Assembly (NCBI GenBank): GCA_034530875.2
Contig: JAVRCJ020000002.1
Coordinates: 320,001 to 384,000, forward strand
Direction of reading: 5' to 3'
Length of the DNA stretch: 64,000 nt
Source of the DNA: Nostoc sp. DedSLP01
Lineage (GTDB): Bacteria > Cyanobacteriota > Cyanobacteriia > Cyanobacteriales > Nostocaceae
Below the pieces are notes generated by a model. The model searched no databases, was not told where the DNA came from, and saw only the letters and a program-made list of their open reading frames with translations. Positions 1 to 64,000 of this stretch are shown piece after piece. Position 1 is the stretch's first letter. Every line of letters begins with the position of its first letter. The translations under genes and the position numbers were made by a program.

Positions 1-13
1 AATAGTGTGTTAT

Positions 14-172
14 TGTAGGTTGGGCTGTAGCAAGATCCTGAAGGGTACGGAGTGAAATCCAACGTGGATCTTGGTGTTGGGTTACCCTGCGGGAACCTTC
101 TGCGAGGGAACGGGAACGCCAAGGGCGAACAAGCCTCTTAACCCGTCCAACGCAGTGGCTTCCCAAGCTACA
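14..172. repeat. Composite REP/MITE-like repeat with nested small dispersed repeats
   Basis: Ends TGTAGGTTGGG (14-24) and CCCAAGCTACA (162-172) are inverted. The interior holds GGGAACGCCAAGGGCGAAC and a partial copy (minus strand, ~138-163) of the GGAG-CCA..GCGTTGG element seen at 32196. Confidence 0.55.
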
Positions 173-669
173 AAGTTTATTGCAACATTTTAAGCTTGCC
201 ACGCCAGTAGGGTGCGTTAGCCTGAGGGTACTGCACCAGTTAACGAATTAGATAAAGTTACGTTACTGAGTAAGGGTATTTTTACTTGCAGTACCAACTA
301 AATTGGATACAAAACTTACCAAAATTATACGTTAATTCAAACATTTTTCTAAACGCGATCGCAAACAGACTGATTAGACACTCAATTTATTACAAGACTT
401 TTCATTGATAGCCATTGTGGTGGTACCAAAGCAAATGTATGCTGCGAAAGCGTTACTGGGCTAGTTAAATGTGTGTTCTCTTTTTTGAGCAAACTAACCT
501 AAATTGTACGCCAAGGGAATTTGGTAGGGTAAAGGGAAAGAGAAAAGGTGTTTTATCCCTTGCCTTTTACGGTTTAAACTTTCCCGATTCACCCAGTATT
601 TTTGCTTAGCGCTTTACTAGCGTTTCAGCAACAAAAGAAATAAATTTGCAGTGAATTGTCGGGGGTAAT

Positions 670-2733
670 TTGCAAAACTTGACTTCACCACCTTCTGGCT
701 TCTCTGCTGAACCACTTGCAGGCAGCGAGAGAGTGACAGTAAAGGGAAAGTTTTTCTTTATTGGAGAGAAAAAGTTTTTTCTCAAAGGAGTTAGCTACGG
801 CCCCTTTTCTGTAGGCACGCACGGCGAGTCTTTTCCAGAAAAACCGATTGTGGAAAAAGACTTTGCCTTGATGGCAGAAATGGGAGTTAACTGTCTGCGT
901 ACCTATACTGTTCCACCTAAGTGGCTTTTGGATTTAGCTGCAATGTACGGTCTGAGGCTATTAATCGGTATCCCTTGGACTCAGCATATTGCTTTCCTTG
1001 ACTCTTCTACTGTCAAGGCAGAAATCCGTAACAGCATTGCTCAAGGAGTTAAAGCCTGCCGGAATCATCCTGCCACCTTTGCCTATTTAGTGGGTAACGA
1101 AATTCCTCCAGATATTGTGCGATGGCACGGAGCAAAAAAAGTCCGGGCTTTTATCAAAGAGTTAATGGCGGTAGCAAAATCCAACGATCCCGAAGGTCTG
1201 GTGAGCTATGCCAATTACCCCTCTACGGAGTATTTAAATATTAACTTTACTGATTTTTCGTGCTTTAACGTTTACCTGCACAGGCAAACAGATTTTCGTC
1301 GCTACCTCTCGCGGCTGCATAATCTAGCCGAAGATAAACCCCTAGTGCTGAGTGAGTTTGGTGTTGACTCCATACGTGAGGGAAACCAAGCCCAAGCCGA
1401 AATTCTCTCGCAAAAGCTGTCATCTAGTTTTGAGATGGGAGCAGCCGGAACGATAATTTTTTCTTGGACGGACGAGTGGTTTACCGGCGGATATGCTATC
1501 CAGGACTGGGCTTTTGGTGTAGTTGATGCCAAACGCCTGAAGAAGCCTGCCTTCCAAACAGTGCAGCAGTATTACACGGCGTCTTTACCGCCTGTATTAC
1601 CCAGGTATCCCAAAGTTTCAGTAATTGTCTGCGCTTACAATGCCGAACGCACGATGGATAGTTGTCTGGCTTCTTTGAAAGAACTCAACTATCCCAACTA
1701 TGAAGTCATCGTTGTGAATGATGGATCGCGCGATCGCACTTTAGAAATTAGTCAGCGTTACGATTATGTACGCATAATTAGCCAAGAAAACAAAGGGCTA
1801 AGCGTCGCCCGCAACGTTGGTCTGGCCGCCGCCACTGGCGAGATTGTGGCCTATACGGATTCTGATTGCATGGCAGATCCAGATTGGCTCACTTATCTAG
1901 TAGAAAAGTTCCTTTCTTCAGGTCTAGCCGCTGTTGGCGGGCCAAACTTATCTCCTCCAGAGGAATCTCTCGTTCCCGCCTGCGTCGCCGTTTCTCCTGG
2001 CGTACCTACCCATATCCTTTTGAGTGATGAAGTAGCCGAACATATTGCTGGTTGCAACATGGCTTTTCGTCGGGAGGCGTTAGAAGAAATTCACGGCTTC
2101 AACCCGATATTTCGTGCTGCTGGTGATGATGTCGATATCTGCTGGCGGCTGCAAGATAGGGGTTACACCATTGGTTTTAGCCCAGCCGCAATTGTATGGC
2201 ACTTTCGTAGGAACACAGTAGAAGCCTATCTCAAACAGCAGCAAGGCTATGGCAAGGCAGAAGCACTGGTTTATTTTAAGCATCCTTTCCGCTTTAACCT
2301 TCTGGGACAGCCTTCTTGGTTGGGGAGAATCTACGGAGATTTATCTACATTTGTTCGTCTTGGTCAACCAGTTATTTATTCTGGGGTGTTTGGTCGCGGT
2401 CTCTTCCAAACCCTGTACGAGCCTTCCTCCTCACTTATCTCTTACCTACCTCTGACACTAGAGTGGAACATCGCAGCTTTGTTGCTGTTATTATCTGCAC
2501 TTTTGTCAGGCGATCGCCCTTGGCTGGGTGCGGTAATGTTCCTCATCTCTTTTACATGGTGTGTTGTAGGTGCTTTACAAGCGCGGATCGATCCCCGATT
2601 TGTTGGACTCAGGGCAAGGTTGCTTGTGGCAGTACTGATTTACCTGGGGCCGCTGGTACGTAGTGTAGAACGCTACCGCTGGCGCATCAAGGAACTCACC
2701 AAAGCGCAACCTATAAATTTTGATGACCTTTAA
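670..2733 (+). CDS. Fusion of clan GH-A glycoside hydrolase TIM barrel (GH2/GH5-like) and GT2 glycosyltransferase with C-terminal TM helices
   Basis: GH motifs KGVSYGPF, VGNEIP (acid/base Glu) and LSEFG (nucleophile). GT2 motifs VIVCAYN, NDGS, TDSD, GCNMAFR, GDDVD. Hydrophobic C-terminus. TTG start is uncertain. Confidence 0.85.
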   Translation: MQNLTSPPSGFSAEPLAGSERVTVKGKFFFIGEKKFFLKGVSYGPFSVGTHGESFPEKPIVEKDFALMAEMGVNCLRTYTVPPKWLLDLAAMYGLRLLIGIPWTQHIAFLDSSTVKAEIRNSIAQGVKACRNHPATFAYLVGNEIPPDIVRWHGAKKVRAFIKELMAVAKSNDPEGLVSYANYPSTEYLNINFTDFSCFNVYLHRQTDFRRYLSRLHNLAEDKPLVLSEFGVDSIREGNQAQAEILSQKLSSSFEMGAAGTIIFSWTDEWFTGGYAIQDWAFGVVDAKRLKKPAFQTVQQYYTASLPPVLPRYPKVSVIVCAYNAERTMDSCLASLKELNYPNYEVIVVNDGSRDRTLEISQRYDYVRIISQENKGLSVARNVGLAAATGEIVAYTDSDCMADPDWLTYLVEKFLSSGLAAVGGPNLSPPEESLVPACVAVSPGVPTHILLSDEVAEHIAGCNMAFRREALEEIHGFNPIFRAAGDDVDICWRLQDRGYTIGFSPAAIVWHFRRNTVEAYLKQQQGYGKAEALVYFKHPFRFNLLGQPSWLGRIYGDLSTFVRLGQPVIYSGVFGRGLFQTLYEPSSSLISYLPLTLEWNIAALLLLLSALLSGDRPWLGAVMFLISFTWCVVGALQARIDPRFVGLRARLLVAVLIYLGPLVRSVERYRWRIKELTKAQPINFDDL

Positions 2734-2759
2734 ATACAAATAAAACAAGTTTTAAGACA

Positions 2760-3326
2760 ATGACTCAAACACTAACTCCAGCAGATTTAATCGAGTTTGA
2801 TTCGCCAGCATCCAAAGTCAAAATTTCCTGGCGCGATCGCGGCTATGAATTGTCCTATTGGACAGAAACAGCAATGGAAAAAGAAAGCCTGCTGCAAAAA
2901 GTGATGGATTTATTCCTAGCCCACAAATATTTCATTGTTACAGATGGAGGTTGGAGCGACTGGGATTTAGAGATTTATCGCGGGATTTGGTCAAAAGTGC
3001 AGCTGAAAGTCTGCACTGAAAATCATGGAGGTAAAAAAAGAGTTATCAAAGTGTGGTGTGGGTTGAGGATGTCACAGTTAGCTACTATGGCTATGTTTGG
3101 CTATTCCTTATTCGCGATCGTGGCAATAATTCTGGGAATGCCAGAAGTAGCAGCAGTCACAGCTGTACTAGGTCTGCTCAACGCCAGTGTCATATTATAT
3201 GAAAACTTCCAGCTAGGACGCATTCTCTACCAAGTACTAGAGAATATTGCCAAAAGAGTCTACTTGCTGCCAATTCAAACCACCTCGAACAAGTCTGTCG
3301 CTCAAAGTGCAATATTACAGCCGTGA
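2760..3326 (+). CDS. Membrane protein, probably the separated C-terminal domain of the upstream GH-GT2 protein
   Basis: DGGWSDWDLEI motif followed by two TM helices. Starts 26 nt after the upstream stop, in a different frame. Confidence 0.65.
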   Translation: MTQTLTPADLIEFDSPASKVKISWRDRGYELSYWTETAMEKESLLQKVMDLFLAHKYFIVTDGGWSDWDLEIYRGIWSKVQLKVCTENHGGKKRVIKVWCGLRMSQLATMAMFGYSLFAIVAIILGMPEVAAVTAVLGLLNASVILYENFQLGRILYQVLENIAKRVYLLPIQTTSNKSVAQSAILQP

Positions 3327-3594
3327 TATTTGTTAAGGGGAAAGGGAAAAGGGGTAAAAGTTTTTCCTTCCATTCCTCTTCGCCATTCCCTCTCAAGGGT
3401 AGGTTTTTTATAATCTCAAAAATATTTGAGAAAATTCTCAATTGTTTAACGTGGTTTGCTCGTTAGAGGATTTAAGCATCGGGTGAAATCCTCAAAAATG
3501 CTCGAATAAAAAATACCTACCTTGAAAGTTCCCCTTTCCCCTTTCCCCCTTATCCCCCTCTATCCCAACAACCATACGGGAGGTGAATCTGTAA

Positions 3595-5424
3595 GTGAAG
3601 CAAATCGAAGCGATGATGCATCGATACGGGCAGATGCTCCGATATCCACTGCGCCATTGGCGGACTTTAATAGCAATCCTCGCTCTCACGGCTGGCACTT
3701 CAGCCACCGCAACACTTCAACCTTGGCCGATGAAAATCCTGGTAGATTATGCCTTGGGTCAAGGAGTCATCCCCGCGCAAGTTCGCTCGTTCCTGGAAAC
3801 TTTTAACCTGGCAGTCACCCCAGGACTACTAGTTGTTGTCGCTGCTGTTTGTAGCCTTGGACTTTATGCCCTAAACGCTACTTTGGAAACAAGCCTTACT
3901 TGGGCCTGGAGTGCTGCCGGGCAAGGTATGGTCTACGAACTCGCCCAGAAATTGTTCTATCGTTTGCAGCGCCTTTCAATGCTGTTCCATAACCAACGGA
4001 CTGTCGGTGATTCCCTCAGCCGTTTGGCCGGAGATACCTATTGCGTTTACACCCTGACTGGTGCTTTGCTGATTTCACCCATGCAGCACCTACTGACGCT
4101 AGTAACTATTAGCATTGTCGCCTGGAACCTGAATCCTTTACTAACGCTACTTTCGCTCTTCGTAGCCCCTATAATGGGTGGTTCAGCCCTTGTTTTTGGT
4201 TCCCGAATCAAGCGGCGGACAAAACTTAACCGCGAAGCCCAGTCTCGCCTTACCAGCTTTGTCCACCAAACAGTCACAGCAATTCCCATCGTCCAGGCAT
4301 TTGCTAGGGAGAGTTACAATACCCGGCAGTTTGAGAGCTTAGCGGCAGACGCAGTTGTTCTCTCGCAACGGGAAACTTTGCTCAAGAGTGTTTACAGCGT
4401 AGCAAATGGTTTTGTAACAACTATCGGTACTGCCATTGTTCTGTATGTAGGCGGGCAGCAGGTGTTATTGGGGGCTATGAGTATTGGTAGTTTGCTCGTC
4501 TTCTTAGCATATCTACAGTCTATACAAGGAGCATTTAGGGGGCTGTTTGGTATTTACGGGAGCCTGAAGTCCGTAGATGCCAATATAGATAGAGTCTTAG
4601 AGATTTTGGATGCTGAGGATGGGGTGCAGGATGCCCCTGGTGCTAGACCATTGCCAGTTCGTATGTCGGGAGGACGCGGACACATATCTTTAGAGAAAGT
4701 CACCTTCGGTTACGAACCGAACTATCCCGTCCTCAAAGAAGTTAGCCTAGAAGCCCGACCCGGAGAAACCATCGCCTTGGTAGGCGCTACGGGTGCTGGT
4801 AAGAGTACGCTGGTTTCCCTGATTCCCCGGTTTTTTGACCCCTGGCAAGGACGAGTCCTGTTTGATGGGGTAGACGTAAAAACTGTGCAAATTAAAAGCC
4901 TACGCGAGCAGATTGCCTTGGTGCTACAGGAGCCGTTTCTCCTACCACTCTCGGTGGCACAAAACATTGCCTACGGTCGCCCAAAAGCGAGTTTTGAGGA
5001 GATTGTCGCAGCTGCCAAAGCAGCTAGGGCGGACGACTTCATCCGACAGTTACCTCAGGGGTACGACACCGTTCTCAGTGAAAGAGGAGCTATCCTTTCC
5101 GGCGGACAGAAACAACGACTGGCGATCGCCAGGGCGCTGCTTAAGGATGCGCCAGTACTAATTCTCGACGAACCTACCTCTGCCCTAGATGCTCACACCG
5201 AAATGCTGCTGTTGCAAGCTTTAGACCGACTGATGCAGGGGCGCACGGTATTTATCATCGCTCACCGCCTTTCGACTATTCTCCGAGCAGATCGGATCGT
5301 GGTGCTGGAACAGGGGAGAGTTGTGGAAATGGGAACGCATCAGGAATTGCTGGCAAACTCTGGTCTGTACAAGCGTTTGCACTCCTTACAATTTCCCGAC
5401 TCGCCACAGGAGGTCGCGTTATGA
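3595..5424 (+). CDS. ABC exporter half-transporter (TMD-NBD fused, MsbA/ABCB-like)
   Basis: N-terminal TMD, Walker A GATGAGKS, signature LSGGQ, Walker B ILDE, H-loop AHRLS. GGAGG upstream of the GTG start. Confidence 0.93.
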   Translation: MKQIEAMMHRYGQMLRYPLRHWRTLIAILALTAGTSATATLQPWPMKILVDYALGQGVIPAQVRSFLETFNLAVTPGLLVVVAAVCSLGLYALNATLETSLTWAWSAAGQGMVYELAQKLFYRLQRLSMLFHNQRTVGDSLSRLAGDTYCVYTLTGALLISPMQHLLTLVTISIVAWNLNPLLTLLSLFVAPIMGGSALVFGSRIKRRTKLNREAQSRLTSFVHQTVTAIPIVQAFARESYNTRQFESLAADAVVLSQRETLLKSVYSVANGFVTTIGTAIVLYVGGQQVLLGAMSIGSLLVFLAYLQSIQGAFRGLFGIYGSLKSVDANIDRVLEILDAEDGVQDAPGARPLPVRMSGGRGHISLEKVTFGYEPNYPVLKEVSLEARPGETIALVGATGAGKSTLVSLIPRFFDPWQGRVLFDGVDVKTVQIKSLREQIALVLQEPFLLPLSVAQNIAYGRPKASFEEIVAAAKAARADDFIRQLPQGYDTVLSERGAILSGGQKQRLAIARALLKDAPVLILDEPTSALDAHTEMLLLQALDRLMQGRTVFIIAHRLSTILRADRIVVLEQGRVVEMGTHQELLANSGLYKRLHSLQFPDSPQEVAL

Positions 5425-7217
5425 AACTCTGGTGGCTGCGACTGGCACGTTACGCCCTAGTCCGTTGGCGCGGGCTGGCCTTTGTGCTGGTGCTGATGCT
5501 CGTTAATGTCGGGCTGAATGTCCTCAAGCCTTGGCCTTTGAAGGCGATCGTTGATTGCGTCCTGAGCAACCAACCCCTGCCAAATACTTTTGTTTGGCTC
5601 AAAACCTTAGCTGGTGGTGGCGATACTCAACTACTTGGCCTGTTGGTAGGTGCGACAATCGTTCTCTTTCTAGCTAGTGAAGGAGTTCGTCTGCTCCAAG
5701 ATTATCTCGGCGCTGGCGTTGGCAGTCAAATGAGTTATGACTTGGGAGCAGCACTGTTCCATCGCCTACAGCATCTTTCTTTGGAGTTTCACAACAAACA
5801 GCAAGCTGGAGATCTCGTCCGGCGAGTCATGACCGACAGCATTTGTATTCGGAATTTGGTCATGGGTGTTTTTCTGCCCGTGTTAACTTCTGTGGCGAAT
5901 CTCGCAGTCATGTTCGCTGTCATGTGGCAACTCGATCGCTTCCTTTCACTGTTATCGCTAGTCGTTGCTCCTTTGATTGTGTTACTGATTTGGTTCTTTA
6001 ACCAGCGCATGATTGAGCGAACCTATCAGCATCAACAATTTGAAGGCGAGATTATGGCACTGGGAGAACAGACCTTAACAGCACTCCCAATTGTGAAAGC
6101 ATTCAATCGCGAAGCACACCAAGATGAACGCTTTCGCTACCTGTCCCAAAAAGCACTGCAAGCTTGTTTGCAGGCTATTTTTGCTCAGATGCAATTCAAA
6201 TTTGGCGTCAGTGGAGTAACCGCAGTCGGAACGGCAGCAATCGTGCTATTCGGCGGCTTCCAAGTGCTGAATCAGTCGCTTTCAATTGGGTCTTTACTGG
6301 TCTTCCTTTCTTATCTCGCCTCCTTGTATGCGCCGATGGAGACTTTAGCTTACATGTCTTCTGGTTTTGCAGCAGCCGCCGCAAGTGCTAGAAGAGTGCT
6401 ATTCGTATTAGATGCTAAGGAGGAGGTGCGCGAGACTGCCGATGCCAAACCTCTTGCTAAAGCGACTGGCTACGTCTGTTTAGAGAAAGTCACCTTCGGT
6501 TACCAGCATGGCAAACCAGTACTCCAGGACATATCCTTAGAAGCGCGGCCAGGGGAAACCATTGCCTTGGTAGGAGCCACAGGAGTAGGTAAGAGTACTT
6601 TGGTTTCCCTGATTCCCCGTTTTTTCGATCCTTGGCAAGGACGAGTCCTGTTTGATGGGGTAGATATCCGCGATGTGCAACTGCAAAGTCTGCGCCAGCA
6701 GATTGCTGTGGTGCTGCAAGAGCCGTTTTTACTACCGCTAAGCATTGCCGAGAATATTGCATATAGCTGTGTTAATGCCAGCCGCGAAGCAATTATTGCC
6801 GCCGCCCAAGCTGCCAATGCTGACACCTTTATTCAACTATTACCTAAAGGTTACGACACGGTAATTGGCGAGCGAGGAGCTACACTTTCCGGGGGAGAAA
6901 AGCAACGCTTAGCGATCGCCCGCGCCCTACTCAAGAATGCGCCAGTGCTGATTTTAGACGAACCCACCTCTGCTTTGGACGCTCAAACCGAGTTTCTCTT
7001 GCTAGAGGCATTGGAGCGACTGATGGCAGGACGAACCACGTTTATTATTGCCCATCGCCTCTCCACAATCCAACGAGCAGACCGGATCGTGGTGTTGGAA
7101 GAAGGACGAGTTGCAGAGATTGGCAACCATCAAGCATTGCTAAACGCTCGTGGGCTGTACTATCGCCTGCACCAAACCCAGTCGAGTCGAGCGATCGTCC
7201 ATTCTGAATCAGTATAA
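5421..7217 (+). CDS. ABC exporter half-transporter (paralog; likely heterodimer partner)
   Basis: GATGVGKS, LSGGE, ILDE, AHRLS. ATGA overlap with the upstream gene. Confidence 0.93.
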   Translation: MKLWWLRLARYALVRWRGLAFVLVLMLVNVGLNVLKPWPLKAIVDCVLSNQPLPNTFVWLKTLAGGGDTQLLGLLVGATIVLFLASEGVRLLQDYLGAGVGSQMSYDLGAALFHRLQHLSLEFHNKQQAGDLVRRVMTDSICIRNLVMGVFLPVLTSVANLAVMFAVMWQLDRFLSLLSLVVAPLIVLLIWFFNQRMIERTYQHQQFEGEIMALGEQTLTALPIVKAFNREAHQDERFRYLSQKALQACLQAIFAQMQFKFGVSGVTAVGTAAIVLFGGFQVLNQSLSIGSLLVFLSYLASLYAPMETLAYMSSGFAAAAASARRVLFVLDAKEEVRETADAKPLAKATGYVCLEKVTFGYQHGKPVLQDISLEARPGETIALVGATGVGKSTLVSLIPRFFDPWQGRVLFDGVDIRDVQLQSLRQQIAVVLQEPFLLPLSIAENIAYSCVNASREAIIAAAQAANADTFIQLLPKGYDTVIGERGATLSGGEKQRLAIARALLKNAPVLILDEPTSALDAQTEFLLLEALERLMAGRTTFIIAHRLSTIQRADRIVVLEEGRVAEIGNHQALLNARGLYYRLHQTQSSRAIVHSESV

Positions 7218-7232
7218 ACCAGGAGAGCTAAG

Positions 7233-7805
7233 GTGAGTGATTTAGCCAACTATCAGTCAGCTTACAGGGCAATTACGAATTTTCCACCCAATGTCCAAAT
7301 TGGTGAGAATACAGTCATCATGGGCAATCTTGCGTTTAAGCGATTCCATAGCCGCAATAAACAGGGGCTAATCATTGGCGACAACTGCACTATGGATGGC
7401 GTTCACTTCGATATTGGCGAGAAAGGACAAGTCGAGATTGGTAACTACTGCTACTTCACCAACGCTGTACTTTTATGCGAACTGGAACTTTGCATTGGCA
7501 GCTACGTTGTCATTGGCTGGAATACAACACTCGCCGATACTGACTTTCATCCCATCGCCCCTGCCGAACGCATTGCTGACGCGATCGCCTGTTCCCCTCT
7601 GGGCAATACCTCACTTCGGCCAGAAATCGTCAAGCGACCCATAGTAATTGAGGACGGGGTGTGGATTGGGCCGAACGCCACAATCCTTAAGGGAGTGCGT
7701 ATTGGAACGGGTGCCTTTGTGGAGGCAGGTGCAATGGTAAACCGAGACGTACCGCCACGCGCCAGGGTCATGGGTAACCCAGCGCAGATTATTGGGGAGG
7801 TTTAA
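7233..7805 (+). CDS. Hexapeptide-repeat (left-handed beta-helix) acyltransferase
   Basis: IEDGVWIGPNATILKGVRIG and GNPA motifs; AGGAG upstream. Confidence 0.88.
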   Translation: MSDLANYQSAYRAITNFPPNVQIGENTVIMGNLAFKRFHSRNKQGLIIGDNCTMDGVHFDIGEKGQVEIGNYCYFTNAVLLCELELCIGSYVVIGWNTTLADTDFHPIAPAERIADAIACSPLGNTSLRPEIVKRPIVIEDGVWIGPNATILKGVRIGTGAFVEAGAMVNRDVPPRARVMGNPAQIIGEV

Positions 7806-7810
7806 CGGCG

Positions 7811-8416
7811 ATGGTTGCTGCACGCACTCTCTCCTGGGATTGGTATCCGGGAACGATTCCAGAAAATGTAGTTCTTGACGAAACTGCATACGTGGAAACG
7901 ACCTTTAGTTTTTACTTATACCGCAGCGAAGCACCAGTGGGCGTCAAATTCGGTCGCGGTGCTTCCACCTATTTGGGGACGATGTTTGATGTCGGCCCTC
8001 GCGGGCAGGTCAGTTTGGGCAACTATGCGCTGGTTCACGGAGCCAGGATTATCTGCGACGCCCAAATCGAAATCGGCGATTATGCTCTCATTTCTTGGAA
8101 TGTGGTTTTAATGGATACCTACCGATTACCGTTCGACCCGACACAGCGGCGGCACGAACTGGAACAGATACCGTTTCGTTCCCCTCGATGTATTGATGCA
8201 ACGGTACCAGCGCAACCAATCTTCATCGGTGCTAACGTTTGGATTGGTTTTGATGCCTGCATATTACCAGGCGTCACCATCGGAGAGGGGGCGATCGTTG
8301 GTGCGCGGTCTGTTGTCACGCAGGATGTCCCACCATATACCATCGTGGCTGGCAATCCTGCCCGTGTTGTTCGTCACTTAGATGCAGGAGGCAGCGATGG
8401 TAAGCGAACGCCCTAG
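7811..8416 (+). CDS. Hexapeptide-repeat acyltransferase (second copy)
   Basis: IGANVWIGFDACILPGVTIGEGAIVGARSVVTQDVPPYTIVAGNPAR. Confidence 0.9.
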   Translation: MVAARTLSWDWYPGTIPENVVLDETAYVETTFSFYLYRSEAPVGVKFGRGASTYLGTMFDVGPRGQVSLGNYALVHGARIICDAQIEIGDYALISWNVVLMDTYRLPFDPTQRRHELEQIPFRSPRCIDATVPAQPIFIGANVWIGFDACILPGVTIGEGAIVGARSVVTQDVPPYTIVAGNPARVVRHLDAGGSDGKRTP

Positions 8417-9581
8417 TAAGGGAAAAATCATTGTCTTCGGAATTCTATTTTGGTATCCCTTAGCAGGGGTGACTTATCAGTTCCTCCACTACCTGCTGGG
8501 GCTGCGCCGCTTAGGTTATGACGCTTACTATATAGAAGATTCATGGCGTTGGATTTACAACCCCCGCCTCAATGACCTTTCTCCAGATGCGACTGAGAAT
8601 ATTCAGCGAATTGCCCCAATTTTAGAGGCTTATGGCTTCCAAGACCGCTGGGGATTTCGCGACTATCTGGGGGGTGAGTGTTATGGAATGACTCAAAGCG
8701 AAATCTTGCAATTATATAAGGAAGCAGACGCCTTCTTAAACGTCACGGGCGACCAGGAAATCCGCGAAGAGCATCTGGCTTGCCCGCGCCGCATCTATGT
8801 AGAATCAGATCCGGTTGCTTCCCAAATTCGGGTTGCTCAGGACGACAAAAAACTCATCGCTCACCTGTCCGCCCACGACACTCACTTCAGTTTTGGGGAA
8901 AATCTCGGCGCACCAGATTGTGGCGTTCCCGTTGGTGGTTTTAACTGGTTACCTACCCGCCAGCCAGTTGTGCTGGATTTGTGGGAAACTCCAAACTTCA
9001 CACCTGGGATTGCTTACAACACCATTGCCACTTGGAATAATAAGGGCAAAGACATTACTTATGAGGGCAAAACTTACTATTGGCGCAAAGCGCGTGAGTT
9101 AGAAAAATTTCTCGACCTTCCCCAGCGGCGTCCGTTGCGATTTGAGATGGCGACGAATGTCAGTGACGAGGAAAGAGAAACTGTGCGCTGCTTGCTGCAA
9201 AAGCATGGTTGGAGCCAAATAGACGCGGTGGAACTCTCTCAGGATATGAAGAATTACCGCGCTTATATCCAGGAGTCGCGCGGGGAATTTACGGTGGCGA
9301 AGGAGCAATATACGCGGCTGTTAAGCGGTTGGTTTAGCGATCGCTCTGCTTGCTATCTCGCCGCCGGTCGTCCCGTAATTACTCAGGAAACGGGATTCAG
9401 CAAATATCTGCCAACAGGTAAAGGACTTTTTGCCTTTAACAATATGGAAGATATTTTGGCAGCACTCGACACAATTGAAAGCGATTACAAAGGCAATTGC
9501 CAAGCAGCTAGCGAAATCGCCTCAGAGTACTTTGCCGCAGAAAAAGTGATTGGTAGTCTTATGGAAAGAGCGGGGTTATAA
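8397..9581 (+). CDS. Uncharacterised GT-B-like glycosyltransferase, paralog 1
   Basis: HYLLGLRRLG...YYIE at the N-terminus; GWFSDRSACYLAAGRPVITQETGF at the C-terminus. Start moved to ATG 8397 because GGAGG precedes it. Confidence 0.7.
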   Translation: MVSERPSKGKIIVFGILFWYPLAGVTYQFLHYLLGLRRLGYDAYYIEDSWRWIYNPRLNDLSPDATENIQRIAPILEAYGFQDRWGFRDYLGGECYGMTQSEILQLYKEADAFLNVTGDQEIREEHLACPRRIYVESDPVASQIRVAQDDKKLIAHLSAHDTHFSFGENLGAPDCGVPVGGFNWLPTRQPVVLDLWETPNFTPGIAYNTIATWNNKGKDITYEGKTYYWRKARELEKFLDLPQRRPLRFEMATNVSDEERETVRCLLQKHGWSQIDAVELSQDMKNYRAYIQESRGEFTVAKEQYTRLLSGWFSDRSACYLAAGRPVITQETGFSKYLPTGKGLFAFNNMEDILAALDTIESDYKGNCQAASEIASEYFAAEKVIGSLMERAGL

Positions 9582-9583
9582 GC

Positions 9584-10756
9584 ATGGTACGCATTGTTGT
9601 TTGTGGCTATATGATCCGATATCCCGTGGCGGGAATGCTCCTTGTCTTCTTTCATTATCTGCTGGGGTTGGCACGGCTGGGGCATAACGTGTTTTATTTG
9701 GAAGAAAGTGGCTGGTCGCAATCCTGTTACGATCCTGTGCGCCAGGAGTACAGCGACGATCCACAACAAGGGATGGCGATTATTCACGCTGTAATGGCTC
9801 AATTCGGTTTACAGATCCCAATTTGTTATATTAATCGCGAGTCTGGGCAGATTTGGGGGGCAACCTGGGATGACTTAAAGCAGATGCTAAAAGAGGCTGA
9901 TGTACTCCTGAATATTGGGGGGGTTTGCTGGTTACCTGAGTTTCGTCTGTGCCGTCGGCGTACTCTGATTGACCTAGACCCCTTCTTCACCCAGATTGGG
10001 CGCTTCGCGGTTGAGGATTTGGACGAGTATCAAGTGTATTTCAGCTATGGTGTCAATATTGGCAAGTCAGATTGTACGGTTCCGACACGCGGAATTGATT
10101 GGCATCCTACGGTTCCGCCTGTGGTGCCTGAAATTTGGCACAAATCGGTGGCTGCAAACGAACAACCCATTGCCGAAAGTCTTATGGATGCTCCCTTCAC
10201 AACGATCGCGAATTGGAGTGCCTATGGAGGGGTAACGTATGCAGGAGAGTATTACGGACAAAAGAGCGAAGAATTCTTGCAGTTGCTGAACCTGCCAAAC
10301 CATACCGCACAACGTTTGGAATTGGCGCTTTCTGGGGCTAACGAGGAGATTAAAACGCAATTCCTGAGAGCGGGATGGCTAATACAAGACGGTGGAGCGG
10401 TAAGCGTAGATTTAGCAACCTATCAAACGTATTTAATCAGCTCGCGCGGAGAATTTAGCGTGGCGAAACAGGCTTATGTCAAAACCCATAGTGGCTGGTT
10501 CAGCGATCGCAGTGTTTGCTATCTCGCGGCTGGTTTACCTGTCGTTTTACAAGATACAGGGTTTACAGATTGGCTGACCACGGGTCATGGCGTGCTGGCG
10601 TTTTCATCGTTGGAGTCAGCTGTAGACTGCATTGAGCGTGTCAACGCAGATTATCCAGCGCAAAGCCTTGCAGCACGGGAAATAGCTGAACAAATCTTCA
10701 GTTACAAAGTCGTGCTGCCTCGACTACTGGAGACAGCGGCAATTCATGCTCGATGA
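9584..10756 (+). CDS. Uncharacterised GT-B-like glycosyltransferase, paralog 2
   Basis: HYLLGLARLG...FYLE; GWFSDRSVCYLAAGLPVVLQDTGF. Confidence 0.7.
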   Translation: MVRIVVCGYMIRYPVAGMLLVFFHYLLGLARLGHNVFYLEESGWSQSCYDPVRQEYSDDPQQGMAIIHAVMAQFGLQIPICYINRESGQIWGATWDDLKQMLKEADVLLNIGGVCWLPEFRLCRRRTLIDLDPFFTQIGRFAVEDLDEYQVYFSYGVNIGKSDCTVPTRGIDWHPTVPPVVPEIWHKSVAANEQPIAESLMDAPFTTIANWSAYGGVTYAGEYYGQKSEEFLQLLNLPNHTAQRLELALSGANEEIKTQFLRAGWLIQDGGAVSVDLATYQTYLISSRGEFSVAKQAYVKTHSGWFSDRSVCYLAAGLPVVLQDTGFTDWLTTGHGVLAFSSLESAVDCIERVNADYPAQSLAAREIAEQIFSYKVVLPRLLETAAIHAR

Positions 10757-10782
10757 GACGAGTCAAGGAGAGTTGAAGTCAG

Positions 10783-11922
10783 ATGATGATCGTTTTTGCG
10801 AGTGCAATCGGTCGTTTTCCCATAGGAGGCAATGCCTGGTCTGACCTACAGTACCTTTTGGGTTTGCGATCGCTTGGGCATAATGTTTTCTACTTGGAAG
10901 AATGTGGGCCAGAGTCGTGGGTTTACAACTGGGAAACTGAGCAACTGACAACGGAATTGGACTATCCGACAAATTATCTCAGAAACTGTCTAGAGCCGCT
11001 TGGCTTTGAAAACCAATGGATTTACCGGGCTGGCGATCGCTCGGTTGGAATGGAGATTGACAAATTTAAGGATATCTGCTCTCAGGCTGATTTGATGATT
11101 GTGCGTGCTTCGCCAATTTCTCTATGGAGAGAGGAATATGATTTGCCAAAGCGCCGCATTTATATTGATGCCGATCCAGGTTTCACTCAGATTAATATTG
11201 CCAGCGGTCATGGGGAATTGATTGAGACTATTGAACATTGCGATCGCCTGTTTACGATTGGACAACGCATTGATGCTGATGACTGTCCGATCCCCACAAA
11301 CGGTAGGCATTGGCTAAAGACGTTACCTCCAGTAGCACTGCCTTACTGGCCAGTAATTGACGATGATAATCCCACTCACTTCAGTTCGATTATGCAATGG
11401 CGCAGTTATCGCGAGGTCGTATACGAAGGAGTCACCTACGGCAACAAGGATAAAGAATTTCTCAAGTTTCTTGATATACCGCAACTAACAAAACAACCGT
11501 TTCGGATTGCCTTAAGTGGCGGCTTTCCCAACGAACTATCTCAGTACGGCTGGGAAGTCGTCCCCGGATGGATTGCGTCCTTTTCACCAGAGTCATACCA
11601 AAAATTCCTTCAAGAATCCCGTGCTGAGTTTGGAGTTGCAAAACAGGGTTATGTTGCGACAAAAGGCGGTTGGTTTAGCGATCGTAGCGTATGTTACCTA
11701 GCTTCCGGCAGACCTATTTTAGTTCAAGACACAGGCTTGAGCGATTGGCTGCCAGTAGGAGAAGGGATTTTAACCTTTCGCGATCGAAAGGAGGCAATTA
11801 AAGGTACAGAAGCCATCAACGCTGACTATAAAAGACATCGGTATGCAGCACGGCAATTAGCAGAGGAGTATTTTAACTCAGATAAAGTTCTTTTAACTCT
11901 TTTAGAAGCAGCTATAAGTTAA
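10783..11922 (+). CDS. Uncharacterised GT-B-like glycosyltransferase, paralog 3
   Basis: QYLLGLRSLG...FYLE; GWFSDRSVCYLASGRPILVQDTG. Confidence 0.7.
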   Translation: MMIVFASAIGRFPIGGNAWSDLQYLLGLRSLGHNVFYLEECGPESWVYNWETEQLTTELDYPTNYLRNCLEPLGFENQWIYRAGDRSVGMEIDKFKDICSQADLMIVRASPISLWREEYDLPKRRIYIDADPGFTQINIASGHGELIETIEHCDRLFTIGQRIDADDCPIPTNGRHWLKTLPPVALPYWPVIDDDNPTHFSSIMQWRSYREVVYEGVTYGNKDKEFLKFLDIPQLTKQPFRIALSGGFPNELSQYGWEVVPGWIASFSPESYQKFLQESRAEFGVAKQGYVATKGGWFSDRSVCYLASGRPILVQDTGLSDWLPVGEGILTFRDRKEAIKGTEAINADYKRHRYAARQLAEEYFNSDKVLLTLLEAAIS

Positions 11923-11950
11923 CGATATATTGAGTTTATAAAATATCACT

Positions 11951-13120
11951 ATGTCAAAAGTAACCATCGGGTTCGTTCCTCGCGAACAATTCTCCTTAGC
12001 AGCTGAATCTTTGCAGCGGATTTTTGACTACACTAATATTCCATTTAACTTAATCGTAGTAGACTGCAACATCCCAAAGGTGTATTGGCAGCAAATCGAA
12101 CAAGTGCTGGAGGGACGTAGTAATGTGGCAGTTATCCACGAAGAGCATTATCTAACGCCTAACCAGTCAAAAAATCTGGTGATTCAGGAAGCCAAAGATG
12201 ATTTTGTCTGCTTCATAGAGAGCGACGTTATGGTTGAGCAGGGCTGGCTATCTCAACTTATGGCAGCTTGCGAAGAGCATCCGGCTGATGTCGCAATCCC
12301 ACGCATTATCGAGGGGCGTTTGGGAGAGGCAAAAGTTCACTTTGACCCAAATCTGGGACAGATTCGCTCAGTGCAAACAACCGATGGAGTCAAATACGAA
12401 ATCCTTCCGTTTACAGAGGATGGACAACTTGATAAAGGGGAGCATCGCCGGACGATAGAACTGTCTGGAGAGGCTCACTGTCAGCTCTATCGTCGAAGTG
12501 TTTTTGACCGAGTTGCTCCTTTTGATGAAGAGGTTATTTATCTAGATTGGATCGATTCTAGTTTGGCTTTATATAATGCCAAGATTCCAGTTGTGTTTGA
12601 GCCAAAGTCTGTAGTCCATTTCTGGCATCCTTTTCCTCCCCGTCGTCCTGACCTCGATTATTTCTTCATGAGATGGGATCTCGAACGAGCTCAACAGGAT
12701 CTCGAGCGCATTCCCCAGAAGTGGAATCTGGCTAAAGTGACAGCAGATCTGGAGTTTGCCAGGGAGCGAAATCGTATCGGTCAGCTTCATGCAAGCATGG
12801 AGGAACTCAAAGCTTTAATATCGCCGCAGGAATCCTTTATTTTGGTCGATGAAGATTGGTTAAATGGCAATGAAGTCATCGAGGGTTTTCGGACTATACC
12901 CTTCATCGAACATAACGAGCAGTATTGGGGAGCTCCAACAGATGATGACACAGCTATTCGAGAATTCGATCGCCTACGCCAAGCTGGTGCCAGCGCGATA
13001 GTTTTTCTGATGCACACTTTTTGGTGGCTGGAATACTACAGGGAATTTTCTAACTATTTGCGTCAAAAGTTTCCCTGTGTATTACAAAATGAGCGTCTAA
13101 TTGTGTTTGATTTACGCTAA
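11951..13120 (+). CDS. GT2-like protein with conserved C-terminal YWG/FWWL domain
   Basis: GT-A-like N-terminus (LIVVD; FIESD in place of DxD) plus a C-terminal domain shared with the next two genes. Confidence 0.7.
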   Translation: MSKVTIGFVPREQFSLAAESLQRIFDYTNIPFNLIVVDCNIPKVYWQQIEQVLEGRSNVAVIHEEHYLTPNQSKNLVIQEAKDDFVCFIESDVMVEQGWLSQLMAACEEHPADVAIPRIIEGRLGEAKVHFDPNLGQIRSVQTTDGVKYEILPFTEDGQLDKGEHRRTIELSGEAHCQLYRRSVFDRVAPFDEEVIYLDWIDSSLALYNAKIPVVFEPKSVVHFWHPFPPRRPDLDYFFMRWDLERAQQDLERIPQKWNLAKVTADLEFARERNRIGQLHASMEELKALISPQESFILVDEDWLNGNEVIEGFRTIPFIEHNEQYWGAPTDDDTAIREFDRLRQAGASAIVFLMHTFWWLEYYREFSNYLRQKFPCVLQNERLIVFDLR

Positions 13121-14271
13121 TGAAAAAATCTAGAGCAAGTATTATAATAACCAACTACAACTACGGGCATTTTCTGCGTGAGGCGATTGAAAGTGCTTTA
13201 AATCAAACCTATCAGCCTACGGAAGTCATCGTAGTCGATGACGGTTCAACAGATAATTCACAGCAAATCATTGCTAATTACGGAAAAAGAATTGTTTCTG
13301 TTTTGAAAGAGAATGGAGGGCAGGGATCGGCATTCAATGCCGGTTTTGCTGCCAGTTGTGGTCAAGTTGTCTGCTTCTTAGATGCAGACGATGTTTTGTT
13401 ACCCAATGCTATTGAAAGAGCAGTGGAGCTGCTGCACGAATCCAACGCAGTCAAAGTGCATTGGCCTTTATCTGCGATTGATGTTTATGGTAAACCACTA
13501 GGCAAGTTATATCCTGAAAAACCTTTGCCAGAAGGAGATTTGCTTGATGCACAGCTGAGTGGTGGTGTAGATGGTCATATCTTCTCCCCTACTAGCGGCA
13601 ATGCTTGGACGCGTAGTTACTTAAAAAGGATTTTGCCCATACCGGAGATTCACTATCGCATCAATGCCGATTCCTATCTAGCAATGCTTGCTCCCTTGTT
13701 TGGCCGCATCCAGCGCATTGACGAGCATCAGGCTTTGTATCGCATTCATGGTAATAATGGCACTAGCAAGACTACTTATCGCTGGCAGCTTAACCAATAC
13801 CAGTATGAAATGACAATCCTGCATAAGTTTTTACAGGAACAGAACATTCAAATTAAAGATGCTTTTGAGTGCGCTCAAAGTTCTGGTTATAGCCATATCA
13901 AGCGTATGGTCGAATTGGGCGAGGAACTAGAACCGTTAATTCCACTAAGACAAAAGTATATTTTAGTTGATATGGATGAATGGGGATGGAATGGGCAGCT
14001 ACTTGAAAATAGGCGATCGATCCCCTTCCTTGAAAAAGATGGTATGTATTGGGGACCGCCACCAGATGATGCCATTGCTATTAAGGAATTCGAGCGTTTG
14101 CATCATGAAGGGGCAAGTTTTATTGTATTTGGATCGCCAGCTTTCTGGTGGCTTGACTACTATGCTGAATTCGTTCGCTATTTACGTACTAGGTTTCGTT
14201 GTGTTTTGGAAAATGAACGCTTGGTTGTCTTTGATTTACAGGGAATAGGCAACAACAATGAAAAACTTTAG
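13120..14271 (+). CDS. GT2 glycosyltransferase with conserved C-terminal YWG/FWWL domain
   Basis: NYNYG, VVDDGSTD, FLDADD, YRIHG. TAATG overlap with the upstream gene. Confidence 0.88.
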   Translation: MKKSRASIIITNYNYGHFLREAIESALNQTYQPTEVIVVDDGSTDNSQQIIANYGKRIVSVLKENGGQGSAFNAGFAASCGQVVCFLDADDVLLPNAIERAVELLHESNAVKVHWPLSAIDVYGKPLGKLYPEKPLPEGDLLDAQLSGGVDGHIFSPTSGNAWTRSYLKRILPIPEIHYRINADSYLAMLAPLFGRIQRIDEHQALYRIHGNNGTSKTTYRWQLNQYQYEMTILHKFLQEQNIQIKDAFECAQSSGYSHIKRMVELGEELEPLIPLRQKYILVDMDEWGWNGQLLENRRSIPFLEKDGMYWGPPPDDAIAIKEFERLHHEGASFIVFGSPAFWWLDYYAEFVRYLRTRFRCVLENERLVVFDLQGIGNNNEKL

Positions 14272-14430
14272 TTATTGGTTTAAAGCCTACTTTAAAAAAG
14301 ATGTTTTTATCAAACACAAAACGCAAAAAAAACAGCGTCATTTTTTCAATCCGAGATTTTTAAGTGTAAGTTTCCCTATTGCCTATTGCCTGTACCCCCT
14401 TTCCTTTAAAACTTATTACCAAAACAGGGG

Positions 14431-15660
14431 GTGAGTACAAATAATATGAAACCCAAAACCAAAGTTACAATCGCTATCCCAACTTACAATCGCTCGAAAC
14501 TTCTAAAAACAAGCCTGGAAAGCGCACTGGCTCAAGACTATCCAGATTTCCAAGTGCTTGTAGTAGATAATGCTTCTGACGATGATACAGAAGCGGTTGT
14601 GCGATCGTTCGCAGATTCGCGGGTCGCTTATGTACGCAACGAAACCAATATAAGAATGTTCGGCAATTGGCAACGGACTATTGAACTCAACACTAGTCCC
14701 TATCTCAGCATCTTGTCAGATGATGATGTACTCCTGCCTAACTTCATCCACGAATCTGTCCTCGCATTAGACAAACATCCTCATGCTGGCCTCTCGGCTG
14801 GTCTAGCTGAATTTATCGACATTAACGGTGCGATAGTGCCTGTCACAGTTACAGAACTTTCAGATAAGTTACCAGAAGGATTAATATCCGGTCTAGAGTT
14901 CATCCACCAAATTGTTGATGGACGAAAATGGATTTTGCGTACCTCAACAGTGATGTTTCGCGCTGATGCATTGACTGCGGTTGGTGGGTTCGACCTAACT
15001 CATACAAAGTACTTACTAGATTTGAACCTATATTTACGGCTGGCAGCGCAATTCGATTTCGTCTTTATTGCCAAACAGTTGGCTCAAGTGCGCTTCCATG
15101 TCGAACAGGATTCCCAGGTAAGCTTTCACTCCCTTAGTGGAATAGGAGCGTTGGCTGTAATGGCAGAACGTACTGATGCGATCGCTTATTTGTTAAAGTC
15201 GCCACGTGCAGAGGACGCATCTTATCGTCAGTGGCTAACAGAGCGCCTGTTGCATATCAGTATGCGCCGTAGTGCGTTCGCGTCTGAATTAGTACCTAAA
15301 CTTAATGTGAGTTGGTCAGAACGCCTACAAATTGCTGTGCGCGATATTGCATCTGCGATTCCAGCAGGCAAGCGTTTGATTTTGGTCGATGAAAATCAAT
15401 GGAGTTGTGATATTCTGCCGCAATTCGATGTTCTGCCTTTCCTCGAACATGAGGGTCAGTACTGGGGAGCGCCGCTAGATGACGAAACCGCTATCCGAGA
15501 ACTCGAACGAATGCGGCAAGGGGGAGCAAGTTTCATAGTTATTGCTTGGTCGGCCTTTTGGTGGCTTGATTATTACTCTGGTCTGCGAAATTATCTCAGT
15601 TCAAATTTTTGCTGTGTTTTGGATAATAGCCGCCTCGTCGTTTTCGACCTGCGACTGTGA
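14431..15660 (+). CDS. GT2 glycosyltransferase with conserved C-terminal YWG/FWWL domain
   Basis: IPTYNR, VVDNASDD, SDDD. Start may be ATG 14446. Confidence 0.88.
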   Translation: MSTNNMKPKTKVTIAIPTYNRSKLLKTSLESALAQDYPDFQVLVVDNASDDDTEAVVRSFADSRVAYVRNETNIRMFGNWQRTIELNTSPYLSILSDDDVLLPNFIHESVLALDKHPHAGLSAGLAEFIDINGAIVPVTVTELSDKLPEGLISGLEFIHQIVDGRKWILRTSTVMFRADALTAVGGFDLTHTKYLLDLNLYLRLAAQFDFVFIAKQLAQVRFHVEQDSQVSFHSLSGIGALAVMAERTDAIAYLLKSPRAEDASYRQWLTERLLHISMRRSAFASELVPKLNVSWSERLQIAVRDIASAIPAGKRLILVDENQWSCDILPQFDVLPFLEHEGQYWGAPLDDETAIRELERMRQGGASFIVIAWSAFWWLDYYSGLRNYLSSNFCCVLDNSRLVVFDLRL

Positions 15661-15737
15661 GATTCTTTTAATATGCAGTGAAAGCTTTGGACTGCGATCG
15701 CTTGTTCTGAACTGTAAACTCACTGAGTCAAGTTTTC

Positions 15738-16979
15738 ATGAACTGGAAATATGAAAAAGGTAAATTTAATATCTTAGGTCAATGGCTAGCCTGGTCAGGA
15801 GTTTTGGCTCTAGCCGGTACTGGCGGTTGGCTGACTTACTTTTTAGCTCTCAACCAATCTCCTGAACCAGTAGCAGTAAGCTTACAAACCGTACAGCGAG
15901 GTAATATTGAAACCACAATCAATGAAAGCGGTACTGTTGAGTTGCAAGAACAGCGCATCTTGAAGTCCCCGAAAGAAGGTGCAGTAGATCGAATAATGGT
16001 CAAACCTGGCGATCGGGTAAAAGCTGGTCAAGTGCTGCTAACCCTGCGCTACCCCGAACGAAAAATTGCTCTTGGGAATCAACAGTTGGAAATTGAGCAA
16101 GAAGAACTCAACTTAGCACGCAATCGCCAAAAAATTATCGAAGCCCAAGAACGGTTAACAGCTGAAGAAGCGCAACTTAAGAGGCTGGCTCCTTTAGTAG
16201 AAAAGGGAGCAATTGCCCTACAACAAGCCCAATCGCAGGAAGATGCAGTACGCCAAGCTAGGGCTGCTCTCAGAGATGCTCAAGCAGAGACACGTACAAG
16301 CGCCCTCAAAATTCAAAGCTTGCGATTGGAGCGTCAAGTTATTCAGCAGGAAATCCAAGATAGTATCGTGACTGCACCAATGAATGGCGTAGTCTTGGGT
16401 GTCAACGTTCAAGATGGTGATGGAGTTGAGTTGCGTACCAACCTGCTCACCATAGGCGACCCCAGAAAAATACTCGTGAAGCTCCAGCTTTCTACCCTCA
16501 ACGCGGGTCAAGTCCGAGTCAGTCAATTTGCCCGCGTGACGGCGATCGGCCCTAAGCCCAAGACATTCATGGGACGCGTGCTAAGCCTGTATCCTCAAGC
16601 ACTTACACCTGAAGCTCTCAGACAGGAAGGCGGCGGTCAAAATCAATCATCTCAAGCAATAGTACCCGCAACAGTTGCGCTGGATACTCCTACTCGCGAA
16701 CTGCTCCCTGGTAGCCGAGTAAATGTTGAGATTATTTTGCAGCGGCGGCAGAATATAGTAGTTTTGAACACAGGAGTTATTGGGCGGTCTGGCTCATCTC
16801 CTTTTGTCTGGGTTCGGGACAGTAAAAATCAAGCTCAGAAAAGAGCGATCGCTCTAGGATTGGAGGGATTAATGAACGTAGAAGTTACCTCTGGCTTGCG
16901 TGCTGGCGAACAAATTATACTGCCACCTGGAGAATCCGAACTCAAGCCAGGAACGCCAATTAAAACAACTCAAAAGTAA
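15738..16979 (+). CDS. Efflux membrane-fusion (periplasmic adaptor) protein, MacA/HlyD family
   Basis: N-terminal TM, lipoyl-like half motifs (VKPGDRVKAGQVL; APMNGVV), coiled-coil hairpin, GLxxGE C-terminus. Confidence 0.88.
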   Translation: MNWKYEKGKFNILGQWLAWSGVLALAGTGGWLTYFLALNQSPEPVAVSLQTVQRGNIETTINESGTVELQEQRILKSPKEGAVDRIMVKPGDRVKAGQVLLTLRYPERKIALGNQQLEIEQEELNLARNRQKIIEAQERLTAEEAQLKRLAPLVEKGAIALQQAQSQEDAVRQARAALRDAQAETRTSALKIQSLRLERQVIQQEIQDSIVTAPMNGVVLGVNVQDGDGVELRTNLLTIGDPRKILVKLQLSTLNAGQVRVSQFARVTAIGPKPKTFMGRVLSLYPQALTPEALRQEGGGQNQSSQAIVPATVALDTPTRELLPGSRVNVEIILQRRQNIVVLNTGVIGRSGSSPFVWVRDSKNQAQKRAIALGLEGLMNVEVTSGLRAGEQIILPPGESELKPGTPIKTTQK

Positions 16980-17084
16980 TAAGTAGAAGGCAGGGGGCAG
17001 GGGGCAGGGGGCAGGAGGGAAAAGCCACTTTTTATCAGGGTTTTAAACTTTTGTCTTTGACATTTAATTATGTCTACCTACTTA
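16980..17084. repeat. MITE-like remnant containing a GGCAGGG heptamer array
   Basis: Ends TAAGTAG ... CTACTTA; about four GGCAGGG units at 16989-17015. Confidence 0.45.
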
Positions 17085-17107
17085 CCAATTTTAAAAATAA
17101 TCACAGA

Positions 17108-17192
17108 TATAGCCGTAGTCAGATATGTTAGGACATTTTAAAAGCTTGAATACCAGGAATAGTAATACTTTTACCTCCTGCCTCCTGCTATA
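17108..17192. mobile_element. MITE-like element (TATAGC-N13-GTTAGGACATT...CTATA family)
   Basis: Same terminal architecture as 55360-55464; bounded by TATA at both ends. Confidence 0.55.
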
Positions 17193-17260
17193 CACACTTT
17201 TAAAGCCTTGCGCTATCTAGTTTTATTAATTTTTAATTTTGAATTTTAAATTGGTATAAA

Positions 17261-18442
17261 ATGGCTCTTTCAGCTTTCGATTTATTAGATATCACCTTTC
17301 GTTCATTGGGTAGGAATCCTTTACGTTCTGGCTTGACTACTTTAGGTGTATTTATGGGTGTGGCTGCTGTAAGTGCTACGCTCCAGGTTGGCAATATCAG
17401 CCGTACTGCGATCGCTCAACAACTGGCAAAACGAGGCGCACCTCAAGTTTCAGTATACGCAGACTGGGATTCTGGCGGTCGTACTACCCAGCTGAAGGTG
17501 GAAGACATGGAATACTTGCGACAGCGGTTGACTAACTTACGAGCAATCAGTGCTTTTAATTGGGGCGGACCGACATTAACTGTATTTCAGGACAAACAGG
17601 CTAGTCCACCGATGTCCCCTGTTTCCCAAGATTTTTTGTTGACTTCCGGAAAAACGTTAGTTTCGGGACGGTTCTTTACGGCTAAGGATTTTGCTATTTA
17701 CCGACCGGTAGCAGTAATCGACCAATTGCTAGCAGAACAACTCTTCCAAAAGCAAGATCCTTTAGGTCAGATGATTTATGCTGGGCAAAGACCTTATATC
17801 GTCGTCGGGGTGATAGCCACTAATCTCGATGAAAATGCACCTCCTGCGGGTCAACTATATGTGCCGATGACTGTTTACAATGCTCTCACTGGTAGCCGCG
17901 ACATTGGTAGCATCCAAATGCGTCCTGACAAACTTGAAAATGTCGAACAATTGAGCGACCAAGCTAAGGAACTGCTACAACAAAGATTCCCCGGTCTCAA
18001 ATTTAAGTATTGGAGTAATGTATCAGACATCGTTCAGCAGCAGAAAACCCTGGAGATGGCTTCTCAAGGTCTAACCGCAGTAGGAGCGATCGCTTTATTA
18101 GTTGGAGGCGTCGGAATTGCCAATATCATGATAGCCTCAGTCACAGAACGAACTGCTGAAATAGGTTTGAGGCGGGCAGTAGGAGCAACCCAACGGGAAA
18201 TTATGCTGCAATTTATTCTAGAGGCAGTGCTTTTAAGTTTAATAGGCGGGGGTGTCGGTCTGGGGGTAGTGCATGGCGTGACGGTTATAGTCGCTGATAC
18301 CTTTAAATTGCCTTACGAGTTTAACGAGCAGATTGCAGTGTTGGCATTAGGTTCAGCGCTACTAGTGGGTGTGGGAGCTAGTTTGCCTCCTGCCGTCCGC
18401 GCCAGCCAAATCGATCCAGTCAAAGCCCTACGCTCAGAGTAA
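17261..18442 (+). CDS. MacB/FtsX-family ABC permease (no ATPase domain)
   Basis: LRSGLTTLGV, periplasmic domain, GGVGIANIMIASVTERTAEIGLRRAVGA, C-terminal DPVKALRSE. Confidence 0.92.
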   Translation: MALSAFDLLDITFRSLGRNPLRSGLTTLGVFMGVAAVSATLQVGNISRTAIAQQLAKRGAPQVSVYADWDSGGRTTQLKVEDMEYLRQRLTNLRAISAFNWGGPTLTVFQDKQASPPMSPVSQDFLLTSGKTLVSGRFFTAKDFAIYRPVAVIDQLLAEQLFQKQDPLGQMIYAGQRPYIVVGVIATNLDENAPPAGQLYVPMTVYNALTGSRDIGSIQMRPDKLENVEQLSDQAKELLQQRFPGLKFKYWSNVSDIVQQQKTLEMASQGLTAVGAIALLVGGVGIANIMIASVTERTAEIGLRRAVGATQREIMLQFILEAVLLSLIGGGVGLGVVHGVTVIVADTFKLPYEFNEQIAVLALGSALLVGVGASLPPAVRASQIDPVKALRSE

Positions 18443-18449
18443 TTCGTAT

Positions 18450-18590
18450 TTAGTCATTAGTCATTGGTCATTGGTCATTGGGCATTGGGCATTGGGCATT
18501 GGGCATTGGGCATTGGTCATTAGTCATTAGTCATTAGTTATTAATTATTCTCCCCTGCTTCCCCTGCTTCCCCTGCCTCCTGCCTCCTGC
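18450..18590. repeat. STRR heptamer array (CATTGGG/CATTGGT/CATTAGT) followed by CCCCTGCTT and CCTCCTG repeats
   Basis: About 12 tandem heptamers at 18450-18538, between convergent genes. Confidence 0.9.
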
Positions 18591-18626
18591 TATAAATTCC
18601 TAAGTATATCGATCTACGAGCTGCAT

Positions 18627-20012
18627 TTAAGTTAAATGCATAAAAATTATTTTCAGTAATTCCGCACGAGTAAACGGTTTCGTCAGATATCCAGAAGCAC
18701 CTACCAATCTCGCTTTTACTTTGTCTACAATTCCTTTGCTACCAGTGACAAAGATAATCGGAGTCTCTTTAAACATGGAATTATTGCGTATAATCCTACA
18801 CAATTCATAACCATCAATTCCTACCATGTTCAGATCCAGCAATATTAAGTCTGGTTTGTGCCTGATAATCGACAAAACAGCTTTTAATGGATCGTTAATA
18901 GTAACTACAGAAAAATTTTCATTTTCTAAGAAATGGCTAATTTCTTTAAGAATTGTCGGACTATCATCTACAGAAACTATTTTGTGGACTTTTTGGGCGG
19001 TTACAGTAGCGGCGGTTACTCTTTGAGGAGCCGAATTTATGTTATCTGATATTGTTGGTTCCTGAAGGTTTGCTTGTGGAGGAGTGGAAACTTGTGGTAA
19101 TTGCTCAACAGTATTTATATTGTCTTCACGACCATCTGCGTATGTATTGACAGTATTGCTTACTTGCGCTCTGGTATTTACTGATTTGGCAATCAGTTTT
19201 GGTAACAGCGCTCGCTCTTCAAATATCTTTGGTAATTTATCAAATGGGGGATCTGGTTCGTGCAAGATAATTCCCCCTTGAACGATGTAAGGGTATAATT
19301 GCCGAGCCAATTGAATTTCATCTTGATTCAAAATTGCCGCTAAATGACAAAGACTAAAACCTTTCATCCAACTAGTTAAATTCGGTTGCAGGCTTGGTAA
19401 ATCTTTCTCCTCAAATTGCTTGTTAGCTAACAAATATGGACGTTGATATGGTGAAGAAATATACGGCACAAAAGATTGCCAATTTTCTAATTTTTTTTGG
19501 CAGCGCTCTACAATTTTTTCTACATCAAACTTGCAGATTTTTGGCATTTTAGTAACTGGTTCTATTAATTCATAACTACCTTCTTTGATAAGTAGAAATG
19601 ATTCAATTACCTCTTTAACTAATTCTTGAATTACTGCTGCTGCTTGGGTGGAATTTAAATGTTGTTGACTTACCAACCAGTAGATGGCTTGATATTCAGG
19701 GGGCTGGCTTCTCGATTGACTTTCATCTTCGAGTAACTGGCTGTGTGAGTCAGGTTCAAACATTAAGCGAACTTGAACGCGAACCTCGTTGGTAAGTAGG
19801 GGAATTTGGTGGCTCAGACGGCGCAAATGGCGTTCTAGTCTATCGAACGGCTCCACAGAATGAGTTGCGTAAGTTATTTTGCCTTGTTCTAAGTGAATCG
19901 ACCAAAAAACTGAGTTACTCGCTGCTTGTAAGCAAGTAGTATCGGAGCAATTAGATAACTGTCTTAACAAACTTAAAGGACGTAGTTTGGTGAATGCGCC
20001 TGAATTATTCAT
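18627..20012 (-). CDS. PatA-family response regulator (PATAN/DUF4388 domain plus C-terminal receiver)
   Basis: N-terminal WSIHLEQGKITYATHS (PATAN-like). REC motifs VDDS, LLDLNM, FVTG, YLTKPF. Confidence 0.88.
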   Translation of the reverse strand: MNNSGAFTKLRPLSLLRQLSNCSDTTCLQAASNSVFWSIHLEQGKITYATHSVEPFDRLERHLRRLSHQIPLLTNEVRVQVRLMFEPDSHSQLLEDESQSRSQPPEYQAIYWLVSQQHLNSTQAAAVIQELVKEVIESFLLIKEGSYELIEPVTKMPKICKFDVEKIVERCQKKLENWQSFVPYISSPYQRPYLLANKQFEEKDLPSLQPNLTSWMKGFSLCHLAAILNQDEIQLARQLYPYIVQGGIILHEPDPPFDKLPKIFEERALLPKLIAKSVNTRAQVSNTVNTYADGREDNINTVEQLPQVSTPPQANLQEPTISDNINSAPQRVTAATVTAQKVHKIVSVDDSPTILKEISHFLENENFSVVTINDPLKAVLSIIRHKPDLILLDLNMVGIDGYELCRIIRNNSMFKETPIIFVTGSKGIVDKVKARLVGASGYLTKPFTRAELLKIIFMHLT

Positions 20013-20460
20013 ATTTTTCTACTTTTTTGCGGAATCAGCACCCCAACATTTGTAAATTACAAATATGAGCTATGAAATCTTTTCTTTTTTGTAATATTTC
20101 TTTATGTACAAATTATTTATTTGAAATATGTATATATATTAAAATTTATAAAATTTTTAATATATAGTTTACTTTTATACGTTTTAATTACAGTCTCAAC
20201 AATAAAATATTTTTCTTTAACTATGTATACTCAAATGCCAATGCCGAACAAACTTGTCTTTCATTCTACTCCTGGCTTTTTTAACTTAGATAAGCACAAA
20301 TAAACAAAACTAGAAACTTAATCGTCAATTGAACATCAATATATGTTAGCCACTTTTGCCTGAACTTACCACCGATAAATCTTGACTCCATACCCGAGTA
20401 ATCTACATTTTCGTTATGTTAATTCACTTTCAAGGTAAATATGATTCCAGGTTCCCGCAA

Positions 20461-20490
20461 TTATACAGATATGCTTGTAAAGTCACCGGA
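20461..20490 (-). promoter_or_regulatory. Candidate heterocyst-specific DIF1-type promoter for the PatA-like gene
   Basis: Minus strand reads TCCGGT-N18-GTATAA, one mismatch to the TCCGGA -35 element with 18-nt spacing to a GTA -10 element. Confidence 0.45.
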
Positions 20491-20843
20491 CTTAATTATG
20501 CTTAATTACTTTTCTATAAAGGAACGATTAACCTACATAAAATCTTTAAAAAGCTATGTAGGAAATTCTACGTATTTATTGTACTCTAGGTTTAATAGAT
20601 ATAAATTTTTGGTAGATACACTACAACAGCTAATGTTGAGTTTTGAGAAACTCTTTTTTGCAAAACTAGACGCCACTCAAGCTCTCGTTAATTATGCACA
20701 GAAGTTGGTGAAAATATTTTGTTTCATAAAACCTAGAGCATCTACCACTAGATACTATATCTGTAGTCGCGTTAGTGGCTAACAACTAGATACTTTGAAC
20801 ACAGGGAATTAAAACTTTGGATTTTAACATAACACAAAAAGTT

Positions 20844-21518
20844 ATGCATGACACATTAAGACTTGATGAAGTTGTAGAGTTTGCAGAGAACCCAGAACCC
20901 CGTTGTCCGTGCGTTCTCTTACTAGATACATCTGGTTCGATGCAAGGAGAACCAATTGAAGCTTTAAATCAGGGTTTACTAAGTTTAAAGGATGAATTAG
21001 TCAAAAATTCCTTGGCAGCCAGACGAGTGGAAGTAGCGATCGTAACTTTTGACAGCAATATTAATGTAGTACAAGACTTTGTAACTGCCGATCAATTCAA
21101 TCCGCCAATTTTGACGGCTCAAGGATTGACAACGATGGGTGCGGGAATTCATAAAGCTTTAGACATTATTCAAGAACGCAAATCTCAGTATCGTGCCAAT
21201 GGGATTGCTTACTATCGCCCTTGGGTATTTATGATTACCGATGGCGAACCGCAAGGCGAGTTAGATCGGGAAGTAGAACAAGCATCCCAGCGATTACAAG
21301 CAGATGAAGCAAATAAAAGAGTAGCATTTTTTACCGTTGGTGTAGAAAATGCCAATATGACACGTTTAAATCAAATAGCTGTGCGTACCCCGCTGAAACT
21401 CAAAGGGCTAAACTTTATCGAAATGTTTGTTTGGCTCTCAGCTAGTATGTCAGCTGTTTCGCATTCCCAGGTGGACGAACAGGTAGCACTACCGCCAATT
21501 GGTTGGGGGACTGTTTAA
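20844..21518 (+). CDS. vWA domain protein, TerY/YegL family
   Basis: NPEPRCPCVLLLDTSGSM (MIDAS DxSxS), YYRPWVFMITDGEP, WLSASMSAVS. Start set at ATG 20844. Confidence 0.9.
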   Translation: MHDTLRLDEVVEFAENPEPRCPCVLLLDTSGSMQGEPIEALNQGLLSLKDELVKNSLAARRVEVAIVTFDSNINVVQDFVTADQFNPPILTAQGLTTMGAGIHKALDIIQERKSQYRANGIAYYRPWVFMITDGEPQGELDREVEQASQRLQADEANKRVAFFTVGVENANMTRLNQIAVRTPLKLKGLNFIEMFVWLSASMSAVSHSQVDEQVALPPIGWGTV

Positions 21519-21556
21519 TTTTCAATTCGGGCGGCTAGCTGTTGGAATAAAATCTT

Positions 21557-22339
21557 ATGAACGTATCAAAACAGATTGCTCAATGGCGGATTGTGGCTGC
21601 CTCAGTGTGTGGTACGAGTCACTTAAAAAACAAACAGTTATGCCAGGATGCTCATCACTGGCAGATATTGTCAGATAACATTTTAGTGGCTGCGGCAGCC
21701 GACGGTGCGGGTTCTGCAAGTCTAGGCAAAGTGGGAGCGATGATTGCTGTGGAGAGTGCGATTGAAAGCCTGTCTAGTAAAGCAATTAAGCAAAGCAGTT
21801 TGAGCAGTGATGCTTATATGCGATCGCTTTTAAATGATGCCATAGTAGCTGCCAAAAAAGCTTTGGAGGAAGAGGCTATTAGTTGTGACAAACAACTACA
21901 AGACTTAGCAACTACCTTAATTATCGCGATCGCCACGCCAGAAGTTGTAGCTGTGGCCCAAATAGGTGATGGTTTGGCAGTTGCCAAAGATAGTATCGGT
22001 AACCTCCTCGCATTAACTATGCCTGACAGCGGCGAATACATCAACGAAACCACATTTTTAACCTCACCAACTGCCTTAGATACAGCACAAATGAGGTTAT
22101 GGCGTACAGACATAGTGAATATTGGTATAATTACTGACGGGTTACAAATGCTGGCTTTAAATATGGTTGTCGGGGAACCTCACAAACCGTTCTTTTTTCC
22201 GCTGTTTGAATTTGTAGCCAATGCCGAAGACAAAACAGCAGCAAAGGAGCAGTTAGTAAAATTTTTACGCTCAGAGCGCATCACCCAACGCACTGATGAT
22301 GATTTGACACTGATAATAGCTGCATTTAACAACTCATAA
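21557..22339 (+). CDS. PP2C-family phosphatase, YegK-like
   Basis: GTSH...CQD, ADGAGSA, QIGDG, GEYINETTF, TDGL, DDDLT. Confidence 0.88.
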   Translation: MNVSKQIAQWRIVAASVCGTSHLKNKQLCQDAHHWQILSDNILVAAAADGAGSASLGKVGAMIAVESAIESLSSKAIKQSSLSSDAYMRSLLNDAIVAAKKALEEEAISCDKQLQDLATTLIIAIATPEVVAVAQIGDGLAVAKDSIGNLLALTMPDSGEYINETTFLTSPTALDTAQMRLWRTDIVNIGIITDGLQMLALNMVVGEPHKPFFFPLFEFVANAEDKTAAKEQLVKFLRSERITQRTDDDLTLIIAAFNNS

Positions 22340-22393
22340 GTATTAACTTTAAAGTTTGAGATTTTAGATACTCTCGTTAGCGGTAATTTGACT

Positions 22394-24562
22394 ATGCAGG
22401 TACTACGTTGTTCTCCTAAAAAAGAAATCCTCAATTTGAGTATAAGTTTGGGGCGTGGGGGCGAAGCTTGTGTTTATGCAGTGCCATCCGATAGCAACTT
22501 GGTGGCCAAGATATACCACAAACCAAGCACTGCTCGCGCCGACAAACTACAAACGATGCTGGCCAACCCGCCAGAAAACCCCACAGCTAGCTTGGGGCAT
22601 ATTTCCATCGCTTGGCCGGAGGATTTATTGCACGCGGCAGATGGTAGCAACGGTATCGTCGGGTTTTTAATGCCGCGCATTCAAGGAATGCGTCCAATCA
22701 TTGACTTTTATAACCCCAGAACCCGCCGCCAACACTGTCCGTTATTCAACTATCAGTACCTGCTTCGCACAGCTCGTAACTTAGCAGCAGCTTTTGCAGC
22801 TTTGCACGCCAGTGGATATTGCATCGGTGATGTAAATGAGTCAAACATCCTCGTCAGTGACACCGCACTAGTAACCTTAATAGACACAGACTCTTTCCAA
22901 GTAAGCAACCCAAACACTAATACTGTTTATCGTTGTCCGGTGGGTAAACCAGAGTTTACTCCACCGGAACTGCAAAATAAAACTTTTGCAGAACACGATC
23001 GCGAAATTTCTCATGACTTATTTGGGTTAGCAGTACTGGTATTTCAACTCTTGATGGAAGGTACGCATCCATTTTCGGGGATTTTTCAAGGTGCCATTGA
23101 GCCACCGACTTACGAATCACGCATAGCATCGGGTCATTTCACCTACAGCCAAAAGCGACGCGTACCTTACCGCCCGACACCCATCGCCCCGCCTTGGGAA
23201 ATTCTTCATCCCAGCTTACAAGAACTATTTGTGCGTTGTTTTGAAGACGGTCACAACAACCCACAACTGCGTCCCAGCGCCCAAACTTGGCTCTCAGCAA
23301 TAGCCGAAGCCGAAGATTCCCTAATTACTTGCACCACCAATCCCCAGCATCGTTACAACAATCATCTAGATATATGTCCCTGGTGCGAACGTAGCGTGCG
23401 CTTGGGCGGACGCGACCCGTTCCCATCGCATCGGGCGATAGAAGCCAGAGAACATCTACAACCGCGAATCAAAGCGAAAAAGCGCTACACCCAAACACCA
23501 CGCGCGCCACAGCGAGGCTTACCAACCCACGTAGGTAATTATTGGCAACCAGTAATTACCCCTACCGCTTCACCTTATAGACGTTCCAAGAAGTCAAAAT
23601 TGTACCCAGTTGTTTTTTGCTTGTTGGGTTTTGGTTTATTGGGATATGCGGACTTAATGATTAAATTCACCGAGCCGTTAGTTTCCCACAATGCTTACAC
23701 TCAACAAACATTAAAATCTGGTCAGACATATAACAAACTCAGCTTCGCAGATTATTATCAGCAAGCTCATACTGCTTACAAACAGCGAGACTATGAAAAA
23801 GCAGTTGCAAGTTATAGCCAAGCAATTGCTCAAGAACCCAAACATGCCAAAGCGATTATGAATCGTGGCAATGCTCGTTATAACTTGAAAGATTATGAAG
23901 GAGCAGTTGCAGATTACACCCAAGCTTTGAAAATCAAGCCCAATCAAACCAAAGCACTTGTGAATCGGGGGAATGCCCGGTTAATGCTCGCCGAATATAG
24001 TAACGACCCGGATACAGAATACAATCAAGCCCTTAGCGACTATAATCGCGCTATTGACATCGATCGAAATGACGTTGAAGCTTATATTAGGCGAGGCATT
24101 GTCCGATCGCAAATGGCTAAATACAGCGGTGAATCTCAACAAGTTTATAAAAAAGCGATCGCAGATTTTACTCAAGCAATCAAGTTGAATTTATCCAAAG
24201 CAGAAGCTTACTTCCAGCGCGGCGTTGTCTATTATCAAATTGCCCAATATAGTAGCAATTACGAGCAAGAATATAATCAAGCGATCGCTGACTTTAACCA
24301 AGCATTAGCCATTAGCCCCAAACTAGCAAAAGCCTTTCTCAAACGCGGCATGGTTCGTTACGAACTAGCGCAATATGGTGGTAGTGGATCTAACCAAAAC
24401 CAAACCAAAGCGATCGCAGATTTACAGACAGCTGCTAAAATCTTTCTCGAACAAGATGATATGGATAATTATCAGCAAGCACTCAGTAACATGTGTGTCG
24501 TTGTTGAAAACAAATGCGATCCTTTATTCCAAACCCCAAGTGGCGCGGAAAAAATCAACTAA
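22394..24562 (+). CDS. YegI-like Ser/Thr kinase with Cys/His ribbon, TM helix and C-terminal TPR repeats
   Basis: GRGGEA, VAKIY, GDVNESN, IDTDSF, PPELQ. C...H...CPWC. Hydrophobic segment VVFCLLGFGLLG. TPR repeats (AIADFxQAI). Confidence 0.88.
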   Translation: MQVLRCSPKKEILNLSISLGRGGEACVYAVPSDSNLVAKIYHKPSTARADKLQTMLANPPENPTASLGHISIAWPEDLLHAADGSNGIVGFLMPRIQGMRPIIDFYNPRTRRQHCPLFNYQYLLRTARNLAAAFAALHASGYCIGDVNESNILVSDTALVTLIDTDSFQVSNPNTNTVYRCPVGKPEFTPPELQNKTFAEHDREISHDLFGLAVLVFQLLMEGTHPFSGIFQGAIEPPTYESRIASGHFTYSQKRRVPYRPTPIAPPWEILHPSLQELFVRCFEDGHNNPQLRPSAQTWLSAIAEAEDSLITCTTNPQHRYNNHLDICPWCERSVRLGGRDPFPSHRAIEAREHLQPRIKAKKRYTQTPRAPQRGLPTHVGNYWQPVITPTASPYRRSKKSKLYPVVFCLLGFGLLGYADLMIKFTEPLVSHNAYTQQTLKSGQTYNKLSFADYYQQAHTAYKQRDYEKAVASYSQAIAQEPKHAKAIMNRGNARYNLKDYEGAVADYTQALKIKPNQTKALVNRGNARLMLAEYSNDPDTEYNQALSDYNRAIDIDRNDVEAYIRRGIVRSQMAKYSGESQQVYKKAIADFTQAIKLNLSKAEAYFQRGVVYYQIAQYSSNYEQEYNQAIADFNQALAISPKLAKAFLKRGMVRYELAQYGGSGSNQNQTKAIADLQTAAKIFLEQDDMDNYQQALSNMCVVVENKCDPLFQTPSGAEKIN

Positions 24563-24597
24563 AAATAAGTAAGTTTTAGTCCAGAAATAAATCTTTA

Positions 24598-24742
24598 GTA
24601 GGGTGCGTTACGGCTTTAGCCTAACGCACTTTTTGTATCAACATACATTAACAACTCAATATTTTTCGTGGCAAATAATACAAATTTAAATAATTTTTCC
24701 AATACATCGATAATAGGGGCTTTACAGCTGTAAAGCCCCTAC
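24598..24742. repeat. Two GTAG-type REP-like palindromes
   Basis: GTAGGGTGCGTTA..TAACGCAC (24598-24630) and TAGGGGCTTTACAGCTGTAAAGCCCCTA (24714-24741). Confidence 0.7.
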
Positions 24743-25279
24743 CCATGTTCCTCATTCAAACGAGAATTTCTATATCTCTTATAAGTAAATTTAATTCCTG
24801 ACTAATAGCAAAAGTTATCTTTAGATGACAAATATCTCCAAAAATATTTAATCTACTAAAGTAGACTTTAGCTATAACAAAAGGAACTTCAGTTATAGGC
24901 AGTGACTGTATTTGTCGCATCTTTTTTAAAATTGAAACTATCTATAAATCCATGCTTAACATACTCAAATAGTATTATTTTTACTTTCTAAATAGAATAG
25001 TAATAACTTATTAAAAGATAATTAAAGAGTCATTTTATACTATTCTTGATTCATTCTGAATTCTGACTCGTGAATTCTGAATTCTTCTATTTACATATTC
25101 ATAGACCTTTTATATAGAAAAGATGTTAATTTATATCTTCTTCATAATTTCGTAAAAAAATACAGTTAGATTATTGACTGAGAAAAATAAATCAGAAAAC
25201 AATTTTTTCTCCATATAAGTGCATCCTCTTCATGTGACGAAAGACAAATAATATCCCTACAAATCTCCGAGGTAATTGC

Positions 25280-26053
25280 ATGAAAGCGGTGATTTTGGCT
25301 GGAGGGCTTGGTACGCGCCTCAGTGAAGAAACTAGTATCAGACCCAAGCCGATGGTTGAGATTGGTGGTAAGCCAATTCTATGGCACATAATGAAGACTT
25401 ATTCTGCTCACGGAATTAATGACTTCATCATTTGTTGTGGTTACAAAGGTTACATAATTAAAGAGTATTTTGCTAACTACTTTTTACACATGTCAGATGT
25501 AACCTTTGACATGAGATTTAACCAGATGAACGTGCATTCTGGATACGCTGAACCTTGGCGCGTCACCTTAGTAAATACGGGCGACCAGACAATGACAGGC
25601 GGACGCTTAAAACGCATCAGCGAACATCTAGGAAATGAAACTTTTTGCTTTACTTATGGCGATGGTGTAAGTGATATTAATATCACTGAGTTAATTCAAT
25701 TTCATCAACAACAGAACACTTTAGCAACACTGACAGCCGTACAACCAGCAGGACGTTTTGGTGCAATTTCCTTAGGATACGAGCAAACTAAAATCGCAAG
25801 CTTTCGAGAAAAACCTGAAGGCGATGGTGCTTGGATTAATGGCGGTTATTTTGTGTTAGAACCAGAAGTGATAAACTTGATTGCTGATGACTCTACCGTA
25901 TGGGAACAAGAGCCATTAGAAAAGTTAGCTTATATGGAACAGCTATCTGCTTTCAAGCACTACGGTTTTTGGCAACCAATGGATACCTTACGCGATAAAA
26001 ACCACCTCGAAGGGCTATGGAACAACGGTCAAGCTCCTTGGAAGGTGTGGTAG
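25280..26053 (+). CDS. rfbF: Glucose-1-phosphate cytidylyltransferase
   Basis: MKAVILAGGLGTRLSEET..PKPMVEIG, TMTGGRLK, GFWQPMDTLRDK, APWKVW. Confidence 0.95.
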   Translation: MKAVILAGGLGTRLSEETSIRPKPMVEIGGKPILWHIMKTYSAHGINDFIICCGYKGYIIKEYFANYFLHMSDVTFDMRFNQMNVHSGYAEPWRVTLVNTGDQTMTGGRLKRISEHLGNETFCFTYGDGVSDINITELIQFHQQQNTLATLTAVQPAGRFGAISLGYEQTKIASFREKPEGDGAWINGGYFVLEPEVINLIADDSTVWEQEPLEKLAYMEQLSAFKHYGFWQPMDTLRDKNHLEGLWNNGQAPWKVW

Positions 26054-26188
26054 AGGCAGAGGAGAGATGGGGAAGTGTGGGGAGTGTGGGGAGAGAGGGG
26101 GGAAAGATTTCTTCCCCATCCTCCTACACTTCCTGCTTGCCCCATGCCCTAGTAAATTTATAGTGTAACTACAAGTACGATAATACTA

Positions 26189-27403
26189 ATGTATGATTTT
26201 GCGATTATAGGTGGGGGAATAGTTGGACTCTCTACGGCGTTGGCTTTAGGAAAACGCTATCCCAATGCAAGTATTTTAGTCGTAGAAAAAGAGAGTCAAT
26301 GGGCTTTTCATCAAACTGGCAATAATAGCGGCGTGATTCATTCTGGTATTTACTACAAACCAGGGAGTTTCAAAGCTAAATTTTGTCGTGATGGTTCTCG
26401 CTCAATGGTAGATTTCTGTCAAGAACATGGAATTGACCATGAAGTTTGTGGTAAAGTGATTGTTGCAACTGAAGAACAAGAACTAGCACGCCTCGAAAAT
26501 CTCTACCAACGCGGCTTGGAAAATGGCATAGAAGTCCAAAGAATTAGCCCGGAAGAAGTCAAGGAAATTGAACCCCATGTAAGTTGTGTAGGTGGAATTC
26601 GAGTATTTTCAACTGGCATTCTTAATTACAAACAAGTTTGTTTGAAATATGCCCAGCTGATTCAACAACAAGGGGGACATTTACACCTAAATACTAAAGT
26701 ACTGAAAATCTTATCCAGGGGTAAAACTCAGGTACTAGAAACAAACAAAGGTAGCTTTGAAACCAAGTTTGTAATAAATTGTAGTGGATTGCATAGCGAT
26801 CGCACTGCCAGATTAAATCAAGTTGAACCCCAAGCCAAAATTGTCCCATTTCGGGGAGAATACTACGAACTCACACCAGAAAAACGCTATCTGGTCAAGA
26901 CTTTAATTTATCCAGTACCCAACCCAGATTTTCCCTTCCTGGGCGTCCACTTTACCCGGATGATTGATGGTAGCGTTCATGCAGGGCCAAACGCGGTTTT
27001 ATCCCTCAAACGCGAAGGTTACAAAAAAACCGACTTTGATTTAGGCGATTTTCTGGAGGTTATGACTTATCCCGGTTTCTGGAAATTGGCAGCCAAACAT
27101 GCTGATGAAGGTATTCAAGAAATTATTCGTTCCTTCAGTAAAGCAGCCTTCGTTAAAAGTTTGCAAAAACTAATTCCTGAAGTCCAAGCAGAAGATTTAG
27201 TTCCCACCCATGCAGGAGTCCGCGCTCAAGCCTTAATGAACGATGGCAAGCTTGTAGACGACTTTTTGATTGTTTCCGGTGAAAACTCTATCCATGTTTG
27301 CAATGCTCCTTCTCCGGCTGCTACTTCTTCTTTAGAAATTGGCAAAGCCATTGTCGCCCAAATTCCTCAACTTTCGCATTTAGATAATGTAGTAACTGCG
27401 TAG
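26189..27403 (+). CDS. lhgO: L-2-hydroxyglutarate oxidase-family FAD oxidoreductase
   Basis: GGGIVG, HQTGNNSGVIHSGIYY, PFRGEY, PFLGVH, AGVRAQA, NAPSPAATSS. Confidence 0.88.
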   Translation: MYDFAIIGGGIVGLSTALALGKRYPNASILVVEKESQWAFHQTGNNSGVIHSGIYYKPGSFKAKFCRDGSRSMVDFCQEHGIDHEVCGKVIVATEEQELARLENLYQRGLENGIEVQRISPEEVKEIEPHVSCVGGIRVFSTGILNYKQVCLKYAQLIQQQGGHLHLNTKVLKILSRGKTQVLETNKGSFETKFVINCSGLHSDRTARLNQVEPQAKIVPFRGEYYELTPEKRYLVKTLIYPVPNPDFPFLGVHFTRMIDGSVHAGPNAVLSLKREGYKKTDFDLGDFLEVMTYPGFWKLAAKHADEGIQEIIRSFSKAAFVKSLQKLIPEVQAEDLVPTHAGVRAQALMNDGKLVDDFLIVSGENSIHVCNAPSPAATSSLEIGKAIVAQIPQLSHLDNVVTA

Positions 27404-27450
27404 ATAGTATAGTTGTCACTTCCGGCGCTGCTGAATTTGGATGTGAAACC

Positions 27451-27557
27451 TCACGCAGAGGCGCAGAGTCGCAGAGGTATTTTAATAACTACTCAAGATT
27501 GCTGAGTCATAAGATAACAGTAGTCAAGTCTCTCTGCGCCTTTGCGTCTCTGCGTGA
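27451..27557. repeat. Inverted-repeat element TCACGCAGAGGCGCAGAG...CTCTGCGCC..CTCTGCGTGA
   Basis: Inverted arms at 27451-27476 and 27532-27557. The same family occurs at 32187, 32971-32987 and ~46000-46019. Confidence 0.75.
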
Positions 27558-27635
27558 AAAAATAAACCATCTACATAAACATTTCTCCTCACCTAGTTGC
27601 GTAACGCACTCTTCAATACAAAGGCATTAACCACA

Positions 27636-28661
27636 ATGAAAATATTAGTAACCGGCACAGAAGGCTATCTGGGTTCATTATTGCCACCTCTGTTAATCGA
27701 ACGCGGACATGAAGTTATCGGTATCGATACTGGTTTCTATAAAGTTGGTTGGTTGTACAACGGTACTGATGTCACAGCCAAAACCCTCAACAAAGATATC
27801 CGCAATATCGCCCCTGAAGATTTGGAAGGCGTGGAAGCAATTGTTCACATGGCGGAACTCTCCAACGACCCAGCCGGACAATTGGCACCGAATATTACCT
27901 ATCAAATTAATCATGTAGGTTCAGTTCGTCTGGCTAGCTTGGCTAAGGCTATGGGCGTGCGTCGTTTTGTATATATGTCTTCGTGCAGTGTCTACGGTGT
28001 TGCTACCGAAGGTGATGTTACAGAAGAATCTCCTATTAATCCCCAAACAGCCTACGCAGAGTGCAAAACACTGGTAGAAAGAGATGTTGCACCATTAGCT
28101 GACGATGACTTCTCGCCTACCTTTATGCGGAATGCTACTGCTTTTGGTGCTTCTCCGAGAATGCGGTTTGATATTGTTTTAAACAACTTGGCGGGGTTGG
28201 CTTGGACTAGCAAGCAAATCAAAATGACTAGCGACGGTACACCTTGGCGTCCGTTAGTTCACGCGTTGGATATTTGCAAAGCAATAGCCTGCGCTTTGGA
28301 AGCACCGCGGGATATCATACATAACCAAATCTTCAATGTTGGAGATACAGCAAATAATTATCGAGTTAGAGAAATCGCTGAAATTATTGCTGATATTTTC
28401 CCTGATTGTAAATTGTTGTTTGGGAATAATGGCGCAGATAACCGCAGCTATCGGGTATCTTTCGAGAAAATCAATAGCATTTTACCCGGATTTAAATGTG
28501 ATTGGAATGCAAGACTTGGTGCCGAGCAGTTACTCAAGTTATTCAGTCAAATTGATATGGCTGAAGATACTTTCTTGTTTAGAGGATTTACCCGTTTAAA
28601 ACAGCTAGAGTATCTGATTCGTACCGAGCAAATTGACAAAGATTTCTTCTGGAATAAGTAG
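27636..28661 (+). CDS. NAD-dependent epimerase/dehydratase (extended SDR)
   Basis: MKILVTGTEGYLG, SSCSVYG, YAECK. Start set at ATG 27636. Confidence 0.9.
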   Translation: MKILVTGTEGYLGSLLPPLLIERGHEVIGIDTGFYKVGWLYNGTDVTAKTLNKDIRNIAPEDLEGVEAIVHMAELSNDPAGQLAPNITYQINHVGSVRLASLAKAMGVRRFVYMSSCSVYGVATEGDVTEESPINPQTAYAECKTLVERDVAPLADDDFSPTFMRNATAFGASPRMRFDIVLNNLAGLAWTSKQIKMTSDGTPWRPLVHALDICKAIACALEAPRDIIHNQIFNVGDTANNYRVREIAEIIADIFPDCKLLFGNNGADNRSYRVSFEKINSILPGFKCDWNARLGAEQLLKLFSQIDMAEDTFLFRGFTRLKQLEYLIRTEQIDKDFFWNK

Positions 28662-28667
28662 AAACTA

Positions 28668-28707
28668 TTTATAGTTTGAGCTTTGGTAGTCAAGCACAAA
28701 CTATAAA
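28668..28707 (+). terminator. Intergenic stem-loop (attenuator or mRNA stabiliser)
   Basis: TTTATAGTTTG.GCTT / AAGC.CAAACTATAAA inverted repeat directly after the stop codon. Confidence 0.45.
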
Positions 28708-28772
28708 TATATATTCTTAATTTTGACTGATTTCACAGAGTATTTTGTTAACCATTAATAGGGCTTGAAATT

Positions 28773-30041
28773 ATGGCGATCGCAAAATGTCGTTTCAGTG
28801 GCCAACCGTTACACCAAACCTTCGTTGATTTGGGAATGTCACCTTTAGCCAATGCTTATCTGTGCGAAGAACAATTAAATAAAGCCGAAAAGTTTTATCC
28901 TCTCCACGCTTATATTTCTGAAGATACACTTTTAGTTCAATTAGAACAATTTGAAACTCCAGACCAAATTTTTAGCGACTATGCTTACTTTTCTTCCTAC
29001 TCGGCAAGCTGGCTAAAACATGCCAAAGCTTATACCGATATGATGGTAGAAAAGTTTAAATTTAATCGTGATACTCAAGTTATTGAAATTGCCAGTAATG
29101 ACGGTTATTTACTGCAATATTTTTTAGAGAAAGGCATTCCTGTTTTAGGAATCGAACCAGCGGCAAATGTAGCGAAAGTTGCACAAGATAGAGGTATTCC
29201 TAGTATTAACAAGTTTTTTGGAGTTGAAACTGCCAGAGAACTAGTTATGGAAGGAAAACTAGCTGACCTTTTGATAGGTAATAATGTTTTAGCTCATGTA
29301 CCAGATTTAAACGATTTCATCGCTGGAATGAAACTCATCCTTAAACCTAATGGTATCTTGACGATGGAATTTCCTCACATTTTGCAACTCATTGAGCAAA
29401 ATCAGTTTGATACTATTTACCACGAGCATTTTTCCTATTTCTCATTTATTACAATCCAAAAAATCTTTGCGGCACACAACTTGCAAATTTTCGATGTAGA
29501 AGAATTGCCGACTCATGGCGGTTCTCTGAGGATTTATATCAAACATGACTATGCCGATTATCCCAGCATTAGGGAACGAGTTCGGCATTTGAAAGAGAAA
29601 GAAATTGCCGCCGGGCTACATCGCATAGAAACTTACGTCACATTTGCAGAAAAAATCAAAGCAACAAAGCATAAGCTCTTAAGCTTTCTTATCGCAGCTA
29701 AAGCAGAAGGTAAATCAATAGTTGGCTATGGCGCACCAGCTAAAGGTAATACATTACTCAATTATTGTGGTATTGGGAAAGACTTTATTGATTACACAGT
29801 AGATTGTAATCCTTACAAACAAGATTTATTTTTACCTGGCACACATATTCCTATTTTTCATCCAGAAAAAATTCGGGAAACTCAGCCCGATTACGTCCTA
29901 ATTTTACCTTGGAATCTTAAAGAAGAAATTATGGAACAAATGGCATTTATTGGTGAATGGGGCGGACAATTTGTAGTGCCAATTCCTGAAGTGAAAATTT
30001 ATCCTTGTCCTGTTCCTGATAAGGTTTTGATATCGTTGTAA
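28773..30041 (+). CDS. SAM-dependent NDP-sugar C-methyltransferase family protein
   Basis: DLGMSPLAN, YAYFSS, EIASNDG, FDTIYHEH, THGGSLR, GYGAPAKGNTLLNYC, LPGTHIPI. Confidence 0.88.
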   Translation: MAIAKCRFSGQPLHQTFVDLGMSPLANAYLCEEQLNKAEKFYPLHAYISEDTLLVQLEQFETPDQIFSDYAYFSSYSASWLKHAKAYTDMMVEKFKFNRDTQVIEIASNDGYLLQYFLEKGIPVLGIEPAANVAKVAQDRGIPSINKFFGVETARELVMEGKLADLLIGNNVLAHVPDLNDFIAGMKLILKPNGILTMEFPHILQLIEQNQFDTIYHEHFSYFSFITIQKIFAAHNLQIFDVEELPTHGGSLRIYIKHDYADYPSIRERVRHLKEKEIAAGLHRIETYVTFAEKIKATKHKLLSFLIAAKAEGKSIVGYGAPAKGNTLLNYCGIGKDFIDYTVDCNPYKQDLFLPGTHIPIFHPEKIRETQPDYVLILPWNLKEEIMEQMAFIGEWGGQFVVPIPEVKIYPCPVPDKVLISL

Positions 30042-30279
30042 TTACTAATATAAATGAAAACTTCAGATTAGGATTACAGCAGAATTCAGGAGTCAGAATT
30101 TAAAACTAATTAGTGTAGGTGAAGCAACTATAACATTTATAAATACTAAGTCTTCTCTACGATAAATTACACTAACTAGCTAGCTTAGTGCTTTAGATCT
30201 GACTCCTGAATTACTTCTTCTTAAAAGGTGTATTTGCTCTCTAACCACCAATCAGCTATTTTAAAATTCATTCTCTACG

Positions 30280-31287
30280 ATGTCTAAATTACTGACTATT
30301 GCCATTCCTACTTATAATCGCGCTCAATTACTGGATAAACAATTGACATGGCTGGCTCAAGCTATTAAAGGTTTTGAAGATGAATGTGAAATTTTAGTTT
30401 CTGATAATTGCTCTACAGACAATACTCAAGAAGTAGTACAAAAATGGCAAAAAATACTTAGTATTTTAACATTTAAATCGAATAAAAATTCCAAAAATTT
30501 AGGCGTAGTTAAAAATATTATGTATTGCCTAAATTCTACAACAACAAAATATGTTTGGACAATTGGTGATGATGACCCAATTCAGGATAGAGCCGTTGCT
30601 TATGTTATTAACAAACTCAGACAGCACGAAAATTTATCATTATTGTTTCTCAACTTTTCTGGTCGCAACCAAATTACTGGCGAGCCAGTTCATCCACCGA
30701 CAATTGTTGGTAACCGCTGGTTTGATATAGATAGTGAAGACGGTAATGGTAATGGAAAAGCCATATTTGAACATTGCTTTTCAAAAAGTGTCGGTGCAGT
30801 TATCTTTTTAACTGCAACAGTTTATCGCACTGATTTAGTAAAACGCGCTTTACAAATTTGGCCGGACGCTGAAAATAACTGGATTTCTTTAGCATATTTA
30901 GCCGGTTATTGTGCTGCAAATGGTGGTGTAATTGTCACGAAAGAAAATTATTTAGAATGTATTGTTGGCGTGAGTTATTGGCAGAAAGAACCAAAATCTG
31001 CACTGTTAATGCAATACAAGCATATCCCAGAAGTAATTTTGAAATTGCAAGAAAATGGATATTCTAAGCAGTTTTGTAGACGAATGCTTTTGCAAAACGG
31101 TAAAGAAGTCAACTGGAAAGTTTTCTTGGGTGCTTTAAGAAGATGGCCGATGTCTGCCATCAAGACAGTAGTTCCATTTTTGGCTTTAGTAGGCTTTTGT
31201 GCTTTTGACGTGATGGTTTCTAAAGAATTCAAGTTAGCAGAATCCAGTGAAATCTCTGGTCGAGAAATGCGGAGTTACGAGCCATAA
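30280..31287 (+). CDS. GT2 glycosyltransferase
   Basis: IAIPTYNR, SDNCSTD, IGDDD. Confidence 0.88.
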   Translation: MSKLLTIAIPTYNRAQLLDKQLTWLAQAIKGFEDECEILVSDNCSTDNTQEVVQKWQKILSILTFKSNKNSKNLGVVKNIMYCLNSTTTKYVWTIGDDDPIQDRAVAYVINKLRQHENLSLLFLNFSGRNQITGEPVHPPTIVGNRWFDIDSEDGNGNGKAIFEHCFSKSVGAVIFLTATVYRTDLVKRALQIWPDAENNWISLAYLAGYCAANGGVIVTKENYLECIVGVSYWQKEPKSALLMQYKHIPEVILKLQENGYSKQFCRRMLLQNGKEVNWKVFLGALRRWPMSAIKTVVPFLALVGFCAFDVMVSKEFKLAESSEISGREMRSYEP

Positions 31288-31337
31288 GCTATTCAAATTG
31301 TCAAAAAATACGTCGGAAATTAGGAGGAAGTTTCATT

Positions 31338-32183
31338 ATGTTGAATGCAATTAAACACAAAATATCTATGCTGACTTCTGACTTGAAATACTACCTAGCT
31401 CTTTGGAAGCATAGCAAGAAATTGCCAGAATTAGGAGTAGGCGATCGCCAAATTCTTAATGCTCTCAAAAAAGATGGTGCTTATGTGACAACACTTGCAG
31501 ATTTAGGGTTTGATTCTAGCTCAGAACTCCTGAAAGCTGCTTACGAACAATTGTCTCAGATGGAAGACCCAAATAATAGCCATCTAGATGAAAAGTTGCC
31601 ATATATTTATACAGTCACGGGCGTACCAGAAATTTCTAACTGGGGAAAAGAAACAAGACTACTCAATATTATCGAAAATTATATTGGTCTTCCCGTTGCT
31701 TTTCATGGCGTACATCTACGCAAAGATTTTCCGAGCAAACATCAATTTGGGACGCTACTATGGCATAGCGATGCTGAAGACCGCCGTATTATTAAAATCT
31801 TTGTTTATCTGAGTGATGTAGAACAAAAAACGGGGCCATTTGAATATATTCCCCGTTCTTTAGCTCCTGTATTTAGCTGGAAATATATTCAGCTTTACTA
31901 CAAACTTTTCAAGTCTCGTTATCTGGGTATTGACGATGAAGATGTTAAACCAGTCATCCCTAAATCAGCTTGGAAATCCTGCACGGGTGCAGCAGGTACT
32001 GTGATTATTGCAGATACAAAAAAGGCTTTACATCACGGTACAGTCCGCACAGAAGAACGGTCAACATTGTTCTTTTGTTATACTGCTAACCCTCCGGAGA
32101 GGCCAGACCTTTGTACGCAATATTGGGATAATACTTATCACAGAGTAGAGTTAGGTTCTGAATTGGAGGAAGTTAAAGGTTAG
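31338..32183 (+). CDS. 2OG-Fe(II) oxygenase (PhyH-like)
   Basis: WHSD (HxD), KIFVYLSDV, GPFEYIP, LHHG ... R. AGGAGG RBS. Confidence 0.75.
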   Translation: MLNAIKHKISMLTSDLKYYLALWKHSKKLPELGVGDRQILNALKKDGAYVTTLADLGFDSSSELLKAAYEQLSQMEDPNNSHLDEKLPYIYTVTGVPEISNWGKETRLLNIIENYIGLPVAFHGVHLRKDFPSKHQFGTLLWHSDAEDRRIIKIFVYLSDVEQKTGPFEYIPRSLAPVFSWKYIQLYYKLFKSRYLGIDDEDVKPVIPKSAWKSCTGAAGTVIIADTKKALHHGTVRTEERSTLFFCYTANPPERPDLCTQYWDNTYHRVELGSELEEVKG

Positions 32184-32186
32184 GTT

Positions 32187-32305
32187 TCACGCAGAGGAGC
32201 CAGTGCGTTGGGGAGACAGTGCGTTGCGGAGGTTCCCTCCGTTGTAGCAACTGTCGTCGGCTCTGCCGACTTAAAGCAACTGGCGTCGCGCGGAGGCGCG
32301 GAGAG
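32187..32305 (+). repeat. Nested small dispersed repeats
   Basis: A 46-nt element (32212-32257) sits inside a homologous ~45-nt element (32196-32211 plus 32258-32286), itself inside a CACGCAGAGG/CGCGGAGG repeat. Confidence 0.75.
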
Positions 32306-32344
32306 AAGAGGGAGTAAGTCAATATTTATCTTAGGGGAACCAAT

Positions 32345-32899
32345 ATGATTTTTACTGAAACTGAGCTTAAAGACGCATTCATTATTGATTTGGAAGAAAA
32401 GGCAGATAGTCGTGGTTTTTTTGCTCGGACTTTTTGCGCTCAAGAATTTGAAGTGCGGGGTTTGAAGCCGACAGTTGCCCAATGTAATCTGTCTTTTAAT
32501 TACAAAAAAGGCACGATTCGAGGAATGCATTATCAAGTTTTGCCAGCAGCAGAAACAAAATTAATTCGCTGTACCAAAGGCGCTATCTATGACGTAATTA
32601 TTGATATGCGTCCCGAATCTCCAACCTTTTTATCGCACATTGGCGTAGAACTAACTCCAGAAAATCGCCGCGCTTTGTATGTTCCAGAAATGTTTGCTCA
32701 CGGTTATCAAGCACTCACAGATGAAACCGAAGTTGTTTATCAAGTAGGCGAATTTTACACACCTGGATACGAACGCGGTCTACGATACGACGACCCATTT
32801 TTTAACATTGATTGGCCTCTAGATGTAACTGAAATCTCCGAAAAAGATCTAAATTGGCCCCTATTAAGAATGATGACCATCGGCGCCACAATTTCCTAA
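32345..32899 (+). CDS. rfbC: dTDP-4-dehydrorhamnose 3,5-epimerase family protein
   Basis: DSRGFFAR, GTIRGMHYQ, ETKLIRC, IDMRPESPT, FAHGYQAL, IDWP...SEKD. Confidence 0.9.
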   Translation: MIFTETELKDAFIIDLEEKADSRGFFARTFCAQEFEVRGLKPTVAQCNLSFNYKKGTIRGMHYQVLPAAETKLIRCTKGAIYDVIIDMRPESPTFLSHIGVELTPENRRALYVPEMFAHGYQALTDETEVVYQVGEFYTPGYERGLRYDDPFFNIDWPLDVTEISEKDLNWPLLRMMTIGATIS

Positions 32900-32910
32900 T
32901 CATCTCACCT

Positions 32911-32987
32911 CCTCTCCGCGCGACGGACACTTTCCTCAAGTCGGGAAACCCGCCCACAGAAGTGTCCTCCTCCGCGCCTCTGCGTGA
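32911..32987 (-). repeat. Third copy of the GGAG...CGT structured element (32923-32970) inside a CGCGGAGG repeat
   Basis: Reverse complement GGAGGACACTT...GGGCGG..CCGACTTGA..AAGTGTCCGT. Confidence 0.7.
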
Positions 32988-33011
32988 AAAAATTAATCAA
33001 GGTAGAAATAA

Positions 33012-34250
33012 ATGCCAACCAATATTCTATCTCCTATAACCAACCCCATCTCTCTAATCTCCAAAAAAATCCAAGCCCGCATCAATTACGCCAAAACCTT
33101 ACAAGTTGTTTCCCTCAAACCCAAACAACCTTCTAAAGGAAACGTACTTCTTTCTTATCGAATTGAGCCATTTTTATTAAAACCAGGTCAGCCAATGCCT
33201 AACGACCATACTTGGTATTGGGAAGTTTGGCAAATAGCGCAAACTTTTTTAGACTTGCGCTACAACGTTGATGTCATCCAGTTTCACAATGATAAATTCG
33301 TTCCCCAAAAAGATTACGCATTTTTCATTGATATTCGTCACCGAATGGAGGCACTTGCACCAAAACTAAATAAAGATTGCATCAAAATTTTTCACGTTGA
33401 CATTGCGAATATGGTGTTTCGTAATGCAGCTGAATGCAACAGGCTTCTAGAACTCCAACAACGCAGAGGAATTACTTTAACTCCACAGCGATTTGAAACG
33501 CCTAATTTGGGAATCGAATATGCGGACTGTGCCACCGTTTTAGGCAACGATTTTACAGTTGGTACATTCCAATATGCCAACAAACCAATGTATCGCATTC
33601 CGATTTCTACGCCTATTGTTTATCCCTATCCAGAAAACAAAGATTTTGAAGCAGTTAGAAAAAACTTTCTCTGGTTTGGTGGTAGTGCTTTAGTTCTCAA
33701 AGGACTAGATTTAGTTTTAGATGCTTTTGCTCAAATGCCAGAATACCATTTAATGGTTTGCGGCCCAATTAGTAACGATAAAGAATTTGAGAAGGCTTTC
33801 TATAAGGAACTCTACGAAACACCAAACATTCATACCTATGGCTGGATTGATGTTAGTAGTCCTGAGTTTATCAAGGTAACAAATAATTGTCTTGGACTTG
33901 TTTATCCTTCCGTTTCTGAGGGACAGTCAGGAGCAGTTATCAGTTGCTTGCACGCTGGATTAATTCCAATTTTAAGCTACGAATCTGGTGTGGATGTCCA
34001 CGATTTTGGTGTGATTTTTGATAACCTTTCCTTGGAAGAAATTAAAGCAAAAGTTAAAAGTATTTCTAATTTGCCTGTAGAAGACCTGAAAGTTATGTCT
34101 CAAAAAGCATGGGAATACGCAAGAGCAAATCATACCAGAGAAAAGTTTGCTCAAGCATATCGCAATGCTGTGGAACAAATGCTCGAACAACAAAAATCTC
34201 AAAAACAGAGTTATTTCATAGAATATAACAAGCAATTAGTTAATACTTAA
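33012..34250 (+). CDS. GT4-like (GT-B) glycosyltransferase
   Basis: KGLDLVLDAF, YPSVSEGQSGAV...AGLIP. Confidence 0.8.
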   Translation: MPTNILSPITNPISLISKKIQARINYAKTLQVVSLKPKQPSKGNVLLSYRIEPFLLKPGQPMPNDHTWYWEVWQIAQTFLDLRYNVDVIQFHNDKFVPQKDYAFFIDIRHRMEALAPKLNKDCIKIFHVDIANMVFRNAAECNRLLELQQRRGITLTPQRFETPNLGIEYADCATVLGNDFTVGTFQYANKPMYRIPISTPIVYPYPENKDFEAVRKNFLWFGGSALVLKGLDLVLDAFAQMPEYHLMVCGPISNDKEFEKAFYKELYETPNIHTYGWIDVSSPEFIKVTNNCLGLVYPSVSEGQSGAVISCLHAGLIPILSYESGVDVHDFGVIFDNLSLEEIKAKVKSISNLPVEDLKVMSQKAWEYARANHTREKFAQAYRNAVEQMLEQQKSQKQSYFIEYNKQLVNT

Positions 34251-34360
34251 TACTAATTGCAACTGAAAATGTACTTAATAGTAAATTGTAACAAATTATT
34301 AGGTGCAAAATTATTGGGAATTTGTAACACAACAAACAGTTCTAAAAAGGAGTTTAGTTC

Positions 34361-35677
34361 ATGATTATTATCGATCGCGCCTTACAAGCTAGAGCAGCAG
34401 CAGGCAATCCTATTAAAGTCGGGATGATTGGTGCTGGTTTTATGGGTCGAGGAATTGCCAATCAAATTGTCAATTCAGTCCCAGGAATGGAGTTAGTTGC
34501 TATCTTTAATCGCAAGATTGATGCAGCTAAACAAGCTTATTCAGAAGCAGGAATTGAAGATATTCAAGTTGTTGCAACTGTCGGCGAATTAGAAGATGCG
34601 ATCGCCAACGGGAAATATGCAGTCACAGAAGACGCTAAGTTACTGTGTCAGGCAGAGAGTATCGATGCACTCATCGAAGTTACCGGTGCGATTGAATTTG
34701 GCGCTCAAATCGTCATGGAAGCGATCGCACATCGCAAACATGTGATTATGATGAATGCCGAACTCGATGGCACCATTGGCCCCATCCTGAAAGTCTATGC
34801 TGACAGAGCAGGCGTCATCCTCAGCGCTTGTGATGGCGATCAGCCAGGGGTGCAAATGAACCTCTACCGATTTGTCAAAAGCATTGGTTTAACTCCACTT
34901 TTGTGCGGTAACATTAAAGGACTTCAAGACCCCTATCGCAACCCTACCACCCAGGAAGGATTTGCCAAACGTTGGGGTCAAAAGCCTCACATGGTGGCTA
35001 GCTTTGCCGATGGCACCAAAATTTCCTTCGAGCAAGCGATTGTAGCCAATGCCACAGGCATGAAAGTCGCCAAACGAGGAATGCTCGGATATGACTTCAC
35101 CGGCTACGTCGATGAAATGACCCAACTATATGATGTCGAACAACTCAAAGAACTGGGCGGTATCGTCGATTATGTAGTTGGAGCCAAACCCGGCCCTGGC
35201 GTATACGTATTTGCTACTCACGACGATCCCAAGCAACGCCACTATCTCAACTTATACAAATTAGGTGAAGGCCCTCTTTACAGTTTCTATACTCCTTATC
35301 ACCTCTGTCATTTTGAAGTTCCCCTATCCGTAGCGCGTGTAGTTTTGTTTGGTGATGCCGTCATGTCTCCCCTAGCAGGGCCCTTAGTAGATGTTGTCAC
35401 CACCGCCAAAATCGACCTCAAAGCCGGAGAAACCCTCGATGGCATCGGCTACTACATGACCTACGGACAATGCGAAAATTCCGATATCGTCCAACAGCAA
35501 AATCTCCTACCAATCGGTTTAGCCGAAGGATGTCGCCTCAAGCGGGACATTTCTAGAGATGAAGTCCTGACATACGACGATGTAGAATTACCCCCAGGCA
35601 GACTTTGCGATCGGTTACGAGCCGAACAAAACAGCTATTTCGCCCCAGAAAAAATCCTGGCGGCAGCTGGGTATTAG
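34361..35677 (+). CDS. NAD(P)-dependent oxidoreductase with C-terminal SAF domain (homoserine dehydrogenase-like)
   Basis: IGAGFMGRG, NAELD, GDQPG, DGTK, LDGIGYY, LPIGLAEG. Confidence 0.85.
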   Translation: MIIIDRALQARAAAGNPIKVGMIGAGFMGRGIANQIVNSVPGMELVAIFNRKIDAAKQAYSEAGIEDIQVVATVGELEDAIANGKYAVTEDAKLLCQAESIDALIEVTGAIEFGAQIVMEAIAHRKHVIMMNAELDGTIGPILKVYADRAGVILSACDGDQPGVQMNLYRFVKSIGLTPLLCGNIKGLQDPYRNPTTQEGFAKRWGQKPHMVASFADGTKISFEQAIVANATGMKVAKRGMLGYDFTGYVDEMTQLYDVEQLKELGGIVDYVVGAKPGPGVYVFATHDDPKQRHYLNLYKLGEGPLYSFYTPYHLCHFEVPLSVARVVLFGDAVMSPLAGPLVDVVTTAKIDLKAGETLDGIGYYMTYGQCENSDIVQQQNLLPIGLAEGCRLKRDISRDEVLTYDDVELPPGRLCDRLRAEQNSYFAPEKILAAAGY

Positions 35678-35699
35678 GATTTCATCCGGTTAAAGATAC

Positions 35700-35780
35700 G
35701 GGGATGGGGAGATAGGGAGATGGGGAGAAATAATTAATGCCCCATTCCCCACTCCCTATTCCCCATTCCCCATTCCCCAT
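35700..35780. repeat. GGGGAGAT and CCCCATT short tandem repeats
   Basis: Purine-rich repeat followed by an inverted pyrimidine-rich CCCCATT/CCCCACT array. Confidence 0.75.
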
Positions 35781-35793
35781 TTTCTTAAAATTC

Positions 35794-36885
35794 ATGAAAA
35801 TTGCTCTAGTCCACGATTATTTAACTCAACGGGGTGGGGCAGAGCGTGTATTTGAACTGCTTTGTAAGCGTTATCCTGAAGCAGACATTTTCACGTCTCT
35901 GTACGATCCGCAAAAAACTATCGACCTTAGCGATCGCATAGTTAATACAACATTCTTACAAAAGATTCCCTGTGCAGCAAAGTATTTTAGGTCAATGGCA
36001 CCTTTGTACTTTCCTGCTTTTCGTGCCTTAGATTTGCAAGACTACGATTTGATTATTAGTAGTAGCACTAGCTTTGCCAAAGCAGTACGGAAAAATCCCA
36101 GGGCTAGGCACATTTGTTTTTGTCATAATGTGACTCGTTTCTTATGGGATACGGCAACTTATTTAAAAGAGTATGGAGACTATAAATATTTTGCTCCTTT
36201 AATCGAGCAAGTCTTCCAAGTAATGAGAAAGGTAGACTTAAAATACTCACAAGAACCTGACATTTATATTGCTAATTCTAGCGTTGTTGCACGCCGTATT
36301 GAAAATATTTATGGCAAACAGGCAATAATGGTTAACTATCCAATTGATACTAGTAAATTTGTTTTTTCTGATATTAAAGATGAATATTATCTGGCCTCTG
36401 CTCGAATGATTAGTTATAAGCGTCTTGATGTCATAGTCGAAGCTTTTAACTGGTTAGGCTGGCAATTATTAATCTCAGGTGATGGCCCAGAACTAGAACG
36501 GTTAAAAGCCAAAGCATTACAAAATATTCAATTTTTGGGACACGTCAGCGATAAGACACGCAAAGACTTATTTTCTAAAGCCAAGTCAATTATCGTTGCA
36601 GCTTTAGAAGACTACGGATTAGTTCCAGTAGAGGCTAACGCCAGCGGTACACCAGTTATTGCTTATGGAGCAGGTGGAGTATTAGATACTCAAATACCTG
36701 GTGAAACTGGAGTCTTTTTCAAAAGACAAACACCCGATTCTTTGCAAGTTGCATTACAAGAAGCTAAAGGAATCTCTTGGAATTACGATCGCATTCGTCA
36801 TCATGCAGTCGCAAATTTTTCTGAAAATGCCTTCTTTAACAAAGTTGAGCGAATTATTCATCAAGCTTGCAGCGTGCAAATTTAA
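35794..36885 (+). CDS. GT4 glycosyltransferase
   Basis: MKIALVHDYLTQRGGAERV, YKRLD, EDYGLVPVEANASGTPV. Start set at ATG 35794. Confidence 0.92.
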   Translation: MKIALVHDYLTQRGGAERVFELLCKRYPEADIFTSLYDPQKTIDLSDRIVNTTFLQKIPCAAKYFRSMAPLYFPAFRALDLQDYDLIISSSTSFAKAVRKNPRARHICFCHNVTRFLWDTATYLKEYGDYKYFAPLIEQVFQVMRKVDLKYSQEPDIYIANSSVVARRIENIYGKQAIMVNYPIDTSKFVFSDIKDEYYLASARMISYKRLDVIVEAFNWLGWQLLISGDGPELERLKAKALQNIQFLGHVSDKTRKDLFSKAKSIIVAALEDYGLVPVEANASGTPVIAYGAGGVLDTQIPGETGVFFKRQTPDSLQVALQEAKGISWNYDRIRHHAVANFSENAFFNKVERIIHQACSVQI

Positions 36886-36966
36886 TCAGAATTCAGGAGT
36901 CATAATTCTGAATTCTGAATTCTGGTTTTTTTATCTCTAGCGTAAATTCTGGTAAGGATAATCAAA

Positions 36967-39195
36967 GTGGTTCAAACTAGTCTAAATCCGCATCTAAATC
37001 CTGCGTCTGAAAATGAACCCAGTTACGGGCAAATGTTTGCTGTATTGATGCGGAGATTTCCTTGGTTTTTAATAGTATTGCTCGGTTCTGTTACTATTGC
37101 AGGAATAATAACTTTAAAAACCAAACCAACTTTTAGAAGTTCTATGCAACTGCTAGTAGAACCTAACTATCAAGGTAAACAAGAAGGCGGTGGCATAGAA
37201 AGCCAATTTACAGACTCTAATGTTGTAATAGACACTGCAACCCAGCTTAACTTGATGCAAAGTTCGGGTTTAATCCAAAAAGCAGTTGATAAACTTCAGT
37301 CTGAATATCCAGACATCACTACAGCAGAAATTAAAAGTTCTTTGTCCTTAATGCAATTAAGAAGCAAAGAAGATAACGTTGCCACTAAAATTTTTCAAAT
37401 TGAATACACAAATTTAGACCCAGAGAAAACACAAAAAGTTCTAGATGCAATTCGACAAGTTTATCTAGAATACAACAAACAACAACAAGATTCGCGTTTA
37501 CAAAAGGGTCTACAAATTATCAGAGAACAGTTAGCTAAAGCCAGTGAAGAGGTGAAAGCGGCTGAAACAAACCTCCAAAGATTTCGCAGAAACCAAAATT
37601 TAATTGACCCTGAATCGCAAGCTAAAGCGATTGAGACAGCTTTAAACAATATCGCTCAAGAACGCCAAACAGCTCGCGCTCAATATGGCGAAGCTTTAGC
37701 ACGGCAAAAATCTTTAGAAGAGCAACTTAACCGTTCTCCACAAAATGCTTTAGTAGCTTCTCGGTTGAGTCAGTCTACTCGCTATCAAGGCTTACTTAAC
37801 GAAATCCAAAAAACAGAATTAGCCCTAGCACAAGAACGCTTGCGCTTTACAGATCAAACTCCCAGCGTCCAAAAGCTCAAAGAACAACTCCAAAGTCAAA
37901 AGGAATTACTGCAACAAGAAGTAGGAAGAACTTTAGGCGGTAAATCTGCTAGTGCATTTGTTTCTGGAGATTCTCTCCTGGAAAAAGGACAACTCGGTGA
38001 AATCGATCTCAACCTTGCTAATCAGTTAGTAGAAACGCAAACAAATCTAGTTGCTTTAAGCGCCCGCGATCGAACTTTGGCTAACAAAGAAAACGAATTA
38101 CGTTTTGAACTCAAACGTTTTCCACCTTTGTTAGCTTATTACAATCGGATGCTACCGCAGCTACAATTTAGCCGTGAAAGATTAGAGCAACTTTTAAGGG
38201 CAGAACAACAACTGCGGCAAGAATTGGCTAAGGGTGGATTTAATTGGGAAGTTGTAGAAGAACCTCAAAAAGGCGCACAATTAGGCCCTAACCTCCAGCA
38301 GAATTTAATGTTAGGTGCAGTAGTTGGGTTAATGTTAGGAGGTATTGCTGTCTTTATTCGCGAATCAATTGATGATTCGGTTCATACTACTGCTGAATTA
38401 GAGAGACAAATACCACTGCCATTGTTAGGAACTACTCCTAAATTACCGCCAGCAAAACCAAGAGAATCAATGATTAAATTGCCTTTTGGCAAGCCAGAAG
38501 TTCTCGCGCCTTGGACAATTCAAGTATTGCAATCTCCACCACGTTGGGAATCGCTGGATCTGATTTACAAAAACATTGAACTTTTAAATGCTGTTGCTAA
38601 TTTGAAATCTTTGATGGTCACCTCGGCTTTACCAGATGAGGGTAAATCAGCTTTAGCGTTGGGTTTGGCAATGAGTGCTGCGCGTTTACATAAAAGAGTA
38701 CTCTTGATTGATGCCAACTTACGCGATCCTAGCCTGCACGAACAGCTAAATCTCCCCAACGAACAGGGACTTTCAACTCTACTATCTAGCGATGCAACTC
38801 TACCCAATCAAATTAGTATTCAGTACACAGGTTCAGCCTACATCGATATTTTGACAGCCGGGCCGAGACCTGCTGACCCAGCTAATCTTTTAAGTTCCCC
38901 TCGGATGATGCAATTAATGGCAGCATTTGAAGAAAACTATGATTTGGTACTCATAGATGCTTCGCCAGTTCTCGGTATGGTGGACGCGATGCTTACTGCA
39001 TCATCATCTCGTAGTGTGGTCATGGTTGCAAGTATCGGTATTGTGACTAGAAGCCAACTGGCTCAAGCTACAGCCATGTTGAGCAAATTAAACTTGATTG
39101 GAGTTGTAGCAAATGGGGTATCGAACTCTAGCGCTAGTTACGTACCTTATGTAAAACAACAACAATTAGCTCTGCGCCAAGCTGTAGAAAAATAG
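36967..39195 (+). CDS. Polysaccharide co-polymerase / tyrosine autokinase (Wzc/GumC family)
   Basis: Two TM segments flanking a coiled coil; TSALPDEGKS, LIDANLR, LIDASP. Confidence 0.9.
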   Translation: MVQTSLNPHLNPASENEPSYGQMFAVLMRRFPWFLIVLLGSVTIAGIITLKTKPTFRSSMQLLVEPNYQGKQEGGGIESQFTDSNVVIDTATQLNLMQSSGLIQKAVDKLQSEYPDITTAEIKSSLSLMQLRSKEDNVATKIFQIEYTNLDPEKTQKVLDAIRQVYLEYNKQQQDSRLQKGLQIIREQLAKASEEVKAAETNLQRFRRNQNLIDPESQAKAIETALNNIAQERQTARAQYGEALARQKSLEEQLNRSPQNALVASRLSQSTRYQGLLNEIQKTELALAQERLRFTDQTPSVQKLKEQLQSQKELLQQEVGRTLGGKSASAFVSGDSLLEKGQLGEIDLNLANQLVETQTNLVALSARDRTLANKENELRFELKRFPPLLAYYNRMLPQLQFSRERLEQLLRAEQQLRQELAKGGFNWEVVEEPQKGAQLGPNLQQNLMLGAVVGLMLGGIAVFIRESIDDSVHTTAELERQIPLPLLGTTPKLPPAKPRESMIKLPFGKPEVLAPWTIQVLQSPPRWESLDLIYKNIELLNAVANLKSLMVTSALPDEGKSALALGLAMSAARLHKRVLLIDANLRDPSLHEQLNLPNEQGLSTLLSSDATLPNQISIQYTGSAYIDILTAGPRPADPANLLSSPRMMQLMAAFEENYDLVLIDASPVLGMVDAMLTASSSRSVVMVASIGIVTRSQLAQATAMLSKLNLIGVVANGVSNSSASYVPYVKQQQLALRQAVEK

Positions 39196-39225
39196 ATTTT
39201 GGGTATTGGTTGGTATGAACCCAGA

Positions 39226-39343
39226 TGTAGAGACGTTGCAATGCAACGTCTCTACAAGGATTTTGTATACATGAAATCAGCAACGCCATTTTTGCAATTG
39301 AATTTCAGCAACCGCGATAGGGTAGCACAGCTGTGCTACCCTA
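39226..39343. repeat. Two REP-like palindromes
   Basis: TGTAGAGACGTTGCAATGCAACGTCTCTACA (39226-39256) and TAGGGTAGCACAGCTGTGCTACCCTA (39318-39343). Confidence 0.8.
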
Positions 39344-39809
39344 AAAATGTATTAAAAGCTATTAAATTTAGATTTATTACTATCAGGAAAAATCCTGTAT
39401 ATTTATGCTATCTTTATGAGTTTTCAGAAAAATTATTGGCTAATTAAAGACTAAATAAAGAATTTATTTGAGCGATCGCCATTGTTTAAAACTCTTATAT
39501 TCTAGAGATTAAAGCACTTTCGCAAAGATAAAGCACAAGAGTGAACTAGTTTTGTTAAATTTCTCGGCATCAGAAAAAGTTCAACACAATTAAACAAAGT
39601 TTTTAACCGTTATCTCTACAGGTGACTTTGTTTTAAATATAGGTGAAATGTAATAATTCAGCAGACTTTGATATCACAGTTCTTTTTTTAAATCTTCTGG
39701 ATTTGGACTTCTGGCTCCTGAATTATTACATATAAATTACGAATTAGCTTGATAGTTTTTGATAGCGCCTCGCCTCAGCAATTCACTCTTGTATAAACCC
39801 AAAGACATC

Positions 39810-40526
39810 ATGACAACTTCAATAATTCCAAGTCTAGAGAATTTTTATGATGTAACTCCGCAACACCAAAACCATTACTCTAGATCCTGTACATTACTGT
39901 GGCGAAGGGGCAAACTGTTGGTGAAGCAGCCAGGACTAGTTAAACCACCATATTTGTCTTCATTAAATAGCCAGCGATCGCTAGTAGAATGCTTAAAACA
40001 TTCTCCTGTAAATTTAGTGAGTATAGATGCAAAACTGGGTGAAGATTTACTACAGTTTTGGGCAGATGCTTGCGAACAAGCTCATAAGCCAATATTCTTA
40101 CGCATATCCTCTAGCAATAAAGAGCTAAAACAAACTAATCAAAGCTGGAGATGGTTACAACGAATCATTGATTGGATTGTTGCTTTTTTATTGCTGTTAT
40201 TCCTCAGCCCAGTTATCCTGGGATTGATTGTATTGCTGCAATTTTACTCGCTAGAGTCACTTTTTTCTCATGAATGGCGTGTTGGAGAAAAAGGTAGACT
40301 TTTTCGAGCCATTAGATTTTCTACGACACCAAATCACAACATCACACTGCTAGGGCGTTGGATGCATAAATACAACCTCAACAATCTGCCATTGTTATTT
40401 AACGTACTGCGCGGTGACATGAGTTTGATGGGATTTCGTTCTTGGGCTTTAGCAGAGGCAATACAAATAATTGAAGAAGAATACAGAATTCAGAATTCAG
40501 AATTCAGAAATTTATCTGTAGGGTAA
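39810..40526 (+). CDS. hepC: Heterocyst envelope polysaccharide protein HepC (degenerate WcaJ-like sugar transferase)
   Basis: N-terminal LVECLKHSPV..WADACEQA, then RIIDW, RVGEKGRLF, LPLLFNVLRGDMSLMG. Lies directly upstream of hepA. Start set at ATG 39810. Confidence 0.85.
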   Translation: MTTSIIPSLENFYDVTPQHQNHYSRSCTLLWRRGKLLVKQPGLVKPPYLSSLNSQRSLVECLKHSPVNLVSIDAKLGEDLLQFWADACEQAHKPIFLRISSSNKELKQTNQSWRWLQRIIDWIVAFLLLLFLSPVILGLIVLLQFYSLESLFSHEWRVGEKGRLFRAIRFSTTPNHNITLLGRWMHKYNLNNLPLLFNVLRGDMSLMGFRSWALAEAIQIIEEEYRIQNSEFRNLSVG

Positions 40527-40578
40527 TTCATACTTTAATCGTTAGAATCCAAAAGAGTTTGATATTCACTTTGAATAA

Positions 40579-40685
40579 TATAGGACTCCTATTTGATTTT
40601 TGAAAAAAAATCAACAAGTTAATCTTCTAGAATCTTGTTTACTGTTCTACACAAATAATTTCAGTAATCAAACCGGATTCCTATA
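40579..40685. mobile_element. MITE-like element with ~26-bp imperfect terminal inverted repeats
   Basis: Left end TATAGGACTCCTATTTGATTTTTGAA; right end reverse complement TATAGGAATCCGGTTTGATTACTGAA. Confidence 0.7.
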
Positions 40686-40792
40686 TTATCACTTCTTAAC
40701 TTCCCAATTATTCTGAATTCTGACTCCTGAATTCTGAATTCTGAATTCTGGTTCCTCCCTTTTCCCATGCCAAATTGTCATTACAAAAATCC

Positions 40793-42634
40793 ATGCTTTT
40801 GAAACTTTCCCAAACAATCAGCAATTTCCTCAAAGCTACCAAGTTTTGGCAGGAAAACTATTTGATATTAAGAGAAGTTGCACACTTTCGCAAAATTGCA
40901 ATTTCCGCTTTAGTATTTTCAATTTTGGCAGCAGCATTTGAAGGTGTAAGTATTGGCTTCTTACTTTCATTTTTGCAAAGCTTAACTAGTCCTAACGCTC
41001 AACCTGTTCAAACAAGTATAGATTTGATTGATATTTGGATTTTAGGAACCAAGACATCAGCAATTAATCGGTTATATCGTATATCTTTATTAATTTTGTT
41101 GAGTACTTGGTTACGTGCTACCTTTAATTATTTTTCCCAAGTCTACACAGAATTATCTCAAGTACATCTTGCAGACCGCTTACGTAAACAAATCTTTGAA
41201 CAGTTACAATCCTTATCGTTGAGTTACTTTGCCAAAACTCGTTCTGGAGAAATAATTAATACAATTACCACAGAAATTGACAGAATTAGACAAGGTTTTA
41301 GTGCCGGAGCTTTTTTATTTACTAGAGGGATAACAACTCTTGTTTACTTATCATCAATGTTTTTGATATCATGGCAACTAACTTTGATATCAGCATTACT
41401 ATTTACACTTTTAGGTGTAGGATTATCTAATTTAAATGCCAGAGTCAGAGAATCAAGCTTTGGCGTCACAAATGCTAATTCTAATTTCACAGCAACAGCC
41501 GTAGAATTTATTAATGGTATTCGTACCGTTCACTCTTATGGCACTCAAGAATTTGAGCGCCAGCGCTACTACAAAGCTAGCGATAAAGTAGTCAGTACTA
41601 CAACTAAAGTTGTCTTCACTTGGACGCTGGTGAAACCAATTGCCGAAGGAGCAGCTACTACGGTATTGGTGGGAATGATTATTTTGGCATTTACTAGCTT
41701 AGTTAGTAATGGAACGCTACAAGTTGCTTCTTTACTAACATTTTTCTTTGTGCTATTTCGTTTTATTCCATTCGTTCAAGATATTAATGGCACAAGAGCT
41801 TTTCTCAGTACTTTACATGGTTCAGCAAACAACATTAAAAGCCTTCTGAAAACTGATGATAAAAATTATTTTCAGAATGGACATATTAAATTTCATAGGT
41901 TAAATAACTCAATTAATTTAGTATGTGTAGATTTTGGCTATGACGATGAAAATCTAGTGTTGCATAATATTACCCTAACCATTGAAAAGGGAAAAATGAC
42001 AGCATTAGTTGGAGCTTCTGGGGCTGGTAAAACAACCCTTGCTGATTTAATTCCGCGATTTTATAATGCTACAGAGGGAAATATTTACATTGATGAAACT
42101 GATATACGACTGTTTGAAATTAACTCTCTACGTTCCAAAATAGCAGTTGTCAGTCAGGATACTTTTATCTTCAATACCACTGTTTGGCAGAATATTGCTT
42201 ATGGAACTCCAGAAGCTACGAATGATGAAATTAAAGAGGCTGCTAGATTAGCGAATGCACTAGAATTTATTTTAGAAATGCCTGAAGGTTTTAATACCCA
42301 ATTAGGAGATAGGGGTGTTAGATTATCTGGAGGGCAAAGACAGCGAATTGCGATTGCGCGGGCGCTACTACGAAACCCAGAAATTTTGATTTTAGACGAA
42401 GCAACTAGCGCCTTAGATTCTGTATCAGAACGCTTAATTCAAGATTCATTAGAAAAGCTATCTGTTGGCAGAACAGTAATTGCGATCGCTCACCGTCTTT
42501 CTACTATTTCTAAAGCCGATAAAGTAGTGGTTTTAGAAGCAGGAAGGATAGTAGAACAGGGCAAGTATGAAGAATTACTCGGACGCCACGGCAAGCTTTG
42601 GGAATACCATCAGACACAATACTATAATTCGTAA
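40793..42634 (+). CDS. hepA: Heterocyst ABC transporter HepA
   Basis: KATKFWQENYLILRE N-terminus, TMD, GASGAGKT, LSGGQ, ILDEATSALD. Position after hepC. Start set at ATG 40793. Confidence 0.9.
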   Translation: MLLKLSQTISNFLKATKFWQENYLILREVAHFRKIAISALVFSILAAAFEGVSIGFLLSFLQSLTSPNAQPVQTSIDLIDIWILGTKTSAINRLYRISLLILLSTWLRATFNYFSQVYTELSQVHLADRLRKQIFEQLQSLSLSYFAKTRSGEIINTITTEIDRIRQGFSAGAFLFTRGITTLVYLSSMFLISWQLTLISALLFTLLGVGLSNLNARVRESSFGVTNANSNFTATAVEFINGIRTVHSYGTQEFERQRYYKASDKVVSTTTKVVFTWTLVKPIAEGAATTVLVGMIILAFTSLVSNGTLQVASLLTFFFVLFRFIPFVQDINGTRAFLSTLHGSANNIKSLLKTDDKNYFQNGHIKFHRLNNSINLVCVDFGYDDENLVLHNITLTIEKGKMTALVGASGAGKTTLADLIPRFYNATEGNIYIDETDIRLFEINSLRSKIAVVSQDTFIFNTTVWQNIAYGTPEATNDEIKEAARLANALEFILEMPEGFNTQLGDRGVRLSGGQRQRIAIARALLRNPEILILDEATSALDSVSERLIQDSLEKLSVGRTVIAIAHRLSTISKADKVVVLEAGRIVEQGKYEELLGRHGKLWEYHQTQYYNS

Positions 42635-42812
42635 TACTCGCCAAAGGCGAGAAGCAAGCTACGTAATGGGCTACCCCCGCTACGCTAACGTAATTCGTAA
42701 TTTATGAATTACGAATTTACAAGAATGCTAAATTATCTCAATCTCATTATTGGTAGATTATTCTGACTCCTGTTAGCGTAGCGGGGCGTAGCCCATTCTG
42801 AATTCTGAATTC
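42635..42812. repeat. Small dispersed repeats inserted in heptamer arrays
   Basis: ATGGGCTACCCCCGCTACGCTAAC (42666-42689) and inverted GTTAGCGTAGCGGGGCGTAGCCCAT (42772-42796), embedded in TAATTCG and GAATTCT repeats. Confidence 0.7.
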
Positions 42813-42840
42813 TATTCATAGTTTTAACAAGGGAAAATCA

Positions 42841-43680
42841 ATGGTAAATATCGGCTATCACACTGCTAAAATGCAGGGTAAATTTAATCGTTCTTTATAT
42901 AAAGCAGCGCTTTCTCAGATTGTCAGCATCCCGATAAAACAAACTCGGCAAGCACCGATAAGTGTATATGCCTTATCATGCGAACGGGATTTGCCAGAAC
43001 AAGTGGCAAGTATTCGGTCATTTATCCGTCATGTCGGCGTTCCAAATACATTTACAGTAGTTTCTGATGGTAGTTACACAGAATCTAGTTGTAATTTACT
43101 CTGCCGCATTCATCCTTGCGTTGAGGTAGTACTTTTACAAAACTTCGTGAAACCAGATTTACCTCAATGCGTTCTTGATTATGCACAATTGCATCCAATG
43201 GGGAGAAAATTATCGGCATTAATGTCAATTCCTGTTAATGGAACTACAATTTACACCGATTCAGATATTTTGTTTTTTGCTGGTGGCATAGATTTAATTG
43301 ATTTAAGTAAATCAGACAACAAATACTCTCTTTATCTCCCTGATTGTTCGATGTCACTAGACGCACGAATTATCTATGATGATTCTGAAAAGTTAAATCC
43401 TGTAAATGGTGGATTTATTTTATTTAGACATGAATTTGACTGGAGTTTTGCTATTAAACGTTTAGCAAATCTTCCAGAACATCCTAGTTATTTTACCGAA
43501 CAAACAATTGTACATCTGACAATGCACCACAATCATGGTCAGCCTCTCGATTCAAAAAAATATGTTCTTCATGTAGAAGACCAGTTCATTTATCCCGATA
43601 AATCTGCAAGTAAAGACATTGCTCTCAGGCATTATGTTAGCGATGTCAGACACAAGTTTTGGTTTAATGTTGGTAGATAA
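42841..43680 (+). CDS. Putative GT-A fold glycosyltransferase
   Basis: VVSDGS, YTDSDILF, NGGF, EQT, HY motifs; location in the HEP island. Confidence 0.6.
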   Translation: MVNIGYHTAKMQGKFNRSLYKAALSQIVSIPIKQTRQAPISVYALSCERDLPEQVASIRSFIRHVGVPNTFTVVSDGSYTESSCNLLCRIHPCVEVVLLQNFVKPDLPQCVLDYAQLHPMGRKLSALMSIPVNGTTIYTDSDILFFAGGIDLIDLSKSDNKYSLYLPDCSMSLDARIIYDDSEKLNPVNGGFILFRHEFDWSFAIKRLANLPEHPSYFTEQTIVHLTMHHNHGQPLDSKKYVLHVEDQFIYPDKSASKDIALRHYVSDVRHKFWFNVGR

Positions 43681-43740
43681 GCTAACGAACTTAAGTCTAT
43701 ATAGATACAAGCACTAAAACTAGTAATAACGCAGTAATTA

Positions 43741-44937
43741 ATGCCTAAAATAATTAATAATTTCCAGCAAAAAGCTAAACAATTACACGGGGAAAAGTTT
43801 GCAGAAGACCTGATTTATCAATGCTCAAATTTTGAGGTAGGTGAGGGTGGAGGTGTTGAAACTTATTTGGCTTCACTATTTGAACATCGTTCGTCTGATA
43901 TTAGCGATCGCGTAATTAAATCCCTCAAGAATATTGACCAGAGTCAGTTCAAATTATTGCACCTCCACAGTCCAGATTTACTATTACAGCTTACAGGTGA
44001 ATGCCCGGTAATCTTCAGCGTTCATAATCACTCACTGTATTGTCCTAGCGGTACGAAGTATTTAGCTGGAGAGCAGAAAATCTGCGATCGCAACTTTTCT
44101 TACTTGGGATGTACCCGGGGTAAATTAGTCAATAAATGTGGTAGCCGTAAACCCTTAAGGACTATCAGAGAAATTCAAGCTACTCAGCAATTTGTAGATG
44201 TCTTAAAAAAGATAAAAATTACTTTTATTGCCAATAGCGAGTATGTCCGTCAACAGTTAATTAAAAACGGCATCCCAGCCGAACAAACTGTAACAGTACA
44301 CTGTGGAATTTCTCTACCACAGACACCAACTGCACCTCTAAGTTTACAAGTCCATCAAAATCAAAGAATTTTGTTTGTTGGTCGAATTGTTTCTGATAAA
44401 GGTCTGGAATGGTTGATTAAAACCTTAATACATACAGACCCGAAAATTCAACTTGATATTGCAGGTGAAGGCTGGGAAAGACCGCGCTTAGAAAAGTTAG
44501 CAGATACCTTGGGATTGAAGCACCGTATTACTTGGCATGGTTGGTGCGATCGCCATAAGATAGATGAACTTTATCAACAGTGTTTTGCAGTAATTTTTCC
44601 CAGCGTTTGGCCTGAACCTGCCGGTCTTGTAACCCTCGAAGCTTATGCTCGTTATCGTCCCGTAATTGGTAGTGCAGTGGGAGGAATTCCCGAACATTTA
44701 CGCGATGGAGAAACGGGTATTCTTGTTCCTGGTAATGATATTAAAAAACTAGCGCAAGCCATTAACTATTTGTCTAGCGATTATCAAAAAAGCCTAGAGA
44801 TGGGCAAACAAGGTCATGCTTTGTTGATGAGAGAATTTACAATGAATTGCCATGTAAATAATCTGCGAACAATTTATGCAAAAACAATAGCTGAATTTGA
44901 TTATTCAAAGGCAAAGTCTTATAGAAAAAATCAGTAA
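43741..44937 (+). CDS. GT4 glycosyltransferase
   Basis: FVGRIVSDKG, PSVWPEPAGLVTLEA, GGIPE. Confidence 0.9.
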   Translation: MPKIINNFQQKAKQLHGEKFAEDLIYQCSNFEVGEGGGVETYLASLFEHRSSDISDRVIKSLKNIDQSQFKLLHLHSPDLLLQLTGECPVIFSVHNHSLYCPSGTKYLAGEQKICDRNFSYLGCTRGKLVNKCGSRKPLRTIREIQATQQFVDVLKKIKITFIANSEYVRQQLIKNGIPAEQTVTVHCGISLPQTPTAPLSLQVHQNQRILFVGRIVSDKGLEWLIKTLIHTDPKIQLDIAGEGWERPRLEKLADTLGLKHRITWHGWCDRHKIDELYQQCFAVIFPSVWPEPAGLVTLEAYARYRPVIGSAVGGIPEHLRDGETGILVPGNDIKKLAQAINYLSSDYQKSLEMGKQGHALLMREFTMNCHVNNLRTIYAKTIAEFDYSKAKSYRKNQ

Positions 44938-44953
44938 ATAAAGACAAAAAAAT

Positions 44954-45937
44954 ATGTCATTGCATCAACAACCATTAGTCAGCGTTATTATTCCGACTTA
45001 TAATCGACCAGATTATCTTAAACAAGCGATCGCCAGCGCTGTCGAACAAACTTATCAAAATATTGAAATTATTGTTTCTGATAATTGCAGCTCAGAAAAT
45101 CCTCAAGCCATTGTCGAATTTTTTAACGATTCGCGCATTCGATTTTGGCGACACGAGCAAAATATCGGTATGCTTGCTAATCAGCAACACGCCTTTAAAA
45201 TGGCGCAAGGTAAATATCTTGCTAGCCTTCATGACGATGATATGTGGAATCAAGACTTTTTAGCAAAGCTTGTACCACCATTAGAAGAAAATTCTGACTT
45301 AATTCTCGCTTTTTGCGACCAATATATCATTGATGCAAATAGCATAATTAATTACCCTGGAACTGAAGAAAATACACGCGGTTTCAAGCGCGACAAACTA
45401 ACGCCAGGAATTCATCAACCTTTCTCTAAAATTGGATTGATAGATAAAAGTATACCCACTGCTGCATCTTGTGTAATTCGCAATAACTTGATTGATTGGG
45501 ATAGTATTCCCCCAGAAGTTGCAGGAATGTGGGATTTATATTTAACTTACCTCTGCTGTATATCTGGTCGTGGTGCTTATTACTATCCAGAAAGATTGAC
45601 CCGATATCGCGCCCACGAACAAACTGATACTATGCTTAGTGGTAGCCGAGACGTACAAGCAAAAATTCGCAAAGCCAAAAGCGAAATGTTTTGCTATCAA
45701 GTCTTTATGCAAGACACTCGCCTACAAGAATTTAAGACGTACTTTCAACAAAAATGGTTAGAAGCAAATACCACATTGGGAATTGGTTTACTACGAAGCG
45801 AACAAATAGCCGCAGCACGTCCTTATTTTTGGCAAGCATTGAAAAAACAAAAATTTAATCTGCGGACTCTAGTTGCCCTCACTCTCAGTTTCACACCGCG
45901 ATTTTTCGCAAATAAATTAATCGCATTATCCAAATAA
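44954..45937 (+). CDS. GT2 glycosyltransferase
   Basis: IIPTYNR, SDNCS, LHDDD, YRAH. Confidence 0.9.
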   Translation: MSLHQQPLVSVIIPTYNRPDYLKQAIASAVEQTYQNIEIIVSDNCSSENPQAIVEFFNDSRIRFWRHEQNIGMLANQQHAFKMAQGKYLASLHDDDMWNQDFLAKLVPPLEENSDLILAFCDQYIIDANSIINYPGTEENTRGFKRDKLTPGIHQPFSKIGLIDKSIPTAASCVIRNNLIDWDSIPPEVAGMWDLYLTYLCCISGRGAYYYPERLTRYRAHEQTDTMLSGSRDVQAKIRKAKSEMFCYQVFMQDTRLQEFKTYFQQKWLEANTTLGIGLLRSEQIAAARPYFWQALKKQKFNLRTLVALTLSFTPRFFANKLIALSK

Positions 45938-46041
45938 TCGTATTTAAGACGCGATTCATCGCGTCTCTACAAGAATAACTGCAAAAAAACTCTCCTCCTC
46001 TCTCTGCGCCTCTGCGTGACTTTTCCTAAATAAACCAATGT

Positions 46042-47244
46042 ATGAAACTTTGTATTATCACCCATAAAATCAAAAAAGGCGACGGTCAAGGCCGAGTCAA
46101 CTACGAAGTTGCAAAAGAAGCTATCCGTCGCGGTCATCACCTAACATTATTAGCAAGTGAAATCGCCCCAGAACTAGAACAAAACACTCAAGTTAATTGG
46201 ATTAAAATCCCAGTCAAAGGCTACCCCACCGAATTTTTACGTAATTTCATCTTTGCTCAAAAAAGCGCAAATTGGTTACATCAAAATCGTGCAAACATTG
46301 ATTTAGTTAAAATCAATGGCGCAATTAATATGGCTGCTGCTGATGTGAATGCCGTACATTTTGTGCATAGTTCGTGGTTGCGATCGCCAGCTCATATTTC
46401 CCGCAATCGCCGAGATTTATATGGTTTATATCAGTGGCTATTTACTGCTTTTAATGCACGTTCGGAAAAACAAGCTTTTCAAAAAGCTAACGTAGTGGTA
46501 GCAGTATCCGAAAAGGTAGCCCAGGAATTAATTAATATTGGTGTACCCCGTTCTCGCATTCGCGTAATTGTTAATGGAGTAGACCTAGAAGAATTTACTC
46601 CTGGTAAAAGCAATCGCCAACAATTAGGTTTACCAGAAAATGTCACCCTGGCACTCTTCGCCGGAGACATCCGCACGCCAAGGAAGAACTTAGATACAGT
46701 TCTACACGCCTTAACCAAAGTTCCCGATCTACATCTAGTAGTAGTAGGTCACATCGAAGGTAGTCCCTTCCCCCAATTAGCCGCCTCCTTGGGGTTAAAA
46801 GAACGCGTGCATTTTGTCGGATTTCGCCGCGATATCGCTGAAATTATGCGGGCAGTAGATTTATTTGTTTTTCCTTCCCGATACGAAGCTTGCACCCTCG
46901 TATTGTTAGAAGCGCTTGCTTCAGGATTGCCTGTAATTACTGCCACAGCTACCGGGGGTGCAGAGTTAGTAACACCAGAATGCGGCATCGTCTTACCCGA
47001 CTCAGATGATATCGATGCATTGACAACGGCATTGATATCTTTAACGAGCGAACAATCGCTAATGCAACAAATGGGTCAAGCTGCTCGTTCTGTGGCAGAA
47101 CAACACAGCTGGACTACTATGGCACAAACTTATGTGGATCTATTCGAGGAGTTAAGCAAGAATGCTCAACACCGTTCTCATACCGACTTATCGCCGTCCA
47201 CAAGACCTATCACGCTGCCTTTTGGCGCTACAGGAGCAAACTAA
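46042..47244 (+). CDS. GT4 glycosyltransferase
   Basis: NGVD, RKNL, FPSRYEACTLVLLEALASGLPV. Confidence 0.9.
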   Translation: MKLCIITHKIKKGDGQGRVNYEVAKEAIRRGHHLTLLASEIAPELEQNTQVNWIKIPVKGYPTEFLRNFIFAQKSANWLHQNRANIDLVKINGAINMAAADVNAVHFVHSSWLRSPAHISRNRRDLYGLYQWLFTAFNARSEKQAFQKANVVVAVSEKVAQELINIGVPRSRIRVIVNGVDLEEFTPGKSNRQQLGLPENVTLALFAGDIRTPRKNLDTVLHALTKVPDLHLVVVGHIEGSPFPQLAASLGLKERVHFVGFRRDIAEIMRAVDLFVFPSRYEACTLVLLEALASGLPVITATATGGAELVTPECGIVLPDSDDIDALTTALISLTSEQSLMQQMGQAARSVAEQHSWTTMAQTYVDLFEELSKNAQHRSHTDLSPSTRPITLPFGATGAN

Positions 47245-48103
47245 ACCAGCCCATCAGGTAATAGTAGTTGTTCGGGATACGGATGCAGAAACTTGGGAAT
47301 TTCTCGCCCAATTTAAAGCAGACAAGCTGCCACTACAAACTGTGCAAGTCACGCAAACCGGGGTAGTCGCAGCCCTGAACGCCGGATTAGCACAAGTGAA
47401 GGGCGATATTGTTTCTATTACTGATGATGATGCTGCACCGCATCCTGATTGGTTAGAGCGCATCGCTGCTTACTTTGCCCGCGACAGTCGCCTTGGCGGT
47501 CTTGGCGGACGTGATTGGATACATCACGGCAACAAATTAGAAGACGAATCCCGCCTGATAGTTGGTCGATTGCAATGGTTTGGACGCGTGATTGGCAACC
47601 ATCATCTGGGAGTAGGAGAACCCCGCGAGGTCGATGTTCTCAAGGGCGTAAACATGAGTTTTCGCAAAGAAGCAATAGGGGAATTGCGCTTTGACGAACG
47701 GATGCGGGGTACAGGAGCGCAAGTACATTTTGAAATGGCGTTCGTGCTGACATTAAAGCGAGCTGGTTGGAAGATAGTTTACGACCCTAGCATTGCTGTA
47801 GAACATTACCCAGCACAACGTTTTGATGAAGATCGGCGAAACAGCTTTAATGAAATTGCCTTGATTAATTTAGTTCATAATGAAACCTTAGTTTTATTAG
47901 AACATTTGTCATCTATCCGCAGGATTGTATTTTTATTCTGGGCAATATTAGTGGGAAGCTGCGATAGTTTTGGCTTAATACAATGGCTGAGATTTCTACC
48001 CAGTCAAGGAGACTTGGCAAGTAAAAAGTTGTTGGCATCTTGGCGCGGACGTTGGGAAGGATATAAATCAATTCAAAATTCAAAATTCAAAATTCAAAAT
48101 TGA
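47162..48103 (+). CDS. GT2 glycosyltransferase
   Basis: LIPTYRR, TDDD, KGVNMSFR. GAGGAG RBS lies inside the upstream gene. C-terminus is encoded by TTCAAAA repeats. Confidence 0.88.
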   Translation: MLNTVLIPTYRRPQDLSRCLLALQEQTKPAHQVIVVVRDTDAETWEFLAQFKADKLPLQTVQVTQTGVVAALNAGLAQVKGDIVSITDDDAAPHPDWLERIAAYFARDSRLGGLGGRDWIHHGNKLEDESRLIVGRLQWFGRVIGNHHLGVGEPREVDVLKGVNMSFRKEAIGELRFDERMRGTGAQVHFEMAFVLTLKRAGWKIVYDPSIAVEHYPAQRFDEDRRNSFNEIALINLVHNETLVLLEHLSSIRRIVFLFWAILVGSCDSFGLIQWLRFLPSQGDLASKKLLASWRGRWEGYKSIQNSKFKIQN

Positions 48104-49531
48104 ATGATTTCTAAGCAGATACTTTATAATAGTTTTTCGCAAGAAAACTATTCTCCTGAGGAGCGATCGCTAGAGGGTTGGATGGCGATCGCAGGCTTTC
48201 TCTTATTAACTGTAGTTTGCTATTTTGCTGGTGCTACTGCGGCATTGCGCCTTATTTATCCAGTGACAGCTTTAGTAGTAGCTGTATTTTTATACTTACG
48301 CCATCCTATTCTTTATATCGGCTTTACTTGGTGGATATGCTTTCTTACACCCTTAGCTACCCGCTTAGTTGATTATCGAGTCGGATGGGATCCTACCCGT
48401 CAAATGCTGATAGCACCATACCTAGTGGTGTTTGTCACTATAGCAACTTTTTTGCGACGTTTTAGAGGCGCTTTTTATCAGGGGGGTTTGCCATTTATTT
48501 TGGCTTTTATCGGAGTCTTTTACGGCTTTTTAGTAGGTTTAATTTACAACGCACCAGTTCCAGTAGCACGCGGTTTATTAGATTGGCTAGGCCCAGTTAT
48601 TTTTGCTTTTCACTTATTTATTAACTGGCGAGATTATCCTATCTATCGCCAAAATCTTCAGCGAACATTCCTCTGGTGCGTGTTAATTTTAGGAGCTTAT
48701 GGCGTATATCAATTCGTTGTTGCTCCTGAATGGGATAGATACTGGCTCATACAATCAAAACTATTCATGAGTTCTGGAAATCCCGTACCTTTTGGTATGC
48801 GCGTCTGGAGTACATTGCACTCAGTCGGCCCCTTTGGTTCCGTAATGCAAGCTGGACTATTGTTATTATTTACTAGCTCTGGAAGTTTAATTTTTCCTGC
48901 CTCAGCCGTTGGTTATTTATCCTTTTTATTGACACAAGCGCGTACAAATTGGGGCGGTTGGTTATTAGGAATAATTATGATTGTGGGTTCAGTTAAAACC
49001 CGGATTCAAATGCGCTTAATAACTATAATTGTGGTCATGGCAATTTGTGTTGTGCCATTAACAACCATTCAACCAATTTCTCAGGTTATATCAGAGCGTT
49101 TGCAAACTTTCTCTAATCTGGAAGAAGATAACAGTTTTAGAGATAGGTCAGAAAGTTACGACAAAAACCTGAGTTTAGCTCTTTCTAATGCTTTAGGTAA
49201 CGGATTAGGAAATATCTGGAAAGTCAATGAAAAAACTGGACAAATCGAAGTAATTGTAATTGATAGTGGGATTCTAGATATGTTTTTTACCCTTGGTTGG
49301 TTTGGAGCCAGCTTTTATATGGGTGGATTAATTTTGTTAATTGTTAGTGTTAGTAAATATGGTGAGGGTCGTTTTGATAGTTTTATCAGCGCTGCCCGCG
49401 CCATTGGGATTAGTTCTGCGACACAACTAGTTATTGGTAGTGGCATGTTGAGCGTAGCAGGTATGATTCTTTGGGGATTTTTAGCTATGGCTATGGCAGG
49501 GCATAAGTATTATTTGCACCAACAAAAATAA
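48104..49531 (+). CDS. Multi-TM O-antigen ligase/Wzy-like polymerase
   Basis: About 11-12 hydrophobic segments; LLTQARTNW, GNGLG, DSG motifs. Confidence 0.72.
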   Translation: MISKQILYNSFSQENYSPEERSLEGWMAIAGFLLLTVVCYFAGATAALRLIYPVTALVVAVFLYLRHPILYIGFTWWICFLTPLATRLVDYRVGWDPTRQMLIAPYLVVFVTIATFLRRFRGAFYQGGLPFILAFIGVFYGFLVGLIYNAPVPVARGLLDWLGPVIFAFHLFINWRDYPIYRQNLQRTFLWCVLILGAYGVYQFVVAPEWDRYWLIQSKLFMSSGNPVPFGMRVWSTLHSVGPFGSVMQAGLLLLFTSSGSLIFPASAVGYLSFLLTQARTNWGGWLLGIIMIVGSVKTRIQMRLITIIVVMAICVVPLTTIQPISQVISERLQTFSNLEEDNSFRDRSESYDKNLSLALSNALGNGLGNIWKVNEKTGQIEVIVIDSGILDMFFTLGWFGASFYMGGLILLIVSVSKYGEGRFDSFISAARAIGISSATQLVIGSGMLSVAGMILWGFLAMAMAGHKYYLHQQK

Positions 49532-49569
49532 AATTTCAGACAAACACCTTTAGAGAAGAGGTTGAAATT

Positions 49570-50691
49570 ATGAAAGTAATTATTGTAATGCCACTAGCCG
49601 AACAACGAGGCGGCGGTGAAATGATGCTTTGGGATTTGATGCAGCAAGGACGTAATGCTGGCATCAAGTGGCTAGTAATATTTTTAGAAAACGGCCCGAT
49701 GGTAGAACAAGTAAAGTCCCTCGGCATTGAGACGCAAGTTGTGGAAATTGGACGTTTACGCCAAATCCACCGTTTTATTGCTGCCGTTTTGCGGATAGCT
49801 GCGATCGCCCGTGAGGAAAGTGCAGATATAATTGTCAATTGGATGTGGATAACGCACATATCCGGAGGCTTGGCAGCGATGTTGGCGGGGTTACCTGCTG
49901 TGTGGTATCAGCTAGAAGTGCCCAGCGATAAAACTTGGTTAGTACGACTTGCTACTTTAATTCCAGCGCAGGCAATTATTACTCTCTCCCAAGATGGCAA
50001 GCAAGCACAAGCCGAAATTTGGCCGCACAGACCAACACCTTTGGTCTATCCTGGCGTAGCACTAGACCGATTTCAACCTGATGCTTTACCTTCTCCTCAA
50101 CAAGCACGGCGAAAGTTAGGCTTACCTTTGCACGGGCCGTTGATTGGAATTGTCGGCAGATTGCAACGATGGAAGGGAATGCATGTATTGGTACAAGCTA
50201 TGCCCAAAATTTTACAGCAGTATCCCGACGCCCATTGTGTAATAGTTGGCGGGAAACACGATTTGGAACCAGATTATGAAGACTTTTTAAAAGCAGAAAT
50301 CGCCGCTTTAGGCTTGAAAGAGCAAGTAATTATGACTGGGTTACAGCGGAATATTCCAGAGTGGGTACAGGCGATGGATGTATTTGTCCATGCATCCGAT
50401 AAAGAACCATTTGGTATTGTGATTATTGAAGCGATGGCTTTGGGAAAACCTGTAATTGCTGGCGATGCAGGCGGGCCGACAGAGATTATTACAGATGGAA
50501 TTAATGGACTATTAACACCTTACGGCGATGCGGATAAATTAGCGATCGCTATTCTCCGTTATCTTGACGAGCAAGAATTTGCCCAAAGTGCGGGAGCCGC
50601 TGCACGGCAACGCGCTCTCGACTTTTCAACATATAATTATGCTCAAAACTTTATCAACACCGTTCGTTCTGTAATACCAAGCGTTTCCTAG
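49570..50691 (+). CDS. GT4 glycosyltransferase
   Basis: GGGE, GRLQRWKG, EPFGIVIIEAMALGKPVI. Confidence 0.92.
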   Translation: MKVIIVMPLAEQRGGGEMMLWDLMQQGRNAGIKWLVIFLENGPMVEQVKSLGIETQVVEIGRLRQIHRFIAAVLRIAAIAREESADIIVNWMWITHISGGLAAMLAGLPAVWYQLEVPSDKTWLVRLATLIPAQAIITLSQDGKQAQAEIWPHRPTPLVYPGVALDRFQPDALPSPQQARRKLGLPLHGPLIGIVGRLQRWKGMHVLVQAMPKILQQYPDAHCVIVGGKHDLEPDYEDFLKAEIAALGLKEQVIMTGLQRNIPEWVQAMDVFVHASDKEPFGIVIIEAMALGKPVIAGDAGGPTEIITDGINGLLTPYGDADKLAIAILRYLDEQEFAQSAGAAARQRALDFSTYNYAQNFINTVRSVIPSVS

Positions 50692-50772
50692 ATAGAAAAC
50701 TGAATTTTATATATGGTTTCTTGCAACTTTCTGAAAGACGTTTGGCCTTGAAATTTTTATGAATAATTAATT

Positions 50773-50856
50773 GTACGGTGTGTTACGCCATTTGGCTAAC
50801 GCACCGTTTTTATAACATATATTGCTGCCTTATAGCTTTAGCCTAACGCACTGTAC
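50773..50856. repeat. REP-like palindromes between convergent genes
   Basis: GTACGGTGTGTTACGCC..GGCTAACGCACCG and a partial GCTTTAGCCTAACGCAC matching 24613-24629. Confidence 0.6.
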
Positions 50857-50900
50857 AATCTCAGTTTTTAACTTTTTGATAGCAGTGCGCTCGCAGTTAT

Positions 50901-51623
50901 CTAAATTGTATCGGGGTCGATATTTAACTCACGCAATTTTGCTGCTAAACGTTGCGCCTTTTGTTCTGCTTGTTCTGCCTTTTGTTCTACCTGTTCTAAT
51001 TTTTGCTCTGTCTGTTCTACTGTTTCTTCAGGTGTTGGAACTAGTTGTCTATCTGGTGTAAAAAACCGCAATAGTCCCTCATGAATTCCTAAATATAATC
51101 CTAACTGTTGACTCCACAAATATCCTTGTTCGTTTGCTTGCAGAGGTTGATATTTCCCATCTACTAAATGAAATCCTGCAAATTCTAATGTGTATGGGTC
51201 AAACCAAAAATAATCAGGGGTGCGGAAAGTATCTTGATAAATTTCTTTTTTTAAACCTCTATCTGTCTTTGCTGTTGAGTCTGACAAAATTTCTAGAATT
51301 AAATTTGGATATTTTCCATCTTCTTCCCACACTACCCAACTCTTACGCGTTTGGCGTTGAGTTCCCAACACTACAAAAAAGTCTGGGCCTCGAAATAATT
51401 CTGATTTTAGTTGGCGCGGACTGTAGTAGATAGTCAAATTTCCAGCTGCATAGAAATCATTTCTCTCTCGCCACAGCCATTCTAGACAGGTCAAAAGTAA
51501 AATTATTTGTCTCAGATGCAGTTCGGTTTCCAAGGGAGGCTCGTCACTATATAAATCGCTAGGAGGAAATATAACATCGCCAGGGATGCCTTCTTGAGAT
51601 TCTAATTCTTGAGCTATGGTCAT
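50901..51623 (-). CDS. Uma2 (DUF820) family endonuclease-fold protein
   Basis: SDEPPLET, GPDFFVV, IEILS-like LEILSDST, YFWFDP, coiled-coil tail ending LRELNIDP. Confidence 0.9.
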   Translation of the reverse strand: MTIAQELESQEGIPGDVIFPPSDLYSDEPPLETELHLRQIILLLTCLEWLWRERNDFYAAGNLTIYYSPRQLKSELFRGPDFFVVLGTQRQTRKSWVVWEEDGKYPNLILEILSDSTAKTDRGLKKEIYQDTFRTPDYFWFDPYTLEFAGFHLVDGKYQPLQANEQGYLWSQQLGLYLGIHEGLLRFFTPDRQLVPTPEETVEQTEQKLEQVEQKAEQAEQKAQRLAAKLRELNIDPDTI

Positions 51624-52133
51624 AGAATTGCTACGGCATCAAATATTTCTGGATTTATTTTAGCAGTATTGTAGTTGGCGATCGCTACCATCCAGGTTGA
51701 ATATTACCGAAGTCCTGGGGTTAAAGAATAATGCTAAAACTCTAAAGTTGCTTAAAGTGACATTTAGCAATAGGCAAAATGAAGCAAAGTACACTAAAAA
51801 TTTATTTTTATAAGTCAAAATTTTATTTTCTTTATTTGTTAAGTAACTTTCACTATTTTATATGTATAATCTATAATTTATTATTAATATATTAATGTAT
51901 AATCTATCGTTACAAACTTATTTGTTATCCCCATTTAGGACTTGTTTTTCGTTTATTATCTTAGCGATAAAGTATCTATTTTTAAAGCATAATATACTCT
52001 TTACCTAGTAATCATTTTTGGATGAGATTTTTGCAGCCCAATGGGTATAGTCGCTTCTAGACATTGAGTGAGATTTTACTACATAAATCATGAGGCATTA
52101 TATGAATAGTTAGAACTCTTATGGCACTATCCA

Positions 52134-53426
52134 ATGTCTCAAGAACTATTAATTTCTTTTCAAGAAGCATATAGCAATCTCGAACTGTTCCCGTTAATGG
52201 AACAGAACGAAATGGAAAGATTTAGAGTCGAATATGGCGATGATTTGATTGCAGACCTCAATCAATTAGTTGAAGACAGCCCCAATAAAGATGGCAAAAT
52301 AGTCTTTACAGGACATCGGGGTTGTGGTAAGTCAACTTTGTTAGCTGAATTTAGCAGGCAAATTCAAAATAAGTATTTTGTAGTTCTATTTTCTATCGCT
52401 GATAAAATTGAAATGTCAGCAGTGAACCATATTAATATTCTTTTTGCCATTGCAGTCAATTTAATGGCAGAAGCAGAAGCACGCCGGATTGATATTCCTC
52501 AAAGTACTAAGGAAGCTCTTTATAAATGGTTTGCTACTCGGACTCGCACTGAAGAATTAAATTTACAAATAGAAGCTGAAATCGGTTTTGACCTACTCAA
52601 GTTAATTAGCTCTAAATTAAAAGCTGATGCTAGTGTCCGGGATGAAATTAAACAAGAGTTTGAACGTAAAATTTCAGATTTGGTCGCAAGAATTAACGAA
52701 ATTGCTGCTTTGATTCAAGCCGCTACAAAACAAGATGTGTTAGTCATTATTGACGATTTAGATAAACTCGATTTAGGCAGAGTTAACGAAATTTATAAGG
52801 ATAATATTAAAGCTCTTTGCCAACCAAATTTTCGCATTATCTATACTATCCCCATTGCAGTTTTGCGAGAAACATTTATCAGCACAATCATTGCTACAGA
52901 AACTAACGACCAAATTGTGGCAATGCCTGTCCTCAAAATATTTGATAAAGGTAAAAACCGCCTTCCCAATGCTCAACCGCGTCCGGAAGCAACAAAGATT
53001 CTTGGTGAAGTTTTACGCAAGCGGATTGCTAGTGAATTAATAGTACCAGAAACTGCGGAAAAGATTGTTATTTATAGTGGCGGTGTCTTGCGAGAGCTAA
53101 TTCGCATTTCTAAGGAGTGTTGCCGTATTTGTTTGCGGATGATTCGGCGAAATCCCAACGCACAAGTTATTATTAACGACCAAATTCTCACCCAAGCAAT
53201 CAATAAAATTCGTAATGATTTTTCTATACGTTTAGGAAAAGTTGATATAGATATCTTGCAAACCGTTTATCAACAGTTTAAGCCTAACGACCCTAAACAA
53301 CCTGAGTTTTTGGATTTACTACATGGTTTATACGTTCTAGAGTATCGTACTGAAGAAACGTGGTACGATGTTCATCCAATTATTATAGAAAGCTTGAAAA
53401 TACAAGGAGCGATTAATGTTAAATGA
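52134..53426 (+). CDS. P-loop NTPase (STAND/KAP-like AAA ATPase)
   Basis: Walker A GHRGCGKS, Walker B VIIDDLDK, SGGVLREL, C-terminal LEY..WYDVHP. Confidence 0.85.
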   Translation: MSQELLISFQEAYSNLELFPLMEQNEMERFRVEYGDDLIADLNQLVEDSPNKDGKIVFTGHRGCGKSTLLAEFSRQIQNKYFVVLFSIADKIEMSAVNHINILFAIAVNLMAEAEARRIDIPQSTKEALYKWFATRTRTEELNLQIEAEIGFDLLKLISSKLKADASVRDEIKQEFERKISDLVARINEIAALIQAATKQDVLVIIDDLDKLDLGRVNEIYKDNIKALCQPNFRIIYTIPIAVLRETFISTIIATETNDQIVAMPVLKIFDKGKNRLPNAQPRPEATKILGEVLRKRIASELIVPETAEKIVIYSGGVLRELIRISKECCRICLRMIRRNPNAQVIINDQILTQAINKIRNDFSIRLGKVDIDILQTVYQQFKPNDPKQPEFLDLLHGLYVLEYRTEETWYDVHPIIIESLKIQGAINVK

Positions 53427-55179
53427 AGGTTTTCTAGATGATGAAGGAGAAAATCAAGATGCGTATGACGATTTAATTGTTTCTATTGAAGCTAAAACCC
53501 ACGGATTAAATTTACTGATTGCTGTTTGCGATGACCCCAATTTTCGTGATGAGATTATTACCAGATACGAATCCGAAGTAGAACCTAATTTTCGCACGTA
53601 TCAAACAATTTTAGCACGCTATGAACCGAGTTTAAAAGCTGCTCTCAACCAACTCGTAGAACAAGAAGAATATCTGCGCCAGCGTCAACCAGCAGTAATT
53701 ACTGTAACGGGTACCGAACAATTTTATTTTCTCAGATTAGGGAACGAGCAATCAGAACAAGAGAAGTTTTTTGGTTACTTACAGTGGACAAGGGAAGGAT
53801 TGCGCGATTTTCCTTTTACAATTGTGCTTTGGTTAACTAATCAAATTTTAATCAATTTGATTAAAAAAGCTCCTGATTTTTGGAGTTGGCGCAACGGTGT
53901 ATTTAGGTTTGCATCTAAAAAAACAAGTGCTATTCCTGGTAAGGAATTAGAACCTATTCGGTTTGCTTTTCGAGATACGGAGTTAGCAGGTACAGATACT
54001 AATGAAAATAACCATTTTTTCTTACCAATTCGAGATTTAGAAAAGCTAATTGATAATATCGAAGAGGAACGAGGAACTAAAGACCCCAGCTTGGCTACTT
54101 TGTATTCCAGATTGGGCGATATTTATCGCGGTAGATTAGAACGCGGTGAGTCTCAAAATTATCAAGAAGAACAAGAACTCGCAATCAAATATTGGCGTAA
54201 AGCGATTGAATTGCAAAATGAGTTAGGTTTACAATTAGATTTAGCTGCTAATTTCAGCAATTTAGCAGGTTTATATCGTGCAACAGGACGGTACAGCGAA
54301 GCCGAACCACTATATCAACAAGCTTTGCAATTAAGAAAACGTCTATTAGGAGAAAACAATCCGGTTTACGCTACTAGTCTGAATAATTTGGCAGGAATTT
54401 ACAAATCTACTGGGCAATATAGCAAAGCAGAACTTCTCTATCAACAAGCTTTGGAACTGAGAAAACGCTTATTGGGAGAAAATCATATTGATTTTGTGGC
54501 GAGTCTGAATAATTTGGCCTTATTATACGACGAACAAGGACGTTATGATGAGGCAGAACCTTTGTATCTGCGATCGCTAGAAATTGCCAAAACTTTACTA
54601 GGCGAAAATCATCCTTCTTTTGCTCTGATATTAAATAATTTAGCGCTACTTTATTACCATCAAGGACGCTACAATGAAGCGGAACCTTTGTCGCAACAAG
54701 CAATAGAATTAGACAAGCAATTTTTAGGAGAAGAAAATCCTGATGTTGCTACAGATTTACACAATTTAGGTTTAATCTACCGCGCTCAAGGACGCTACAA
54801 TGAGGCGGAATCTTTGTTTTTACAATCTTTGGAACTGAAGCAGCGTGTATTACAAAAGGCGCATCCGCTTTTAGCAGATACTATCTATGCTTTGGGTTAT
54901 TTGTATCGGGAACAAGGACGCTACAATGAGGCGGAACCTTTATGCAAACAAGCTTTGGAACTCGATCAGCTGTTGTTAGGAGAAAATCATCCGAATGTTG
55001 CAGAAAGTCTCAATAATTTAGCGGAAATTTATCGGACAACGGGGCGTTATAGTGAAGCCAAATCTCTTTATTTGCAAGCTTTAGAAATTTGCGATCGCGT
55101 TTGGGGTGCGAATCATGTCCGCTGTCTGGCTGTGCGGGAGAATTTAGAAAAGGTTAGGCTGGAGATGGAGAGGAGTTAA
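53416..55179 (+). CDS. Protein with N-terminal degenerate NTPase-like domain and kinesin-light-chain-type 42-aa TPR repeats
   Basis: LQWTRE..FPFTIVLW..APDFWSWR domain without a Walker A motif. About 8 repeats of GRYxEAEPLYxQALE..LLGENHP. Overlaps the ATPase stop by 11 nt. Confidence 0.82.
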   Translation: MLNEGFLDDEGENQDAYDDLIVSIEAKTHGLNLLIAVCDDPNFRDEIITRYESEVEPNFRTYQTILARYEPSLKAALNQLVEQEEYLRQRQPAVITVTGTEQFYFLRLGNEQSEQEKFFGYLQWTREGLRDFPFTIVLWLTNQILINLIKKAPDFWSWRNGVFRFASKKTSAIPGKELEPIRFAFRDTELAGTDTNENNHFFLPIRDLEKLIDNIEEERGTKDPSLATLYSRLGDIYRGRLERGESQNYQEEQELAIKYWRKAIELQNELGLQLDLAANFSNLAGLYRATGRYSEAEPLYQQALQLRKRLLGENNPVYATSLNNLAGIYKSTGQYSKAELLYQQALELRKRLLGENHIDFVASLNNLALLYDEQGRYDEAEPLYLRSLEIAKTLLGENHPSFALILNNLALLYYHQGRYNEAEPLSQQAIELDKQFLGEENPDVATDLHNLGLIYRAQGRYNEAESLFLQSLELKQRVLQKAHPLLADTIYALGYLYREQGRYNEAEPLCKQALELDQLLLGENHPNVAESLNNLAEIYRTTGRYSEAKSLYLQALEICDRVWGANHVRCLAVRENLEKVRLEMERS

Positions 55180-55308
55180 TACGATTTTACTTGAAAAATG
55201 ATAGGCAGAGGGAGCAGAGGAAGTGATTTATAGCAGTAATTTCGTGAATTGGTGTAAGCTGTAAGACTATTGGGTTTTCATTGTCGTTTGTATGGTTGCG
55301 CGAAGTAC

Positions 55309-55338
55309 AAAAAAAGGGATAAGCCAAAGCCTATCCCT
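55309..55338 (-). terminator. Rho-independent terminator for ahcY
   Basis: Hairpin AGGGATAAGC-CAAA-GCCTATCCCT with an adjacent A-run (U-run on the minus strand). Confidence 0.6.
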
Positions 55339-55359
55339 CAAAAAATCAATTAATCAATG

Positions 55360-55464
55360 TATAGCAACAGACAAGGTGGTTAGGACATTCACAGATGAGA
55401 AAACTTCGATACAACAAGACTTTTCACCCAGTCCCCAGTCACCAGTCCCCAGTCCCTTACTATA
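55360..55464. mobile_element. MITE-like element carrying a CCCCAGT heptamer array, abutting the ahcY stop
   Basis: TATAGC-N13-GTTAGGACATT start and CTATA end, as at 17108-17192. Confidence 0.55.
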
Positions 55465-56748
<1,284 letters not shown>

Positions 56749-57134
56749 TTACCTCAAAGATGTAAAAAAGTTACGTAAAAGCTACGCACTCTACTAGGTT
56801 ATTCTACGACTGGCAATTTTTGCTTCAAAGAAAGCAAATTATTTGTCAACAGTCCTTAGAACTAGCTTGACGTCCGATCTGTTTAATGTCAACTCAGTCG
56901 CCAGCTTTTTCTTTTTTGTTTTATCTTTGGTAAGAGTAAGGCTATTCTTAGCTTTACTTGCTCATTCTCAGTACAATGTCATCTACCTAAAGATAGTTCA
57001 TGCTCAAAAAAACATCAAAATTTTATAGTCTGAAGGCAAACACTTAACTTTAGATAGGCACATTTACTCAGATTGATTGAGGAGGATGGTTATGGAAGCA
57101 GTCAAGAGTAAATTTGATTCAAGGAGGTGTTTGA

Positions 57135-58973
57135 GTGCGCTTTCAATTTTTGGCGGTCGCGAAGGGAATTTTGTTGCCCAGTTTTGCTAAAGATTTCAAA
57201 GAGCAAAGGCAGGTATTTTCAGCAGGAACATACCTCGGCAACATCGCCAAGCCCGTACCATACTTGGAGGCTCCCAATCAAGCGTCCCACTTGTCTAAGA
57301 GGAGTGCGTTAACTAAAGGCCGCAAAACTTTTGGTGTAGTAATGGCGATCGCAACTTCAACGGCTATAACCGTTGTATCTGTGCCAAAAGCCAGCGCCCA
57401 GATTCCTTTTTTCCCGAATTTGCAAGCTCCCAGCAGTACGAGCAATGATAGCAATGACAGAGTTGTTTCCGGTTGGGTTTATTTGGATGGTCGTCGCTTA
57501 TTTCAAATTGCTGGGTCGAGAACTAGCTTTCCCGAGCGTTTAGAAGACATCCAAAAGAAACTCGAAGCAATTAGCCAATTTTACTTTCAGTCACCACCCA
57601 ACACACCAATCAAGACAGAAGTTCGCAAAGTCAACGATTTACCAGTCATTTATATCAACGACCAATATTTGATGACTGTTACCTCTGAAGATGCTGGGCT
57701 GCGACAAGTTGATATGTCAACATCGGCAAATCAAATTGCTGATTCCTTAAAAGAAGATTTACAACAGGCAAGACAAGAGAGACAAACTCAATTTTTAATC
57801 GAGCAAGCTAAAATTGCTGCGGCTACCGGAGTGGCAATGATTGTCATGAGTATGGGAGTAAATAGCTGGCAAAGGCGTTCCAAAAAAAATTCCAATCTCC
57901 TTACTACTCCCCAAGCCGAAAACGGATTCACCCCCTTAATTTCAACAACAACTCAACCAATTACAACAGAACTAAATCAACGACAAGACCGACATATCCA
58001 AGAAGCCAAAAGACGATTGTTCCAGCTAACTCAAGCAGGAATTTGGGGAGGTGGAAGTTTCTTTATTTTGGGTCTATTTCCCTACACGCGAGGATTTCAA
58101 GTAGCGATTCTCATGGCCGCCCAATTTCCTTTGCGATTAGGTGTTGTCTTACTGGTAACTTATGTAGCTGTACGTCTCAGCTATGCCTTAATTGACCGCT
58201 TCGCCTCGACTCTAATTAACACTAGTGCTTTTATCACTCCAGAAGATTCTGCACGCCTGCAACTGCGAGTTTCCACGTTTTCTGGTGTTACTAAAAGTAT
58301 TGCTACTTTTATCTGTGTAGCAGTAGGCTTTATACTGGCGCTGATATCCTTGGGTATAGATGTTGTACCTTTACTCGCGGGCGCAAGTTTGGTGGGTGTT
58401 GCCGTATCTTTAGCTTCGCAAAACTTGATTAAAGATGCGATTAACGGTTTCTTGATTATTTTAGAAGACCAGTACGCTTTAGGCGATGTGATTAATGTGG
58501 GAAATGTCGGCGGCTTAGTAGAAAATTTAAATCTGCGGATGACCCAGGTGCGGGATTCCGAAGGGCGCTTAATCACGATTCCCAATAGTGAAGTTAAAAT
58601 TGTTGCCAATCTTTCTAGCCGTTGGTCGCGAGCCGATTTAACGATTCCTGTCGATTACCAAGCCGATACAGACGAGGCTTTGAAGTTGATTAAAACCGTT
58701 GCGGATAACATGAATCAAGACCTGCAATGGCAGTATCAAATATTAGAACCACCGCAAGTTTTAGGCATAGATCAATTTGGCGATCGCGGTTTAATTATTC
58801 GTGTCTGGATTAAAACACAGCCCCTCAAACAGTGGGATGTCGCACGAGAGTTCCGCCGCCGCCTGAAAATCGCCCTAGACGAAGCCGGCATTACCATTTC
58901 CGTCCCTCAGCAAGCAATTTGGGTCAATGATAGCTCATTGGTGAATTTGCAAGGTAACGGAAAGGGTCATTAG
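57135..58973 (+). CDS. MscS-family mechanosensitive channel with N-terminal periplasmic domain
   Basis: ASQNLIKDAINGFLIILEDQYALGD, GLVENLNLRMTQVRD..GRLITIPN. AGGAGG RBS before GTG 57135. Alternative start at ATG 57342. Confidence 0.9.
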   Translation: MRFQFLAVAKGILLPSFAKDFKEQRQVFSAGTYLGNIAKPVPYLEAPNQASHLSKRSALTKGRKTFGVVMAIATSTAITVVSVPKASAQIPFFPNLQAPSSTSNDSNDRVVSGWVYLDGRRLFQIAGSRTSFPERLEDIQKKLEAISQFYFQSPPNTPIKTEVRKVNDLPVIYINDQYLMTVTSEDAGLRQVDMSTSANQIADSLKEDLQQARQERQTQFLIEQAKIAAATGVAMIVMSMGVNSWQRRSKKNSNLLTTPQAENGFTPLISTTTQPITTELNQRQDRHIQEAKRRLFQLTQAGIWGGGSFFILGLFPYTRGFQVAILMAAQFPLRLGVVLLVTYVAVRLSYALIDRFASTLINTSAFITPEDSARLQLRVSTFSGVTKSIATFICVAVGFILALISLGIDVVPLLAGASLVGVAVSLASQNLIKDAINGFLIILEDQYALGDVINVGNVGGLVENLNLRMTQVRDSEGRLITIPNSEVKIVANLSSRWSRADLTIPVDYQADTDEALKLIKTVADNMNQDLQWQYQILEPPQVLGIDQFGDRGLIIRVWIKTQPLKQWDVAREFRRRLKIALDEAGITISVPQQAIWVNDSSLVNLQGNGKGH

Positions 58974-58984
58974 AAATGGGGCAG

Positions 58985-59085
58985 GGGGAGATGGGGAGAT
59001 GGGGAGATGAGGAGATGAGGAGATGAGGAGATGAGGAGATGGGGAGAGAATTTCACCCCACCACCCCATCACCCCACCACCCCAT
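58985..59085. repeat. Octamer arrays (GRGGAGAT)x8 and inverted (CACCCCAY)x4
   Basis: Visible at 58985-59048 and 59054-59085. Confidence 0.85.
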
Positions 59086-59103
59086 ATTCCTAATTACTAA
59101 ATT

Positions 59104-59122
59104 AGTACTTTTGTACTATAAT
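59104..59122 (+). promoter_or_regulatory. Cyanobacterial LexA box overlapping a TATAAT -10 element
   Basis: AGTAC-TTTT-GTACT (59104-59117) fits RGTAC-N3-DGTWCB; TATAAT at 59117-59122. Confidence 0.72.
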
Positions 59123-59206
59123 AGAGAGATAGCATTCACAAAGCCTAGCCAAATGGATAACGGCTGCGTGAAAACCTTCTGGAAGATGGTTTAAAGGGTT
59201 AGTTCG

Positions 59207-59470
59207 ATGATGAAGCATTATATTCTCAACCTCAATCCGACTGCGAAGCATGAATGGGATCGCTGCATTTTACGTGACCCCTTGACGGCTAAGCGTCCGG
59301 ATATTGCCAAATTAATTGCTGAAGCAGTTGGTGCGGATACAGGCAGTTATTTGGTGAGTGTAAATATCGAAGTTCAAGTGTTAGAACAAGCTGCGGTACC
59401 TCAAGCCGAACAACTCTCGCTTTCGTTTCCAGAGGTGAATGTACCCTCACAATTACGAGAAGCGGCTTGA
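59207..59470 (+). CDS. Small hypothetical protein (87 aa), candidate SOS-regulated
   Basis: Protein-like composition, its own promoter upstream, QLSLSF motif near the C-terminus. Confidence 0.75.
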   Translation: MMKHYILNLNPTAKHEWDRCILRDPLTAKRPDIAKLIAEAVGADTGSYLVSVNIEVQVLEQAAVPQAEQLSLSFPEVNVPSQLREAA

Positions 59471-59678
59471 GGTTAGGTGCTGGATTTCGCAACAGATTTT
59501 GTTGGGTGGCGTTTGGCTTAACCCAACTTCAATTTTTTCTGTAGCAGGGAACAGGCAATAGGTTTGAAAATCTATTTTTGTCTGTGTTTTATTCAATACA
59601 GCATCATCGTTGGAAAATATGGATTATTCAAAAGCTCGCTCTTGAACTATGAGAAAATCCAAAATGGTATCAGTTAGG

Positions 59679-61772
59679 CTAGGCTAGCTCAAATGCACCA
59701 ATATCTACTTTTTTACCAGAGATGCGACGGAAACCAATACCCCGTTGGTCGAATGGAATTGGCTCGGTAGTATTACCATCGCTATCTAAATCTGTAGTAT
59801 CGCTAGGTACGTCTTGATTTCTGCCGCTATTGATAGCAGGGCTACCAGCAACTAGGGCATGGGTTTTGACTAAACCACCGTTGTTTTTTAACTTGAGATC
59901 GATAACTTTGGCGATCGCAACTTTTAACTCTTCGCTACTATTAAAGCCTGTACTGCCACTGCGACGTCCAATCAGGTTATAGCCGTTGCTGGCGAACTTA
60001 CCTACGACATCTGGATTGATGGGGTTAGTTGCAGACTTGTTATTGCCAGCAATGATGCTGTTTTTAATCTTGGCAGTACCTTTGAGATTGTAGATGCCAC
60101 CACCTTTGTTATACTTGCCTTTTTCGCGATCGTAAGCGGTATTGAGGACAATAGTACTATTGCCCACAGTTATAGTGCCATCATTGTTATAAATACCACC
60201 ACCACCGTAGTATGCAGAGTTACCGCTGATGGTGCTGTTGTATAGCGTTACAGTACCATCATTGTTGTAGATGCCACCGCCAAAGCCTTCGTAGTAGTCG
60301 TAGCTGAAAGAGCCTATTGCTTTATTGCCACTAATCGTGGTGTTAATTAGCTTCAGAATCCCATCAGTATTGTAGATACCGCCACCATCAGATGTTACTT
60401 CATTGCCACTGATAATGCTAGCGATCGCTGTGAAGGTGTCACCATTGAATATACCGCCACCTCTGCCGTCAGAGAAGAAAGCTGTGCCGACATCGTTATC
60501 GCTAACAGTGCTGCTCTTTAAAGTAAAGACATTATTATTGTAGATACCGCCTCCGATATAAACTGCCTTGTTGCCGCTGATAATGCTGTTGGTAACACTC
60601 GCAGTACCATTGGTCTTCTCACCATACCCGAAGCCGTTGGCAATACCACCACCGTAGTAACCTCCATCGTTATTACTAATGGTATCGTTGCTGAGAATGA
60701 GAGTGCCATTATTGTAAATACCACCACCGGAGCTGTTGGATTCGCCACCTGCTACGTTGTCGCTGATGGTGCTGCCGATTACTGTTGCACTGGCAACGTT
60801 ATAGATACCGCCGCCATAGCTGGCATTATTACCACGGATATTAGCGTTCCTGACGGTTAGCGTACCTTGATTGTAAATACCGCCACCAAAATATCCAGTA
60901 TTGTTACTAATGGTGCTGTTTCTGACTGTCAGGGTGCCATCGTTGTAGATACCACCGCCACCTACTTCAAACGAGGTATCGTCTGCATTATTGTTAGTGA
61001 TGGTAGTGTAGCTAACAGTTAGGATACCAGAGTTGTAAATACCACCACCTGATGCTTGGTCTGCATGATTGCTGGTGATGCTGCTGTTATTGACATCAAT
61101 AGTACCAAAGGTAGTATTGTAGATACCGCCGCCTGAACTGGGGTAGTAGTTGTTATTGTCGTAGTTAGCTACCTCATTGCCACTAATGGTACTGTAGTTC
61201 ACAGTCAAGTTGCCGTCGTTGTAAATCCCAGCGCCGTCATATATTGCATTGTTGCTACTGATGGTGCTGTTATTGACTGTTAAAGTGCCACTGTTGTAGA
61301 TCCCGCCTCCCCTTTCGTTTGCATCGTTACCAATAATCTTGCTGCTATTGAGTGTGAGGTTACCAGAGTTGTAGATACCGCCGCCGTTATCGGCAGTGTT
61401 GCCAATAACATTACTGTTGCTTAAGGTGAGGACACCACTATTGGAAATAGCACCACCGCCTCCTTCGCTACTGTAGCTATTGGTAATAGTTAGCCCGTTG
61501 ATAGCAGCACTAACACCATTACGAATGTCAAAAACACGAGAAGCAGCATTTTTTATAATGCTTAGTAAGCTGGCATCTGTACCTTGAATGGTAAGATTAT
61601 CTTTGATAGTCAAGCTACTACCAGTCAAATTGATGGTATCAGCGATCGCATCATTAAACAGTCCGCCAAATTTGATAATGTCTCTTCCTGTAAGGGCATT
61701 GGCATCTGAAATTGCCTGCCGCAGCGAACCAGCACCACTGTTGTTAGTGTTAGTAACGGTAAATGTAGCCAT
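59679..61772 (-). CDS. Secreted/surface beta-helix repeat protein with choice-of-anchor Q-like C-terminus
   Basis: N-terminal VTNTNNSGAGSLRQAI, many GGGIYN repeats, C-terminal NGG..THAL..SPAI..G...DQRG..R...DIGAFE. Confidence 0.85.
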   Translation of the reverse strand: MATFTVTNTNNSGAGSLRQAISDANALTGRDIIKFGGLFNDAIADTINLTGSSLTIKDNLTIQGTDASLLSIIKNAASRVFDIRNGVSAAINGLTITNSYSSEGGGGAISNSGVLTLSNSNVIGNTADNGGGIYNSGNLTLNSSKIIGNDANERGGGIYNSGTLTVNNSTISSNNAIYDGAGIYNDGNLTVNYSTISGNEVANYDNNNYYPSSGGGIYNTTFGTIDVNNSSITSNHADQASGGGIYNSGILTVSYTTITNNNADDTSFEVGGGGIYNDGTLTVRNSTISNNTGYFGGGIYNQGTLTVRNANIRGNNASYGGGIYNVASATVIGSTISDNVAGGESNSSGGGIYNNGTLILSNDTISNNDGGYYGGGIANGFGYGEKTNGTASVTNSIISGNKAVYIGGGIYNNNVFTLKSSTVSDNDVGTAFFSDGRGGGIFNGDTFTAIASIISGNEVTSDGGGIYNTDGILKLINTTISGNKAIGSFSYDYYEGFGGGIYNNDGTVTLYNSTISGNSAYYGGGGIYNNDGTITVGNSTIVLNTAYDREKGKYNKGGGIYNLKGTAKIKNSIIAGNNKSATNPINPDVVGKFASNGYNLIGRRSGSTGFNSSEELKVAIAKVIDLKLKNNGGLVKTHALVAGSPAINSGRNQDVPSDTTDLDSDGNTTEPIPFDQRGIGFRRISGKKVDIGAFELA

Positions 61773-62607
61773 GCAAATGACTCCTGTTGTTATCAGGTTT
61801 ATGAAGATTGAACTTAAGGCTAGTGCTTGTACTGCTACGAGTCTTGGTAATTTATTTTATTGCTCGGTGGTATTGAAAAATGAGTTTTTTTCAAACAGCA
61901 TCAATTTTGACAGTTGCTGTAACATCCACTGTCAAGGAAAGTGAACTACGCGATCTCAGTCTCAAACTCTGACGTAAAGCTGTTTTAGGTCAGAATTGCA
62001 ACTTCTGAAGTCTGCCTGTATGTCTTGGAAAAAGCGATGCCTGCGGCGAGTTATGCTAAATGTTCGGGACATGAGGTTAAGTTTTAGCAAAACCCAAAAT
62101 AGAGTTAAGTTCTGCTATAACTCAAACCTAAGTATTTAGTTTTATAGCTAAGTCTACAGGGAATTAGTGTGTCGCAGGGTAAAAAAATATACAAATAAGC
62201 TTGAATTCATATAGCTTACTAGGAATAAGTATATACAAATACAAAAATTTCTATTAAAATTTAAGGAGAGTTTATATTAACTTCATATTTGAGAAACTTT
62301 TATAAAGATAGTATAAAGTAAAGCGTCACTTCCCTTACGTAATGGTTTAGCTAGATTGCAAAATTTTCTCTGGGCTTGACAGGTGCAAAGAAATAAATTT
62401 ACAGACTTTTAGCTAAATTCAAGTAAATCTGACTAGAACAGAGCCATTATATTGGTCAAAAACCGTAAAATTTACTATAATAAATATATACCGTTAGTAA
62501 ACTTACTTAAGTATAAAACTGCTCTGTGACAGCCTTTGGGAAAATGGATTCCAGGGTTAGTTTTTTGCTTAAAGATTAAATTCTTGACCTTAGAGGAAAA
62601 TTATTAG

Positions 62608-62979
62608 ATGATGCAACTGAGTCATTATCCAGCTGCGATCGCCCAAGCTGCTCAACGGGCTAATGAAATAGACTCTCAGTTGATGGCAGTGCAGCACCAG
62701 ATTAACCGATTTGAAGGGAATGCGGATCGGGTTGCCGCGTTTGAGATGGATTTGAAAAATGACGCTCAACGCAAGGCGCGTCGTTTTGAAGTGCTGCTTG
62801 TGAATCAGGAATATCAAAAGGCAATGGACACTTTCATCCGCTTAACTAGCGAAAAGGCAAATGCCATCGGCCATTTGGAATATCTGCGTAACCAGTTTAG
62901 CGTAGCAAAGTTAGAAGCTAGATTAGCGATCGCTCAACAACTCACTGATTTTGAATCTCGTGAATTAGTCGGTTTGTAG
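62608..62979 (+). CDS. Hypothetical coiled-coil protein
   Basis: Helical composition, LKNDAQRKA motif, GAGG upstream. Confidence 0.7.
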   Translation: MMQLSHYPAAIAQAAQRANEIDSQLMAVQHQINRFEGNADRVAAFEMDLKNDAQRKARRFEVLLVNQEYQKAMDTFIRLTSEKANAIGHLEYLRNQFSVAKLEARLAIAQQLTDFESRELVGL

Positions 62980-63239
62980 TCACACTCATAAACCAACACC
63001 CTTGGCTTTGTGGAAATTATCTGTTGGGGAAGGCTGTTTTTAAGCAGGGGAAGAGAAAAAAATCCTTGCGTCCCCGTGTCTCTAATAAGGTTCGGATAAG
63101 CAGGGGAAGCAGGGGAGGAATAATTATCTCCCTGCTTCTCTTCTCCCCCTGGTAAAGAACAGCCTGCCTCTAACCTCACGATATTGCCAGTGTCTGCGTG
63201 TAAATTTAAACGATAAGTCTTCAACCGGATAGGATACGA

Positions 63240-63998
63240 TCAGACAACTGCTAAGTTAGTTAAGTTACCTTTGTAGCCACTAATCTCAATCACAGCATCC
63301 GTAAGCGCAGAAAATCCATTAGTGTTATCGTTGAGTGCCAGAAAAGTCCGCTGATGATTGCCTGTACCAAGGGTAAAAGTTGCCGCACCTTTAGCTACAA
63401 AAGCAGTTGCAGTCAATATGTGTTGTACATCTGAGAGATTTAAACTCGCAACAGTGCCAAGTTGAACTAAATTAGCAGCGGTAACTGCATACAGCCCATC
63501 AATTTTATCTTCACCGATTTTCAAGTCAGTAATTCTATCAAAGCCAGATAACAGGGAATCACTCAGACTGTTGAATACAAATTTATCAGCGTCACAATCC
63601 CCTGTTAGGATATCACGCCCAGCGCCACCGTTGAGGATGTCATTACCTTTGCCACCAACTAGTTCATCATTTCCAGCTAATCCAAAAAGTTTATCGTTGC
63701 CGTTTTTGCCTGAAATTTTATCATTACCACCACCTCCAGTCAGTTTATCTGTACCGTTACCACCGTTTAAGGTTTTATTAGGTACATTTCCTTGTGTGAT
63801 GGTCTTGCTAATGAGTTGGCCATTGGCATTATATAAATAAGTGGCAACTGCATCAGTAGTGCCATTGCTGTTGATGTCAATATCTGCGGTAATTAGTTTA
63901 CCATTGGCATCGTAGTTGTAACTGGTAATCTCGTCAGCGATGCGATCGTTATTAAGGTCGGCTAGCTGTGCAGCTAGTCTGTTATTAACATCGTAACT
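63240..63998 (-). CDS. Partial (5' end outside window) secreted protein: YD-like/DxDxNG repeats, RTX Ca-binding nonapeptides, bluetail-like C-terminal domain
   Basis: The frame of ORF 63240..63524 stays open to the window edge. It reads YDANGKL..DINSNG, GGNGTDKLTGGGGNDKISGKNGNDKL..GGAGRDIL, then FDRITDLKIGEDKID..RTFLALND..GF. Confidence 0.8.
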   Translation of the reverse strand, partial: SYDVNNRLAAQLADLNNDRIADEITSYNYDANGKLITADIDINSNGTTDAVATYLYNANGQLISKTITQGNVPNKTLNGGNGTDKLTGGGGNDKISGKNGNDKLFGLAGNDELVGGKGNDILNGGAGRDILTGDCDADKFVFNSLSDSLLSGFDRITDLKIGEDKIDGLYAVTAANLVQLGTVASLNLSDVQHILTATAFVAKGAATFTLGTGNHQRTFLALNDNTNGFSALTDAVIEISGYKGNLTNLAVV

Positions 63999-64000
63999 GT

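Follow-up and report, generated by a model that had tools for sequence, protein, structure and literature searches.

A new family of small cyanobacterial proteins, probably LexA-controlled and probably a DnaN clamp client in the Nostoc family

Introduction

How DNA damage is coupled to replication and division in Nostoc and Anabaena is an open question; LexA is atypical in these organisms, and few members of its regulon have been characterised (PMC7283527). A locus of Nostoc sp. DedSLP01 bears on this question. In the 64-kb stretch of DNA that we analysed, here called the window, a sequence-only reading had pointed out a stand-alone ORF of 87 codons with a LexA-type palindrome at its promoter and, in the likely flexible tail of its product, a hexapeptide of the kind that binds the DnaN sliding clamp. 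It took the gene to be undescribed, and named conservation of both elements in orthologues and a complex prediction with DnaN as ways to check its case. Could this gene, then, supply a part still missing from the DNA-damage response of cyanobacteria, and what might its product do?

Results

The 87-aa ORF extends from its ATG at 59207 to 59470 on the forward strand. At the 90% level its product has 469 homologues; the gene was present in 375 of 389 genomes (96%) of the window's family, here the Nostoc family, nearly always as a single copy, and in 46 of 301 genomes sampled across the phylum, 12 of these 46 lying outside the family. Differences between orthologues at 63 loci fell on codon positions 3, 1 and 2 in the numbers 2652/865/455. 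The ORF is a real single-copy gene. Its product consists of a conserved core (residues 1–60), modelled by AlphaFold with block-wise pLDDT values of 83–89, and a predicted disordered tail (residues 61–87), in which pLDDT dropped below 50 at residues 66–73, 75–82 and 85–87. We found no family match in Pfam, PHROGs or NCBIfam, and no fold match for the monomer model among 48,161 PDB representatives or in BFVD; since this model has a pTM of only 0.50 and leaves a long strand (residues 48–59) unpaired, the blank fold search does not imply a new fold. Matches in the Atlas were confined to unnamed cyanobacterial clusters. One of these clusters bears the automatic label 'O-methyltransferase', which nothing else supports and which we rejected. 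By tblastn, annotated plasmids and phages yielded no match to the protein, and neither did a search of IMG/VR with the family alignment, so that the phage copy described below was reached only via a partner protein.

Upstream, the gene usually has as neighbours an mscS gene (57135–58973; Pfam MscS channel) and a divergent adenosylhomocysteinase-like gene (55465–56742), and these are kept in several genomes outside the family too. Between mscS and the promoter, at 58985–59085, short tandem repeats rich in purines precede a C-rich tract complementary to them; the region varies between strains and could form a hairpin that ends the mscS transcript.

To place the gene in the published record, we compared it with the model strains PCC 7120 and ATCC 29413. 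The protein encoded at locus L127 is identical to P0037, an ATCC 29413 protein according to its source, and this locus carries the 14-mer listed for Ava_3961 by Li et al. 2010 (PMC3091678), in whose supplementary table of predicted LexA targets in ATCC 29413 this gene holds rank 12 of 403. Likewise, the 14-mer listed there for asl1412 of PCC 7120 is found at locus L128/L137, where the gene order is nifV-nifZ-nifT-alr1410 / all1411 / asl1412 / all1413 (mscS) / ahcY; an in-frame GTG 12 nt upstream explains the box offset listed for asl1412. The STRING legend names all1413 as a membrane protein. In the PCC 7120 table of the same study, asl1412 ranks 9th and recA lower, 77th. Matching the 87-aa gene by synteny and box, rather than by direct sequence look-up, we thus regard it as the putative orthologue of asl1412 and Ava_3961. 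The claim that the gene was undescribed holds for its function but not for its regulation: LexA control of asl1412 and Ava_3961 was already predicted by their ranking in the 2010 supplementary table (PMC3091678), whereas the literature that we searched contains no function, motif or phenotype for either gene, although further supplements and subscription articles about the LexA regulon of Anabaena may name asl1412. In the available main text of a preprint on LexA and gamma radiation (bioRxiv 2022.07.04.498681) we did not find 1411 or 1412, and a search for small clamp-binding proteins of the cyanobacterial SOS response returned only unrelated reviews. The clamp motif, the gene fusions, the phage-borne pair and the promoter duplication of the asl1412 family are newly described here.

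We then turned to the promoter. The palindrome AGTAC-TTTT-GTACT occupies 59104–59117, and its last T is the first T of the −10 element TATAAT (59117–59122, forward strand), the end of which lies 84 nt before the ATG; the overlap and the distance of about 85 nt given by the sequence-only reading are therefore correct. A −35 element (59094–59099, forward strand) reads TTACTA here and TTGCCA in the family majority, and is separated by 17 nt from the −10. The putative operator thus sits within the spacer of a predicted sigma-70-type promoter. Over 83 orthologous promoters, column majorities were 0.48–0.72 in the −35 element and 0.76–1.0 in the −10 element, while the left half of the box, which lies outside the −10, is conserved at 0.71–0.96; the four bases between the half-sites are more variable, and upstream of the promoter the DNA of different genera could no longer be aligned. 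Allowing up to one mismatch, the box is kept in 69 of 74 orthologues of the family and in 8 of 12 outside it, these sequences being kin and not independent observations. Genome-wide, the palindrome shows no enrichment: 14 perfect copies in 8.57 Mb compare with about 10 expected, and a control with an 8-nt spacer also gave 14. The window contains a single perfect copy, and five copies with at most one mismatch against 1.08 expected. The weight of the palindrome therefore comes from its position and conservation, not from its count. Within 260 nt upstream of the genome's 6971 crude ORFs, a perfect box precedes 7 and a box with at most one mismatch 55. Among the boxed ORFs are some that we take, from their N-terminal sequences, to be lexA, ssb, uvrA, sbcC and dnaX.

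The sequence at 59104–59117 fits every position of the experimentally derived LexA consensus RGTACNNNDGTWCB (PMC3091678), and LexA of PCC 7120 is reported to bind such boxes at recA, lexA and ssb1 (PMC3091678, PMC7283527). Identification of the palindrome as the Nostocales LexA operator, as predicted from the letters, is thus borne out by consensus, promoter position, conservation and the 2010 ranking. Taken together, this makes it very probable that LexA binds the promoter and controls the 87-aa gene, which would then possess one of the best operators of the genome. At two loci (L117, L119), the box has shifted to just downstream of the −10 but is still kept; three others (L126, L118, L170) have no good box, though lexA is present in their genomes. 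Loss of the box does not track loss of lexA, which was found in the genome of Nostoc sp. DedSLP01 and in all five tested genomes with a weak box or none. At L117, L118 and L119, a different conserved ORF of 120–130 aa precedes the gene, and the box there is downstream of the −10 or decayed.

Whether the gene responds to DNA damage is a separate matter, on which published expression data for PCC 7120 provide some insight. There, asl1412 and all1411 form one transcription unit (PMC10287535). In three published BMAA proteomes, All1411 rose 4.55-, 2.7- and 5.26-fold and RecA 3.03-, 3.7- and 4.55-fold, so that All1411 followed RecA under each of the three nitrogen regimes. BMAA does not count as a defined agent of DNA damage, and the authors of the proteomes file all1411 under NtcA. 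On this indirect evidence, induction of the 87-aa gene by DNA damage is likely. An improbable alternative is that LexA here serves general or nitrogen stress instead of DNA damage, for example in connection with heterocyst development. It would agree with the increase of asl1412 by 3.6/3.4-fold after nitrogen step-down and its listing among the core genes of the heterocyst clade (PMC4365693), with the assignment of all1411 to NtcA, with a broad Anabaena LexA regulon that includes non-repair genes (bioRxiv 2022.07.04.498681), and with the RecA-independent, pH-dependent cleavage reported for Anabaena LexA in vitro (PMC7283527). However, orthologues occur in the 12 genomes outside the family, 8 of them with the box, and the partner follows RecA whatever the nitrogen regime. 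An NtcA site (GTA-N8-TAC) is absent upstream of the gene in the window and present at only 6 of 180 loci. Moreover, the asl1412-all1411 unit is overlapped in PCC 7120 by a strongly induced nifV-alr1410 antisense transcript (PMC10287535), and the step-down signal may be inflated because of this overlap. RNA runs offered contigs from relatives only: in three runs these begin at 59139–59148, a weak hint on the transcription start, and they cover both genes, one contig spanning the two, with strand, level and membership in a single transcript not readable from them.

The tail contains the hexapeptide QLSLSF at residues 69–74, preceded by Glu68 (E-QLSLSF, residues 68–74; 59408–59428, forward strand), and its placement in a flexible segment agrees with the model (pLDDT below 50 for residues 66–73). 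Among the 70 unique sequences of the family, a count that omits two loci cut by contig ends, Q69 and L70 are each present in 67 (0.96), E68 is conserved at 0.94 and L72 at 0.86, and position 74 is hydrophobic, whereas most flanking positions reach only 0.33–0.57. Codons vary freely, with six codons used for L70 across the family. The pattern QLx[LF]x[FILMV] appears in 110 of the 120 near homologues listed, most commonly as QLSLPF, QLSLNI or QLSLSF. This segment fits the clamp-binding consensus Q-phi-x-[LM]-x-[FL], for which acidic flanks are typical, and an Hda peptide of the closely similar sequence QLSLPL binds with 0.38 uM (PMC11139829). At the sixth position, 16 of the 70 sequences have I or V, which are weaker than F or L. 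Three family members (L112, L113, L180) have deleted the motif, and beyond the family it disappears: QLxL is found in none of the 12 orthologues there, although 8 of them keep the box, and just 4 of 63 distant representatives show a looser form, which in one case does not lie in the tail. The motif is therefore best seen as an addition at the level of the Nostoc family, and it does not define the function of the protein family as a whole. Conservation in orthologues, as envisaged by the sequence-only reading, thus extends across the Nostoc family but not past it.

To ask where such a tail could dock, we modelled the 87-aa protein with DnaN of the same genome. The complex scored 0.63, against 0.01 for the best of three controls, and so passed a mark reached by 116 of 157 solved pairs and by 2 of 215 mismatched ones. 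Its runs agreed in at least 73% of contacts, with a partner pLDDT of at least 69. Residues 65–75 contact DnaN residues 183–188 and 379–386, which correspond to the canonical cleft by their E. coli equivalents and are invariant in 30 DnaN sequences. The prediction thus came out as the sequence-only reading had hoped, with the reservation that structures of clamp–peptide complexes are well known and the pass may reflect what the predictor learned from them. With family-wide conservation, the fit to the consensus and this model on one side, and the absence of the motif from all 12 orthologues outside the family on the other, we consider the protein to be probably a DnaN clamp client in the Nostoc family.

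It also seemed conceivable that the gene is LexA-regulated, but that EQLxLxF forms a beta-strand or serves in docking, be it within an oligomer of the protein itself or to some other partner, leaving the core to act and making the fit to the clamp a coincidence. The hydrophobic alternation of the motif and the unpaired strand 48–59 of the monomer model are compatible with this, as are the retention of core, box and C-terminal end where the motif is missing, beyond the family and in three of its members, and the ease with which such strings arise: QLxLx[FL] can be read in 162 of the genome's 7032 crude ORFs (QLSL[SP]F in one). On the other hand, a near-invariant Gln-Leu at positions 1–2 is what the clamp cleft selects (PMC11139829), the model places residues 65–75 in the cleft and not on the core, and an SbcC-like and a RuvB-like protein of the genome end similarly. 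We therefore judge a motif for another partner to be rather unlikely.

The SbcC-like protein (G000 C2:248912-251938, reverse strand) ends in QLSLSI, and its gene has a LexA-like box with one mismatch; the RuvB-like protein (G000 C2:30430-31530, reverse strand) ends in EQLSLL, an end kept in 4 of 5 other genomes. By their letters, both ends are possible clamp motifs. On the side of the clamp, three family genomes contain second dnaN-like genes with longer open frames (G577:C99, G648:C3, G107:C2).

The protein terminates in LREAA (59453–59467, forward strand), a degron-like non-polar end. AA or VA closes the protein at 71 of 72 family loci, and AA, VA, AV or AS does so in 35 of 63 distant representatives, compared with 2.5% of the genome's ORFs. 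AA-type non-polar C-termini can act as tags for Clp or tail-specific proteases. Our search found no literature source for reading ends like this one as a degron, and we see about an even chance, judging by the sequence, that LREAA is a proteolytic tag.

The impression of a stand-alone gene applies to the local order in the window only, since the 87-aa gene pairs with another. This partner, at 62608–62979 on the forward strand, is the orthologue of all1411 and encodes a 123-aa helical hairpin (model pLDDT 92). It lies 46–117 nt downstream of the 87-aa gene at 7 of 12 loci outside the family and near it at many family loci; three proteins (P0322, P0323, P0329) have a partner-like N-terminus fused to the 87-aa core; and on a viral contig (L160) with terminase-, portal- and capsid-like genes, read by eye, the two genes stand side by side and lack both box and motif. 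Of the 46 genomes with the 87-aa gene, we located a close partner in 16, and in 4 of 30 of a second set, which was chosen largely from negatives. The two genes form a two-gene module that is not obligate. In the window, the partner is preceded by what the alignment identifies as a decayed duplicate of the promoter, 5' UTR and first codons of the 87-aa gene (62464–62589, forward strand), with the box degenerate; the duplicate recurs in many Nostoc loci, often with one or two mismatches in the box (not counted), and in G162 the partner, located on another contig (L141), has a one-mismatch box of its own. The sequence-only reading had overlooked the partner gene with its fusions and phage link, and also the degron-like C-terminus.

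Between the two genes of the module, the window carries on the reverse strand (59679-61772) a gene for a 697-aa Gly/Asn/Ser-rich repeat protein, and genes of a similar kind are inserted here in several other Nostoc loci. Distant copies of the partner gene (L155-L161, L229, L230, L236) reside on cyanophage contigs, in prophage-like regions and on small plasmids, for the most part unaccompanied by the 87-aa gene: we found none beside L155-L158, and the genes upstream of the plasmid copies are not homologues of the 87-aa protein.

The fold and phage association of the partner raise the idea of a domesticated phage recombination aid, in which a UvsY-like RecA loader would be brought to the clamp by the 87-aa protein. 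T4 UvsY and the partner are alike in length, in their helical hairpin and in having phage relatives. UvsY is also the nearest Pfam-named Atlas cluster (0.86; family on 19% of members), ranks 3rd and 4th in Foldseek with the partner model (E 0.34-0.38, TM 0.41), and is matched by VIA with a Z of 9.0 and an rmsd of 3.5 over 107 residues. Yet this last score holds only rank 28, tied with unrelated hairpins, and searches against PDB sequences gave nothing beyond coiled-coil noise. On sequence we rejected the identification of the partner as UvsY: profile-profile comparison with six UvsY sequences returned a probability of 0.4% (E 0.17), and there was no PF11056 hit. Neither did we recognise, by eye, a recombinase gene next to the three viral copies. 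A UvsY-like module is thus very improbable.

Small size, clamp motif, degron-like end, tight operator and the occurrence of the pair on a phage contig would also suit a brake on replication: in the manner of SocB or p21, the 87-aa protein would block the clamp and so halt replication for a time once DNA is damaged, until Clp proteolysis removes it, and the 123-aa protein would serve as its adaptor or antidote. There are precedents in toxins that target the clamp cleft, SocB of Caulobacter and RipA of S. pneumoniae (PMC12795458, PMC5422525). Against this, the partner is close in just 16 of the 46 genomes with the 87-aa gene, the motif is absent where the pair is tightest, and retention in 375 of 389 genomes, at a constant position behind mscS, looks more like a core function than an addiction module. 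A brake of this kind therefore appears clearly unlikely.

Discussion

Based on these results, the 87-aa proteins make up a new family, very probably under LexA control, whose members in the Nostoc family probably turned into clamp clients. Of the roles offered by the sequence-only reading, namely replication checkpoint, polymerase switch and mutagenesis modulator, none is favoured over the others by our evidence. The best reading of their role, to which we would give slightly less than an even chance, is that of a LexA-repressed SOS accessory protein whose tail tethers the core to DnaN at stalled forks. With LexA bound to the promoter spacer, the gene would be silent; upon loss of LexA, the protein would be produced, in the ancestral state from a transcript shared with the 123-aa hairpin protein. 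The 60-residue core, probably an oligomer, would bear the original activity of the family, linked to that of the partner. Within the Nostoc family, a hexameric clamp-binding motif would have arisen in the disordered tail; by inserting into the cleft of DnaN, it would tether the core to clamps at stalled forks or at gaps, in competition with other clamp clients. If the Ala-Ala end made the protein short-lived, its effect would be a pulse. Action at forks, taken on its own, we regard as plausible but a little short of an even bet.

Known clamp clients help to place this proposal. As in E. coli Hda (QLSLPL) and Pol IV/DinB (QLVLGL), the tail offers Q-L-x-L-x-hydrophobic in a disordered segment that, in the model, enters the same cleft. 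But Hda and Pol IV are large enzymes, whereas the motif considered here is attached to a 60-residue core without a recognised activity and is followed by 13 residues and the degron-like end. SocB and RipA act at the hydrophobic cleft of DnaN in which the 87-aa tail docks in the model, and SocB is under ClpXP control (PMC12795458, PMC5422525); they trigger SOS or competence, however, while the 87-aa gene is predicted to lie downstream of LexA and has no obligate antitoxin. The partner, for all its outward likeness to T4 UvsY, has no sequence-profile support and a fold score no higher than that of unrelated hairpins.

A more far-reaching scenario, which we consider unlikely as a whole, would join these observations into one history: a two-protein module shared with cyanophages would have entered the LexA regulon of filamentous cyanobacteria, and in the heterocyst-forming family its small subunit would have gained a clamp tail before the degron, thereby becoming a damage checkpoint, almost universal and self-limiting, that would sit in the cleft of DnaN and possibly link replication stress to heterocyst differentiation. 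The comparison for such a checkpoint is p21 or PAF15 on PCNA, of which it would be a bacterial analogue.

Should binding to DnaN hold true, the 87-aa protein would add a new, non-enzymatic family to the SOS clamp clients and exemplify the addition of a clamp motif to an older, phage-linked module. The motif is specific and mutable and has a predicted target, and with asl1412 the putative orthologue is available in PCC 7120, which is genetically tractable. Besides the 87-aa gene, four other ORFs of the genome that we did not recognise as SOS genes have a perfect LexA box upstream (G000 C2:217674-218198, C3:81285-82736, C5:27932-28429, C6:122529-123551).
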